Below, one piece after another: positions 1-41,770 of a stretch of DNA of 41,770 nt. The notes below the pieces were generated by a model. It made no database searches. It worked only from the letters and a program-made list of their open reading frames with translations, and was not told where the DNA came from. This DNA comes from Clostridia bacterium (GTDB taxonomy: Bacteria > Bacillota > Clostridia > Christensenellales > QALW01). The stretch lies in NCBI GenBank assembly GCA_045536015.1, contig JAZSMS010000111.1, positions 1-41,770 on the forward strand, given 5' to 3'. How positions within the stretch are numbered: position 1 is the first letter of the stretch; the number at the start of each line of letters is the position of its first letter. Made by a program: the position numbers and the translations under genes.

Positions 1-9
1 CAAGCCTTT

Positions 10-450
10 TTAAACCATCTGCATTATCCAATAAATAATACCATAAACAACCGATGCTACAATTCCATACACAATCACCGGCCCTGCAATAACAAACAGC
101 TTTGCGCCGAGGCCCAAAACCCAGCCTTCTGTTTTAAATTCGATTGCAGGCGAAGCAACACCGTTTGCAAAGCCGGTTATAGGAACTATGCTTCCTGCTC
201 CGGCGTAAGCGCCAAGCTTTGCGTACAAGCCAAGTCCGGTTAAAAATGCGCTTAAAAAAACTAAAATTATGCTCATCCAGGTGCTTGCAAGCGTGCGCTC
301 AAGCTCAAAAAAGTACATAAGTGTAACGGTTATAATTTCGCCAAGCAGGCAAATGGTTCCGCCTACCCAAAATGCTTTGACGCAATCGTAAACTATTTTG
401 CTTTTAGGAGCCGCTTTTTTTACTAAACGGGCGTATTCGGCATTGTTCAT
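10..450 (-). CDS. spoVAC: Stage V sporulation protein AC (SpoVAC)
   Basis: 146-aa multi-TM ORF, colinear with recalled Bacillus SpoVAC. Motifs 'CVKAFWVGGTICLLGE' and 'AGAGSIVPITGFANG' match. Downstream spoVAD/AE would lie beyond the window edge. Confidence 0.85.
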   Translation of the reverse strand: MNNAEYARLVKKAAPKSKIVYDCVKAFWVGGTICLLGEIITVTLMYFFELERTLASTWMSIILVFLSAFLTGLGLYAKLGAYAGAGSIVPITGFANGVASPAIEFKTEGWVLGLGAKLFVIAGPVIVYGIVASVVYGIIYWIMQMV

Positions 451-592
451 CAGCGTACACGCTCCTTTTTTGTTTTGTAGTGTATATGATTTTCGTCAAC
501 GTTTTGTATAACGCTTAAGCCACCAATAATTTCTTTTCGCACAAAAACATCTCCTTTTGATTTATTTTTAGTAAAAAGAAGTTTTTTATGCA

Positions 593-618
593 TAAAAAAA
601 GCACCTATAAAGGTGCTT
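593..618 (-). terminator. Rho-independent terminator of the SH3b lipoprotein gene
   Basis: Stem agcacct/aggtgct (600-606 / 611-617) with a 4-nt loop. The A-run at 594-600 on + gives a T-tract on the minus strand, just after the stop at 629. Confidence 0.75.
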
Positions 619-628
619 TAAAATTTTT

Positions 629-1555
629 TTAAGATTGAGCAAGCTTTTTGAAAACAGAAATAAAACCGTTAAGATTATAACTGTTAAAATCTTCTTGCGA
701 AAGAGCGTTTTCAAAAGCAAAATGATCTTCAAAGCCACTATTCACAAGGGTGTTTTCACGGTAAAGCATAAGATTAACTACTCCTGTACCCTCGGGACCG
801 AAGTCGCGCAGATGTTGTAATTCCGAGCTTCCAAGACGGCGGGTATGTGTATCAAAATCAATCTGATACAAGCAGTCGTCTTTTCCGTCGGCATCAAAAT
901 CATACATAAAAATGCTTGTTAAAACGTCGGTGCTAAAGTTTTCTTTATCAGCATAGCCTGCAAAAGAAAGCGGCATAATGCTGTATAGCTTGTTTTCTTT
1001 ATCAAAAATATAAACATCGGTAAAGAAAAATTCAACCGTTTCGTTATCAAAGGTTTTCTTTGAGGCAAAATATCTGAATGCCTGAGCAGTGTAGGAACCG
1101 CTTGTAAGTGTGTATGCGGCGGCGCCAGGGTAAAGCGATGCAATATTGCTAACGGCAGTTAAATATTCTACCTTACAGTAGCCAATATTAGTGCGCGTAA
1201 ATTTAGAAGACGACGCTTCATTTTTAACTACCATATGAAGTTTACACCAGCCGTCTTTTACCGACATAACCTGAACGATGTCGCCCTTTTTAAGCTTATC
1301 AAGTATTGGCGCCGAAACGGAAGCTTGAGCACGAAGATTTAAAATATCAGTTTCAACCGTTGCAACAAAGCTTTGGTTTGTGTCTTTTATTGTGTTATCA
1401 ATAATTTCGGGAGTTTGAACGGGCGCTAACGTGGCAGTGGCGGTGGGCGAGGCAGTTTGCGTTTGCTCGGGAGTGGGCGTTATAGCGGGAATATTATTTT
1501 TGCTACAACCGCAAAGCAATACAAGTAATAAAAAAACAGAAATAGCTTTTTTCAT
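629..1555 (-). CDS. Lipoprotein with Pro/Thr-rich linker and SH3b domain; C-terminal domain of unknown function
   Basis: Signal peptide plus lipobox 'LLVLLCGC'. SH3b-like segment 'ILNLRAQASVSAPILDKLKKGDIVQVMSVKDGWCKL'. Start moved to the second ATG (MKKAIS) because GGAG lies 6 nt upstream of it and overlaps the first ATG of the tracked ORF (1567). Confidence 0.7.
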   Translation of the reverse strand: MKKAISVFLLLVLLCGCSKNNIPAITPTPEQTQTASPTATATLAPVQTPEIIDNTIKDTNQSFVATVETDILNLRAQASVSAPILDKLKKGDIVQVMSVKDGWCKLHMVVKNEASSSKFTRTNIGYCKVEYLTAVSNIASLYPGAAAYTLTSGSYTAQAFRYFASKKTFDNETVEFFFTDVYIFDKENKLYSIMPLSFAGYADKENFSTDVLTSIFMYDFDADGKDDCLYQIDFDTHTRRLGSSELQHLRDFGPEGTGVVNLMLYRENTLVNSGFEDHFAFENALSQEDFNSYNLNGFISVFKKLAQS

Positions 1556-1616
1556 TATTATCTCCAAAATAATTTTATATTACTTATTATAAAATAAATT
1601 TTACTTGCTGTAAAGT

Positions 1617-1645
1617 TAAAAAAAGCCCCCGAAAATTCGGGGGCT
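1617..1645 (-). terminator. Rho-independent terminator of the NhaC-family transporter gene
   Basis: Stem gcccccg/cgggggc (1625-1631 / 1638-1644) with a 6-nt loop. The A-run at 1618-1624 on + gives a T-tract on the minus strand. Confidence 0.85.
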
Positions 1646-1658
1646 AAAAAAGTTTTGA

Positions 1659-3440
1659 TTACTTCTTTTTGTTTAACGCAAGTTTTAAAACAAAAAGCGT
1701 ACCGATCATCAAAGCGATAGAAATCGGAAGAACAATAACGGCATTAGGAACAAAGCCTGCTAAAATATAGCTTACAAACGAAACGCCTGCAACCGTTAAC
1801 GCATACGGAAGCTGTGTTGAAACGTGGTTAATGTGGTCGCACTTTGCGCCTGCTGATGCCATAATAGTGGTATCAGAGATGGGCGAGCAGTGGTCACCGC
1901 AAACTGCACCTGCCATACATGCCGAAACTGCAACGATAGTAATATTTCCGTCCTGTGCGCCGAAAACTGAAAGCACGATAGGAATTAAAATACCAAACGT
2001 ACCCCACGAGGTTCCCGTTGCAAACGAAAGACCAACTGCAATTAAGAAGATAATAGCAGGAAGGAAGAATGCGAGCTGACCCGCCGAACCTTCGATAAGC
2101 TGCGAAATGAATATTTTTGCACCAAGTGAATCGGTTATAGTCTTTAACGTCCAAGCGCAAACAAGGATAAGTATTGCAGGTACCATAGCCTTAAAGCCTT
2201 CGGGAATTGCTTCCATGCAGTTTTTAAAGGTGATAACTCTGCGGCAGAGGTAGTAGATAACCGAGATAATAATGGTTATAAATGAGCCGAATACAAGACC
2301 TACCGAAGCGTCACTGTTTGAGAACGATTCGATAAAGTTCATATAGCTGTCGCTTGATGCATCAAAGAAGCCGCCCGAATAGATAAGACCAAATACGCAC
2401 GATATAATTAAGACAATAACGGGAAGAACAAGGTCTAAAACGCGTCCCTTGGGGTTTGCGTTTTCTTCAAGCTCTTCAAGCTGTTTCTCGCCCGAGGTAA
2501 AGATGTCGCCTGCAAGGGCGTTATCTTCGTGCTTTTTCATCGGGCCAAAGTCAAACTTGGTAATAGCAAGGAAGAACATCATTATGATAGTTAAAATAGC
2601 ATAGAAGTTAAACGGAATTGCTGAAACAAAAAGCGAAATACCGCTTTCGGCACCTGCGCCCTCGGCAAAGCCTGCAACTGCGGCTGCCCACGAAGAAATA
2701 GGAGCAATAATGCAGATAGGTGCGGCAGTAGCGTCGATTAAGTACGAAAGCTTTGCGCGCGAAACATTGTGTTTATCAGTTACGGGGCGCATTACCGAGC
2801 CAACTGTCAAGCAGTTAAAGTAGTCGTCAACAAAGATTAAAATACCAAGAACGACGGTGCAAATTTGTGCGCCAACACGGCTTTTAATATGCGTTTTTGC
2901 CCATCTTCCAAATGCAGCAGAGCCGCCTGTTTTGTTTATCATAGCAACTAAGGAACCTAACAAAACAAGGAATATTAAAATACCGATGTTGTACGAATCG
3001 GCAACGGTAGAAATAAAGCCGTCTTGAAAAACGTGGGTCATAGTTGTTTCAAGGTTAAAGCTTGAATAGATAAGGCCGCCTGATAAAATACCTATAAAGA
3101 GTGAAGAATAAACTTCCTTTGTTATAAGCGCAAGCACGATAGCGATAATTGGCGGAACAAGTGCCCAGAACGTTGCGTATGAGGGTGTTTCGCCCCTTAC
3201 GGTTGCAAGGGCCTTTTCGATGTTTTCGTCAAAATTTTCGTCTGCGGATAAATTGTCAGCGTATGCGTCAACGTATTCGCTTGCCGAATCGTAGTCCGAA
3301 AGGTCGTATTCGGTTTCACCAACAACAACTGTCTGTGGCTCAGCATTGTCGGCGGGCTCGCTCTGCGCAAAGGCAGAAACTGCAAATGACATAACAACCA
3401 TAACTATCATTGCAACGAGCAAGAGTGTCTTCTTTTTCAT
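1659..3440 (-). CDS. NhaC-family (Na+/H+ antiporter-like) membrane transporter, candidate lysine-responsive transporter
   Basis: 593 aa and polytopic, with an NhaC-like start of the membrane core 'FWALVPPIIAIVLALITKEVYSSLFIGILSG'. SD GGAG lies 7 nt before the ATG. A lysine riboswitch precedes it. About 90 extra N-terminal residues look like a signal peptide plus an acidic segment. Confidence 0.7.
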   Translation of the reverse strand: MKKKTLLLVAMIVMVVMSFAVSAFAQSEPADNAEPQTVVVGETEYDLSDYDSASEYVDAYADNLSADENFDENIEKALATVRGETPSYATFWALVPPIIAIVLALITKEVYSSLFIGILSGGLIYSSFNLETTMTHVFQDGFISTVADSYNIGILIFLVLLGSLVAMINKTGGSAAFGRWAKTHIKSRVGAQICTVVLGILIFVDDYFNCLTVGSVMRPVTDKHNVSRAKLSYLIDATAAPICIIAPISSWAAAVAGFAEGAGAESGISLFVSAIPFNFYAILTIIMMFFLAITKFDFGPMKKHEDNALAGDIFTSGEKQLEELEENANPKGRVLDLVLPVIVLIISCVFGLIYSGGFFDASSDSYMNFIESFSNSDASVGLVFGSFITIIISVIYYLCRRVITFKNCMEAIPEGFKAMVPAILILVCAWTLKTITDSLGAKIFISQLIEGSAGQLAFFLPAIIFLIAVGLSFATGTSWGTFGILIPIVLSVFGAQDGNITIVAVSACMAGAVCGDHCSPISDTTIMASAGAKCDHINHVSTQLPYALTVAGVSFVSYILAGFVPNAVIVLPISIALMIGTLFVLKLALNKKK

Positions 3441-3461
3441 TTGTTTTCTCCTTTTTTAAAA

Positions 3462-3496
3462 TCAAAAAATCACGAGTTTCTGCGATACTCGTGATG
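3462..3496 (-). terminator. Leader terminator (expression platform of the lysine riboswitch)
   Basis: On the minus strand: atcacgagt-(9 nt)-actcgtgat followed by TTTTTT, about 20 nt upstream of the transporter SD and ATG. Confidence 0.8.
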
Positions 3497-3532
3497 GCAA
3501 ATTTCCCTATTAAAAAAGAAACTGCGTTTTAC

Positions 3533-3693
3533 GATATCGCTCCACTAATTAAGTGACAGTCCGATACATATTTTGTACCGCCCCAGCTGTTGTATTTCAA
3601 GGTAATAATACAACGCTTCGGCAAAAGCTCCTTTTGCAATAATGCCAATTTACCTAAAAACATTATGCTACTTTTAACTTTTGCGCCTATATC
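3533..3693 (-). promoter_or_regulatory. Lysine riboswitch (L-box) aptamer
   Basis: The minus-strand RNA carries L-box signature blocks in the correct order: GAUAUAGGCGCAAAAGUUAAAAGUAGC, then AAAAGGAGCUUUUGCCGAAGC, then GCUGGGGCGGUAC, then GGACUGUCAC, then GUGGAGCGAUAUC. The P1 helix closes with GAUAU/AUAUC. It aligns block by block with the recalled B. subtilis lysC leader. Confidence 0.85.
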
Positions 3694-3725
3694 TGCAAAA
3701 AACACTATGATTTTTTTATACACAA

Positions 3726-3755
3726 ATGGTAACATACGATATATGCGTTTGTCAA
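3726..3755 (-). promoter_or_regulatory. Sigma-A-type promoter for the L-box leader and transporter
   Basis: Minus strand: TTGACA, 18-nt spacer, TGtTACCAT (extended -10), about 35 nt upstream of the aptamer. Confidence 0.5.
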
Positions 3756-3764
3756 TATTTTTTA

Positions 3765-3793
3765 TTGATTTTATATCTAATATATAATATAAT
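3765..3793 (+). promoter_or_regulatory. Sigma-A-type promoter for yfcE-like gene
   Basis: TTGATT, 17-nt spacer, TATAAT. It is divergent from the L-box promoter. Confidence 0.5.
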
Positions 3794-3823
3794 TATATAA
3801 ACTTTATTTTTCAAGGAGTTATT

Positions 3824-4363
3824 ATGAAACTTATTTTCGCATCCGACATTCACGGCTCGGCATACTACTGCAAAAAGTTGCTTGAAGCTTTTAAAAACGA
3901 AAATGCCCAAAAGCTTATTTTGCTTGGCGACCTTTTGTATCACGGTCCGCGCAACCCGTTGCCTAAAGATTATTCACCCAAAGACGTTAGCGCAATGCTT
4001 AACGAAAACAAGCAATACATTTTAGCCGTCAGGGGAAATTGTGATTCTGAAGTTGACCAAATGGTGCTTGAATTTCCTGTTTTAACCGAAAATCTTTCGC
4101 TGTTTTTAGGTGGAAAGCACGTTTTTGTTACGCACGGACATAAATTTAATAAAGAAAACCCACCGCTACTGCAAAAGGGTGACGTTTTAATTAACGGACA
4201 TTTCCACGTTGCCGAAATTGACAAAACAAATGATTTTGTTTATATGAACCCCGGCTCGGTTTCGCTTCCTAAAAATGACTTTCAGGGCTATTTGCTTTTT
4301 GAGGATGGCGTTTTTTCGCTCATTTCGTTTGATGGAGATAAAAAAGCAGAATATAAAATTTAA
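3824..4363 (+). CDS. yfcE: YfcE-type metallophosphoesterase (MJ0936 family phosphodiesterase)
   Basis: 'MKLIFASDIHGS', 'LGDLLYHGPRNPLP', 'VRGNCDSEVDQ', 'THGH' and 'NGHFH' are colinear with recalled E. coli YfcE. SD AAGGAG is present. Confidence 0.85.
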   Translation: MKLIFASDIHGSAYYCKKLLEAFKNENAQKLILLGDLLYHGPRNPLPKDYSPKDVSAMLNENKQYILAVRGNCDSEVDQMVLEFPVLTENLSLFLGGKHVFVTHGHKFNKENPPLLQKGDVLINGHFHVAEIDKTNDFVYMNPGSVSLPKNDFQGYLLFEDGVFSLISFDGDKKAEYKI

Positions 4364-4373
4364 AGTATAAATC

Positions 4374-4414
4374 AAACTCCCTTTTGCCATAATTTAGTAA
4401 AAGGGAGTTTTTTT
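4374..4414 (+). terminator. Rho-independent terminator after yfcE
   Basis: 12-bp stem aaactccctttt/aaaagggagttt (4374-4385 / 4399-4410) with a T-run at 4408-4414 that runs directly into the next ATG. Confidence 0.8.
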
Positions 4415-4759
4415 ATGGAAAAATATATTTTTGCGCTTATCTTAATTGTCATTGTTGCATTTGCGTTTTGCGCCTATCCTGCGCTTTTTTCTAAAGAGCA
4501 AAACGCGTACGTAGTTACTAAAAATTCGTTTGCCGCCGAGTGTATTTTAGACGAATATCAAAAGTGGAGCACGGACGAATTTTTTGTCTACAAGCTTTCG
4601 GGTAAAAATGCTTTTTCGGCAAAGCTTGTACCAAACAGCACAAGTGTTTGCGAATATTATTTTTCAGATGAGAATATTCTTAAAATGGATTCGCCGCTTA
4701 TGCAGGTCTATTCTTCGGGGGACAAGGTTATTTGCGGCATACCCTATATAATTGATTAG
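4415..4759 (+). CDS. Hypothetical N-terminally membrane-anchored protein
   Basis: 114-aa ORF with an N-terminal TM 'IFALILIVIVAFAFCAY'. It lies 8 nt upstream of spoIID. Its SD (GGGAG) sits inside the 3' arm of the preceding terminator. No family recognised. Confidence 0.5.
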   Translation: MEKYIFALILIVIVAFAFCAYPALFSKEQNAYVVTKNSFAAECILDEYQKWSTDEFFVYKLSGKNAFSAKLVPNSTSVCEYYFSDENILKMDSPLMQVYSSGDKVICGIPYIID

Positions 4760-4767
4760 GAGATAAT

Positions 4768-5757
4768 ATGAAGCGCATTTTTGCCGTTTGCCTGCCCGTT
4801 TTAATTTTACTTGCAGGAATTTTAACGTTTAATTCGATAGGCGCACCTACCGTTTTAGTAGAAGTGAGCAAGATTCAAAGCACACCGTCGCTTGAGGCTG
4901 CTGCAAAACCTCAAAGCACACCGCTTACCCAAACAACAGAAAGGGAAATAACGGTTTTGCTTGACGAAAAATTAGAAAAAATGAGCGAAACTGACTATCT
5001 TATTTGCGTGCTTGCAGGTGAAATTTCGCCTAAATGCGAGCTTGAAGCACTTAAAGCGCAGGCGGTTGCGGCAAGAACGTACTTATATAACAAAATTATT
5101 TATGGCGGCTGTAATAAAGGTGCCGGTGACATTTGCGCCGATTACAAACACTGTCAGGCGTTTAAGTCGCTAGAAAATATGCGCTCGCAGTGGGGCAAAA
5201 GCTTTGAAGAATATTTTAATAAAATTTCGCTTGCGGTAACTGAAACGAGGCAAGAGGTTGTTTTATATAACCAAAAGCCGATAAATGCACTATATCATTC
5301 TTCAAGCTCTGATAAAACTGAAGATTGCGTTTCGGTGTTTGGCGGAAGCTATCCGTATTTAGTGTCGGTTTCAAGCAGTGAGGAAGCAAGTGAGGATAAA
5401 ATAGTTACCTTTTCTAAAGAAGAATTTTTGCAAAAAGTAAATTCTTACTTTGACCTATCACTTTCTAAAATCGAAATAAAAATTTTAGCTTATACTGACA
5501 GTGGAAGAGTAAAAAGCGTTATGCTTGGCAATAAAGAGGTAAAGGCTACGGCACTTCGCACGTGCTTAGGTTTGCGTTCAACTGATTTTACTTTTTCTGC
5601 TAATGAAACCGAAATAACCTTTTCTACCTTTGGTTACGGTCACGGTGTTGGTATGAGTCAGGCGGGAGCAAAGCAAATGGCAGAGGACGGAAAAGATTAT
5701 AAGCAAATTCTTACTCACTATTATTCGGGTGTAAGCATAGAAAAATATGCGCTTTAA
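4768..5757 (+). CDS. spoIID: Stage II sporulation protein D (SpoIID, lytic transglycosylase for engulfment)
   Basis: N-terminal anchor plus SpoIID/LytB motifs 'ALKAQAVAARTY', 'NALYHSSS' and 'YGHGVGMSQAGAKQMAEDGKDYKQILTHYY'. SD GGAG is present. Confidence 0.85.
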   Translation: MKRIFAVCLPVLILLAGILTFNSIGAPTVLVEVSKIQSTPSLEAAAKPQSTPLTQTTEREITVLLDEKLEKMSETDYLICVLAGEISPKCELEALKAQAVAARTYLYNKIIYGGCNKGAGDICADYKHCQAFKSLENMRSQWGKSFEEYFNKISLAVTETRQEVVLYNQKPINALYHSSSSDKTEDCVSVFGGSYPYLVSVSSSEEASEDKIVTFSKEEFLQKVNSYFDLSLSKIEIKILAYTDSGRVKSVMLGNKEVKATALRTCLGLRSTDFTFSANETEITFSTFGYGHGVGMSQAGAKQMAEDGKDYKQILTHYYSGVSIEKYAL

Positions 5758-5761
5758 AGTA

Positions 5762-5792
5762 AAAACGGACAGTAAAAAACTGTCCGTTTTTA
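5762..5792 (+). terminator. Rho-independent terminator after spoIID
   Basis: Stem acggacag/ctgtccgt with a 7-nt loop, followed by TTTT. Confidence 0.85.
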
Positions 5793-5798
5793 TCGGTA

Positions 5799-5827
5799 TT
5801 GACTTATTTAAAAGCAAATGATAAAAT
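5799..5827 (+). promoter_or_regulatory. Sigma-A-type promoter
   Basis: TTGACT, 17-nt spacer, TGaTAAAAT (extended -10), 30 nt upstream of the 5858 ATG. Confidence 0.55.
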
Positions 5828-5857
5828 AAATATATAACATATTTAAGGAGAAAAATT

Positions 5858-6358
5858 ATGAGTATTATAAACGAACCAAAGATAAAAAATCCTTTAATAG
5901 TAGCCGTGCGCGAGCAGCTTGAGCACCGCGCGTTATGGATGTATTTGCTTTGTGACGAGGCAAAAAAGAAAGGACTTTCGCCAGAAGAATATGCGCCGCA
6001 GGCAATAAAGCGTTGCGGACTTTATCAGGGTAAGCTCTTGCGCGAAAAGGGAGGCAAGGGCGAAAGCTTAAAGGGGCTTAAAAAGGCACTCTTTACGCTT
6101 CCTGCACAGATGGTGTTTGAAATGAAAATCAAAAGATGCACCGACGATAATCTTGATATTGATTTTCACTACTGTCCGCTTGTTAAGGCTTGGCAAAAGC
6201 AGGGCGCAAGTGATGAGGAAATTAAAATGCTTTGTGACCACGCAATGTGCGGTGACCGAGGCATAGCCGAAAGCTTTGGGTGCGAGCTTGACCTTCCAAA
6301 GACCATAGCCGCAGGCGACGGTGTTTGCGAAATAAGATTTGTAAGAAGAAATAAATAA
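5858..6358 (+). CDS. L-2-amino-thiazoline-4-carboxylate hydrolase-like (ATC_hydrolase family) protein
   Basis: 166 aa. The Cys-rich C-terminal pattern 'FHYCPLVKAWQKQG...MCGDRGIAESFG...TIAAGDGVCEIRF' resembles that family as I recall it. SD AAGGAG is present. Confidence 0.45.
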   Translation: MSIINEPKIKNPLIVAVREQLEHRALWMYLLCDEAKKKGLSPEEYAPQAIKRCGLYQGKLLREKGGKGESLKGLKKALFTLPAQMVFEMKIKRCTDDNLDIDFHYCPLVKAWQKQGASDEEIKMLCDHAMCGDRGIAESFGCELDLPKTIAAGDGVCEIRFVRRNK

Positions 6359-6363
6359 AAATA

Positions 6364-6392
6364 AAGTCCGTAGAATTTCTACGGACTTGTTT
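6364..6392. terminator. Bidirectional terminator between convergent genes
   Basis: Stem agtccgtag/ctacggact (6365-6373 / 6379-6387), T-rich on both sides. Confidence 0.8.
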
Positions 6393-6406
6393 CTTTTTGT
6401 TTCTTT

Positions 6407-7795
6407 TTATTTTTTCTTATTTTTCCTTTTAAATATAAAGCTGCGGAACAGGATAAAGTTCATAACTATAAAGAAAGCAACTAAAAGAATAAACGTTAAA
6501 TACGGCTTTTGCGGTGCAAGCGTTGCAAGCAACATCATAGGAAAGCCAAACACGATAGCGGGGAAGTTCTGATAAACCATATTATCTGCCGCAGGTGTTT
6601 TGAAGTTGCCGTCAAGCTCGCGAAGCAGGATGGTACCCGTGCTTGCCGTACCGGTAAGCATACCATACATCATTAAAAATTGCTCTTGAGCATATTCTGA
6701 GAAAAGCTTTTTTGCAATAAAATAATTGTAAATATAGGTAGAAACAAGGCCAACAATGCCTAAAATAAGCATTACGCCCCAATATTGCTCTAAAACGCCA
6801 AGCCTTATTGCCGCAATACCTGCAACAACCATTATGTCAAAAAAGAAGTTACTTGTGCGGGTTAATAAAAAGTCGTTTACATAAGCTCTTTTCATAAGCT
6901 TCTTTTTGCGAAGCAGGTTTATAATAGCTTTAACAAGTGTTGCAGCAAGCACACCAAGCAAGAAGTTAAAACCGTATATTACCGATTTCATACCCGGCAG
7001 GATATTGCCGAGAACAAACATAAGTAAGTAGGCAAGCATATAAGCAACTATAACAAAGGCAATTTGAATAGTAAGCTTATCAATGCTGCCCTGCATAGGA
7101 ATTTCGTTTTCTGCCTGAATTTGCTCGGAAGAAAGTGCCGATTCATCTTCTGAAGTAGTAACGATTTGCTTTTTCTTCTTTAAAATATTAAGGTGAATAA
7201 CGCCGCCGATGCTTGCAGATAAAAAGCCAAGTGCTGCAATGGTCAAGCCAAAGCTTTTTCCGCCTGCAAAGCCGTACTCGGTTTCGTAAATATTGCCGTA
7301 GTTCATTGCCTGACCCGTTCCCTGACCGTAGCCAAATGGCAAAAGCACACCTGCTGCGGGGAAAAAGCCCGAAACTATCTTGGCAACAATTAATGTTATT
7401 CCAAAGCCTAAAATAGCCTGAAGTAAATATGTAGAAACCGTGGTAACGCCGGTGTTAAAAATTTCAACACTACGTTGTTTGGTAAGCTTTCCGCCCGAAG
7501 ATTTTAAGGTAGAAGCAATAAAGCCAAGGGCAAGGGTGTGGTAGGTTATAATTTCAAGATTCTGATAGCCAGTGCTGCCAAAAAATGCGGTTTCAAACAA
7601 GGGCGTTTTTGCAAATAAGTCGTAAATTCCTGCAACAATAAGTAAAATCGCGCCGCCTAAAACCGAGGTAGGTATAAGCGAATATTTTAAAAATTTTATT
7701 TTGCGTTTTAGTATGTTTGCAATTAAAAGGCTTAAAAGTAAAACTGCAAGCAGATTTATAAAGCCCCAAACACTAGAGTCCCAAAAATTCTCCAT
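6407..7795 (-). CDS. GltS-like (ESS family) sodium/solute symporter
   Basis: Polytopic. 'FLKYSLIPTSVLGGAILL', 'GYGQGTGQAM' and 'GMLTGTASTGTILL' parallel the recalled E. coli GltS motifs 'FLKKYTIPEPVAGGLL', 'GGHGTGAAW' and 'GFGLGATPTAIA'. ATG at 7795 has GGAGG 8 nt upstream. The tracked TTG at 7798 is less likely. Confidence 0.6.
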   Translation of the reverse strand: MENFWDSSVWGFINLLAVLLLSLLIANILKRKIKFLKYSLIPTSVLGGAILLIVAGIYDLFAKTPLFETAFFGSTGYQNLEIITYHTLALGFIASTLKSSGGKLTKQRSVEIFNTGVTTVSTYLLQAILGFGITLIVAKIVSGFFPAAGVLLPFGYGQGTGQAMNYGNIYETEYGFAGGKSFGLTIAALGFLSASIGGVIHLNILKKKKQIVTTSEDESALSSEQIQAENEIPMQGSIDKLTIQIAFVIVAYMLAYLLMFVLGNILPGMKSVIYGFNFLLGVLAATLVKAIINLLRKKKLMKRAYVNDFLLTRTSNFFFDIMVVAGIAAIRLGVLEQYWGVMLILGIVGLVSTYIYNYFIAKKLFSEYAQEQFLMMYGMLTGTASTGTILLRELDGNFKTPAADNMVYQNFPAIVFGFPMMLLATLAPQKPYLTFILLVAFFIVMNFILFRSFIFKRKNKKK

Positions 7796-8969
7796 CAAGA
7801 TTACCTCCTACAATATTTTTGTACCTGTAAAAAACGTTCACATATTTAAGTGCGTTAAAATGCTCGTCGCTTTTAAGCTGAAAAAGCTGTTTGCCTACGT
7901 AGATATTAAGCTTGTTTCTACCAACAACCGAAAGTGCACTTATGTCGTCAAAAGCAAATTCCTGATTACCGACAACTATGCGATTGCCGTAAAGCAAAAC
8001 GTCGGCGTCTTTTAAAATCAGATTGCGTGTTTTATAAATAATTATTTCAAAAAAATTTGCTTTATCACAATATAATGCATCCTGCGTAAACTTTGTAACG
8101 TCAAGTGAGTTCACAAACTTTTTTTGATAATCGTACCACTCGGTTACAAATTTAAACGGGAATTCGCAATTTTTTCCGTTTAGAGTTTTGTCAGTGTTAT
8201 ACAAAACAGTCTTTCCGCATTTTTGGCAAGAACATTCGTTACCCTTGCTAAAGAAGGTAGAAAGTCCGCAATCGGGGCAAACGTACATTGCGCGCTCTAA
8301 AAATTCGGCGCGTTTGTTTGATAAAAACTCGCCCGTAACCTGACCTTCGTCAATAAACAATTCTTTTTGAATAACCTGATAAAGCTCGTCGTTCGACATT
8401 TTTTTTACGTCTTCGGGGTCAATAACCTTGTGGACGTAGGCTTGCATTTTGCCCTTGCGCAAGCAATCGCTCCACCGTGGATGTACGCCGTAGCCACCAC
8501 GAATATGAAAAATGGCTATCGGCAAGCCTAACTTTTTTGCAAGAGGAGCAATAGCAGAGCTCATATATTCGGTCTTTCCGCTATAAGTGCGGTTGCCTTC
8601 GGGAGCTATGGCTATCGTTCCACCTTCAGAGGCAACGCGAAGGCAGTTCATTACCGCTTTAATATCAGTTGCCTGCTTTTTGATCGGTATAGGTGCGACT
8701 ATAAAGCGGATAAGTGAAGAAACCCAACCTTTTGAAAACAAGTCTTCGCTTGCAACGTAGTAAACGGGCCCCGAAAATGCACAGCCGACAAAAAATTGGT
8801 CAAAAGCTGTTTGATGATTATATAAAATAAGATAGGGGCGTTTTTGCTGCGCGGTAAATTTTTCAATTTTAATACCGTATTTTATGCGGCAGTAAGGGTA
8901 TAAAACCCAGTAAGCAATATTCCGCACAAGGCGGTGGCGCGGACGCGTCCATTTTTTTTGTTTGCTCAT
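7773..8969 (-). CDS. Lysophospholipid/1-acylglycerol-3-phosphate acyltransferase family protein (PlsC-like) with a C-terminal zinc-ribbon domain
   Basis: HX4D motif 'NHQTAFD' and 'IAPEGNRT' motif. The C-terminal ~190 aa contain 'CPDC-x12-CSCQKC'. It overlaps the downstream symporter start by 23 nt. Confidence 0.75.
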   Translation of the reverse strand: MSKQKKWTRPRHRLVRNIAYWVLYPYCRIKYGIKIEKFTAQQKRPYLILYNHQTAFDQFFVGCAFSGPVYYVASEDLFSKGWVSSLIRFIVAPIPIKKQATDIKAVMNCLRVASEGGTIAIAPEGNRTYSGKTEYMSSAIAPLAKKLGLPIAIFHIRGGYGVHPRWSDCLRKGKMQAYVHKVIDPEDVKKMSNDELYQVIQKELFIDEGQVTGEFLSNKRAEFLERAMYVCPDCGLSTFFSKGNECSCQKCGKTVLYNTDKTLNGKNCEFPFKFVTEWYDYQKKFVNSLDVTKFTQDALYCDKANFFEIIIYKTRNLILKDADVLLYGNRIVVGNQEFAFDDISALSVVGRNKLNIYVGKQLFQLKSDEHFNALKYVNVFYRYKNIVGGNLDGEFLGL

Positions 8970-9073
8970 AAAAAATTACCTTCTATATAAAATAATAACA
9001 ATTTATTATAGCACACAATATTAAAATTATCAATTGCTCAAAATGAAAATTTGGAGAAAAATGTTGTAAAGCG

Positions 9074-9102
9074 TTGACAACCCTAAAAGATAATGATATT
9101 CT
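9074..9102 (+). promoter_or_regulatory. Sigma-A-type promoter for HAD hydrolase gene
   Basis: TTGACA, 17-nt spacer, TATTCT. Confidence 0.4.
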
Positions 9103-9135
9103 ACTTTTATTATAAACGGAAGGTAATTAAGTAAG

Positions 9136-9843
9136 ATGAGTATTAAAGCAGTGCTTTTTGATTTAGACGGAACTCTGCTGCCTATGGACCAAGAACAGTT
9201 TGTTAAAGCATACTTTGGAGGAATAAGCAAAAAGCTTTCTGCCTATGGGTACGAGCCTGACGCCTTAATAAAGACGATTTGGGGCGGTACTGAAAAAATG
9301 ATAAAAAATGACGGTAGCAAGACAAACGAACAAGCTTTTTGGGAATTTTTTACAAGCGCTTATGGTGAGGAAGCTAAAAAAGATATTCCTTATTTTGATG
9401 ATTTTTATAAAAATGAGTTTAATCAAGTAAAGCAAATTTGCGGGTTTTCAAAAAAATCAAAGCAGATAATAGAAGTCTTAAAGCAAAAGGGAATCCCTGC
9501 CATATTGGCAACTAATCCTATTTTTCCTGCTGTTGCGACTGAGGCAAGAATATCGTGGGCGGGACTGAATAAAGACGATTTTTTATTTTATACAACGTAC
9601 GAAAACATAAATTATTGCAAGCCTAATTTAAAATATTATATTGAGGTAGCATCCCGCGCAAAGGTAGAGCCAAGCGAGTGCTTAATGATAGGTAACGACG
9701 TTAATGATGATATGCCTGCGAAAAAAACGGGTATGCAAACGTTTTTGCTTACAGAAAATCTTATAAACAAAAGTAATACCGATATAAACAATTTTGCACA
9801 CGGTAATTTTGATAAGCTTTTAGAGTTTATAAAGGCTATTTAA
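9136..9843 (+). CDS. HAD-superfamily hydrolase
   Basis: Motif I 'LFDLDGTL' at the N-terminus and motif IV 'GNDVNDD' near the C-terminus. Confidence 0.8.
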   Translation: MSIKAVLFDLDGTLLPMDQEQFVKAYFGGISKKLSAYGYEPDALIKTIWGGTEKMIKNDGSKTNEQAFWEFFTSAYGEEAKKDIPYFDDFYKNEFNQVKQICGFSKKSKQIIEVLKQKGIPAILATNPIFPAVATEARISWAGLNKDDFLFYTTYENINYCKPNLKYYIEVASRAKVEPSECLMIGNDVNDDMPAKKTGMQTFLLTENLINKSNTDINNFAHGNFDKLLEFIKAI

Positions 9844-9998
9844 AGCTTAATTCTACTGACGGTAGAGAAGAAAATAAATATCTACCGAAGAAAATTCAAA
9901 AGTATAATTTAAAAAAGCTAAAGTAGCGTGATAAAAAAAGAATATGCTTATATAATTTAACCAAATTGTTATAACCAATAAAACGTGGAGGAAAAATT

Positions 9999-10829
9999 AT
10001 GAGCATAAAAATAGTAGCCGATTCGGCGGCAGATTTAATCAGCTTGCAAAACGTTAAGTTTGAAGCGGTTCCGCTTAAAATAATAACCGAAGACGAAGAG
10101 TTTGTTGACGATGAAAATCTTGACACAAAGCTAATGGTAGAAAAATTGCTTGCGTACAGGGGAAAATCTTCAAGCTCATGCCCGAATGCTGACGATTGGC
10201 TTAATGCGTTTGGAGATGCAACGGAGATATACTGCGTTGCTATAACGGGCACGCTTTCGGGTAGTTATAACTCGGCGTGTATGGCAAAGCAGATGTATCT
10301 TGAAAAAAATCCTTCTGCAAAGGTGTTTGTACTTAACAGCCTTTCTGCAGGCCCCGAAATGACTATAATAGTTAAAAAAATCGAGCAGTTTATTTCCGAA
10401 GGCAAATGCTTTGAAGAAGTTTGCATGCAAATTGAAGAATATTCGCGCAATACGGGCTTATTGTTTATGCTTGAATCAATGCAGAATTTTGCTAATAACG
10501 GAAGGGTAAAGCCCTCGGTAGCAAAGATTGCGGGATTGCTGGGGATTCGTGTTGTGGGCAAGGCAAGCGATAAGGGAGATTTAGAGCCGCTTGACAAGTG
10601 CCGAGGCGAAGAAAAAGCACTTAAGACGATAGTCAAGCATTTAAAAAATAATGGTTTAAAAACGGGAAAGGTTCAGATAGCGCACTGCTTTAATGCTAAT
10701 GCGGCATCAGCCCTTGCAGAGCTCATTAAAAACGAGATTAACTGCCAGGTGGAAATTTCTGCTTTGCGTGGACTTTGCAGTTTTTATGCCGAAAAGGGCG
10801 GCTTGCTTGTAGGTTACGAAAAATTTTAA
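9999..10829 (+). CDS. DegV-family fatty-acid-binding protein (FakB-like)
   Basis: 'MSIKIVADSAADL' N-terminus and a ~276-aa length typical of the DegV family. SD GGAGG is present. Confidence 0.8.
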   Translation: MSIKIVADSAADLISLQNVKFEAVPLKIITEDEEFVDDENLDTKLMVEKLLAYRGKSSSSCPNADDWLNAFGDATEIYCVAITGTLSGSYNSACMAKQMYLEKNPSAKVFVLNSLSAGPEMTIIVKKIEQFISEGKCFEEVCMQIEEYSRNTGLLFMLESMQNFANNGRVKPSVAKIAGLLGIRVVGKASDKGDLEPLDKCRGEEKALKTIVKHLKNNGLKTGKVQIAHCFNANAASALAELIKNEINCQVEISALRGLCSFYAEKGGLLVGYEKF

Positions 10830-10841
10830 AAACGAAAAAAT

Positions 10842-10873
10842 AAAAAAGGCAACGTTTTTACGTTGCCTTTTAT
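10842..10873. terminator. Bidirectional terminator between degV-like gene and gap
   Basis: Stem ggcaacg/cgttgcc with a 6-nt loop, an A-run upstream and a T-run downstream. Confidence 0.85.
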
Positions 10874-10887
10874 TATTTAGCTAAAGA

Positions 10888-11916
10888 TTAAAGCTCTGCA
10901 AAATACTTGATTGTGCGAACCATCTGGCTGGTGTAGGAGTTTTCGTTGTCATACCACGAAACAACCTGTACCTGATAGGTGTCTTCATCAATCTTTGCAA
11001 CCATGGTCTGAGTTGCATCAAAGAGTGAACCGTAACGCATACCGATAACGTCTGACGAAACGATCTGCTCCTCGTTGTAACCAAACGACTCTGAAGCAGC
11101 AGCCTTCATAGCAGCATTGATACCCTCTTTGGTTACGTTTGCGCCCTTAACAACTGCTACTAAAAGAGTTGTTGAACCTGTGCAGGTGGGAACGCGCTGT
11201 GCCGAACCGATAAGTTTGCCGTTAAGCTCGGGGATAACAAGGCCGATAGCCTTTGCAGCACCTGTTGAGTTGGGAACGATGTTCTGTGCGCCTGCGCGAG
11301 CACGACGAAGGTCGCCCTTGCGGTGAGGACCGTCAAGAATCATCTGGTCGCCGGTGTAAGCGTGAACAGTTGTCATGATACCTGACTGGATAGGTGCATA
11401 ATCGTTAAGAGCCTTTGCCATAGGAGCAAGGCAGTTAGTGGTGCACGAAGCAGCCGAAATGATCTGATCTTCTGCGGTAAGAGTATCGTTGTTTACCGAG
11501 AAAACGATGGTTTTAAGATCGTTACCTGCGGGAGCCGAGATAACAACCTTCTTTGCGCCTGCGTTGATATGAGCCATTGACTTTTCTTCTGAGCAATAGA
11601 AGCCTGTGCACTCTAAAACAACGTCAACGTCTAAAGCACCCCAGGGGCAGTCGTTAGCGTCCTTGCAAGCATAAATTTTAATTTCTTTTCCGTCAACGAT
11701 GATGGAATCTTCGGTAGCTTCTACGGTGTGCTTGTTCTCACCGAGATAGCCAAGGTACGAACCCTGTGCTGTATCGTATTTAAGAAGGTGTGCAAGCATA
11801 TCAGGGCTTGTAAGATCGTTGATAGCAACTACCTCATAACCTTCTGCACCGAACATCTGACGGAATGCAAGACGACCGATACGACCGAAACCGTTAATAG
11901 CAACTTTTACTGACAT
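10888..11916 (-). CDS. gap: Type I glyceraldehyde-3-phosphate dehydrogenase
   Basis: '[17 protein letters not shown]' and the active site '[12 protein letters not shown]'. Start set at MSVK, which has GGAGG 8 nt upstream. The tracked upstream ATG overlaps that SD. Confidence 0.95.
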
Positions 11917-12123
11917 TATGATTTCCTCCAAAAAAATATTTTATTTTTTACTGTATTATTTTATACCAATATTTGTTTTTTAGCAAGCGAATAATTACTT
12001 TTATTTTTGCAAAATAATAAAAAAATTTTTAAAAAAATTTTTGTAGGCGTTATAATCGTTTAAAACGTCCCTAAAACAATGGGTTTTAAGTAAAAAGGCA
12101 ACGATTTTAACAAAAAGGGGTAC

Positions 12124-12151
12124 TTGCTTTTTTTTAAAAATATGATACAAT
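12124..12151 (+). promoter_or_regulatory. Sigma-A-type promoter for polC
   Basis: TTGCTT, 16-nt spacer, TGaTACAAT (extended -10), 27 nt upstream of the ATG. Confidence 0.45.
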
Positions 12152-12178
12152 AATGGCTACAAAATTTGGAGAAAAAAT

Positions 12179-15100
12179 ATGTCGGTAACCTTATCTAAAC
12201 AAAATTCAAAATTTATGCTTGCGCTTGAAAATGCGCTTGATAAAACGGTGATTGAATTGCTTGAGTTTGAAAAAGCAGTTATTTCAGATTCGGGCAGCCA
12301 GTGGCAAATCTATTTTAATTCGGTTTGCCAGCTTGATGATGCAAAATATTCGGCTTTAAAGCAAGCAGTAAAAAAGATAGTTCCGCCCTTGGTAGAGGTG
12401 GAACTTTTTGTGCGCGTAGAAGCACCGACGCAAGCATTAGAAGAGCCCGACTTTGACGATGTTCCGCTTCCTGAAGAAGCGCCCGAGGAAAATGAAGAGC
12501 TTCCGCAAGAAGAAATTCCAACCGTGCTGGAGCAGGATACATTAACACCCGAGGAAAGATATAAAAGGCGAATGGAACAGCTTACGCGCGAAGCGGCAAA
12601 AAACGCAAAGCCCTCTGCAAAGCCGGCATCCAAAAAGCGCGGTATTAAGAGTGTTTCTGCTGACGGAATAGCACTTTACGGCAAAGATTTTTCACCTAAA
12701 AAGATAACGCCTATAAACGAAATTGACGATTTTACGCGCTTTGTTACAATAGAGGGCGACGTTATAGGCAGTGATATTATTACCTATAAATCAGGTAAGG
12801 GAATAATTTTTACCTTTAACGTAACCGACTACACCTCGTCGATAACCTGCAAACTCTTTGCGCTTTCTGAGCAGGCGGACGAACTTTTAGAAAAAATAAG
12901 CGGGCATATTATTGTTCAGGGTACTTGCTCGTTTGATACGTTTGCAAGCGAATTGACTATAAATCCCAAGGCAATAAAAAAAGCGCCCGCGCCAAAAGAG
13001 CAAACCGATAACGCACCGGTAAAGCGAGTAGAGCTGCACCTTCATACAAAAATGAGTCAGATGGACGGCGTGCTTGACGTTTCAAAGCTTTTAAAGCTTA
13101 TGAAAAAGTACGGACACGATACCGTTGCACTTACCGACCACGGTGTTGTTCAGGCGTTTCCTGATATGGAAGCGGCAATAGCCAAGCAAAAGATGAATGA
13201 CGTAAAAATAATTTTCGGTACCGAGGGCTATTTGCTTAACGACGACCCTGTGCTTGAGCTTGGTGAAAATAAAAAACTGCGCGAGCTAAAATATTGCGTA
13301 TATTCAATTTCTACAACGGGCGAAAGCGTTTTAACAGATAGCATCATCGAGATAGGTGCCTGTATTTTTGATAACGGTGCTTTGCAAGAGCAAACGTTTT
13401 ATTCGCTAGTTAATCCGCACCGCGATATTGATGAGTCACAGTACGAAAATATTTCTAACGCCGCGCTTTCGGCTGCACCTGACATTGATGCAGTAATAAA
13501 GGCGTTCTGGCAGTTTGCGCAGGGTTGTGTATTAGTTTCGCACGAAAGTACAAAAACTATGCCGTTTATACTTAAAGCCGGTGACGATGCAAAAGTAAAA
13601 ACAGAGAGCGCGTCGGTAGATACGCTCAGAGTTTCGCGCGAGCTTATTTCTACTATTAAAAGCGGAAAGTTTAATAAAGTTTGCGACGCGCTTGATATTA
13701 AAACGGGTGAGATTGAAAACGCGCTTAAAAAAGCCGAGCTTACGGCGGTTATATGGCGCAAATTGCTAGAGCATCTCGAATCGTTTAACGTTTTTACGGT
13801 AGACGAATTTAATAAAAAATTAGACAGCGATGCAGGTAGTCGCTATCACATAATAATAATTGCAAAAAACAAGGTGGGACTTAAAAATCTTTACACGCTT
13901 GTTACCGAGTCACACCTTCATCATCTTCGCCGCAAGCGTCCGCAAATACCGCGCTCGTTATTAAAAAAGCATCGCGAAGGGCTTATAATTGCCTCGGCCT
14001 GCGAAGCGGGTGAACTTTTTAGGGCGATAGTTTCGGGAGCAAATGACGAAAAATTAAAGCAGATAGCATCGTTTTACGATTATCTTGAGGTTCAGCCACT
14101 TGGTAATAATGAATTTATGCTTCGCGAAGGCTTGGTTTCTTCGCGCGAGCAGCTTATTGACCTTAACAAAAAGGTGATTTGGCTTGGCGAAGAGCTTAAT
14201 ATTCCCGTTATAGCAACGGGCGACGTGCATTATCTTCTAAAGCGCGATGCAATTTACCGAAGCATTATTCAGTGTGCCGAGGGTTATTCCGATGCCGATA
14301 AGCAAGCCCCTCTTTATTACAGAACTACCGAGGAGATGCTTGATGAGTTTTACTATCTTGACGAGAAAAAGAGATACGAGATAGTTGTTGAAAATACTCG
14401 TGCGCTTGCTGCCCAGTGCGAAAAAATGGAATCGTTCCCACGCGACAGACTTTATACGCCCACGATGGAAAATGCCGAGGAAGACCTTAGACAAATGTGC
14501 TTTGAAAAGGCGTATAAAATGTACGGAAATCCGCTGCCTGAAATTGTTCAAAAGCGCCTTGATAAAGAGATAAATTCTATTATAAATAACGGCTACGCAG
14601 TGCTTTATCTAATTGCTCACAAGGTCGTTAAAAAGTCTAACTCCGATGGCTATATGGTAGGCTCTCGAGGAAGTGTAGGCTCTTCTTTTGCCGCAACAAT
14701 GGCGGATATAACCGAGGTTAACCCTCTTACACCGCACTACTTGTGTCCCGAGTGTCAGTATAGTGATTTTGATATTGATCTGTCGCAATACGACTGCGGA
14801 ATTGACCTTCCGCACAAAAAATGCCCCAAATGCTCTCACGAGCTTTTGCGCCTTGGCTTTAACATTCCTTTTGAAGTGTTTATGGGCTTTAACGGCGATA
14901 AGGTTCCGGATATTGACCTTAACTTCTCGGGTGTTTATCAGCCCGAGGTACATAAGTATATTGAAGAATTGTTTGGTGAAAAGTACGTGTTCCGCGCAGG
15001 AACTATCGGCGGTGTTGCCGATAAAACTGCAATAGGCTACACTAAAAAATACTGCGAGGAATATTCGCTTGCCCGTCCGCGAAAGGCAGAACTTGAACGT

Positions 15101-16336
15101 TTAGCCTCTGGCTGCATTGACGTTAAGCGCACTACCGGTCAACACGCAGGCGGTGTAGTTATTGTTCCTAAAGAATACGATATAAACGAGTTTACTCCCT
15201 TGCAGTATCCTGCAAACGATCCCGAAGCAGGCGTAATAACCACGCACTTTACGTTTAACTCACTTCACGATACTTTGCTTAAAGCCGATATTTTAGGTCA
15301 CGACGACCCGACTGTAATACGTATGCTTGAAGATTTAACGGGCGTTAATGCAAAAGAAGTTCCGCTTGACGATCCTGGCGTTATGAGCTTGTTCTTGTCA
15401 ACCAAGGCGCTTGGAATTTCCGAAGAAGAGCTTGGCACAAAGACGGGTACGTTTGGAATTCCTGAATTCGGTACGGCTTTTACTAGAAAAATGCTTGAAA
15501 AAACCAAGCCAAAGACATTCTCGGACCTTGTAAAGATTTCGGGACTTTCACACGGAACTGACGTTTGGACCAACAATGCCGAAAGACTTATTGACGAAAA
15601 TATTGTACCTATCAGCAAGTGTATCTGTACGCGTGAGGATATTATGAATAACCTTATCCAGTACGGCGTGGAGCAGTTTGCGGCGTTTGATACGATGGAA
15701 AAGGTAAGAAAGGGTAAGGGTATACCCGAGAAGTATTTAGAAGAAATTCGTGCACACGGTATTCCTGAGTGGTTTATTGAATCTTGTAACCTGATCAAGT
15801 ATATGTTCCCTAAAGCTCACGCCGCGGCATACGTTACAACTGCACTTCGTATTGCGTGGTTTAAGGTCTATAAGCCGCATCAGTACTATGCAACGTACTT
15901 CTCGGTGCGCGCAGACGATTTTGAGGTAAGCCTTGCACAAAAGGATAAAGAAGAAATCAAGCAGCTTATTGCCCAGTACCGAGCTATTCCCAAGCCTAAC
16001 CCGCGCGAAAAGGGCATAATAGTAATGCTTGAGATAGTGCTTGAAATGAAACTGCGCGGTATAGAGTTTACAAATATCGACATTTATCTTTCGGATGCAA
16101 CAAAGTTTACTATAACCGAGGATAATTTGATTCGTCCCCCGCTTAATGCAGTTCCACAGCTTGGCGAAACGGCTGCACAGTCGATAGTGGATGCGCGAAA
16201 AATTGAGCCATTTAAATCGCAGGACGATTTGCTTTTGCGTACAAAGCTTTCTAACACGCTTATAAAATCGCTTGAAGATTGCGGATGTTTAAAAAATCTT
16301 CCTAAAAGTCAGCAGATAAGCATTTTTGACCTTTAA
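12179..16336 (+). CDS. polC: DNA polymerase III alpha subunit, PolC type (exonuclease motifs degenerate)
   Basis: 1385 aa, colinear with recalled B. subtilis PolC. Matches include PHP 'VELHLHTKMSQMDG', the embedded exonuclease-like insert, the zinc module 'CPECQ...CPKC', 'GSRGSVGSS', 'DIDLNFSG', 'KRTTGQHAGG', 'ILGHDDPTVIRML' and 'KYMFPKAHAAAY'. Confidence 0.95.
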   Translation: MSVTLSKQNSKFMLALENALDKTVIELLEFEKAVISDSGSQWQIYFNSVCQLDDAKYSALKQAVKKIVPPLVEVELFVRVEAPTQALEEPDFDDVPLPEEAPEENEELPQEEIPTVLEQDTLTPEERYKRRMEQLTREAAKNAKPSAKPASKKRGIKSVSADGIALYGKDFSPKKITPINEIDDFTRFVTIEGDVIGSDIITYKSGKGIIFTFNVTDYTSSITCKLFALSEQADELLEKISGHIIVQGTCSFDTFASELTINPKAIKKAPAPKEQTDNAPVKRVELHLHTKMSQMDGVLDVSKLLKLMKKYGHDTVALTDHGVVQAFPDMEAAIAKQKMNDVKIIFGTEGYLLNDDPVLELGENKKLRELKYCVYSISTTGESVLTDSIIEIGACIFDNGALQEQTFYSLVNPHRDIDESQYENISNAALSAAPDIDAVIKAFWQFAQGCVLVSHESTKTMPFILKAGDDAKVKTESASVDTLRVSRELISTIKSGKFNKVCDALDIKTGEIENALKKAELTAVIWRKLLEHLESFNVFTVDEFNKKLDSDAGSRYHIIIIAKNKVGLKNLYTLVTESHLHHLRRKRPQIPRSLLKKHREGLIIASACEAGELFRAIVSGANDEKLKQIASFYDYLEVQPLGNNEFMLREGLVSSREQLIDLNKKVIWLGEELNIPVIATGDVHYLLKRDAIYRSIIQCAEGYSDADKQAPLYYRTTEEMLDEFYYLDEKKRYEIVVENTRALAAQCEKMESFPRDRLYTPTMENAEEDLRQMCFEKAYKMYGNPLPEIVQKRLDKEINSIINNGYAVLYLIAHKVVKKSNSDGYMVGSRGSVGSSFAATMADITEVNPLTPHYLCPECQYSDFDIDLSQYDCGIDLPHKKCPKCSHELLRLGFNIPFEVFMGFNGDKVPDIDLNFSGVYQPEVHKYIEELFGEKYVFRAGTIGGVADKTAIGYTKKYCEEYSLARPRKAELERLASGCIDVKRTTGQHAGGVVIVPKEYDINEFTPLQYPANDPEAGVITTHFTFNSLHDTLLKADILGHDDPTVIRMLEDLTGVNAKEVPLDDPGVMSLFLSTKALGISEEELGTKTGTFGIPEFGTAFTRKMLEKTKPKTFSDLVKISGLSHGTDVWTNNAERLIDENIVPISKCICTREDIMNNLIQYGVEQFAAFDTMEKVRKGKGIPEKYLEEIRAHGIPEWFIESCNLIKYMFPKAHAAAYVTTALRIAWFKVYKPHQYYATYFSVRADDFEVSLAQKDKEEIKQLIAQYRAIPKPNPREKGIIVMLEIVLEMKLRGIEFTNIDIYLSDATKFTITEDNLIRPPLNAVPQLGETAAQSIVDARKIEPFKSQDDLLLRTKLSNTLIKSLEDCGCLKNLPKSQQISIFDL

Positions 16337-16356
16337 AAAATCAACAAAAAAATTGT

Positions 16357-16385
16357 TTGCATTTTTTAAACATGTATGATATTAT
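16357..16385 (+). promoter_or_regulatory. Sigma-A-type promoter of the rimP-nusA-infB operon
   Basis: TTGCAT, 17-nt spacer, TGaTATTAT (extended -10), located between the polC stop and the hairpin at 16411. Confidence 0.55.
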
Positions 16386-16410
16386 ATTTTTGTACTAATA
16401 CTTCTTATGT

Positions 16411-16444
16411 AAGAGTGGGCAGCAATTCCCACTCTTGCTTTTTG
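16411..16444 (+). terminator. Hairpin plus U-tract: polC terminator and/or leader attenuator of the nusA operon
   Basis: 9-bp stem aagagtggg/cccactctt with an 8-nt loop, then GCTTTTTG. It lies downstream of the predicted promoter and 19 nt upstream of the rimP ATG. Confidence 0.7.
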
Positions 16445-16462
16445 AAATAGGGGTGGAAATTT

Positions 16463-16912
16463 ATGTCAGTTGAAGAACTTGCTGCACGCGCGGCGTATCC
16501 CAAAATAGAAGAGCTTGGATTTGAGCCTGCCGACGTTGAATTTGTTAAAGAAGACGGCGATATGTGCTTAAAGTTTTATATCTGCTCGCCAACAGGTGTT
16601 GGCATTGAAGATTGTGAGGCTGTTTCTAAAGCAATCGATCCGATTGATGAAGAAGCTGATCCAACACAAGGCAAGCCCTATTGCCTTTGCGTAAGCTCAT
16701 GGGGCGACAGACCGTTAAAGAATGATGCCGACTTTAAGCGTAACTTAAATTTAGAGGTTGACGTGCGCCTTAAAAAAGCGGTAAGCGGCAAAAAGAAAAG
16801 ATTTGCAGGAACGCTTTTGGACTTTGATGAAGAAAAAATTACCGTGTTGGTTCAAGGGACCAAAACGGTTTTTGAAAAAGAAAATATTGATACGGTAAGA
16901 CCGTATTTTTAA
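16463..16912 (+). CDS. rimP: Ribosome maturation factor RimP
   Basis: 149 aa, in the conserved position directly upstream of nusA, with a RimP-like N-terminus 'IEELGFEPADVEFVKEDGDMCLKFYI'. Confidence 0.85.
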   Translation: MSVEELAARAAYPKIEELGFEPADVEFVKEDGDMCLKFYICSPTGVGIEDCEAVSKAIDPIDEEADPTQGKPYCLCVSSWGDRPLKNDADFKRNLNLEVDVRLKKAVSGKKKRFAGTLLDFDEEKITVLVQGTKTVFEKENIDTVRPYF

Positions 16913-16929
16913 GAAACGGAGAAAAAATA

Positions 16930-17991
16930 ATGAGCTTAGAATTACTTGAAGCAATAAAAATGCTTGAAAAAGAAAAGGGAATGGATGCTGAGTCGCTTTT
17001 TGAGGCTGTTGAGCTTGCGATGGTTTCGGCATATAAAAAAGCACGTCCTTGGGGTGATGCGGCTACTATCGTTGCGCATATGAACAGAGAAACCGGAGAG
17101 GTTCGTTGCTATATTGTTAAAACAGTAGTAGAAGAGGTTTACGATAACCTTTTAGAAATTTCACTTGAGGATGCACAAGAAATTAATCCCAATGCGCAAA
17201 TTGACGATACCGTTGAGGTTGATGATACACCAGAATCTTACGGAAGAATCGGTGCGCAGACTGCACGTCAGGTTATAACACAAAGAATCAGAGAGGCGGA
17301 AAAAGGTCAGACGTACAGTGAGTATGCCGACAAGCAGGGTGAAATTATGACGGGCGTAGTTCAGAGAATAGAAAACGGCTACGTTTATTTGGAGCTTGGC
17401 AAGCTTGAGGGCGTTATGCCTCCCAAGGAGCAGCCCGCAGGCGAAAAGTACGCACCCGGTCAGCGCATTAAGGTTTACGTTTCTGATGTAAAAAAGGTTC
17501 AGTACGGTACAAACATTATCGTTTCGCGTACTCATCCCCAGCTTATCAAGCGTCTTTTCGAGCTTGAGGTTCCCGAAATTGCTCAGGGTACGGTTGTTAT
17601 TAAGTCGATTGCGCGTGATGCAGGCTCAAGAACAAAAATTGCCGTTTACAGCGAAGACGAAAACGTTGATCCGCTCGGCGCATGCGTTGGACCTAAGGGA
17701 ACGCGCGTTGCAAACATTGTTGGAGAAATAAACGACGAAAAAATCGATATAATTAAATGGAGCGAGGATCCTGTTACCTATATAGCAAACGCGCTTAGTC
17801 CTTCAAAGGTTATAATGGTGCGTATTGATTCTGATGGCGAAAAGAAAAAGGCTACCGCAGTAGTTCCTGATAATCAGCTTTCGCTTGCTATCGGTAAAAG
17901 AGGACAAAACGCTTCGCTTACTGCGCGCTTAACGGCTTGGAATATTGATATTAAATCAGAAAGTCAGGTTGGAGAAGCCGCAAATGACTAA
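16930..17991 (+). CDS. nusA: Transcription termination/antitermination factor NusA
   Basis: N-terminal 'LEAIKMLEKEKGMD', an S1 segment 'GEIMTGVVQRIENGYVYLELG' and KH repeats 'DPLGACVGPKGTRV' and 'LAIGKRGQNASL'. Confidence 0.95.
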   Translation: MSLELLEAIKMLEKEKGMDAESLFEAVELAMVSAYKKARPWGDAATIVAHMNRETGEVRCYIVKTVVEEVYDNLLEISLEDAQEINPNAQIDDTVEVDDTPESYGRIGAQTARQVITQRIREAEKGQTYSEYADKQGEIMTGVVQRIENGYVYLELGKLEGVMPPKEQPAGEKYAPGQRIKVYVSDVKKVQYGTNIIVSRTHPQLIKRLFELEVPEIAQGTVVIKSIARDAGSRTKIAVYSEDENVDPLGACVGPKGTRVANIVGEINDEKIDIIKWSEDPVTYIANALSPSKVIMVRIDSDGEKKKATAVVPDNQLSLAIGKRGQNASLTARLTAWNIDIKSESQVGEAAND

Positions 17992-18250
17992 AACCAAAAA
18001 AACGCCTATGCGTATGTGTGTCGGCTGCCGAGAAATGAAGCCCAAGCAAGAGCTTATAAGGGTGCTTCGCACTCCTGAGGGCGAAATTAAGGCAGACGCT
18101 TCTAACAAGGCATCGGGTAGGGGCGCGTATATTTGCCCTAATGCCGATTGTTTAAAAAAGAGCATTAAAACAAACGCCTTATCGCGTTCGCTTGACGTGC
18201 CGATTGGTCAAGAAATATATGATCGTCTTGAAAAGGAAATAAATGGATAA
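17984..18250 (+). CDS. ylxR: YlxR/RnpM family (DUF448) RNA-binding protein
   Basis: 'PMRMCVGCREMKPKQELIRV' and 'GRGAYICP' motifs. Start set at the ATG overlapping the nusA stop (ATGACTAA) rather than the tracked upstream ATG at 17945. Confidence 0.85.
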   Translation: MTKTKKTPMRMCVGCREMKPKQELIRVLRTPEGEIKADASNKASGRGAYICPNADCLKKSIKTNALSRSLDVPIGQEIYDRLEKEING

Positions 18251-18578
18251 AATACAAGCAAATGCAAAAATAAAAGCATATTTGGGCTTTGCGGCAAAAA
18301 CGCGAAGCATTGCTTCGGGCGCCGATGCAGTTGAGCAAGCAATTCGCGCAGGCAAGGCAAAGCTTGTGCTGATTTGCAGCCAGGCATCCAGCGCTACAAT
18401 CGAAAGATTTTCGTTTGCATCAAGCACGCATTCAGTTAAATGTGTGTTAATAGAAGACGAGGCTTTAGGGCAGGCAATAGGCAAGCCCGAGAGGAAAATA
18501 GTTTGTATTTTGGATAATAAATTTGCAACTGCAATAATTAACGAGATAAACCTTATTGATTTGGGGGACAAAAAATGA
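18243..18578 (+). CDS. ylxQ: L7Ae-family ribosomal-protein-like K-turn binding protein YlxQ
   Basis: 111 aa, with '[31 protein letters not shown]' typical of L7Ae/YlxQ. It holds the conserved slot between ylxR and infB. Overlapping stop/start codons on both sides. Confidence 0.8.
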
Positions 18579-21109
18579 GTAAAGCATCAGAAATTTATAC
18601 CTCAGGCAGAGAAATGCTTGAAAAAATTTCAAAGGTAAGCAAGAGCTTGGAGGAGCAAAAAGCATCGCTTAAAAAATTAAGTGACGAAATTGCTCAAAAA
18701 GAGCTTGCACAAAAACAAGAGCAGCAAAGAAAAGAGCAGGAACAGGCTAGACTTGAGTACGAGAAAAAACGTGCTGAGGAGGCTGCTGCCGAAATAGCTG
18801 CATTAGAGGCTGAAGAGAAAAAGGCTGCAAAAACACAGGAAAAACCCGCAAACGTGCAGGAAAAGCCTGTGGAAAAAGCACAGCCTGATGAAAAAACACA
18901 GACTGCCCAAAAGACCGAGCAAACCAAAAAGCAGGGTGAGCAGAGAGATAAAAAATCTCCCGAAGAGCGCGGCTTCCGCAGACCTAACAGTACGTATCAG
19001 AATTCGCGCAAGGATACTTACGAAAACCGTCAGAATGACAGAAGACAGCCTCAGGGTGATAGAAAACAACCTGCTCAACAACAAAACCAGGGCGAAAGAA
19101 AGCAACAAACACGTCCTCAAAGAGTCCCCGAGGTTGATATTCCTACGGGAGAAAAGGGCCACGTAAGCAATTACGATCCTAATAAAAAGAATTACCGCAA
19201 AAAGCAGGAAGCAGAGCAAACGCCCAAGAATAACCGTAAAGAAAATTCGCGTCGCAACAATAACGTTGCTATTGACGAGGATGAATTCTTCCGCGTACGC
19301 AAGCCCAAGAATAAGAAGGAGCCTAAAAAGGTTATTGAGCCTATCGTTATCGAAAATGCCGTTATGACAACCGAGATGATAGGTATTAAGGATCTTTCCG
19401 AAAAGCTTGGTAAGCCTGCGGCAGATATCGTTAAAAAGCTTTTCTTAATGGGCGTAATGGCTACCGTTAACCAGGAGATCGACTACGAAACCGCATTTAT
19501 GGTAGCAAGTGAATACGGTATCGAGCTTGAACAAAAGCTTGCAAAGACGTTTGAGGATACGCTTATCGACGTTTCGGATGATTCGGACCAAAGCGGCGAA
19601 GACTACGTAACGCGTCCCCCCGTTGTTACCGTTATGGGTCACGTTGACCACGGTAAAACTTCGTTGCTTGACGCTATTCGTCATGCAAACGTTACTATGG
19701 GCGAAGCAGGCGGAATTACACAGCACATTGGTGCATACCAGGTAGAATATAATAAAAAGAAAATTACGTTTATTGATACCCCCGGCCACGAAGCGTTTAC
19801 TTCGATGCGTGCACGCGGTGCGCAGTCAACCGATATTGCAATATTGGTTGTTGCAGCCGACGACGGTGTTATGCCCCAGACTATCGAGGCTATAAACCAC
19901 GCAAAAGCCGCCGAGGTTCCGATAATCGTTGCAATAAACAAAATGGATAAGCCCACGGCAGACCCCGACAGAGTTAAAACCGAGCTTACTCAGCACGGCA
20001 TCGTGCCTGAAGAATGGGGCGGCGATAATATGATCGTTCCCGTTTCGGCATATACCAAAGAGGGTATTGATTCGCTTCTTGAAAGCATTTTACTTATTGC
20101 CGAGGTCGAAGATTATAAGGCAAATCCCAAAACAATGGCAAAGGGTATTATTATTGAGGCAAAGCTTGATAAGGGCCGCGGTCCCGTTGCTTCGGTATTA
20201 ATTCAGAATGGTACGCTTCATATCGGTGATACTATAGTTGCAGGTACCGTTTTTGGTAGAGTTCGCGCTATGATGAACGATAAGGGCGAACGCTTAAAGG
20301 AAGCTCCTCCGTCAACGCCGGTTGAGGTGCTTGGCTTTAACGACGTTCCCGATGCAGGCGATAAGCTCTATGCAACCGAGGACGACCGTCTTTCGCGACA
20401 GGTTGCCGAGGAACGTCAGGCAAAAATTAAGGCAGAGCAGGCAAAGGCAAGAGCAAAGGCATCACTTGACGATTTGTTTGCGCAAATTCAGGAAGGCGAA
20501 ATGAAACAGCTTAACCTTATTATCAAGGCTGACGTTCAAGGCAGCGTTGAGGCTGTTAAGCAGGCTATGGAAAAGCTTTCCAATGAAGAGGTTAAGGTTG
20601 TAGTCGTTCACGGTGCAGTTGGTGCTATTGCTAACTCCGACGTTGTTTTAGCGCAGGCTTCAAACGCTATTATTATCGGCTTTAACGTTCGCCCCGATTC
20701 AACAGCGAGAGCACTTGCCGAAAAAGAAAAGATTGATATCCGCCTCTACCGCGTTATTTATAATGCTATTGAAGAGATAGAAGCGGCTATGAAGGGTATG
20801 CTTGCGCCTGAATTCAGAGAAGCACTTTTAGGTCACGCACAGGTTCGTCAGACCTTTAAGGTTCCCGGTCACGGCACCGTTGCGGGCTGCTACGTTACTG
20901 ACGGTAAAATTACACGCTCGTGCAAGTTAAGACTTCTTCGTGACAATATTGTTATTCACGAGGGCGAGGTTGATTCGCTTCGACGCTTTAAAGATGACGT
21001 TAAAGAGGTTGCAACCGGTTACGAATGCGGTATCGGCATCGTTGGCTATAACGATATTAAAGAAAACGACGTTATTGAAGCGTTTATTATGGAAGAAATA
21101 GCAAGATAA
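18575..21109 (+). CDS. infB: Translation initiation factor IF-2
   Basis: Low-complexity K/E/Q-rich N-terminus, then the GTPase motifs '[14 protein letters not shown]', 'DTPGHEAF' and 'NKMD', followed by C-terminal IF-2 domains. Confidence 0.97.
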
Positions 21110-21118
21110 GGAGATTTT

Positions 21119-21472
21119 ATGCAATATAAACGTTCTGACAGACTTGCGCTTGAAATTCAGCGCACGCTTGCAGATATTATCCGCAATGAGCTTAACGACC
21201 CAAGGATAAGCAGTCTTGCAAGCATAATTAAGGTAGAACTTTCTAATGATCTGCAGTATTGTAAGGTTTATGTAACGGTGTACGGCACAGATGAAGAGGT
21301 TAAAAATACCTTTGAAGGCTTAGAAAAGGCAAAGGGCTTTATTAAGCGCTTGTTGTTTGAAAAAATAAAACTTCGTAAGGCACCCGAGCTTACGTTTGTA
21401 AAGGACGATTCGATAGCCTATAGCGTACACATAAGTGAAATTCTTAATAAAATTAACGAGGAAGAAAAATGA
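21119..21472 (+). CDS. rbfA: Ribosome-binding factor A
   Basis: 117 aa, with 'RSDRLALEIQRTLADIIRNELNDPR' and 'APELTFVKDDS' typical of RbfA. SD AGGAG is present. Confidence 0.9.
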   Translation: MQYKRSDRLALEIQRTLADIIRNELNDPRISSLASIIKVELSNDLQYCKVYVTVYGTDEEVKNTFEGLEKAKGFIKRLLFEKIKLRKAPELTFVKDDSIAYSVHISEILNKINEEEK

Positions 21473-22410
21473 AGAAGTTAGTCGAATTTATCAAGCAAGG
21501 AAACGCCTTTGCCATCATTTCGCATACTTCACCCGACGGCGACACTATGGGAAGTGCCGCCGCACTTATTTATGCTCTGCATAAGCTGGGCAAAAAGGCA
21601 AAATGGCTTTGTGACGGCGAAATTCCGCATGATTTTATGAATTTAGAGCAGATAGCCTCGCTTGTTAAAAAGAATGATTTAAAAAAGTATGACAGTATTA
21701 TCTGTGTTGATGCCGCCGACAAGGACAGGCTTGGCAAAAATAAGCAGATGATTGAAAACTTTCCGCGCGTTGCGCAGATTGACCACCACGTAAGCAACAC
21801 TAATTATGCTTCTATAAACGTTGTGCGCGACCGTAATGCCTGCGCATTTGCGGTTTTAGAGCTTATAGACGCACTTGAAGTAGAGGTAGACACCGATATT
21901 GCGCGTGCTTTATATGTTGGTATTTGTACTGATACGGGAAGACTTTCTTACAGCACAACCGTAGAGCAGGACGTGCTTGATACTGCAAGATTGTATAAAT
22001 ATAACCTTAGACCTGATTTAATTGTTGCAACACTTTTTAAAACAAAAACTCTTGCCGCAACAAAGCTTTCGGGCAGAGCAATAGAACATCTTGCAACCGC
22101 TTTTGACGGCAAGGTTGCCTATACTTATCTTGACAGTGAAGATTTTTCTGCCTGCAATGCAACTAATGCCGACTCGGAAGGCATAATCGAAACCTGCCGT
22201 AACGTTGAAGGTGCGCTTATAGCGTTTTTTATCCGTCAGACGTTTGATGGATACAAGGTTTCTATGCGCGGAACACCGGGATACAGTGTGCTTGAAATCT
22301 GCCAAAAATTTTCCGGCGGCGGTCACGTGCTTGCGGCGGGATGCACAATAGATAAAAAGCGTGACGACGTTATAAAAGCCGTGCTTGAGGAGATAGAAAA
22401 GATAATATGA
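21469..22410 (+). CDS. nrnA: DHH-family phosphoesterase, NrnA-type oligoribonuclease/pAp phosphatase
   Basis: Motifs 'HTSPDGDTMGS', 'DAADKDR', 'QIDHHVSN' and DHHA1 'GGGHVLAAG'. ATGA overlap with rbfA. Confidence 0.85.
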   Translation: MKKLVEFIKQGNAFAIISHTSPDGDTMGSAAALIYALHKLGKKAKWLCDGEIPHDFMNLEQIASLVKKNDLKKYDSIICVDAADKDRLGKNKQMIENFPRVAQIDHHVSNTNYASINVVRDRNACAFAVLELIDALEVEVDTDIARALYVGICTDTGRLSYSTTVEQDVLDTARLYKYNLRPDLIVATLFKTKTLAATKLSGRAIEHLATAFDGKVAYTYLDSEDFSACNATNADSEGIIETCRNVEGALIAFFIRQTFDGYKVSMRGTPGYSVLEICQKFSGGGHVLAAGCTIDKKRDDVIKAVLEEIEKII

Positions 22411-23285
22411 CAGAGGGCGTTATAAACGTTTATAAAGAGGCGGGCTGGACAAGTAATGACGTTGTTTGCAAGCTAAAGGGTGTGCTTCATCAAAAGCGGA
22501 TAGGCCACGCGGGCACACTTGACCCCGATGCCTGCGGTGTTTTGCCCGTTTGCGTTGGCAGGGCAACAAAGCTTTTTGACTATCTAACCACGCGCAAAAA
22601 AACGTATGTTGCAACGATTTTTTTCGGTGCAGTTACCGATACGCAGGATGCAAGCGGTAACGTTTTAGAGCAAAGCGGCGCTTGTCCAAGCGACAAAGAA
22701 CTTGAAGAAGTTTTAAGTGAATTTTTGGGAAAAATAAAGCAAATTCCGCCAATGTATTCGGCAATAAAAAAGAATGGAAAAAAGCTTTACGAGCTTGCCC
22801 GCGCAGGTGAAGAAATCGAGCGTGAAGCACGCGAGGTAGAAATTTTAGATATAAAAGTGCTTTCGCCTATTAAAGAAAATGCGTGCAAAATAAGTGTTAC
22901 CTGCTCTAAAGGCACGTATATCCGTACGCTTTGTCACGATATAGGTCAAAGGCTTAACTGCGGCGCGTATATGCTTGACTTATTGCGCGTTAATGCGGCG
23001 GGTTTTGCACTTGAAAACGCGCTTACAATTTCGCAGATTGAAAAGCTTGTCGGCAATAACGATTTTTCGTTTGTTGTGCCGATAGAAAAGGCAATAGAGT
23101 TTTATCCACGAATAGATATCGATGAAAGCTGCTTAAAGAAAATAGAAAACGGCAATAAGGTAGAGAAAAAATTTGCGTCAAGTGATTTTTGCGGCTATGC
23201 GCGCATTTACTGTGATGGTAAATTTTTTGGTATTGGCGAAGAAAAAGATGCTTTAATAAGCATAAAATGCAGGCTTGGAGAATAA
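22407..23285 (+). CDS. truB: tRNA pseudouridine(55) synthase TruB
   Basis: 'GVINVYKEAGWTSNDVV' and the catalytic motif 'GHAGTLDPDACGVLPVCVGRATK'. Confidence 0.92.
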   Translation: MTEGVINVYKEAGWTSNDVVCKLKGVLHQKRIGHAGTLDPDACGVLPVCVGRATKLFDYLTTRKKTYVATIFFGAVTDTQDASGNVLEQSGACPSDKELEEVLSEFLGKIKQIPPMYSAIKKNGKKLYELARAGEEIEREAREVEILDIKVLSPIKENACKISVTCSKGTYIRTLCHDIGQRLNCGAYMLDLLRVNAAGFALENALTISQIEKLVGNNDFSFVVPIEKAIEFYPRIDIDESCLKKIENGNKVEKKFASSDFCGYARIYCDGKFFGIGEEKDALISIKCRLGE

Positions 23286-23288
23286 AAA

Positions 23289-24155
23289 ATGAACGTTTTG
23301 GTTCTTGGTACATTTGACGGTGTCCATCTTGGACATCAGTTTTTGCTTGAATATGCGCTTGGCAGAGGAAACGTAATAGCGTGCTCGTTTTTACTGCCGC
23401 CTGCTACGGTCAAAGGTAAGGCAAAGGCACTTACTACGGCAGAAGAAAAAACGGCACTTTTAAAAAAGTACGGCGCAAACGAGGTATTTTTGCAGGATTT
23501 TTCTTCGGTTTGCTCGCTTAGTGCAGAAGAATATCTCGAAAACTTATGCAAAAGATTTTCGCCAAAGCAAATAGTTGTGGGCGTAGACCACAGATTTGGC
23601 AAAAATGCGCTAGGCAATGCAAAAACTTTAATAAAAAACGAAGAAAAATATGGATATAAAACGGTAATTGTTCCGCCTAAAACAGATGAAGAAGGCATAA
23701 TAAGCAGCAGCAGTATTCGCGAGCTTATTTCAATGGGCGAGGTAAAAAAAGCCAATAAACGCTTGGGGCATACGTATTATATTTCAGGTGAGGTTGTTGG
23801 TGGAAAAGGGATTGGTAAAACCTTTGCTTTTCCTACTGCAAATGTTTTGCCCGATAAAGAAAAGCTTCTGCTTAAAAACGGCGTGTATGCTACAAAAACG
23901 CTTGTTGACGGCAAGCTTTATAACAGTATGACAAATATTGGCTTTAACCCCACCGTTTCGGGCGAAAAGCTTACGGTAGAAACGAATATATTTAATCTTT
24001 CTAAAGATATTTACGGCAAAAAGATAAAGATATATTTCTATTCTTTTGTACGCGATGACAAGAGGTTTGAAAACGTTTCGGAATTAAAAAAACAGCTTGA
24101 AAACGATGCGCTTTTAATAAACGCCTACTTAAACCAAAGCAATAAAATGAGATAA
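23289..24155 (+). CDS. ribF: Bifunctional riboflavin kinase / FMN adenylyltransferase
   Basis: 'VLGTFDGVHLGHQ' in the N-terminal FAD synthetase part and 'GKGIGKTFAFPTAN' in the C-terminal riboflavin kinase part. Confidence 0.9.
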   Translation: MNVLVLGTFDGVHLGHQFLLEYALGRGNVIACSFLLPPATVKGKAKALTTAEEKTALLKKYGANEVFLQDFSSVCSLSAEEYLENLCKRFSPKQIVVGVDHRFGKNALGNAKTLIKNEEKYGYKTVIVPPKTDEEGIISSSSIRELISMGEVKKANKRLGHTYYISGEVVGGKGIGKTFAFPTANVLPDKEKLLLKNGVYATKTLVDGKLYNSMTNIGFNPTVSGEKLTVETNIFNLSKDIYGKKIKIYFYSFVRDDKRFENVSELKKQLENDALLINAYLNQSNKMR

Positions 24156-24163
24156 AAAAGGAC

Positions 24164-24194
24164 AACAGCCGACGAAATTTTCGTCGGCTGTTTA
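24164..24194 (+). terminator. Rho-independent terminator after ribF
   Basis: Stem cagccgacg/cgtcggctg (24166-24174 / 24182-24190) followed by TTTAT. Confidence 0.75.
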
Positions 24195-24230
24195 TATATA
24201 GTATATTACTCATATGTCTGTATATACATA

Positions 24231-24259
24231 TTGACACAAGACGTTTTTTGTTGTATAAT
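24231..24259 (+). promoter_or_regulatory. Consensus sigma-A promoter for rny
   Basis: TTGACA, 17-nt spacer, TATAAT (both hexamers perfect), about 85 nt upstream of the rny ATG. Confidence 0.7.
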
Positions 24260-24344
24260 AAAACTCGGTATTGGTATTTTCAATTTGTTTGTTTACATAT
24301 CTAAAATTCCTGATGCTTAAAAACTAAAATAAGGAGGTGCTTTT

Positions 24345-25886
24345 ATGGATTGGATATGGTACGCAGTTGCTGCCGCAGGCTCTCTTGCAATCGGCTTGGC
24401 TGTCGGCAACGTGCTTCAAAAAAAATCAACTCAATCAAAAATCGGCCGTGCTGAAGAAGTTGCAACGCGGCTTATAGAAGATGCAAAAACCAGAGCAGAG
24501 GTTTTATCAAAAGAAAAAATTTCAGAGGCTAAAGACGAGGTTCACAGACTTCGCAGTGAATGCGAAAGCGACTGCCGTGAACGCAGGGCAGAGGTTACAA
24601 AATTAGAAAAAAGATTGCTGCAAAGAGAGGAGCAGATAGACAGAAAACTTACTTCGCTTGAAGAAAAGGAAGAGAGATTTTCTAAAAAAGAAAAAAAATT
24701 AGACGAAGAACTTGCAGCTGCCGAGGAGCTTAACCGTCGCAGATTAGCAGAGCTTGAAAAAGTAAGTGCATTGACGGCAGAGGAGGCAAAGCAAGAACTT
24801 ATCGAGTCAGTTGAGCACGAGGCACGCCACGATGCTGCTATTTTAGTGCGCGATATCGAGGCACAGGCTAAGAGCGAGGGAGAAAAGATAGCACGCAATA
24901 TCATAACGCTTGCTATTCAGCGTTGCGCCGCTGACCACGTTGCCGAAACAACCGTTTCGGTAGTTGCCCTTCCAAATGATGAAATGAAGGGTAGAATAAT
25001 CGGTAGAGAGGGCCGTAATATCAAGGCTATCGAAACAGCTACCGGTGTTGAGCTTATAATTGACGATACCCCCGAAGCAGTTATTCTTTCAAGTTTTGAT
25101 CCTATCAGGCGCGAGATTGCACGCGTTGCGCTTGAAAGACTTATTGTTGACGGAAGAATTCATCCTACACGTATTGAGGATATGGTAGAAAAGGCTCGCA
25201 AAGAAGTTGAGCAGACTATCAAAGAAGCAGGTGAGGCCGCAGTATTTGATTCTGGAATACATAATATTCATCCTGAACTTGTTAAAATTCTCGGTCGCTT
25301 AAAATACCGTACAAGCTATGGGCAAAACGTGCTTAAGCATTCGCTTGAGGTTTCATTCTTGGCAGGTATTATAGCAGGCGAGGTAGGTGCAAACGTTGCT
25401 CTTGCAAAGCGCGCAGGCTTGTTGCACGATATTGGTAAAGCGGTTGACCACGAGGTTGAGGGAACGCATATTCAGATAGGTGTTGAGCTTGCTAAAAAAT
25501 ATCGCGAAAATGCAGAGGTTGTTCACTGCATAGCCGCACACCATAACGATGTTGAGCCGCAAACGGTTGAGGCTGTCATTGTTCAGGCGGCAGATGCTAT
25601 TTCGGGTGCAAGACCCGGTGCAAGAAGAGAAACGCTTGAGGCTTACGTTAAGCGCCTTGAACAACTTGAAGAAATTGCAAATTCGTTTAACGGTGTTGAA
25701 AAGTCGTTTGCAGTTCAGGCAGGCCGCGAGGTTAGAATTATAGTTAAGCCCGAGGTAGTTTCGGAAGAAGCTACTGTTCTGATGGCAAAGGAGATAGCAA
25801 AACGTATCGAAACCGATATGATTTATCCCGGTCAGATAAAGGTAAACGTTGTGCGTGAAACACGTCAGGTAGAATACGCAAAATAA
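24345..25886 (+). CDS. rny: Ribonuclease Y
   Basis: N-terminal TM anchor, a coiled-coil region, KH '[17 protein letters not shown]' and an HD domain '[12 protein letters not shown]...AAHH'. Confidence 0.95.
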
Positions 25887-25895
25887 ACAATTTAG

Positions 25896-25951
25896 GGTTG
25901 TCGGATTTGCTATGCAATAAAAGCTAAGGTAGATTACGGCAACCTTTTTTT
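25896..25951 (+). terminator. Putative terminator after rny with an unusually large, internally structured loop
   Basis: Outer stem ggttgtcg/cggcaacc (25896-25903 / 25937-25944, one G-U pair) followed by T7. The 33-nt loop contains a mini-hairpin ttgc-tat-gcaa. Confidence 0.45.
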
Positions 25952-25957
25952 ATTAAA

Positions 25958-27847
25958 ATGGTACTTATTGATATTAATAACGCACTTGTTGCGTTTGGCG
26001 AAAACGAAATAATTAAAAACGTAACCCTTCAGATAAAAAAGGGTGAACGTATTGGTATAACCGGCGAAAACGGCGCAGGAAAAAGTACGCTGTTTAAGGC
26101 AATAGTCGGCATTAACGAGCTTTCGGAGGGGAGTATATCTCTTGCCAAAGGGCTTAGAATAGGCTACCTTGAGCAGCAACACAATATGCAAGGCACCGAA
26201 ACGGTTTTAGACGAGGCTAAAAAGAGCTTTTTACCCTTATTTAAAGCGCAGGAGAAAATGCAAAGCATTCAGGAAGAAATGGCAAATCAAGACGCCGACT
26301 TAGCGCTGCTTGGCGAAAAGTATGAGCAACAGTCGTTAATTTTTGAATCGCTTGGAGGTTATTCGTGGGAAAGCCGCCTTGCAGGCGTACTAAAAGGGCT
26401 TGGACTTACCGAAGAATTCTGGGATAAAAGCGTTTGCAATTTATCGGGCGGCGAAAAAACGCGGCTTGCCCTTGCAAAAATGCTTTTAGAGGAAAACGAC
26501 GTTTTATTGCTTGACGAGCCTACAAACCATTTAGATCTTGCGGCGGCACAGTGGCTTACTGATTACCTTGCGCGTTTTTCGGGCACTGTTATGCTTATTT
26601 CGCACGACAGATATATGCTTGATAAGCTTTGTACTTCCGTTGCGCAAATTGACGATAAAACGCTTTCGGTTTACAAAGGAAATTATACTGATTTTTGTCG
26701 AAAATATGATGCCGAGCGTGCCGCAAAGCAAAGCTTGTACGAAAAACAACAGGACGAAATCAAGCGTCAAAAGGCGATTATTGCGCGATACCGAAGCTTT
26801 AACAGAGAAAAATCTATCCGCGCCGCAGAAAGCAGAGAAAAGGTTCTTGCAAAAATGGAGCTTGTTTCTATGCCTACCGAGCATCAGGATATGCGCCTTA
26901 AGTTTGAAAAACGGCGCGAAAGCGGAAACGACGTTTTTAAGATAGAAAACCTTTCAAAAACGTTTGGCGAAAAAGTGTTGTTTAAAAATTTTTCGGCAGA
27001 AGTAAAAAAAGGACAAAAAATAGCCATAATAGGAGCAAACGGTTGTGGTAAAACTACGCTTATGGAAATTATTGCAGCGCATAAGATGCAAACAAGCGGC
27101 ACTATTTTAAAGGGCGTTAACGTTGACCTTGGCTATTACGAGCAGACAAACCGCGACTTTATGCAAAGCGAAACCGTTATGGATATGGTCTGGCGCGGAG
27201 ATAGAAATTTAAATCAAACGCAAATTCGCTCGCGCTGTGCGGCAATGCTGTTTTTCGGCGAAGACGTTTTTAAAGAGGGTAATTTGCTCTCCGGCGGAGA
27301 AAGAGCAAGGTGTGCTCTTTGTTCGCTTTCGCTTAAAGGCGCAAACACGCTGTTGCTTGATGAGCCTACAAACCATCTTGATATGGACTCGCGCGAGATT
27401 TTAGAAGATGCGCTTGAAGAATTTTCCGGTACGGTTATTGCTGTCTCGCACGACAGATATTTTATAAACCGCATTTTTGATACGCTTTGGATAGTTGAAA
27501 ACGGGACAGTTAAAGTTTTTTCGGGCAAGTATGATGATTATCTTGCGCTTTTGCGCGCAGAGGAAAAACCGAGTGCGGAAGAACCCGAGATAAACAAAAC
27601 GCGCGCGGCAAAGCAAGCTGCAAAGGAAAGACAAAAGCGCGACGAGGCAAAAAAGGCAAAGATTAAGGCTAAAGAGCTTGAAAAGCTTATTGAAGATCTT
27701 GAAGCAAAAAAGGCAGAGCTTGAGCAAGATTTTGCCAACCCCGAAATTTATTTAAATACAGAAATAATGCTTAAAAAGCAAGAAGAATACAATGCCATTA
27801 TATCAAAGCTTGACGAGCTTATGGAAAAGTGGCTGGAGGTAACGTGA
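25958..27847 (+). CDS. ABC-F family ATPase (two NBDs, no TMD; translation-factor type)
   Basis: Two Walker A sites 'GENGAGKST' and 'GANGCGKTT', two signatures 'LSGGEKTR' and 'LSGGERAR', an inter-domain linker and a C-terminal K/E coiled coil. No obvious SD before the ATG. Confidence 0.88.
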   Translation: MVLIDINNALVAFGENEIIKNVTLQIKKGERIGITGENGAGKSTLFKAIVGINELSEGSISLAKGLRIGYLEQQHNMQGTETVLDEAKKSFLPLFKAQEKMQSIQEEMANQDADLALLGEKYEQQSLIFESLGGYSWESRLAGVLKGLGLTEEFWDKSVCNLSGGEKTRLALAKMLLEENDVLLLDEPTNHLDLAAAQWLTDYLARFSGTVMLISHDRYMLDKLCTSVAQIDDKTLSVYKGNYTDFCRKYDAERAAKQSLYEKQQDEIKRQKAIIARYRSFNREKSIRAAESREKVLAKMELVSMPTEHQDMRLKFEKRRESGNDVFKIENLSKTFGEKVLFKNFSAEVKKGQKIAIIGANGCGKTTLMEIIAAHKMQTSGTILKGVNVDLGYYEQTNRDFMQSETVMDMVWRGDRNLNQTQIRSRCAAMLFFGEDVFKEGNLLSGGERARCALCSLSLKGANTLLLDEPTNHLDMDSREILEDALEEFSGTVIAVSHDRYFINRIFDTLWIVENGTVKVFSGKYDDYLALLRAEEKPSAEEPEINKTRAAKQAAKERQKRDEAKKAKIKAKELEKLIEDLEAKKAELEQDFANPEIYLNTEIMLKKQEEYNAIISKLDELMEKWLEVT

Positions 27848-28710
27848 TAGAAAAGCTTACGGGAAACGAGCTTAAAAAGATTTTGTCCGAGGCGGGCTTT
27901 GGTTTTTCAAAGTCGCTTGGTCAAAACTTTTTGGCAGACGAGAGAATTTTAAACTTAATAGCAGATGATGCGCAAATTTCGCCCGAGCAGACTGTGCTGG
28001 AGATTGGTACCGGCGCAGGCACGCTTACACGAGTTTTATCAAAGCGTGCAAAAAAAGTTGTTTCGGTAGAAATCGATTCTTCACTTTTACCCGTTCATCA
28101 AAAGACGCTTGATGGCTTTGATAATGTAAAGGTAATAAATGCCGATTTTCTGCAGCTTGATATCAAAAAGCTTTTTGAAGAAGAGCTTGAAGAAAATTTT
28201 GCTGTTTGCGCAAATTTGCCGTACTACATAACAACGCCGATAATTATGGCGTTTATAGAAAACAAGCTTCCGTTTAAAAGCATAACTGTGCTTGTTCAAA
28301 AAGAGGTTGCACAGCGTATGGCGGCAAAGGCAAATACTGCCGAGTACGGCTCGCTTTCCTGTGCGGTACAGTATTTTGCAAAAGCAACGCTTTGTTCGCG
28401 CGTGCCGCCTTCGTGCTTTTACCCTGCACCAAAGGTGTCGTCGCAGGTTATCAGATTAGAGCGTCTTGAAAAACCTGCCGCCGAGGTTGATAACGAGGAA
28501 TTGTTTTTAAAGCTTATCCGCGCGGCGTTTGCTATGCGCCGTAAAACGCTTGCTAATAATTTAATTCAGGCTTTTTCGCTAACCCGCGGGCAAGCCGAGG
28601 AAATTATTGAAGCAAGCGGAATTAAAAAGGATATCAGAGGTGAAGCTCTTGATATAAAACAACTTGCGCTGGTTGCAAATCAGTTAAATAAAATTATTAA
28701 GGAGAATTAA
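27844..28710 (+). CDS. rsmA: 16S rRNA (adenine1518/1519-N6)-dimethyltransferase RsmA/KsgA
   Basis: 'FSKSLGQNFL', the SAM motif 'VLEIGTGAGTLT' and 'NLPYYITTPI'. GTG at 27844 has GGAGG 5 nt upstream and overlaps the ABC-F stop (GTGA). The tracked ATG at 27829 is an alternative. Confidence 0.9.
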   Translation: MIEKLTGNELKKILSEAGFGFSKSLGQNFLADERILNLIADDAQISPEQTVLEIGTGAGTLTRVLSKRAKKVVSVEIDSSLLPVHQKTLDGFDNVKVINADFLQLDIKKLFEEELEENFAVCANLPYYITTPIIMAFIENKLPFKSITVLVQKEVAQRMAAKANTAEYGSLSCAVQYFAKATLCSRVPPSCFYPAPKVSSQVIRLERLEKPAAEVDNEELFLKLIRAAFAMRRKTLANNLIQAFSLTRGQAEEIIEASGIKKDIRGEALDIKQLALVANQLNKIIKEN

Positions 28711-28711
28711 A

Positions 28712-30097
28712 ATGGACGCAAAGGAATTAAAAGAAAAATTATTTTTAAAACGTAAAAATGCGTACGAAAGAGCAGACGAAGAATTTGTTAAGCAGGCTTA
28801 TGAGTTTTGTGAAGATTACAAAAGCTTTTTAGATGCCGCTAAGACAGAGCGCGAGGCTACAAGCGAGGCTATCCGCATAGCTCGCGAGGCAGGCTTTGAA
28901 GAATATGATAAAAATAAAAAGTACTCTGCGGGCGACAGATACTTTATAAACAACCACGGCAAAAGTGCGGCATTTGTCGTTATAGGCGAGCAGGATGCGT
29001 CTGCAGGCGTTCGCATCGGTGCTGCGCATATTGATTCGCCCCGTCTTGATTTAAAGCCCAATCCTTTATATGAAGATACCGAGTTTGCAATGTTAAAAAC
29101 GCATTATTACGGTGGAATTAAAAAGTATCAGTGGACGGTTATTCCGCTTGCACTTCACGGCGTAGTTATCAGAAAAGACGGTACAAGTGTAAATGTGTGC
29201 ATAGGTGAAAATGAAGATGAACCCTGCTTTGTAATTACAGATTTGCTTCCGCACCTGTCGCGCGAGCAGAATGGTCGTAAGTTATCTGACGGAATTCGCG
29301 GCGAGGAGCTTAACATAATGATAGGCAGCCGTCCGTTTAAGGCTGATGGTGAAAGCGAGCTTGTTAAGCTTAATATTCTTTCAATATTAAACGAAAAGTA
29401 CGGCATTATTGAAGAAGATTTTCTCTCTGCCGAGCTTGAGGCGGTTCCTGCTTATAAGGCACGCGATATAGGTTTTGACCGTTCGCTTATCGGCTCTTAC
29501 GGTCACGATGACCGCGTTTGCGCATACCCGTCGTTAAGAGCAATTATCAACACTAAAAAACCGCAAAGAACTGCAATTTGTATTCTTGCCGATAAGGAAG
29601 AAACCGGCTCGGACGGCAACACGGGTCTTGCATCTGATTTTGTCCGTCATATCGTTGCTGATATTGCACGCGCACAAAACGTTGAGCCTGATGATGCACT
29701 CAGAGCTTCGGAATGTCTTTCGGCTGACGTTAATGCTGCAGTTGACCCGACGTTTGCAAGCGTTTCGGAAAAGAAAAACGCTTCGTTTATAAACTACGGT
29801 GTAGTTATAACCAAGTACACCGGCGGTGGCGGAAAGGGCGGCACAAGCGATGCTTCGGCAGAATATATGGGCAAGATAAGAAAAATGCTTGATGATGCCG
29901 ACATTGCCTGGCAGATTGGTGAGCTTGGAAAGGTTGATGAAGGCGGCGGCGGAACGGTTGCAAAGTATATTGCAAACTTAGGCGTTGACGTTGTTGACCT
30001 TGGTGTACCCGTGCTTTCGATGCACGCACCGTTTGAAACGGTCTCAAAGCTTGACGTATTTTATACGCTTAAGGCAATGGAAGTATTTTTTGCATAA
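28712..30097 (+). CDS. M18-family aminopeptidase (aminopeptidase 1 type)
   Basis: 'GAAHIDSPRLDLKPNP', 'YGHDDRVC', 'DKEETGSDG' and 'LSMHAPFE' metal and active-site blocks. SD AAGGAG is present. Confidence 0.85.
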   Translation: MDAKELKEKLFLKRKNAYERADEEFVKQAYEFCEDYKSFLDAAKTEREATSEAIRIAREAGFEEYDKNKKYSAGDRYFINNHGKSAAFVVIGEQDASAGVRIGAAHIDSPRLDLKPNPLYEDTEFAMLKTHYYGGIKKYQWTVIPLALHGVVIRKDGTSVNVCIGENEDEPCFVITDLLPHLSREQNGRKLSDGIRGEELNIMIGSRPFKADGESELVKLNILSILNEKYGIIEEDFLSAELEAVPAYKARDIGFDRSLIGSYGHDDRVCAYPSLRAIINTKKPQRTAICILADKEETGSDGNTGLASDFVRHIVADIARAQNVEPDDALRASECLSADVNAAVDPTFASVSEKKNASFINYGVVITKYTGGGGKGGTSDASAEYMGKIRKMLDDADIAWQIGELGKVDEGGGGTVAKYIANLGVDVVDLGVPVLSMHAPFETVSKLDVFYTLKAMEVFFA

Positions 30098-30099
30098 TA

Positions 30100-30128
30100 A
30101 AAAAGGGCACGTTTTAGTGCCCTTTTTG
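30100..30128 (+). terminator. Rho-independent terminator after the aminopeptidase gene
   Basis: Stem gggcac/gtgccc with a 6-nt loop, followed by TTTTTG. Confidence 0.85.
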
Positions 30129-30138
30129 TTTATTTTAT

Positions 30139-30167
30139 TTGACGGCAGATTTAATTGGTAGTATAAT
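30139..30167 (+). promoter_or_regulatory. Sigma-A-type promoter for the PII-like/CPA2/argS operon
   Basis: TTGACG, 17-nt spacer, TATAAT. Confidence 0.65.
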
Positions 30168-30202
30168 CTACAAAGTTATTAAATATGAAAGGACGACAAA
30201 AA

Positions 30203-30538
30203 ATGCAATTACTTGTTGTAAATTTGGATGATTCGGAAGAATTTTTACAAACGCTTTCAAAATTAAAGGATAACGGACTTAACGGTATAGTAATTCCTAC
30301 CACGAGCTTAAAGCACGCACTTATGCATTCGCATATAGACGCAGTGCCGATTTTCGGAAGCATAAGCAAGATAGTAAAACACGATTATCAGCTTAATCAC
30401 ACTCTTTTAATGCTTGTAAGCGAAGAAGAGCTTGAGAATGCTAAAAAGATAGTACGCGACATTACAAAGGGCCTTGGAAGAAAAGGCGTTATGTTTGCAC
30501 TGCCGGTTTCTTTCTGGGAAGGACTTGAGGAAAAATGA
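30203..30538 (+). CDS. Small PII-like (GlnB-fold, beta-alpha-beta x2) protein, putative regulatory partner of the adjacent antiporter
   Basis: 111 aa from the second ATG, which has AAGGA 9 nt upstream. The pattern LLVVNL / helix / GIVIPTT / long loop / LLMLVSEEEL / helix / GVMFALPV suggests a PII-type ferredoxin-like fold. ATGA overlap with the next gene. This is a fold inference only. Confidence 0.45.
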   Translation: MQLLVVNLDDSEEFLQTLSKLKDNGLNGIVIPTTSLKHALMHSHIDAVPIFGSISKIVKHDYQLNHTLLMLVSEEELENAKKIVRDITKGLGRKGVMFALPVSFWEGLEEK

Positions 30539-31779
30539 CAGAATTTTTAAGCCAGTATCCGTTACTTATTTTATTCTTTCTTTTAGCGGCGGGACTTATA
30601 ATGTCAAGAGTTGTAAAGCTTATTGATCTGCCTAACGTTACCGGATATTTGGTTGCGGGACTTTTGATTGGTCCCTGTATTGCAGGTATTGTACCTGAAA
30701 AGACACTTGAAGGCTTTACTGTAATAACAAACGTTGCACTTGGCTTTGTAGCATTTTCTATTGGTGCAGAGTTTAAGCTTGAACATATTAAGCAAATTGG
30801 ATCAAAGGCAATTTGTATAACCTTCTTTCAGGCTATCGGTGCGGTTTTAATGGTAATTATCGGCCTTACTGCCGTTCACTATTTAGTTGGCTGGCAAGCG
30901 GCACCTACGTCGGTTGTGCTTATTTTAGGTGCTGTTGCTTCGGCTACGGCTCCTGCGGCAACGTTAATGGTCGTTCGTCAGTATAAGGCAAAGGGACCGG
31001 TTACCGATGCGCTTTTGCCGGTTGTTGCACTTGATGATGCAATAGGCTTAATGATATTCTCGCTTTGTCTTTCGGTTGCAAAGGTGTTTGATAACCCCGA
31101 GGCTACCCTTAATATTGTAAACGTTGTGCTTCAGCCGCTTGCTGAAATTGGCGCTTCGCTTGCCTTTGGTGCGATAGTTGGCGGACTTTTGTCGATTTGT
31201 ATGAAGTTCTTTAAATCGCGTGCAAACCGTCTTTGCCTTATGGTTGCGGCAGTTTTGCTTGGTACGGTTATAGGCGATATCGTAAGTGCGTTAACGGGCG
31301 GCTGGCTTGCAATGAGCTCGCTTTTAACGTGTATGATGATAGGCGCTATGTTTGCAAATATGCGCGATGATTCTGTTAAAATTCTTGACGGAATAGAACG
31401 CTGGACTCCTCCGGTATTTATGTTGTTCTTTACAATTTCGGGCGCACAGCTTGACTTAAAGCTTCTGCCTGCTTGCGGAGTTGTGGGAATAGTTTATATT
31501 CTGTTCAGAGTTATCGGTAAATATTTCGGTACTTACTTTGGTGCGATAGCGGCAAAGGCAGACGATAAAATTCGTAAGTATTTGGGTGTTGCACTTTTCC
31601 CGCAGGCAGGTGTTGCTATAGGTATGGCAGTAGCCGTTGCGGCAGACCCAGGCATTATGCCCGAACATTCTTGTATGATAGTTACCGTAGTTTTGTGTGC
31701 TACCTTTGTTTACGAGCTTATTGGTCCCGTTCTTACAAAATGGGCACTTACTCGCGCGGGCGAAATAAAAAAATCTTAA
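30535..31779 (+). CDS. CPA2-family monovalent cation:proton antiporter, membrane domain only (no RCK/KTN domain)
   Basis: 414 aa and polytopic, with a Kef/NapA-like N-terminus 'LPNVTGYLVAGLLIGPCIAGI' and 'ATAPAATLMVVRQ'. Confidence 0.8.
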   Translation: MTEFLSQYPLLILFFLLAAGLIMSRVVKLIDLPNVTGYLVAGLLIGPCIAGIVPEKTLEGFTVITNVALGFVAFSIGAEFKLEHIKQIGSKAICITFFQAIGAVLMVIIGLTAVHYLVGWQAAPTSVVLILGAVASATAPAATLMVVRQYKAKGPVTDALLPVVALDDAIGLMIFSLCLSVAKVFDNPEATLNIVNVVLQPLAEIGASLAFGAIVGGLLSICMKFFKSRANRLCLMVAAVLLGTVIGDIVSALTGGWLAMSSLLTCMMIGAMFANMRDDSVKILDGIERWTPPVFMLFFTISGAQLDLKLLPACGVVGIVYILFRVIGKYFGTYFGAIAAKADDKIRKYLGVALFPQAGVAIGMAVAVAADPGIMPEHSCMIVTVVLCATFVYELIGPVLTKWALTRAGEIKKS

Positions 31780-31791
31780 CGGAGAGATAAA

Positions 31792-33480
31792 ATGAATTTT
31801 AAATTCGAAATTGCAAAAGCTATTGCCGAGCAGGCAAAAATTTCTGCAGAAGAAATCGAAGGCTATATTGAAATTCCGCCACAGAAGGATATGGGCGATT
31901 TTGCGTTTCCGTGCTTTAAACTTGCACGCGTTTTACGCGCGGCACCGCCAAAGATTGCACAGGATCTTATGGATAATATTCAGGTTCCTGATTTTATTGC
32001 AAAGGTTTGCGTTGTAGGCGGATATTTAAACTTTTTTGTTGACGCGCAAAAACGTGCCGAGGCAGTTTTAGCCGATATTGACGCTAAAGGCGAAAAGTAC
32101 GGCTCGCAAAACAAGGGCAGGGGTAAAAACGTTTGCATTGACTATTCTTCTATAAACATTGCAAAGCGTTGTCACATAGGTCACTTAACGACGACTGTTT
32201 TAGGTAATTCGCTTGCGAAAATTTATCGCTTTTTAGGGTATAACGTAGTTTCGATAAACCATTTGGGCGACTGGGGTACGCAATTTGGCAAAATGCTTTG
32301 CGCGTACAAAACCTGGGGCAAAAAGGAAGACGTAGAAGAAAAGGGTGTTAATGCTCTTATCGAGCTTTACGTTCGCTTTGAAGCCGAGGCAGACGAGCAA
32401 ATGCAGACTGAGGCACGCGCTTGGTTTAAAAAGATAGAAGACGACGATCCTGAGGCAACAGAGCTTTTTTCGTGGTTTAAGGATATAACCTTAAAGGACG
32501 TTGAAAAGATTTACGATATGCTTAATATCAAGTTTGATTCCTACGCAGGCGAAAGCTTTTATAAGGATAAGTGCGGTGCAGTTATCGACGAGCTTAAGCA
32601 AAAGGATATGCTTAAATTTTCGCAAGGCGCATACGTTGTTCCGCTTGACGAATTTGATATGCCTCCGTGTATTTTGTTAAAATCTGACGGTGCTTCAATA
32701 TATGCCACACGCGATATGGCGGCAGCTTTCTACCGCAAAAAGACTTATGATTTTGATAAGTGCTTGTACGTTGTTGCATATCAGCAAAACCTCCATTTTA
32801 AGCAGGTGTTTAAGGTTATCGAACTTATGGGCTATCCTTGGGCAAAGGATCTTGTTCACGTTCCGTTTGGTATGGTTAGCTTTGAAGGAACAACGCTTTC
32901 TACCCGAAAAGGTCACGTTGTTTATCTTGACGAGCTTTTAACGCGCGCTTGCGATAAGGCGCTTGATATTATAAATGAAAAAAATCCTAACCTTGAAGGT
33001 AAGGAAGAAATTGCCAAGCAGGTTGGCATAGGTGCGGTTATATTCTACGACTTATTCTCTAACAGAATAAAGGACGTTGACTTCTGGTGGGATCGTGCGC
33101 TTAACTTTGAGGGCGAAACGGGACCCTACGTTCAGTATGCACACACCCGCTGTTGCTCGGTGCTTGCTAAGGCAGGCGCGCCTGATAAGCAAAAGGCAGA
33201 TTTTTCGGCACTTTGCGATTCTGCTGCCGAGGATCTTATCGCCAAACTTGAAATCTTTCCGCAGATTGTTGATGATGCTGCAGAAAAGTACGAGCCAAGT
33301 GTTATAACTCGCTATGCTGCCGCGCTTGCACAGTGCTATAACCGTTTTTATTTTGAAGACAGAATTATCGGCGAAGAAGAGGGTGTTTTCCACGCGCGCT
33401 TGCTTTTGACAAAATGTACGCGCGATACGTTAAAAACTGCACTTTCGCTTTTAGGCATAGAAGCACCCGAAAAAATGTAA
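31792..33480 (+). CDS. argS: Arginine--tRNA ligase
   Basis: N-terminal Arg-tRNA-binding domain, HIGH-type motif 'AKRCHIGHLTTTVLGN', and a C-terminal anticodon-binding domain ending '...EAPEKM'. Only 12 nt separate it from the antiporter stop. Confidence 0.93.
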   Translation: MNFKFEIAKAIAEQAKISAEEIEGYIEIPPQKDMGDFAFPCFKLARVLRAAPPKIAQDLMDNIQVPDFIAKVCVVGGYLNFFVDAQKRAEAVLADIDAKGEKYGSQNKGRGKNVCIDYSSINIAKRCHIGHLTTTVLGNSLAKIYRFLGYNVVSINHLGDWGTQFGKMLCAYKTWGKKEDVEEKGVNALIELYVRFEAEADEQMQTEARAWFKKIEDDDPEATELFSWFKDITLKDVEKIYDMLNIKFDSYAGESFYKDKCGAVIDELKQKDMLKFSQGAYVVPLDEFDMPPCILLKSDGASIYATRDMAAAFYRKKTYDFDKCLYVVAYQQNLHFKQVFKVIELMGYPWAKDLVHVPFGMVSFEGTTLSTRKGHVVYLDELLTRACDKALDIINEKNPNLEGKEEIAKQVGIGAVIFYDLFSNRIKDVDFWWDRALNFEGETGPYVQYAHTRCCSVLAKAGAPDKQKADFSALCDSAAEDLIAKLEIFPQIVDDAAEKYEPSVITRYAAALAQCYNRFYFEDRIIGEEEGVFHARLLLTKCTRDTLKTALSLLGIEAPEKM

Positions 33481-33485
33481 CAGTA

Positions 33486-33514
33486 AAAGGCATTGAGGAA
33501 TCAATGCCTTTTTG
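33486..33514 (+). terminator. Rho-independent terminator after argS
   Basis: 10-bp stem aaggcattga/tcaatgcctt with loop ggaa, followed by TTTTG. Confidence 0.88.
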
Positions 33515-33518
33515 TATA

Positions 33519-33547
33519 TTGACTTTTAACTGCAAATTTGTTATAAT
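33519..33547 (+). promoter_or_regulatory. Sigma-A-type promoter for the DUF1538/tandem-PII operon
   Basis: TTGACT, 17-nt spacer, TGtTATAAT (extended -10). Confidence 0.65.
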
Positions 33548-33583
33548 CTTCCGTAGTTTTAATTTTGCAAGGAAGTAATATTT

Positions 33584-35104
33584 TTGAATCCGAAACTCTG
33601 GGAAAAAACTAAAGAATCACTTTCGGCAGTTTTACCGATGACGGCGATAGTGTTTCTCATAAGCATTTTTATCATTCCTATGGAGCTTGGCAAAGCGGTA
33701 ATGTTTATGGTAGGTGCAGTATTGCTTATTTTTGGTATGGGCTTTTTTCAGCTTGGTGCCGAAATGGCAATGACACCCATTGGCGAAGGCATAGGTGTGC
33801 AGATAAGCAAGAGTAAAAAAATGTTTGTGGTATTGCTTATCGGCTTTATTATGGGTGCTATCATTACTATTTCGGAGCCCGACCTTCAGGTGCTTGCCCA
33901 GCAGGTTCCGTCGATACCCAATTACACGCTTATACTGACGGTTGCTATCGGTGTGGGCTTGTTTTTAGCGCTTGCACTTATAAGAATTAAATTTCAAATA
34001 AGCCTTTCGGTGCTTTTAATTATTTTGTATACGATACTTATTGGTTTGTCGTTTTTTGTACCAAAAGAGTTTGTTGCAGTTGCTTTTGACTCCGGCGGCG
34101 TAACAACGGGACCGATGACCGTTCCGTTTATTATGGCTCTTGGTGTCGGTATGGCAAACGTGCGCGGCGATAAAAACTCGGTAAGTGATAGCTTTGGTCT
34201 TGTTGCATTATCAAGTGTAGGACCTATTTTAGCCGTTATGATTTTAGGCTGCTTTTTTAAACCGGACGGAACCGAATACGTGCTTGATAAGGTTGCTGAG
34301 GTAACAAACACGCGCGAGGTTGTTTCTGTATTTGCACACGGACTTCCGCATTACGCAAAGGAAGTTTTGATTTCACTTCTGCCGATAGTTGCAGTGTTTA
34401 TTATCTTTCAGATAGCAACAAAGCGTTATCCCAAGCGCGAGCTTGTAAAAATAATTGTAGGTATAGTTTATACTGCAGTTGGTCTTATGCTTTTCTTGTG
34501 CGGTGTAAACCTTGGCTTTGCGCCTATCGGTTCGCTTTTAGGCGAAGAACTTGCACTTTTAGAATACAAGTGGATACTCATTCCGCTTGGAATGGTAATA
34601 GGTTATTATATAGTTAAGGCAGAGCCTGCTATACAGGTTTTAAACCATCAGGTAGAAAGCGTTACCGACGGTGCAATTTCTGTTAAGGCTATGAACAGAA
34701 GTATGTCCATAGGTGTTGCTGTCAGCGTAGGACTTTCTATGTTGAGGGTGCTTACGGGAATACCGATTTACATTATAATTATTCCCGGTTATCTTATTGC
34801 ACTTGTGCTTTCGCGCATTGTGCCCAAAATGTTTGTAGGTATTGCGTTTGACTCGGGCGGAGTAGCCTCGGGACCTATGACCTCGACGTTTTTGCTTCCG
34901 CTTAGTATCGGCGTTTGTCAGGCTCTTGGCGGAAATTTAATGACGGATGCTTTTGGTGTAGTTGCACTTGTTGCACTTACACCGCTTATAACTATTCAGA
35001 TTATGGGGCTTGTTTATAGAATTAAGACAGAAAAAGCCCAAAAACTTGCAACCGAAGAAGTATTGCCTTCGGATGACAGTGACGAAATTATTGATCTTGA
35101 GTAG
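33584..35104 (+). CDS. DUF1538-like integral membrane protein (internally duplicated, putative transporter)
   Basis: 506 aa and polytopic. The two halves share the signature 'AFDSGGVTTGPMTVPFIMALGVG' / 'AFDSGGVASGPMTSTFLLPLSIG'. TTG start with AAGGAAG 7 nt upstream. Start uncertain: the next in-frame ATG is 17 codons downstream. Confidence 0.65.
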   Translation: MNPKLWEKTKESLSAVLPMTAIVFLISIFIIPMELGKAVMFMVGAVLLIFGMGFFQLGAEMAMTPIGEGIGVQISKSKKMFVVLLIGFIMGAIITISEPDLQVLAQQVPSIPNYTLILTVAIGVGLFLALALIRIKFQISLSVLLIILYTILIGLSFFVPKEFVAVAFDSGGVTTGPMTVPFIMALGVGMANVRGDKNSVSDSFGLVALSSVGPILAVMILGCFFKPDGTEYVLDKVAEVTNTREVVSVFAHGLPHYAKEVLISLLPIVAVFIIFQIATKRYPKRELVKIIVGIVYTAVGLMLFLCGVNLGFAPIGSLLGEELALLEYKWILIPLGMVIGYYIVKAEPAIQVLNHQVESVTDGAISVKAMNRSMSIGVAVSVGLSMLRVLTGIPIYIIIIPGYLIALVLSRIVPKMFVGIAFDSGGVASGPMTSTFLLPLSIGVCQALGGNLMTDAFGVVALVALTPLITIQIMGLVYRIKTEKAQKLATEEVLPSDDSDEIIDLE

Positions 35105-35115
35105 GAGGGATAAAG

Positions 35116-35790
35116 GTGGAAAAGAAATCATATCAACTGCTTTTAATAATTGCTACACCAAAGCTTGCTGATAAGGCGGCAGAAATGTTTAAAGCCAATG
35201 CACTTCCTGTTCAGTACCGAATAAACGCCGAGGGAACGGCTTCAAGCGAGATAATGGATATGCTTGGACTTGGCAGTGTTGATAAGTGCGTACTGATTAC
35301 CACAATTCCAAAGGAAATGGGCAGTCAGATGCTTAAAAAATTGCATAGCGAGCTTAAACTTGATACGGTAAACAGCGGAATTGCCTTTACAATATCGCTT
35401 ACGGGAGCAAGTAATCTTGTTTTAAAAATGCTTGCGCAGGCAATAGAAGAAAACGTTAATAGCGTAAAAGGAGAAAACGTTATGACAGAATCTAATTATG
35501 TTTTAATAAATGCAATAGTAAAACGTGGCTTTTCGGGCGAGGTTATGAATGCGGCGCGCGCAGCAGGCGCAAGAGGCGGAACGGTTATGCATTCACGTTG
35601 CATAGCAAACGAAAACGTAGTAGGCCCTCTTGGATATGACGTACAGGACGAAACCGAAATAGTTTTAATCATTGCACCAAGCGAAAATAAGGTTCAAATT
35701 ATGAAGGCTATAACCGAAACCTGCGGTGTTCATAGCGAGGCAAACGGTATTGTTATGTCGCTTCCCATTGATACGGTTATGGGAATTTAA
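35116..35790 (+). CDS. Tandem PII-like (two GlnB-fold domains) protein
   Basis: 224 aa with a GTG start and AGGAGGG 6 nt upstream. The C-terminal half 'YVLINAIVKRGFSGEVMNAARAAGARGGTVMHSR...EIVLIIAP...ANGIVMSLPIDTVMGI' parallels recalled GlnB (beta1 / alpha1 / T-loop / 'GDGKIFVxPV' region). The N-terminal half repeats the same beta-alpha-beta pattern. Confidence 0.6.
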   Translation: MEKKSYQLLLIIATPKLADKAAEMFKANALPVQYRINAEGTASSEIMDMLGLGSVDKCVLITTIPKEMGSQMLKKLHSELKLDTVNSGIAFTISLTGASNLVLKMLAQAIEENVNSVKGENVMTESNYVLINAIVKRGFSGEVMNAARAAGARGGTVMHSRCIANENVVGPLGYDVQDETEIVLIIAPSENKVQIMKAITETCGVHSEANGIVMSLPIDTVMGI

Positions 35791-35801
35791 AATGTAAAAA
35801 A

Positions 35802-35838
35802 AGGACGGGAAAAAATTCTCGTCTTTTTGTTTTTTTTA
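35802..35838 (+). terminator. Rho-independent terminator after the tandem-PII gene
   Basis: Stem gacggga/tctcgtc (one G-U pair), followed by TTTTTGTTTTTTT. Confidence 0.7.
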
Positions 35839-35879
35839 TAAAAAGTTGCCTTAAGTCAAAATGTAAAATTTGACATTGC

Positions 35880-35908
35880 TTGACATAAAACGCGTATTCT
35901 GCTATACT
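35880..35908 (+). promoter_or_regulatory. Sigma-A-type promoter for the lipoprotein gene
   Basis: TTGACA, 17-nt spacer, TATACT. A second TTGACAT copy lies 10 nt upstream. Confidence 0.6.
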
Positions 35909-35953
35909 TTGCTATGCTTTATAAAGTTTGTTTAATAAAGTTAGGAGATAAAA

Positions 35954-37096
35954 ATGAAAAAGTTGTTTTCGGTAATAATTTGCCTGACGCTTATAATTGC
36001 TCTTGTTGCATGTTCAAAGCCGCAAGAGCCCATAATACAGCCTATCGAAACACCTACCCCAACGGCTACGACAACCCCTGAAAGCACCCCAGAGCCTACA
36101 CCGGAGGTAACGCCCGAGGTAACGTTAGAGCCTACACCTGCGCAAAATGCAGGTCCCGTTGATTTAAGCAAGTTTACGTTAGCGTTCGTTGCGGGCGAGA
36201 CTGTAAATGTTCGTGCGCAGGCAACTACTGAAAGTCAAAGAATAACAAGCCTTGCAAGAAACACGCAGATAAAGGTTTATAAGGTAAGCGGTGAATGGGC
36301 ATATATTGGCTACGGTGACGATAAACAGGGTTATATGTTTAATGATTACGTTTCTGAAAAGCCTGTTGCAACGCCCGAGCCTACACCTGAGCCTACACCG
36401 GATCCTAATTTTGAATATAAGTATAATTCCAATGTTGATATAAACGATAACGTATTTTTAGATGCACTTGAATATACGGGCTACAACCTAAAGAAACACC
36501 GCGCTGACGGAAATATGTGGGTGTTTATTTATGGTAAAGATAAGGCGGGGCTTGGCTATTTGTCGGGTCTTGGTTACGATTACGGAGCTTCTACGGGGTA
36601 CGAAACCAATTCACAGGGGCTTCCTGACATAGCACGTTTTAAGAAAAAGGGCGGACTTGTTTGCGCTTCGTATTTAACGTACGTTTACTTTAATTATCTT
36701 CCAAACGTTGCAGGAATAGATACCTCGCATCTTGCTCGCCCGGAATATCCTTGTTCAGCACAGTCGTGGCGCGAGGCGGCTAACAAGTGGGTAAAGCAGG
36801 GGCTTTCACGCAAAATTTCGTTTACGGCAAAGCGCTATTCAAGCGGCGTTGTTAGCTTTTCGCCTGCCGAAACAATTCCCGTTGGCTCGGTAGTTGTGTT
36901 TAAGGTGGCGGGAGCGTCGGATAATTCCGCGGCAAGACACGTAACGCTCTATGCAGGTCATGCGGGTGGCTATCATTGGCTTACGCACGTTGGTAACGAT
37001 AGAGGTCCCGAAATGATAACTATTGAAAATATGGGCTTTGGAAGTACACCCGAAATTCCGGTTGAAGTAATCACTCCTCCGATATATTTTGAGTAA
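35954..37096 (+). CDS. Lipoprotein with SH3b domain and a C-terminal putative papain-like (NlpC/P60-type) cell-wall hydrolase domain
   Basis: Lipobox 'IIALVAC', two Pro/Thr/Glu linkers and SH3b 'VNVRAQATTESQRITSLARNTQIKVYKVSGEWAYIGY'. The C-terminal domain has candidate catalytic Cys ('GGLVCASYLTYVY') and His ('HVTLYAGH') residues. The catalytic assignment is inference. Confidence 0.6.
   Translation: MKKLFSVIICLTLIIALVACSKPQEPIIQPIETPTPTATTTPESTPEPTPEVTPEVTLEPTPAQNAGPVDLSKFTLAFVAGETVNVRAQATTESQRITSLARNTQIKVYKVSGEWAYIGYGDDKQGYMFNDYVSEKPVATPEPTPEPTPDPNFEYKYNSNVDINDNVFLDALEYTGYNLKKHRADGNMWVFIYGKDKAGLGYLSGLGYDYGASTGYETNSQGLPDIARFKKKGGLVCASYLTYVYFNYLPNVAGIDTSHLARPEYPCSAQSWREAANKWVKQGLSRKISFTAKRYSSGVVSFSPAETIPVGSVVVFKVAGASDNSAARHVTLYAGHAGGYHWLTHVGNDRGPEMITIENMGFGSTPEIPVEVITPPIYFE
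36377..36399 (+). repeat. Short tandem coding repeat (GAGCCTACACC, period 12) encoding an EPTP linker
   Basis: The 11-mer GAGCCTACACC occurs at 36377 and 36389 in tandem, and again at 36092 and 36128 in the first linker of the same gene. Confidence 0.8.
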
Positions 37097-37097
37097 A

Positions 37098-37137
37098 ATA
37101 AAAAGCAATTCTTTTTCAAGAATTGCTTTTTTGTTTT
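37098..37137. terminator. Bidirectional terminator between convergent genes
   Basis: 12-bp stem aaagcaattctt/aagaattgcttt with a 4-nt loop, A-rich upstream and T-rich downstream. Confidence 0.88.
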
Positions 37138-37140
37138 TTA

Positions 37141-37776
37141 TTAAATACTGCTTGGCAGGCGTGTTGACATGCTTCCGAGGTGCTCGTCATAACTGCGCAA
37201 AACTTTTGTCCAAACGCCGTTTTCGTAATTGACGATTGTTATCGAAGAATTAGAAACCCAATTAAAATCGTACGTATGCTCAATTCCTCCTGCAAAAAAT
37301 GCTTCCATTGCTCTAATCGGTGTAGCATGCGCGGCAATACAGATGGTTTTGCCGTCGTTTTCTTTTGCAAGGTGGGCAAGGCAGGCAGAAACACGCTCAA
37401 ATAAATGTGTAAACGCTTCGCCCTCGGGGGGAGTGCAATTTATTAGGTCGGTCTTCCAAAGCTCGTATTCTTCGGGAAAGTCGATGCCTATCTGATCGAA
37501 AATACAGCTTTCCCACAGTCCGCCGCACAATTCGCGCAGGGCTTTTTCTTTGAAAATAGGGCAGTTTTGCCTTTTTGCAATAATTTCGCCCGTTTTAAAA
37601 GCGCGCTGAAGGTCCGAGGCGTAAACTGCGTCGATTTTATATTTGTCAAGTTCTTCTGCCGTTGCGGTTGCCTGCAAAATGCCCTTTTGTGTAAGCGGAA
37701 AGTTTCCGCTACCGCCAAAAAGTCCCATTTCGTTTGCAAGGCTTTGACCGTGACGAACGATAATAAATTGTGTCAT
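37141..37776 (-). CDS. Histidine phosphatase family protein (phosphoglycerate mutase / alpha-ribazole phosphatase-like)
   Basis: 'FIIVRHGQSLANE' RHG motif and a later 'AAHATPIRA' His motif. Start set at the second ATG (MTQF), which has GGAGA 6 nt upstream. Confidence 0.8.
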   Translation of the reverse strand: MTQFIIVRHGQSLANEMGLFGGSGNFPLTQKGILQATATAEELDKYKIDAVYASDLQRAFKTGEIIAKRQNCPIFKEKALRELCGGLWESCIFDQIGIDFPEEYELWKTDLINCTPPEGEAFTHLFERVSACLAHLAKENDGKTICIAAHATPIRAMEAFFAGGIEHTYDFNWVSNSSITIVNYENGVWTKVLRSYDEHLGSMSTRLPSSI

Positions 37777-37903
37777 AGCTTTCTCCAAAGGTAAAATTTT
37801 GTATAAAAATTATAACATATAAAAAGTTTTTTGAAAAGTATCTTTATTTAATTTAAAAAATGTTGTATAATAAATTGATAAACTTTGTTTTATGGAGATT
37901 TTT

Positions 37904-38446
37904 ATGGAAAATTTAAAGAATATTGCCGCGCAGGCAACGGAAGAAATTCTTGCGCAGGCTAATTTGAGAAAGGGCGAAATTTTTGTCGTAGGTTGCTCGT
38001 CAAGCGAAATAACGGGCGGTGTTATCGGCAAAAATTCAAATCTTGATGCCGCTAAAGAGGTCTTTGACGGAATTTATTCTGTTTTAAACAAAAACGGAAT
38101 TTATCTTGCGGCACAGTGCTGTGAGCATTTAAACCGCGCAATTATTATCGAGCGCGAAGCGGCAGAAAAATTCGGACTTGAAATTGTTTCGGTAGTTCCT
38201 CAGCCTAAAGCGGGCGGAAGCTTTGCAACAAGCGCGTATGCGGCTTTTTCTGATCCTGTTGCGGTAGAAAGCATAAAGGCAAGTGCAGGACTTGATATTG
38301 GCGGAACGCTTATAGGTATGCACTTAAAGGCAGTTGCGGTTCCTGTAAGAATTTCGATAAATAAAATAGGCAATGCAAATATTTTGTGCGCACGCACGCG
38401 TCCTAAATATATAGGCGGCGAGCGCGCAAGGTACAGTTGGGAGTGA
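37904..38446 (+). CDS. UPF0340 / TIGR01440-family protein (YwlG-like)
   Basis: 'GEIFVVGCSSSEI', 'AAQCCEHLNRA', 'PQPKAGGS' and 'GMHLK' blocks as recalled for B. subtilis YwlG. Second ATG chosen because GGAG lies 6 nt upstream. Confidence 0.7.
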   Translation: MENLKNIAAQATEEILAQANLRKGEIFVVGCSSSEITGGVIGKNSNLDAAKEVFDGIYSVLNKNGIYLAAQCCEHLNRAIIIEREAAEKFGLEIVSVVPQPKAGGSFATSAYAAFSDPVAVESIKASAGLDIGGTLIGMHLKAVAVPVRISINKIGNANILCARTRPKYIGGERARYSWE

Positions 38447-38450
38447 TTTT

Positions 38451-40373
38451 ATGGCTGCAGGTGCAGGCCCGGGCGGTTTTATGCCGCCAAAGCACGCGAT
38501 AGCAGAAAAAAATAAAGAGCCGCTTCCTAAAAATATCAAGGAAGTTCCCGGATATATTGCCCGGGTTGTAAAGTCTTTTTTTAAACGGTTGTTCTACATT
38601 TTTGAGCTTGTTTGGGAAACGGGACCGTGGATATTGATTTCGATGGTGTTTATTGCAATTTTAAACGGCGTTTTGCCACTTGTGGGAACGTACGTAAACG
38701 CGCAGATAATTAACGAGCTTGTTGCGTCTTCGGATGGAGAAATCTGGGGCGGAATTTTTACGGTTGGCTTTATTACTCTGTTTACGATGTTGTTTGTATA
38801 TATGTTTTTAAACAGAATAACGGGCGACGTTAACAGAATACTCACTTCGCTTTCGGGCGAGCTTGTAACAAATCATATCCGCAGAAAAATAATGAGAAAG
38901 GCAAAGGAAATAGACATTGCCTGCTTTGACATGCCCGATTTTTACGAGCAGCTGGAAAACGCAAACCGCGAGGCAGGTATGCGCCCCGTACAGATATTAA
39001 ACGCCACGCTTAACGTAATAAGTACGGTTATAAGCATAGTCAGCTACGTTGTTGTGATAGCGGCAATAGGCGGTTGGGCGGCGCTTTTGATAGCGGTGCT
39101 TGCGCTTCCTGCGGCGATTATAAACTTTGTCTATCGCAGAAAAACCGTAAATTATATGCGCATACGAAGCATTGCCCGTCGCAAGATGAATTATTTTTCA
39201 ACTATGATGGTTGAAAAGGATAATGTTAAAGAAATAAGACTTCTCGATTTGGGCGACGACTTTGAAAAGCGCTACGATAACGTTTTTAAAGGTTATTTTT
39301 CGGGACTAAAGCGAATAATTTTATCGGAGGGCTATTGGAATATTGCCGTAGGCTTTTTGCGCCTTGCTGCGATGTGTGCTCTGTTTTTGTTTGTTGCTCG
39401 GCTTGTTTTGCAGGGTAAAATTTTAATAGGCGATTACACGCTTTATACCTCGGCACTAACGGCAATCTCGACGGGTGTGGGCACGTTTGTTTCGGGCACC
39501 GCTACCATATATGAGGGCACGCTTTTTATTGATAATCTTATTTCGTTTATGAAAAAAGAGCCTACCGTCAGCGCAAAAAAAGAAAATCCCGCAAAGATTA
39601 AAAGGGGAATAGCACATAAAATAGAACTTAAAAACGTGACCTTCCGTTATCCGGGAAGCCAGCGAAATATTTTAAAGAATATTAACCTTACCATTGAGGC
39701 AGGTAAAACTACAGTACTTGCGGGTTTAAACGGCGCAGGAAAAACCACGCTGATTAAGCTTATTACGCGTCTTTACGACCCAACCGAAGGCGAAATTTTA
39801 CTTGATGATATAAATATAAAAGAATACGATACAAAGGATTTGTATTCGCTTTACGGCATAGTTTTTCAGGATTTTGGCAGATATGCGGTAACGGCTAAAG
39901 AAAATATTATGTTTGGCAACGTTACAAAGGACGAAAACGAAGAAGAAATTATTGCCGCCGCAAAGCAGAGTGATGCGTTTGAATTTTTAAACAAGCTTCC
40001 AAAAGGGATTGAAACTCCGCTTATGAAATTTTTTGAAGAAGACGGTGTTGAATTATCTACGGGGCAGTGGCAAAAGCTTGCTGTTGCAAGAGCGTTCTAC
40101 GGAGATAATGATATTTTAATCTTAGATGAGCCTACCGCCTCACTTGATGCTATTGCCGAGCAAGAAATTTTTGACCAATTTGATTCGCTTAGAAAGGGTA
40201 AGACGACCGTTTTTGTTTCGCATAGACTATCTTCGGCAGTCGGTGCTGATAAAATAGTTGTTATAGAAAACGGTGAAATTATCGAGCAAGGCAATCATTC
40301 TGAGCTTATGCAGAGAAACGGCGAATATTGCAGAATGTTTTCAACTCAAGCAAAGAGATATAAAGAAAATTAA
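38451..40373 (+). CDS. ABC exporter, fused permease/ATP-binding protein (type I exporter half-transporter)
   Basis: Six predicted TM segments in the N-terminal ~330 aa. The NBD has Walker A 'GLNGAGKTT', signature 'LSTGQWQK' and Walker B 'ILILDEPT'. It lies 4 nt after the preceding gene. Confidence 0.88.
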   Translation: MAAGAGPGGFMPPKHAIAEKNKEPLPKNIKEVPGYIARVVKSFFKRLFYIFELVWETGPWILISMVFIAILNGVLPLVGTYVNAQIINELVASSDGEIWGGIFTVGFITLFTMLFVYMFLNRITGDVNRILTSLSGELVTNHIRRKIMRKAKEIDIACFDMPDFYEQLENANREAGMRPVQILNATLNVISTVISIVSYVVVIAAIGGWAALLIAVLALPAAIINFVYRRKTVNYMRIRSIARRKMNYFSTMMVEKDNVKEIRLLDLGDDFEKRYDNVFKGYFSGLKRIILSEGYWNIAVGFLRLAAMCALFLFVARLVLQGKILIGDYTLYTSALTAISTGVGTFVSGTATIYEGTLFIDNLISFMKKEPTVSAKKENPAKIKRGIAHKIELKNVTFRYPGSQRNILKNINLTIEAGKTTVLAGLNGAGKTTLIKLITRLYDPTEGEILLDDINIKEYDTKDLYSLYGIVFQDFGRYAVTAKENIMFGNVTKDENEEEIIAAAKQSDAFEFLNKLPKGIETPLMKFFEEDGVELSTGQWQKLAVARAFYGDNDILILDEPTASLDAIAEQEIFDQFDSLRKGKTTVFVSHRLSSAVGADKIVVIENGEIIEQGNHSELMQRNGEYCRMFSTQAKRYKEN

Positions 40374-40402
40374 AAGAATATTTACAAAAAATATAAAGAT
40401 GG

Positions 40403-40431
40403 TTGACAAACATAAATGCAAGTGATATACT
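40403..40431 (+). promoter_or_regulatory. Sigma-A-type promoter for the surface-protein/sortase operon
   Basis: TTGACA, 17-nt spacer, TGaTATACT (extended -10). Confidence 0.6.
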
Positions 40432-40485
40432 TAACTATAAGTATTTATACTTAGAAAGCAATATATTTTTGGAGTGTGTAGAAAA

Positions 40486-41046
40486 ATGAAAAAATTTGTA
40501 GTTGTTTTATCAATAATTGCGATTTTTGTTTGCGGTGCACTTGGCGCAAACGCAGCAACAAAACAAGAACTCATTGACTACCTTGGAACTATTCCCAGTG
40601 CAATCGAAAATAAGGAAACCTTCTACAACGGTGCGGTTCAGCTTATAAAAGATTCTGACTTTACCGAGGCACAGATGGATCAGCTTTTAGCACTTTTAAA
40701 AGAAGCTAAAGCAGCAGTTCCCGAAAACAAGGGCGCTGCGGCAGCGAACTACACCAAAGAGCAGAGAAACAAGATTTTAGAGCTTGTTGACAAGGCTTGC
40801 AAGGTTGTTAATTACTCCTATGAAGTAACTCATCTTAAGACCGCTGACGGTGCAACCGACTGGGCTCTTACCTTTAAAGACGAAAACGGCAAAACAGCAT
40901 TTGTTTATACCGATGGCGTTGTTAAGGCAACGGGCGTGCTTGATCAGGCAAGTAATGCATCTTACCTTTGGCTTGCAGCAGGTGTTGCTTTAATTTTAGC
41001 AGCAGGTGCAGTTGTTATCGTTCGCAAAAAAGCAAGTGAAAACTAA
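40486..41046 (+). CDS. Secreted small protein with a C-terminal cell-wall-sorting-like signal (putative sortase substrate)
   Basis: Signal peptide 'MKKFVVVLSIIAIFVCGALGANA'. The C-terminus has 'VKATG', a 12-aa spacer, the hydrophobic stretch 'WLAAGVALILAAGAVVIV' and then 'RKK'. ATG chosen over the tracked GTG at 40474. Confidence 0.65.
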   Translation: MKKFVVVLSIIAIFVCGALGANAATKQELIDYLGTIPSAIENKETFYNGAVQLIKDSDFTEAQMDQLLALLKEAKAAVPENKGAAAANYTKEQRNKILELVDKACKVVNYSYEVTHLKTADGATDWALTFKDENGKTAFVYTDGVVKATGVLDQASNASYLWLAAGVALILAAGAVVIVRKKASEN

Positions 41047-41737
41047 TATTTTAAAAAACAAAGATTGCGGCGCCGCCAAGCAATTCATATTGCTCGGTGC
41101 GCCTTTTCTTTTATATTTTGTTGCTGTAATTTGTATAAGCATTTTTTTGTTTAATACCTTTGTAACCACTTCGCCGTTATGGAATGCACTTATAGCGGAC
41201 AAACAAAGCACTTCTGCCGACAGTGTTGACGATCAAATGGACTACGTTAATCCTTCGGTAGTTTTTGATGCCGAAAAAAAGTATTTTTCGCTTGACGAAT
41301 TTCCTAAAATACGCTGGGGCAAAAAATGGGCAACGCTTACCGTTGAGTATCTTGGCGCAAACGAAATTCCCGTATATAACGGCGATACTGACGACGTGCT
41401 TAATGCCGGCATAGGAAGATACTTTAATTCCCGCTTTCCCGGCTGCGGCGGAAACTGCGTGCTTTCGTTTCACGTTAATAGGCAAAAGGAACTCTACTTT
41501 TTAGAGGACCTTCCCGTAGGCGAAACAGTGGTACTTAACACCGTTTACGGTAAATATGTTTATAAGGTTGAGTCAAAGGATATCTATTCGGTAAAGGAGA
41601 GCTCGTATATTACTCGAAACGAGGGCGAAATGCTTACAATTTATACTTGCTATCCTAAACAAGGACCGTACAGAAAATACAGAATTGCGCTTACCTGCCG
41701 TATGGTTGAAGAATTAAGCGATCCTACGTGGAGGTGA
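41006..41737 (+). CDS. Sortase-family transpeptidase
   Basis: N-terminal TM anchor, a His region 'CVLSFHVNR', a catalytic Cys in 'EMLTIYTCYP' (TLxTC-like) and a downstream Arg 'YRIALTCR'. The start is uncertain: GTG at 41006 lacks an SD and overlaps the upstream gene by 41 nt, and TTG near 41090 is an alternative. Confidence 0.75.
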   Translation: MQLLSFAKKQVKTNILKNKDCGAAKQFILLGAPFLLYFVAVICISIFLFNTFVTTSPLWNALIADKQSTSADSVDDQMDYVNPSVVFDAEKKYFSLDEFPKIRWGKKWATLTVEYLGANEIPVYNGDTDDVLNAGIGRYFNSRFPGCGGNCVLSFHVNRQKELYFLEDLPVGETVVLNTVYGKYVYKVESKDIYSVKESSYITRNEGEMLTIYTCYPKQGPYRKYRIALTCRMVEELSDPTWR

Positions 41738-41770
41738 AGGTAATTGAAACGTTCTAAAGCAAGAAAAGTA

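What the first reader, a model, noticed from the sequence alone, without database searches (positions are those of the whole stretch)
13283..13760. PolC replicase with every DEDDh proofreading residue substituted while PHP metal-ligand motifs look complete
In the segment aligning with the PolC 3'-5' exonuclease insert, all three motifs are changed.
- Exo I reads 'CVYSISTTG' where FDxETTG is expected (Asp->S376, Glu->S378; nt 13304-13312).
- Exo II reads 'VSHESTKTMPF' where AHNAxFDxxF is expected (Asn->E456, Asp->T460).
- Exo III reads 'IENALKKAELTA' where HRAxxDAxxTA is expected (His->E513, Asp->K518).
Scaffold residues around the motifs (TTG, IIEIGA, NPHR, VDTL) are retained and the frame is uninterrupted. 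This therefore looks like a folded but catalytically dead domain, not a deletion or a frameshift. The PHP motifs all appear intact: 'ELHLHT', 'LTDHG', 'FGTEGY', 'RYHIII', 'SACEAGE' and 'ATGDVHY' (a full DxH). That raises two possibilities. Proofreading may have moved to the PHP domain, as established for mycobacterial DnaE1, or it may be supplied in trans. I cannot tell from one window whether this is lineage-wide.
Basis: partly seen in the sequence, partly recalled or inferred. Interest (0 to 1): 0.7.

Follow-up and report, generated by a model that had tools for sequence, protein, structure and literature searches.

The report
Replicative PolC with dead proofreading domain
The main DNA-copying enzyme (PolC) of a whole lineage of uncultured gut Clostridia keeps its built-in proofreading domain as a folded, conserved but catalytically dead module, while a second, metal-based nuclease site (PHP) in the same protein stays intact and probably does the editing.

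Summary
Window 12179-16336 (+) encodes a 1385-aa PolC in the canonical polC-rimP-nusA-ylxR-infB slot. All five DEDDh residues of its DnaQ-type insert are replaced: D->S376, E->S378, D->T460, H->E513, D->K518.

It is not an error or a pseudogene.
- The same loss is seen in all 28 protein clusters of a monophyletic clade and in 20 GTDB species-representative MAGs (gut/rumen Clostridia).
- The live-exo sister lineage sits in the same syntenic slot.
- The dead insert is predicted to keep the DnaQ fold (pLDDT 92; TM 0.88 to the PolC exo domain of 9qpc) and is under purifying selection (dN/dS about 0.10).

Every clade member keeps the nine PHP metal ligands (HHDHEHCDH) and the polymerase Asp triad; every complete one keeps the clamp motif.

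The most likely mechanism is editing by the PHP site in cis. This is inferred, not shown. It rests on literature: exo-deleted PolCs with intact PHP exist in Clostridia/Negativicutes, and a PHP-ligand mutation in C. thermocellum PolC is a 30-fold mutator.

I could not search the rest of the genome for dnaE1 or a stand-alone dnaQ. This is a new variant of a known kind and of moderate interest.

The parts
12179..16336 (+). polC, PolC-type DNA polymerase III alpha subunit, 1385 aa, uninterrupted
   Evidence: NCBIfam PolC equivalogs NF001688 (1569.7 bits, cutoff 873) and TIGR01405 (1434 bits). Pfam PHP, RNase_T (weak), DNA_pol3_alpha, finger and HHH_6. 1077 bits to the solved PolC 9qpc.
13025..13264 (+). 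PHP domain, N-terminal part (res 283-362), with ligands H287, H289, D296, H321, E349
   Evidence: Columns read HHDHE in the window and in all 28 clade members. Codons checked. dN/dS 0.031.
13274..13813 (+). DnaQ-like (DEDDh-fold) insert, res 366-545: a conserved pseudo-exonuclease
   Evidence: AF2 pLDDT 91.9. Foldseek TM 0.88, rmsd 1.7 A to the exo domain of 9qpc, and hits to DinG, epsilon and RNase T. 0/5 catalytic residues. dN/dS 0.098. 56% mean identity within the clade.
13295..13321 (+). Exo I remnant CVYSISTTG (live consensus VVFDIETTG): D->S376, E->S378
   Evidence: The TTG scaffold is kept.
13535..13567 (+). Exo II remnant VSHESTKTMPF (live VAHNAxFDxxF): N->E456, F->K459, D->T460
   Evidence: The base-stacking Phe and the catalytic Asp are lost in the whole clade.
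13712..13747 (+). Exo III remnant IENALKKAELTA (live HHRAxxDAEATA): H->E513, R->N514, D->K518
13634..13753 (+). Most constrained patch of the dead domain, res 486-525 (clade consensus SREIVPNIKSGKFNKVCDAL...LKEAEITGVI)
   Evidence: Column conservation is 0.87-0.95 in the dead clade against 0.59-0.68 in live PolCs for res 486-505, and 0.84 against 0.68 for res 516-525. Invariant columns are listed.
13829..14473 (+). PHP domain, C-terminal part (res 551-765), with ligands H557, C608, D682, H684
   Evidence: dN/dS 0.043. C608 corresponds to G. kaustophilus C670 and C. thermocellum C669.
14483..16048 (+). Pol3 core (palm/thumb/fingers, res 769-1290), with catalytic D911, D913, D1037 and the CxxC...CxxC zinc module
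   Evidence: Pfam DNA_pol3_alpha 4.7e-58 and finger 6.7e-20. DDD in all clade members. dN/dS 0.023.
16058..16312 (+). (HhH)2 duplex-binding domain
   Evidence: Pfam HHH_6, 4.8e-14, res 1294-1378.
16313..16327 (+). C-terminal beta-clamp-binding motif QISIF
   Evidence: C-terminus ...KSQQISIFDL. QQIS[LF]F is conserved in every clade PolC read to its C-terminus; the truncated L014 cannot be scored. Compare QIELF at the C-terminus of Acidaminococcus PolC.
16463..21109 (+). Downstream rimP, nusA, ylxR, (L7Ae), infB: the conserved operon context that marks the primary polC locus
   Evidence: ORFs. Pfam YlxR and IF-2. The same gene order flanks P0002 (dead) and P0030 (live sister).

Best explanation
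This is the orthologous, still-functional replicative PolC of a family-level lineage of uncultured gut/rumen Clostridia. Its DnaQ-type proofreading insert was inactivated once, at the base of the lineage, by substitution of all five DEDDh residues and of the substrate-contacting Phe and Arg.

Shown here:
- The insert is retained as a folded pseudo-exonuclease under purifying selection.
- Constraint inside it has moved from the former active site to a helix-loop-helix surface (res 486-525).

Inferred:
- The insert is kept for a structural or docking role inside the PHP barrel into which it is inserted.
- 3'-5' editing of PolC errors is carried out in cis by the intact trinuclear-metal PHP site (H287, H289, D296, H321, E349, H557, C608, D682, H684), as in mycobacterial DnaE1 and Thermus Pol III alpha.
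- Clostridial PolCs normally carry both nucleases, and that redundancy is what allowed the DnaQ site to decay.
For: Identity and orthology:
- PolC equivalog at 1570 bits.
- The same polC-rimP-nusA-ylxR-L7Ae-infB-rbfA-nrnA-truB-ribF order is found for the window, for dead P0002 and for live sister P0030.

Single loss:
- 28/28 clade clusters and 20/20 scorable GTDB species representatives have 0/5 DEDDh residues. 92/92 outgroups have 5/5.
- The clade is monophyletic in 50/50 bootstraps on non-exo columns.

Retained fold and constraint:
- pLDDT 91.9; TM 0.88 and 1.7 A to the 9qpc exo domain.
- dN/dS is 0.098 for the insert, against 0.02-0.04 for core and PHP and 0.155 for the NTD.
- Exo identity is lower than in live pairs at matched core identity (0.55 against 0.65-0.73), which indicates relaxed but not neutral evolution.
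- Patch 486-525 is more conserved than in live PolCs.

The polymerase is still a working replicase:
- Asp triad, clamp motif, and core dN/dS of 0.023.

PHP as editor:
- 9/9 ligands in every clade member.
- PHP is relatively more conserved in the dead clade than in live lineages at matched core identity: 0.78 vs 0.68, 0.82 vs 0.73, 0.84 vs 0.79, 0.89 vs 0.86.
- Literature: PolCs with the exo insert deleted but PHP 9/9 exist only in Clostridia/Negativicutes (PMC3919608).
- Literature: Clostridia usually carry three 'active' proofreaders, including the PolC PHP (PMC12926913).
Against: - No biochemical evidence exists that any PolC PHP domain is an exonuclease. The C669Y mutator could act by destabilising the protein or the neighbouring exo insert.
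- Intact PHP ligands are the default in clostridial PolCs, so they do not by themselves show a take-over.
- The higher relative PHP conservation comes from non-independent pairs within one clade and could be a lineage effect.
- The rest of the genome could not be read, so a DnaE1 PHP or a stand-alone DnaQ acting in trans is not excluded.
- dS is about 0.8-1.0 and close to saturation, so the dN/dS values are approximate.
- The reason for keeping the dead domain is inferred only from conservation patterns.
Confidence: 0.55

Rival explanations
1. Editing is supplied in trans. Mismatched termini left by PolC are removed by the PHP exonuclease of the co-resident DnaE1, or by a stand-alone DnaQ-like protein. 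The conserved surface of the dead domain (res 486-525) might serve as the docking site.
For: - Clostridia typically pair PolC with a DnaE1 that has a perfect PHP site (PMC3919608; PMC12926913).
- Trans-proofreading between the two replicases is documented in B. subtilis, as cited in PMC12926913.
- Bacterial proteomes carry on average more than 3 stand-alone DnaQ homologs.
- A clade-specific, hyper-conserved surface on a catalytically dead domain suggests a binding function.
Against: - No DnaQ-like ORF other than the PolC insert, and no second C-family polymerase, occurs in the 41.8-kb window or in about 355 kb around polC in the 23 fetched loci, 21 of them from clade genomes. This covers only a small part of each genome.
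- Trans editing at a processive leading-strand polymerase would be kinetically costly.
Confidence: 0.2
2. There is no compensation. The lineage replicates with a proofreading-poor PolC and tolerates or exploits a raised mutation rate, relying on mismatch repair. The dead domain is kept only because excising it would disturb the PHP barrel.
For: - All catalytic and substrate-contact residues of the only experimentally validated PolC proofreader are gone.
- Several otherwise near-invariant palm residues next to the polymerase active site are switched in the whole clade (D1025T, L1036A, P990A, D895N). This could reflect retuned intrinsic selectivity.
Against: - The state has persisted through deep divergence: at least 20 species, core identity down to about 0.70-0.75.
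- Purifying selection on housekeeping genes looks normal (whole-gene dN/dS 0.07).
- Nothing unusual was seen in the window's base composition, about 36-45% GC per 2-kb window.
- The PHP ligands are invariant, which is hard to explain if the site were idle. They could, however, be purely structural, as argued for E. coli PHP.
Confidence: 0.13
3. PolC has been demoted in this lineage. DnaE1 (PHP-proofread) does bulk replication and PolC serves a specialised or lower-fidelity role, so its proofreader became dispensable.
For: Timinskas and Venclovas raised this possibility for PolC+DnaE1 systems. They noted that all PolCs lacking the exonuclease are clostridial and that some Clostridia have only DnaE1 (PMC3919608).
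Against: - The PolC core is the most constrained part of the protein (dN/dS 0.023; 83% identity across the clade).
- The clamp motif, Zn module, Asp triad and canonical operon position are all kept.
- Nothing suggests accessory status.
Confidence: 0.07
4. The finding is an artefact: a sequencing or assembly error, a decaying pseudogene, or misalignment of the motifs.
For: None was found.
Against: - The frame is uninterrupted and contains no Ns.
- The identical state occurs in 28 protein clusters from independent assemblies and in 20 genomes.
- D->S and E->S each need at least 2 nucleotide changes.
- Three alignment methods agree.
- dN/dS is far below 1.
Confidence: 0.01

Closest known systems
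Exo-less PolC of Clostridia/Negativicutes (e.g. Acidaminococcus fermentans YP_003399045, 1191 aa; Timinskas & Venclovas 2014, PMC3919608)
   Same: It is a PolC-type replicase without a functional DnaQ proofreader. It has a PHP signature of HHDHEHCDH (9/9) and a C-terminal clamp motif, and it is found in the PolC+DnaE1 part of Firmicutes.
   Different: In those proteins the roughly 200-aa insert is physically deleted (architecture NTD-OB-PHP-Pol3-HhH, about 1190 aa). Here the insert is full-length (1385-aa protein), folded, under purifying selection, and carries a hyper-conserved surface patch.
Canonical PolC (B. subtilis, G. kaustophilus 3f2b, E. faecium 9qpc)
   Same: It shares the domain order, polymerase Asp triad, Zn module, (HhH)2, clamp motif and operon context. 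The window protein is 45-56% identical to live clostridial PolCs.
   Different: All five DEDDh residues, plus the Exo II Phe and the Exo III Arg, are substituted. The laboratory exo- mutant used for 9qpc changes only D431 and E433, whereas nature changed every catalytic position here.
PHP-proofreading replicases: M. tuberculosis DnaE1 (5lew; PMC5636811) and Thermus Pol III alpha
   Same: The complete nine-residue PHP metal-ligand set is present in a C-family replicase that has no active DEDDh partner in cis.
   Different: Those are DnaE1-type enzymes without any DnaQ insert, and their PHP exonuclease activity has been demonstrated. For PolC it is only inferred, the nearest evidence being the C. 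thermocellum C669Y mutator.
Polymerases with retained inactive DnaQ-like domains (many Pol I orthologs, PolA2, bacterial PolB2; PMC12926913)
   Same: A DnaQ-fold domain is kept after loss of its catalytic carboxylates.
   Different: Those are repair/TLS or accessory polymerases of families A and B. [quoted passage not shown] This lineage is the opposite case, in an essential C-family replicase.

Membership tests
PolC-type DNA polymerase III alpha subunit | Full-length match to curated PolC equivalog models above their cutoffs | tested here: met
   NF001688 scores 1569.7 bits (cutoff 873). TIGR01405 scores 1434 bits (cutoff 1043).
PolC-type DNA polymerase III alpha subunit | Domain order NTD-OB-PHP[insert]-Pol3-(HhH)2, with the insert between PHP ligands E and H | tested here: met
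   Pfam coordinates. The insert (res 366-545) lies between E349 and H557.
PolC-type DNA polymerase III alpha subunit | Polymerase catalytic Asp triad and C-terminal beta-clamp motif | tested here: met
   D911, D913 and D1037 are present, and the C-terminus carries QISIF.
PolC-type DNA polymerase III alpha subunit | Primary-locus synteny (polC-rimP-nusA-infB), shared with orthologs | tested here: met
DEDDh (DnaQ-like) 3'-5' exonuclease, catalytic member | DnaQ/RNase T fold | tested here: met
   AF2 pLDDT 91.9. Foldseek TM 0.88 to the 9qpc exo domain and 0.76-0.81 to epsilon, DinG and Cas2-DEDDh DnaQ domains. This is a predicted structure, not a solved one.
DEDDh (DnaQ-like) 3'-5' exonuclease, catalytic member | Exo I Asp and Glu (DxE) | tested here: not met
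   S376 and S378 in the window; S/A/T/C and R/K/S/T across the clade.
DEDDh (DnaQ-like) 3'-5' exonuclease, catalytic member | Exo II Asp (NxxxD) | tested here: not met
   T460 in the window; mostly T or S in the clade (also N, A, K). The preceding Phe is also lost.
DEDDh (DnaQ-like) 3'-5' exonuclease, catalytic member | Exo III His and Asp (Hx4D) | tested here: not met
   E513 and K518 in the window. In the clade the His column is variable (T most often, also E, S, N, F, D, Q) and the Asp column is E in 25/28.
PHP-type proofreading exonuclease (as in Mtb DnaE1 / Tth Pol III alpha) | Nine-residue metal-ligand signature HHDHEH[C/H]DH | tested here: met
   HHDHEHCDH in the window, in 28/28 clade clusters and in all scorable clade loci.
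PHP-type proofreading exonuclease (as in Mtb DnaE1 / Tth Pol III alpha) | Metal-dependent 3'-5' exonuclease activity on mismatched primer termini | not testable with these tools
   This needs biochemistry. The nearest evidence is genetic and comes from another organism (C. thermocellum PolC C669Y).
Exo-less PolC variant (Timinskas & Venclovas 2014) | Absence of the Exo insertion in the PHP domain (protein about 1190 aa) | tested here: not met
   The insert of about 180 aa is present and folded, and the protein is 1385 aa. Acidaminococcus PolC is 1191 aa.
Exo-less PolC variant (Timinskas & Venclovas 2014) | Co-occurrence with DnaE1 carrying an intact PHP site | not testable with these tools
   Only about 10 kb on each side of polC could be fetched in clade genomes, and no dnaE lies in those loci.

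The most novel reading that the evidence does not exclude
The dead DnaQ insert is not a mere relic. It has been repurposed as a non-catalytic module. Its hyper-conserved surface (res 486-525, SREIVPNIKSGKFNKVCDAL...LKEAEITGVI) would mediate a new interaction, for example recruiting a trans-acting editor or DnaE1, or routing the frayed primer end to the PHP metal centre. This lineage would then be a natural case in which an essential C-family replicase swapped proofreading chemistry (DEDDh to PHP) while keeping the old domain as an adaptor.
Probability: 0.2. Interest if true: 0.75.

Novelty: new variant of a known kind. Interest (0 to 1): 0.55.

Why it matters
PolC is the essential leading-strand replicase of Firmicutes and an antibiotic target, and its DEDDh insert is the only PolC proofreader shown experimentally.

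A recent survey of more than 3000 complete genomes concluded that in Pol III alpha subunits the PHP site decays but the DnaQ proofreader does not (PMC12926913). This uncultured gut lineage is a clean counter-example: DnaQ is dead in every member and PHP is invariant.

It gives a natural, evolutionarily validated construct for testing three things:
- whether a PolC PHP domain is a genuine proofreading exonuclease, which has been an open question since the G. kaustophilus structure;
- what, if anything, a DnaQ fold contributes to PolC apart from catalysis;
- how fidelity is maintained in PolC+DnaE1 replisomes, which are essentially uncharacterised.

It also shows that Pfam-based 'Exo absent' calls can hide retained pseudo-domains. 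Several clade members have no PF00929 hit.

Tried and rejected
1. Profile search of the dead-domain alignment (A1) against the 50%-identity representative library. The top score was only 147 bits and the hits were almost all DEDHD. The dead clade appears to fall in clusters represented by live PolCs, so this gave no information on breadth or intermediates. A few odd signatures belonged to fragments or to multi-DnaQ-domain proteins.

2. Cluster metadata for taxonomy. It returned only 'Clostridia/Clostridiales/Firmicutes bacterium' labels. The GTDB family could not be named, and NCBI labels on the 20 genomes are inconsistent (Clostridia, Oscillospiraceae, Selenomonadales).

3. Search for an in-trans exonuclease or a second polymerase. 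Pfam scans of all window ORFs of at least 120 aa and HMM scans of six-frame ORFs of the window and 23 loci, 397 kb in all, found none. This covers only the polC neighbourhood.

4. nrnA (DHH/DHHA1, 21469-22410) was considered as a nuclease candidate and rejected. It is a standard member of the infB-rbfA-nrnA-truB operon and is also present next to the live sister polC.

5. The paralog hypothesis (dead copy plus live copy in one genome) was rejected for the locus. The live relatives P0030/L022 occupy the same syntenic slot in other genomes, and the tree places them outside the clade.

6. A new catalytic constellation in the dead pocket was considered. The conserved polar residues that remain (E391, H455, D481, T482) are scaffold residues also conserved in live domains, so I found no sign of one.

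7. The ARAGORN tRNA-Ala (99 nt, 11973-12071) upstream of polC was rejected as a likely false positive. The region is AT-rich intergenic DNA and Rfam gives no tRNA hit.

8. Literature searches for a naturally inactive exonuclease domain retained in PolC found nothing.
Full report
**What is there**

The finding lies inside a single uninterrupted ORF, window 12179-16336 (+), encoding a 1385-aa protein.
- It matches the curated PolC equivalog models far above their cutoffs: NF001688 at 1569.7 bits and TIGR01405 at 1434 bits.
- Pfam sees PHP, DNA_pol3_alpha, the finger domain and HHH_6. It sees RNase_T only weakly (34 bits), over residues 379-508, which lie between the first and last exonuclease motifs.
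- The gene is followed by rimP, nusA, ylxR and infB, then nrnA, truB, ribF and rny. This is the canonical context of the primary polC in Firmicutes.
- Sporulation genes (spoVA, spoIID) and about 41% GC fit a clostridial organism.

**Check of the observation**

Three independent alignments put these residues in the DEDDh columns:
- phmmer against the full-length E. faecium PolC structure 9qpc;
- MAFFT of 60 and of 120 homologs;
- an HMM alignment of 270 proteins.

All 92 non-clade PolCs among the 120 best homologs read D-E-D-H-D at these columns. The Exo II Phe, the Exo III Arg and a conserved Lys at position 396 are also replaced. The nine PHP ligands are all present: H287, H289, D296, H321, E349, H557, C608, D682 and H684.

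**Is it lineage-wide, and is it an artefact?**

A search of 5.8 billion proteins returned a discrete group, P0001-P0028, at 60-91% identity. It is followed by a gap to P0029-P0033 at 54-56% and then to the bulk of clostridial PolCs at about 47-50%.
- Every one of the 28 has 0/5 canonical DEDDh residues. The typical signature is S-R-T/S-x-E; the window and its nearest relative read S-S/T-T/N-E-K.
- Every one has the full PHP signature HHDHEHCDH.
- On an NJ tree built from 900 non-exo columns, the 28 form a clade in 50/50 bootstraps, with the live-exo P0029 as sister.
- A scan of one genome per GTDB species, using clade-specific peptides of the dead domain, found 20 species representatives. All are uncultured MAGs from human, sheep and other gut or rumen samples.
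- All 20 PolCs that could be scored show the dead exo, PHP 9/9 and the polymerase Asp triad; the 19 that reach their C-terminus also show a QQIS[LF]F clamp motif.
- The live sister P0030 sits in the same polC-rimP-nusA-ylxR-L7Ae-infB-rbfA-nrnA-truB-ribF slot as the dead P0002 and the window. The dead gene is therefore the ortholog of the replicative polC and not a spare paralog.

Assembly error, frameshift and pseudogene are excluded.

**State of the dead domain**

An AlphaFold2 model built from 23 clade sequences is confident (pLDDT 91.9, pTM 0.89). It superposes on the exonuclease domain of the solved PolC 9qpc at TM 0.88 and 1.7 A, and on epsilon, DinG-N and RNase T.

Nei-Gojobori dN/dS between the window and the 91%-identical L021 gives:

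| Region | dN/dS |
|---|---|
| Dead insert | 0.098 |
| PHP halves | 0.031 and 0.043 |
| Pol3 core | 0.023 |
| NTD/OB | 0.155 |

dS is about 0.8-1.0, so these values are approximate.

At matched core identity the insert is more diverged than live inserts: 0.54 against 0.65 in the 0.80-0.85 bin and 0.59 against 0.73 in the 0.85-0.90 bin. There was also a burst of change on the stem, where dead-versus-sister exo identity is 0.31. The domain is therefore relaxed but clearly not neutral.

Constraint has been redistributed.
- The former active-site columns are variable.
- Residues 486-505 (consensus SREIVPNIKSGKFNKVCDAL) are 0.87-0.95 conserved, against 0.59-0.68 in live PolCs.
- Residues 516-525 (consensus LKEAEITGVI) are 0.84 conserved, against 0.68 in live PolCs.

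This suggests a retained or new structural or interaction role. That reading is inference.

**Mechanism**

Three things are shown: the polymerase is intact and highly constrained, the DnaQ site cannot bind its two metals, and the PHP trinuclear-metal ligand set is invariant.

What is inferred is that PHP does the editing in cis. Four lines support the inference.
1. PolCs whose exo insert is deleted outright, but whose PHP is 9/9, exist only in Clostridia and Negativicutes, the PolC+DnaE1 systems. An example is Acidaminococcus fermentans PolC, 1191 aa, HHDHEHCDH (PMC3919608).
2. A 2026 survey finds that Clostridia typically carry three 'active' proofreaders: the PHP of PolC, the PHP of DnaE1 and the DnaQ of PolC. 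That is a redundancy which would permit loss of one (PMC12926913).
3. In C. thermocellum, the PolC C669Y mutation changes the PHP cysteine ligand (equivalent to G. kaustophilus C670 and window C608). [quoted passage not shown]
4. At matched core divergence, the PHP domain is relatively more conserved in the dead clade than in live lineages: 0.78 against 0.68, 0.82 against 0.73, 0.84 against 0.79 and 0.89 against 0.86.

The caveats are as follows.
- No PolC PHP has been shown biochemically to be an exonuclease.
- The C669Y effect could be structural.
- Intact PHP ligands are the clostridial default (91 of 92 outgroups).
- The conservation comparison uses non-independent pairs.

**Rivals**

- *Trans editing* by the DnaE1 PHP or by a stand-alone DnaQ-like protein cannot be excluded. 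I could read only the 41.8-kb window and about 10 kb on each side of polC in related genomes. Within that 397 kb, the only DnaQ-like ORFs and the only C-family polymerases are the PolCs themselves. No window ORF of at least 120 aa is an exonuclease candidate.
- *A tolerated low-fidelity state* is possible. It sits poorly with persistence of the state across at least 20 species and with invariant PHP ligands.
- *Demotion of PolC* in favour of DnaE1, an idea raised by Timinskas and Venclovas, is contradicted by the very strong constraint on the core, the clamp motif and the operon position.

**Comparison with what is known**

Functionally this resembles the exo-less clostridial and Negativicute PolCs and the PHP-proofreading DnaE1 of mycobacteria.

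It is a bona fide PolC, since all defining features tested were met. It is not a catalytic DEDDh member, since three of four defining features were tested and not met. It is not an 'Exo-less' PolC in the architectural sense, since the insert is present.

[quoted passage not shown] This lineage is known only from MAGs and so was outside that complete-genome data set. It is the reverse case. Three full-text searches found no report of a naturally dead but retained DnaQ domain in PolC.

I therefore classify it as a new variant of a known kind.

**Verdict**

- The proofreading route (PHP in cis against in trans) remains open.
- Interest is moderate (0.55). The lineage is a clean natural experiment on an open question, namely whether PolC PHP is a proofreader, and a counter-example to a recent generalisation. 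The broader phenomenon, PolC without DnaQ function in Clostridia, has been known since 2013.

Noticed in passing
window 3527-3699 (-): A lysine riboswitch aptamer (RF00168, 94 bits, full length) lies directly upstream of the Na+/H+ antiporter-family (NhaC-like) gene at 1659-3440 (-). This probably marks a lysine-regulated transporter.
   Followed up: no
window 11973-12071 (+): ARAGORN calls a 99-nt 'tRNA-Ala(tgc)' in the AT-rich gap-polC intergenic region. Rfam gives no tRNA hit and the sequence is mostly A/T runs. It is most likely a false positive.
   Followed up: partly
window polC res 895, 990, 1025, 1036, 1102, 1190 (nt ~14861-15748): Six positions in the Pol3 core are at least 90% invariant in live PolCs but are switched to a different fixed residue in the whole dead-exo clade. 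They include HFDF->HFTF (D1025T), KLDILGHDD->KADILGHDD (L1036A, next to catalytic D1037) and GQHPGG->GQHAGG (P990A). These may reflect co-adaptation of the polymerase site to the loss of DnaQ editing.
   Followed up: no
window polC res 378, 513, 518 (nt 13310-13732): Charge pattern in the dead pocket. Most clade members have R (or K) at the Exo I Glu column and E at the Exo III Asp column, which could form a salt bridge filling the former metal site. The window and P0002 instead have S/T at 378, with E513 and K518. This looks like a charge swap within the sub-lineage.
   Followed up: no
proteins P0121, P0122, P0123, P0165, P0194, P0207 (representative library hits): Several proteins carry two to four tandem DnaQ-like domains, some with non-canonical signatures (DEDED, DQSHD, AKYQ-). 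Some are large (1045-1631 aa). They are not PolCs of the dead clade.
   Followed up: no
P0002-P0005, P0011-P0013, P0015, P0024, P0025: Ten of the 28 clade clusters have no precomputed PF00929 hit although the insert is present. Domain-architecture surveys that rely on Pfam hits would score them as 'Exo absent'.
   Followed up: partly
window 12179-13024 (polC res ~85-125): An acidic, proline-rich, low-complexity linker (EEPDFDDVPLPEEAPEENEELPQEEIP) sits in the PolC N-terminal region. The NTD/OB region carries several clade-specific indels and is the fastest-evolving part of the protein (dN/dS 0.155).
   Followed up: no

Follow-up and report, generated by a model that had tools for sequence, protein, structure and literature searches.

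A fused double-DUF1538 membrane protein and a tandem PII-like protein form a conserved two-gene module in a Clostridia bacterium

The window analysed in our study, a whole stretch of 41,770 nucleotides from a gut Clostridia bacterium, was found to contain a two-gene module downstream of the argS gene. Both open reading frames of the module were present in the ORF listing where the initial annotation had placed them, and the gap from gene 1 to gene 2 measured 11 nt, the spacing that it had given. The layout of the module and its operon signals was as follows.

31792-33480: argS open reading frame, the upstream neighbour (ORF listing).
33485..33512, + strand: terminator-like hairpin ending argS, a 12-pair stem and then a T run, delimiting the module on its 5' side.
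33519..33547, + strand: promoter of the sigma-70 type, TTGACT-17-TATAAT plus a TG extension (a consensus match only, at 11 of 12 positions).
33569..33575, + strand: ribosome-binding site AAGGAAG of gene 1, 8 nt before the TTG start (read from the sequence).
33584..35104, + strand: gene 1, fused double-DUF1538 membrane protein of 506 aa, UmpAB family, TTG start.
35103..35109, + strand: ribosome-binding site AGGAGGG of gene 2, overlapping the TAG stop of gene 1 and lying 6 nt before the GTG start (read from the sequence).
35116..35790, + strand: gene 2, tandem PII-like protein of 224 aa, GTG start.
35799..35828, + strand: hairpin resembling an intrinsic terminator, with a T run behind it, delimiting the module on its 3' side.

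Judging from these signals, gene 1 and gene 2 form a self-contained operon with a near-consensus promoter and two terminators bracketing the pair. A promoter and a terminator of its own had been attributed to the module, and the promoter and two hairpins were indeed located, all three as consensus matches read from the DNA and not from transcripts. The sequencing runs that matched the module sequence were DNA metagenomes only (faeces, sheep and bovine gut).

The product of gene 1 had been assigned to the DUF1538 family and described as two homologous halves, and both statements agreed with our results. The Pfam DUF1538 model (PF07556) matched gene 1 twice (E 5e-141, 467.5 bits; cut-off 22.6), and the best stretch, residues 268-477, covered the full model. 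The halves were 32% identical over 222 residues (BLASTP, E 2e-29). In the NCBIfam search, the sole matches were the equivalog models UmpA and UmpB (NF041627 and NF041628), with scores of 191.4 and 150.5 bits, respectively, against cut-offs of 490 and 500. By these scores, the gene 1 product is a distant family relative of UmpAB and not its orthologue. The repeats and signatures of gene 1 were as follows.

33584..34345, + strand: repeat 1, aa 1-254, UmpB-like (UmpB model on residues 11-219), N-terminus predicted to be cytoplasmic from loop K+R counts.
34082..34129, + strand: AFDSGGVTTGPMTVPF signature at aa 167-182; D169 within it is invariant and sits on a transmembrane helix that is broken in the AF2 model.
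34346..35101, + strand: repeat 2, aa 255-506, UmpA-like (UmpA model on residues 257-477), predicted opposite membrane orientation from loop K+R counts.
34844..34891, + strand: AFDSGGVASGPMTSTF signature at aa 421-436; D423 within it is invariant and sits on the second helix that is broken in the model.

The initial annotation had placed both signatures within 1 nt of these positions. Among 315 distinct DUF1538 domains, E98, P99, D169 and G176 were 100% conserved, followed by R134 (97%) and D202 (93%); the related loci were fetched with patterns for the DUF1538 halves, and the conservation of D169 is partly built in because these patterns included the signature motif.

The AF2 model of the transporter was all-helical (pLDDT 84.2, pTM 0.83). 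Repeat 1 contained helices 161-175 and 179-194 separated by a break at G176-P177-M178, and repeat 2 contained helices 415-429 and 431-448 with the break at the signature GPM, as in repeat 1. The suggestion that the signatures mark re-entrant or discontinuous helices thus fits the model, in which both breaks fall exactly on GPM. The K+R counts of the loops, taken from 84 sequences, alternated in opposite phase between the two halves. The mean K+R count in half 1 and half 2 was 0.0 and 5.2 in the TM1-TM2 loop, 3.0 and 0.2 in the loop after the motif, and 0.9 and 4.0 at the C-terminal end of the half, respectively. The C-terminal tail of repeat 2 is K/R-rich and then acidic, and was predicted to be cytoplasmic. 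From charge bias and secondary structure, the transporter is predicted to be a 7+7 inverted repeat, and the pseudo-symmetric duplication proposed earlier is upheld in this form. Foldseek of the transporter model found no relative in the PDB (best E 0.06, TM at most 0.21), and a PDB sequence search with the transporter family profile returned nothing. Single-sequence PDB searches with either protein gave no meaningful match.

The gene 2 product was divided into the following parts.

35116..35400, + strand: N-type PII-like domain, about aa 1-95 (comparison of N and C profiles, AF2).
35401..35496, + strand: linker, about aa 96-127, one helix followed by a low-confidence stretch (pLDDT 44-60; mean column identity 0.27).
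35497..35787, + strand: C-type PII-like domain, about aa 128-224 (Pfam, NifI alignment, MAFFT).

The two PII-like domains described in the initial annotation are real, but they are not visible from the gene 2 sequence alone. The Pfam P-II model (PF00543) matched residues 130-222 only, with 19.3 bits (E 0.0015), which is below the 25-bit cut-off, and the gene 2 halves gave no significant BLASTP alignment with each other (E 0.19). The family supplied the evidence that the single sequence did not: PF00543 matched 71/82 diverse relatives of gene 2 at E<=0.01 (best 4e-12), and the family profiles of the N-half and C-half aligned with each other with an hhalign probability of 98% (E 1e-13, 97 columns). 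The tandem is therefore solid at the family level. The AF2 model of gene 2 (pLDDT 84.7, pTM 0.81) contained two beta-alpha-beta-beta-alpha-beta domains, and its low-rmsd single-domain matches in Foldseek were PII/GlnK proteins (TM 0.63-0.69, rmsd 3.3-5.2). The sole match of the gene 2 family profile among PDB sequences was the PII protein NifI (E 0.0013). By family profiles, the Pfam matches of relatives and AF2, gene 2 is a tandem of two homologous but diverged PII-like domains.

A good alignment of the C-terminal domain to GlnB had also been claimed, and this was not borne out. The Pfam match was sub-threshold. In the NifI and MAFFT alignments, the canonical B-loop GDGK/R was replaced by (T/S)EAxG, and the chain ended short of the C-terminal R101/R103 segment (E. 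coli GlnB numbering). In these alignments, the PII domains of gene 2 thus lack the canonical ATP/2-OG-site residues. An hhalign comparison of the half-profiles with E. coli GlnB gave probabilities of 2.4% and 1.2% and was uninformative. The T-loop position of the N-type domain was found to hold its most conserved segment, GTAxSExLDxLGLG. The T-loop of the C-type domain was variable, and the loop at 161-180 had low pLDDT in AF2. A 111-aa open reading frame upstream of the neighbouring CPA2 antiporter was considered as a further PII-like protein and rejected as too weak (8 bits in hmmsearch, 28% in hhalign).

The pairing of DUF1538 with PII, a claim of the initial annotation, was found to be conserved at almost all loci that could be evaluated. 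The pair was present at 78/78 genome loci, on 9/9 plasmid or chromid records and at 70/71 metagenome loci, the last of which were sampled with a split-type query. It was present in 7/7 of the plasmid or chromid neighbourhoods that were opened, and the partner was named 'P-II family nitrogen regulator' in the 5 annotated ones. The pair spans Firmicutes and Proteobacteria. It was also found in three cultured Firmicutes, and cultured hosts of the module include Virgibacillus necropolis, Clostridium formicaceticum, Paraclostridium bifermentans and Enterococcus raffinosus. The flanking genes differed in every neighbourhood examined. In these neighbourhoods, no ion-homeostasis gene was consistently adjacent to the pair, and neither nitrogen genes nor carbon-fixation genes were linked to it in a conserved way. 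The transporter family comprised at least 8000 sequence clusters at 90% identity, and the PII partner family more than 900 clusters at 50% identity (E<=1e-10). Our literature search found no paper on the DUF1538-PII pairing.

The number of PII domains varied with the form of the transporter. Two PII domains were found in 33/33 complete loci with fused DUF1538, and one PII domain in 22/30 evaluable split (UmpA/UmpB-like) loci with PII. A partner with three PII domains was seen in none of the more than 160 loci. The C-type domain is the one common to the single-domain partners of split pairs. The N-type and C-type domains were separate adjacent open reading frames in 6 loci. The PF00543 scores of four partners were 49.2 (L087), 33.3 (L088), 37.7 (L089) and 25.4 bits (L099); the split-type loci L088 and L089 were also far from UmpAB, at 80-115 bits. 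The DUF1538 and PII genes overlap in some other loci. In L099, the DUF1538 open reading frame continues in frame into the PII domain, with an internal SD and ATG kept, and this is the only indirect hint of a physical complex.

The initial annotation had stated that DUF1538 has no assigned function, which is outdated, because a 2017 paper described UmpAB, the DUF1538 pair of Halomonas zhaodongensis, as a Na+(Li+,K+)/H+ antiporter (PMC5484666) and NCBIfam holds UmpA and UmpB models. The evidence comes from one study, in which E. coli KNabc was complemented and vesicles were assayed, with a cloned fragment described as containing only ORF1-4 (PMC5484666). The substrate of this distant relative is not simply transferable to gene 1, because of the low scores against the two models. 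The E. coli KNabc screen can also be passed by transporters that are non-specific. In a model of optimal growth pH, DUF1538 ranked in the top 20 among the predictive Pfam features, together with Mnh/Mrp and K+ transporters, a correlative link that was given without a direction and could reflect phylogeny (PMC13255231).

Gene 1 and UmpAB belong to the same Pfam family, and in both of them two homologous 7-TMS units would work together. The conserved charged residues of each UmpAB unit, one Arg, two Asp and one Glu (PMC5484666), correspond to R134, D169, D202 and E98 of gene 1. The units of gene 1 differ in being fused in one chain, in the order UmpB-like then UmpA-like, and in their low similarity (191 and 150 bits against 490 and 500). 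UmpAB was studied without a PII partner, and its paper makes no mention of PII (PMC5484666).

Among PII proteins acting on transporters, the analogy drawn by the initial annotation with AmtB-GlnK and SbtA-SbtB was judged reasonable. The adjacency and shared orientation of the DUF1538 and PII genes are conserved. In AmtB-GlnK, an ammonium channel is plugged by the T-loop of an operon-encoded PII protein. Here also, a transporter gene and a PII-family gene lie in one operon with conserved pairing, and by analogy the same mechanism is expected, with a PII T-loop binding the transporter from its cytoplasmic side. The membrane fold of AmtB is unrelated to that of gene 1. GlnK is the 112-aa subunit of a homotrimer, whereas gene 2 encodes a chain of two diverged PII domains which lack the canonical ATP/2-OG residues, and no link to nitrogen genes was seen in the neighbourhoods examined.

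SbtA-SbtB consists of a Na+/bicarbonate symporter and a PII-like regulator that binds adenine nucleotides and c-di-AMP. Like the present module in our reading, it gives a Na+-coupled secondary transporter of inverted-repeat structure its own PII-like protein, and it is an example of PII-like proteins using ligands other than 2-OG. The transporter belongs to another family, however, and SbtB is a single-domain protein with its nucleotide site kept. In NifI1-NifI2 of methanogens, a heterotrimeric PII complex (PDB 9p1x; bioRxiv 10.1101/2025.09.09.675011), two diverged PII paralogues act together, as the two domains of gene 2 may do. The NifI proteins are separate chains that keep their ADP/2-OG pockets and target nitrogenase and not a transporter, whereas the paralogous domains of gene 2 are covalently joined.

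The module is best read, by analogy, as a variation on the AmtB-GlnK and SbtA-SbtB theme. We favour, with a probability of about 0.55, a secondary transporter of the cation/proton type whose gating depends on a PII-like regulator that is heteromeric and dedicated to it. Gene 1 would be the single-chain form of the two-subunit UmpAB/DUF1538 transporter, with two homologous 7-helix repeats in opposite orientations and both ends of the chain in the cytoplasm. An invariant Glu-Pro (E98, E347) is found in each repeat, as is one transmembrane helix that is broken at G-P-M in the model and bears an invariant Asp (D169, D423), and these four buried carboxylates may form the ion/proton-binding centre. 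The protein most likely swaps monovalent cations for protons, as UmpAB does. The gene 2 product would be a cytoplasmic protein that binds the transporter from the cytoplasmic side, probably through the highly conserved T-loop of its N-type domain, and switches transport on or off by a small-molecule signal. Because the classical binding residues are absent, this signal is probably other than canonical ATP/ADP and 2-oxoglutarate; by the same loss, gene 2 might sense no ligand at all.

A more specific form of this reading is tentative and, in our estimate, rather doubtful. DUF1538-PII may be a third, phylum-spanning class of PII-gated transporters with an unsolved 7+7 fold and an obligate heteromeric PII, whose domains are fused in Clostridia. 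Its regulator would have lost the ATP/2-oxoglutarate pocket and would convey a different signal through the N-domain T-loop, which could be c-di-AMP or another ion-homeostasis messenger in Firmicutes.

The same PII-gated architecture could instead carry another substrate, for instance an anion (bicarbonate being one), ammonium or a metabolite of organic nature, with the Na+/H+ exchange of UmpAB as a side activity or one specific to its clade. We regard this as unlikely, and it is the alternative that survives best. The distance of gene 1 from UmpAB favours it, and the well-studied PII pairs move ammonium (AmtB-GlnK) and bicarbonate (SbtA-SbtB). The fold has no solved relative to constrain the choice, and the neighbours of the pair show no consistent ion-homeostasis gene. 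The sole experimental datum for the DUF1538 family is, however, cation/proton antiport, and carboxylates that are invariant and sit on broken helices in the membrane are a usual mark of ion-coupled sites. Also against it, the pH-optimum model (PMC13255231) places DUF1538 alongside genes for cation and pH homeostasis, and the neighbourhoods examined were devoid of a conserved nitrogen or carbon-fixation link.

We give considerably less credence to the idea that gene 1 encodes a sensor or anchor ('transceptor') that sequesters and releases the PII-like protein for other cytoplasmic targets, or that the PII-like protein, instead of being a switch under ligand control, is a subunit with a role in structure or assembly. 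AmtB is known to sequester PII proteins at membranes in signalling, the effector-binding residues missing from gene 2 would suit such a role, and the near-obligate pairing with one in-frame fusion would also fit a permanent subunit. Against this, UmpAB alone, on the ORF1-4 fragment, gives antiport in E. coli, and therefore the membrane part is a transporter in at least one case, working without a co-expressed partner; the predicted 7+7 inverted repeat with broken helices is also a classic transporter architecture. That the adjacency is meaningless, with two unrelated genes under one promoter, has nothing specific in its favour beyond the sub-threshold Pfam P-II score of gene 2 itself and is effectively refuted by the conservation data, since the pairing holds across Firmicutes and Proteobacteria at the counts given above while the flanks vary, the genes overlap in other loci and the PII domain count goes with whether the transporter is fused or split.

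Few signal processors in biology are as widespread as the PII proteins, and to our knowledge AmtB-GlnK and SbtA-SbtB are the only PII-transporter partnerships that are understood. The module described here is abundant and broad, occurring in Firmicutes and Proteobacteria, and is apparently unstudied. It joins a transporter fold without a solved structure to a PII variant that lacks the classical effector site. Because the module occurs in cultured hosts, direct testing is feasible. Once solved, the module would define a new transporter fold and reveal how a sensor that normally has three-fold symmetry acts on a target with two-fold pseudo-symmetry, and it could expose a new input into the ion and pH homeostasis of gut anaerobes.

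The module in the window was found to consist of two ORFs in the same orientation: gene 1, encoding a membrane protein with both DUF1538 repeats in one chain, and gene 2, encoding a tandem PII-like protein. The operon signals flanking the pair are consensus matches as opposed to transcript evidence.

Features of the module and its surroundings (window coordinates)
30203-30535, + strand: 111-aa ORF, directly on the upstream side, paired with the antiporter gene
30535-31779, + strand: CPA2 Na_H_Exchanger protein, 414 aa (Pfam E 2.8e-26)
33485-33512: argS terminator hairpin, 5' side of the gene pair (consensus match)
33519-33547: near-consensus extended -10 promoter TTGACT-17-TGnTATAAT, 11/12 (consensus match)
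33584-35104, + strand: gene 1, 506 aa, TTG start 8 nt past AAGGAAG
35116-35790, + strand: gene 2, 224 aa, GTG start 6 nt past AGGAGGG
35799-35828: strong terminator-like hairpin and T run, 3' side of the pair (consensus match)
35954-37096, + strand: secreted SH3_3-domain protein with Pro/Thr/Glu-rich linkers (Pfam)
37141-37788, - strand: histidine phosphatase, His_Phos_1 (Pfam)
37892-38446, + strand: DUF436 protein (Pfam)

The TAG stop of gene 1 was overlapped by the AGGAGGG ribosome-binding site of gene 2. The 3' neighbours of the module appeared unrelated to it by Pfam. Sequencing runs containing the window sequence were DNA metagenomes only (faeces, sheep gut, bovine gut), and the nearest relatives of the module were found in uncultured Clostridia of the gut or rumen.

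The best-supported reading of the module is a PII-gated transporter of the UmpAB family. By analogy, gene 1 would encode a secondary transporter, most likely a monovalent cation/proton exchanger, gated on its cytoplasmic face by gene 2 as a dedicated PII-like regulator, through a putative physical contact and with a ligand and a stoichiometry that are likewise putative. Pfam DUF1538 matched the gene 1 product twice (E 5e-141), and its halves shared 32% identity across 222 residues (E 2e-29). The signature motifs were located at aa 167-182 (nt 34082-34129) and aa 421-436 (nt 34844-34891), within 1 nt of their initial annotation. The sole NCBIfam matches were the UmpA model to the C half and the UmpB model to the N half, at 191 and 150 bits, far under the equivalog cut-offs (490 and 500 bits); by these scores the protein is only a distant relative of UmpAB. 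Only one DUF1538 pair has been characterised, UmpAB of Halomonas zhaodongensis; it came to light when E. coli KNabc was complemented, and it is a Na+(Li+,K+)/H+ antiporter that works as a hetero-dimer and depends on pH (PMC5484666). The earlier statement that DUF1538 lacks an assigned function thus no longer holds. The main rival explanation leaves the architecture unchanged and gives the DUF1538 transporter a different substrate. Weak independent support for the best-supported reading came from a machine-learning study, where the 20 Pfam features with the greatest power to predict optimal growth pH included DUF1538, adjoined in that list by Mnh/Mrp and K+ transporters (PMC13255231).

The AF2 model of gene 1, obtained from an 84-sequence alignment (38-77% identity to the query), was all-helical, with pLDDT 84.2 and pTM 0.83, and its helices were interrupted at G176-P177-M178 and near P431, within both signatures. 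Foldseek found no fold relative in the PDB (best E 0.06, TM <=0.21) and the family profile matched no PDB sequence at E<=1; the fold is thus without a solved relative. The mean number of Lys and Arg residues per loop alternated along each half, and the two halves were in opposite phase.

Mean K+R per loop of gene 1 (84 sequences)
Pre-TM1 loop: half 1, 2.6; half 2, 1.6
TM1-TM2 loop: half 1, 0.0; half 2, 5.2
Post-TM2 loop: half 1, 2.4; half 2, 1.2
EPxxQVL region: half 1, 0.3; half 2, 2.0
TM4-TM5 loop: half 1, 2.2; half 2, 1.1
TM5-TM6 loop: half 1, 0.4; half 2, 1.2
Post-motif loop: half 1, 3.0; half 2, 0.2
C-terminal end: half 1, 0.9; half 2, 4.0

Read by the positive-inside rule, this phase predicts two inverted repeats that each cross the membrane seven times, with both termini cytoplasmic; seven TMS per subunit are predicted for UmpAB too (PMC5484666). 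In the predicted topology each signature would occupy a single crossing of two short helices, which supports the initial guess of a discontinuous helix. All fetched loci together yielded 315 distinct DUF1538 domains, over which conservation was scored: E98, P99, D169 and G176 were 100% conserved, R134 was 97% conserved with Lys in the rest, and D202 was 93% conserved. D169 belonged to the search patterns, which accounts in part for its conservation, whereas E98-P99 lay outside them. The four invariant carboxylates lie near broken helices, as would be expected of an ion/proton-binding centre, by analogy with that of NhaA-type antiporters.

The gene 2 sequence alone was weak evidence for the tandem PII protein proposed initially, as Pfam P-II matched only residues 130-222 (E 0.0015; 19.3 bits, short of the 25-bit cut-off) and BLASTP gave no alignment between the halves, but the proposal stood firmly at the family level. 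An exhaustive search found relatives in 1856 clusters at 50% identity (E<=0.001), of which 912 reached E<=1e-10, nearly all being ~220-250 aa and aligned over the whole length. PF00543 was matched by 71/82 diverse members (best 4e-12), and hhalign paired the N-half and C-half profiles with 98% probability (E 1e-13, 97 columns). The AF2 model (pLDDT 84.7, pTM 0.81) contained two beta-alpha-beta-beta-alpha-beta domains, the N-type and C-type, with a poorly predicted linker between them (pLDDT <50 at residues 111-118). Its top low-rmsd Foldseek matches were single PII/GlnK chains (2o66, 2o67, 6yc6, 2j9e, 4ozn; TM 0.63-0.69), and no two-domain structure matched well. The sole PDB sequence reached by the family profile was NifI, from the nitrogenase-PII supercomplex of methanogens (9p1x, E 0.0013). 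Where a split DUF1538 pair, in which the repeats are two genes, has a single-domain partner, the domain that it shares is the C-type (profile positions 132-230, E 1e-27 to 1e-28). Several MAG records of the family at NCBI (P0018, P0065, P0076, P0086) were named 'transposase', which looks like a mis-annotation, as against 'P-II family nitrogen regulator' in complete genomes.

In the alignments, by GlnB residue numbering, the canonical effector site was not conserved; the B-loop GDGR/GDGK was replaced by (T/S)EAxG and the chain stopped short of the Arg segment found at the canonical C-terminus. Conservation within the N-type domain was highest at the T-loop position, with the motif GTAxSExLDxLGLG and a mean column identity of 0.66 against 0.44 for the whole domain. 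The C-type T-loop was variable (0.47) and of low pLDDT. This pattern suggests the N-type T-loop as the contact element. A second rival takes the DUF1538 protein as a sensor or anchor, or the PII protein as a constitutive subunit. The PII-gated transporter would resemble AmtB-GlnK and SbtA-SbtB, where a transporter also has an operon-encoded PII-type regulator; however, the transporter family and fold differ from both, and the regulator joins two diverged PII domains covalently and has lost the classical nucleotide/2-OG residues.

The gene pair was conserved. Genome loci at species level numbered 80, each with a DUF1538 protein at 61-77% identity; a tandem PII gene was directly downstream on the same strand in 78, the remaining two being cut by a contig end. 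Nine plasmid/chromid records with a DUF1538 match were all scored, and a PII-like ORF was directly downstream in all seven neighbourhoods opened. A metagenome scan seeded with the split type found a PII-like gene downstream in 70/71 evaluable loci, L116 being the only true exception. Chance adjacency is ruled out because of this conservation. In Paraclostridium, Vescimonas, Peptoclostridium, Methylocystis and Chelativorans, the PGAP annotation of the partner reads 'P-II family nitrogen regulator'. The flanking genes differed between loci, therefore the two-gene (or three-gene) set is the conserved unit. All 33 complete fused loci contained two PII domains (one tandem ORF in 31, two ORFs in 2), whereas the 30 evaluable split loci with a downstream PII ORF had one domain in 22, two single ORFs in 4 and a tandem in 4; domain number tracks the fused or split state, a correlation that may be partly phylogenetic. 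Partners with three PII domains were seen at none of the loci. In metagenome contig Ga0180433_10001774 (L099, 3956-5026), a split pair had its second DUF1538 ORF in frame with a PII domain (Pfam DUF1538 residues 25-234, P-II residues 252-350). As the junction keeps an internal SD (AGGAGG) and ATG, this fusion may reflect recent loss of a stop codon or an error in the assembly.

Cultured hosts of the module included Virgibacillus necropolis, Alkalicella caledoniensis, Clostridium formicaceticum and Enterococcus raffinosus. Clostridia-type modules 68-71% identical to that of the window were present on contigs (L031, L041, L063, L067) from bins labelled Bacteroides, Muribaculaceae or Paludibacteraceae, which points to either mis-binning or horizontal transfer. 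Two alphaproteobacterial plasmids, Methylocystis rosea pGW6_2 (L088) and one of Chelativorans (L089, first DUF1538 gene truncated to 90 aa), contained a split DUF1538-DUF1538-PII cassette in the midst of IS66/IS4 transposases or genes of conjugative plasmids, so mobile DNA can carry the cassette.

The 111-aa ORF overlapped the CPA2 gene start by ATGA, and argS came next. Its C-terminal end GVMFALPVSFWEGL resembled the motif at the C-terminus of the PII-like family, to which the match was weak (hmmsearch 8 bits; hhalign probability 28%, 89 columns), and it had no Pfam match. If this likeness is real, two PII-like and cation-antiporter modules would lie side by side.

In the full-text literature, mostly without subscription journals, nothing linked DUF1538, UmpAB or PF07556 to PII. 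The module is real and ordinary-looking, apparently unstudied, and not unique to the window. The N-type/C-type pair would be a second kind of heteromeric PII beside NifI, if it assembles like PII proteins.
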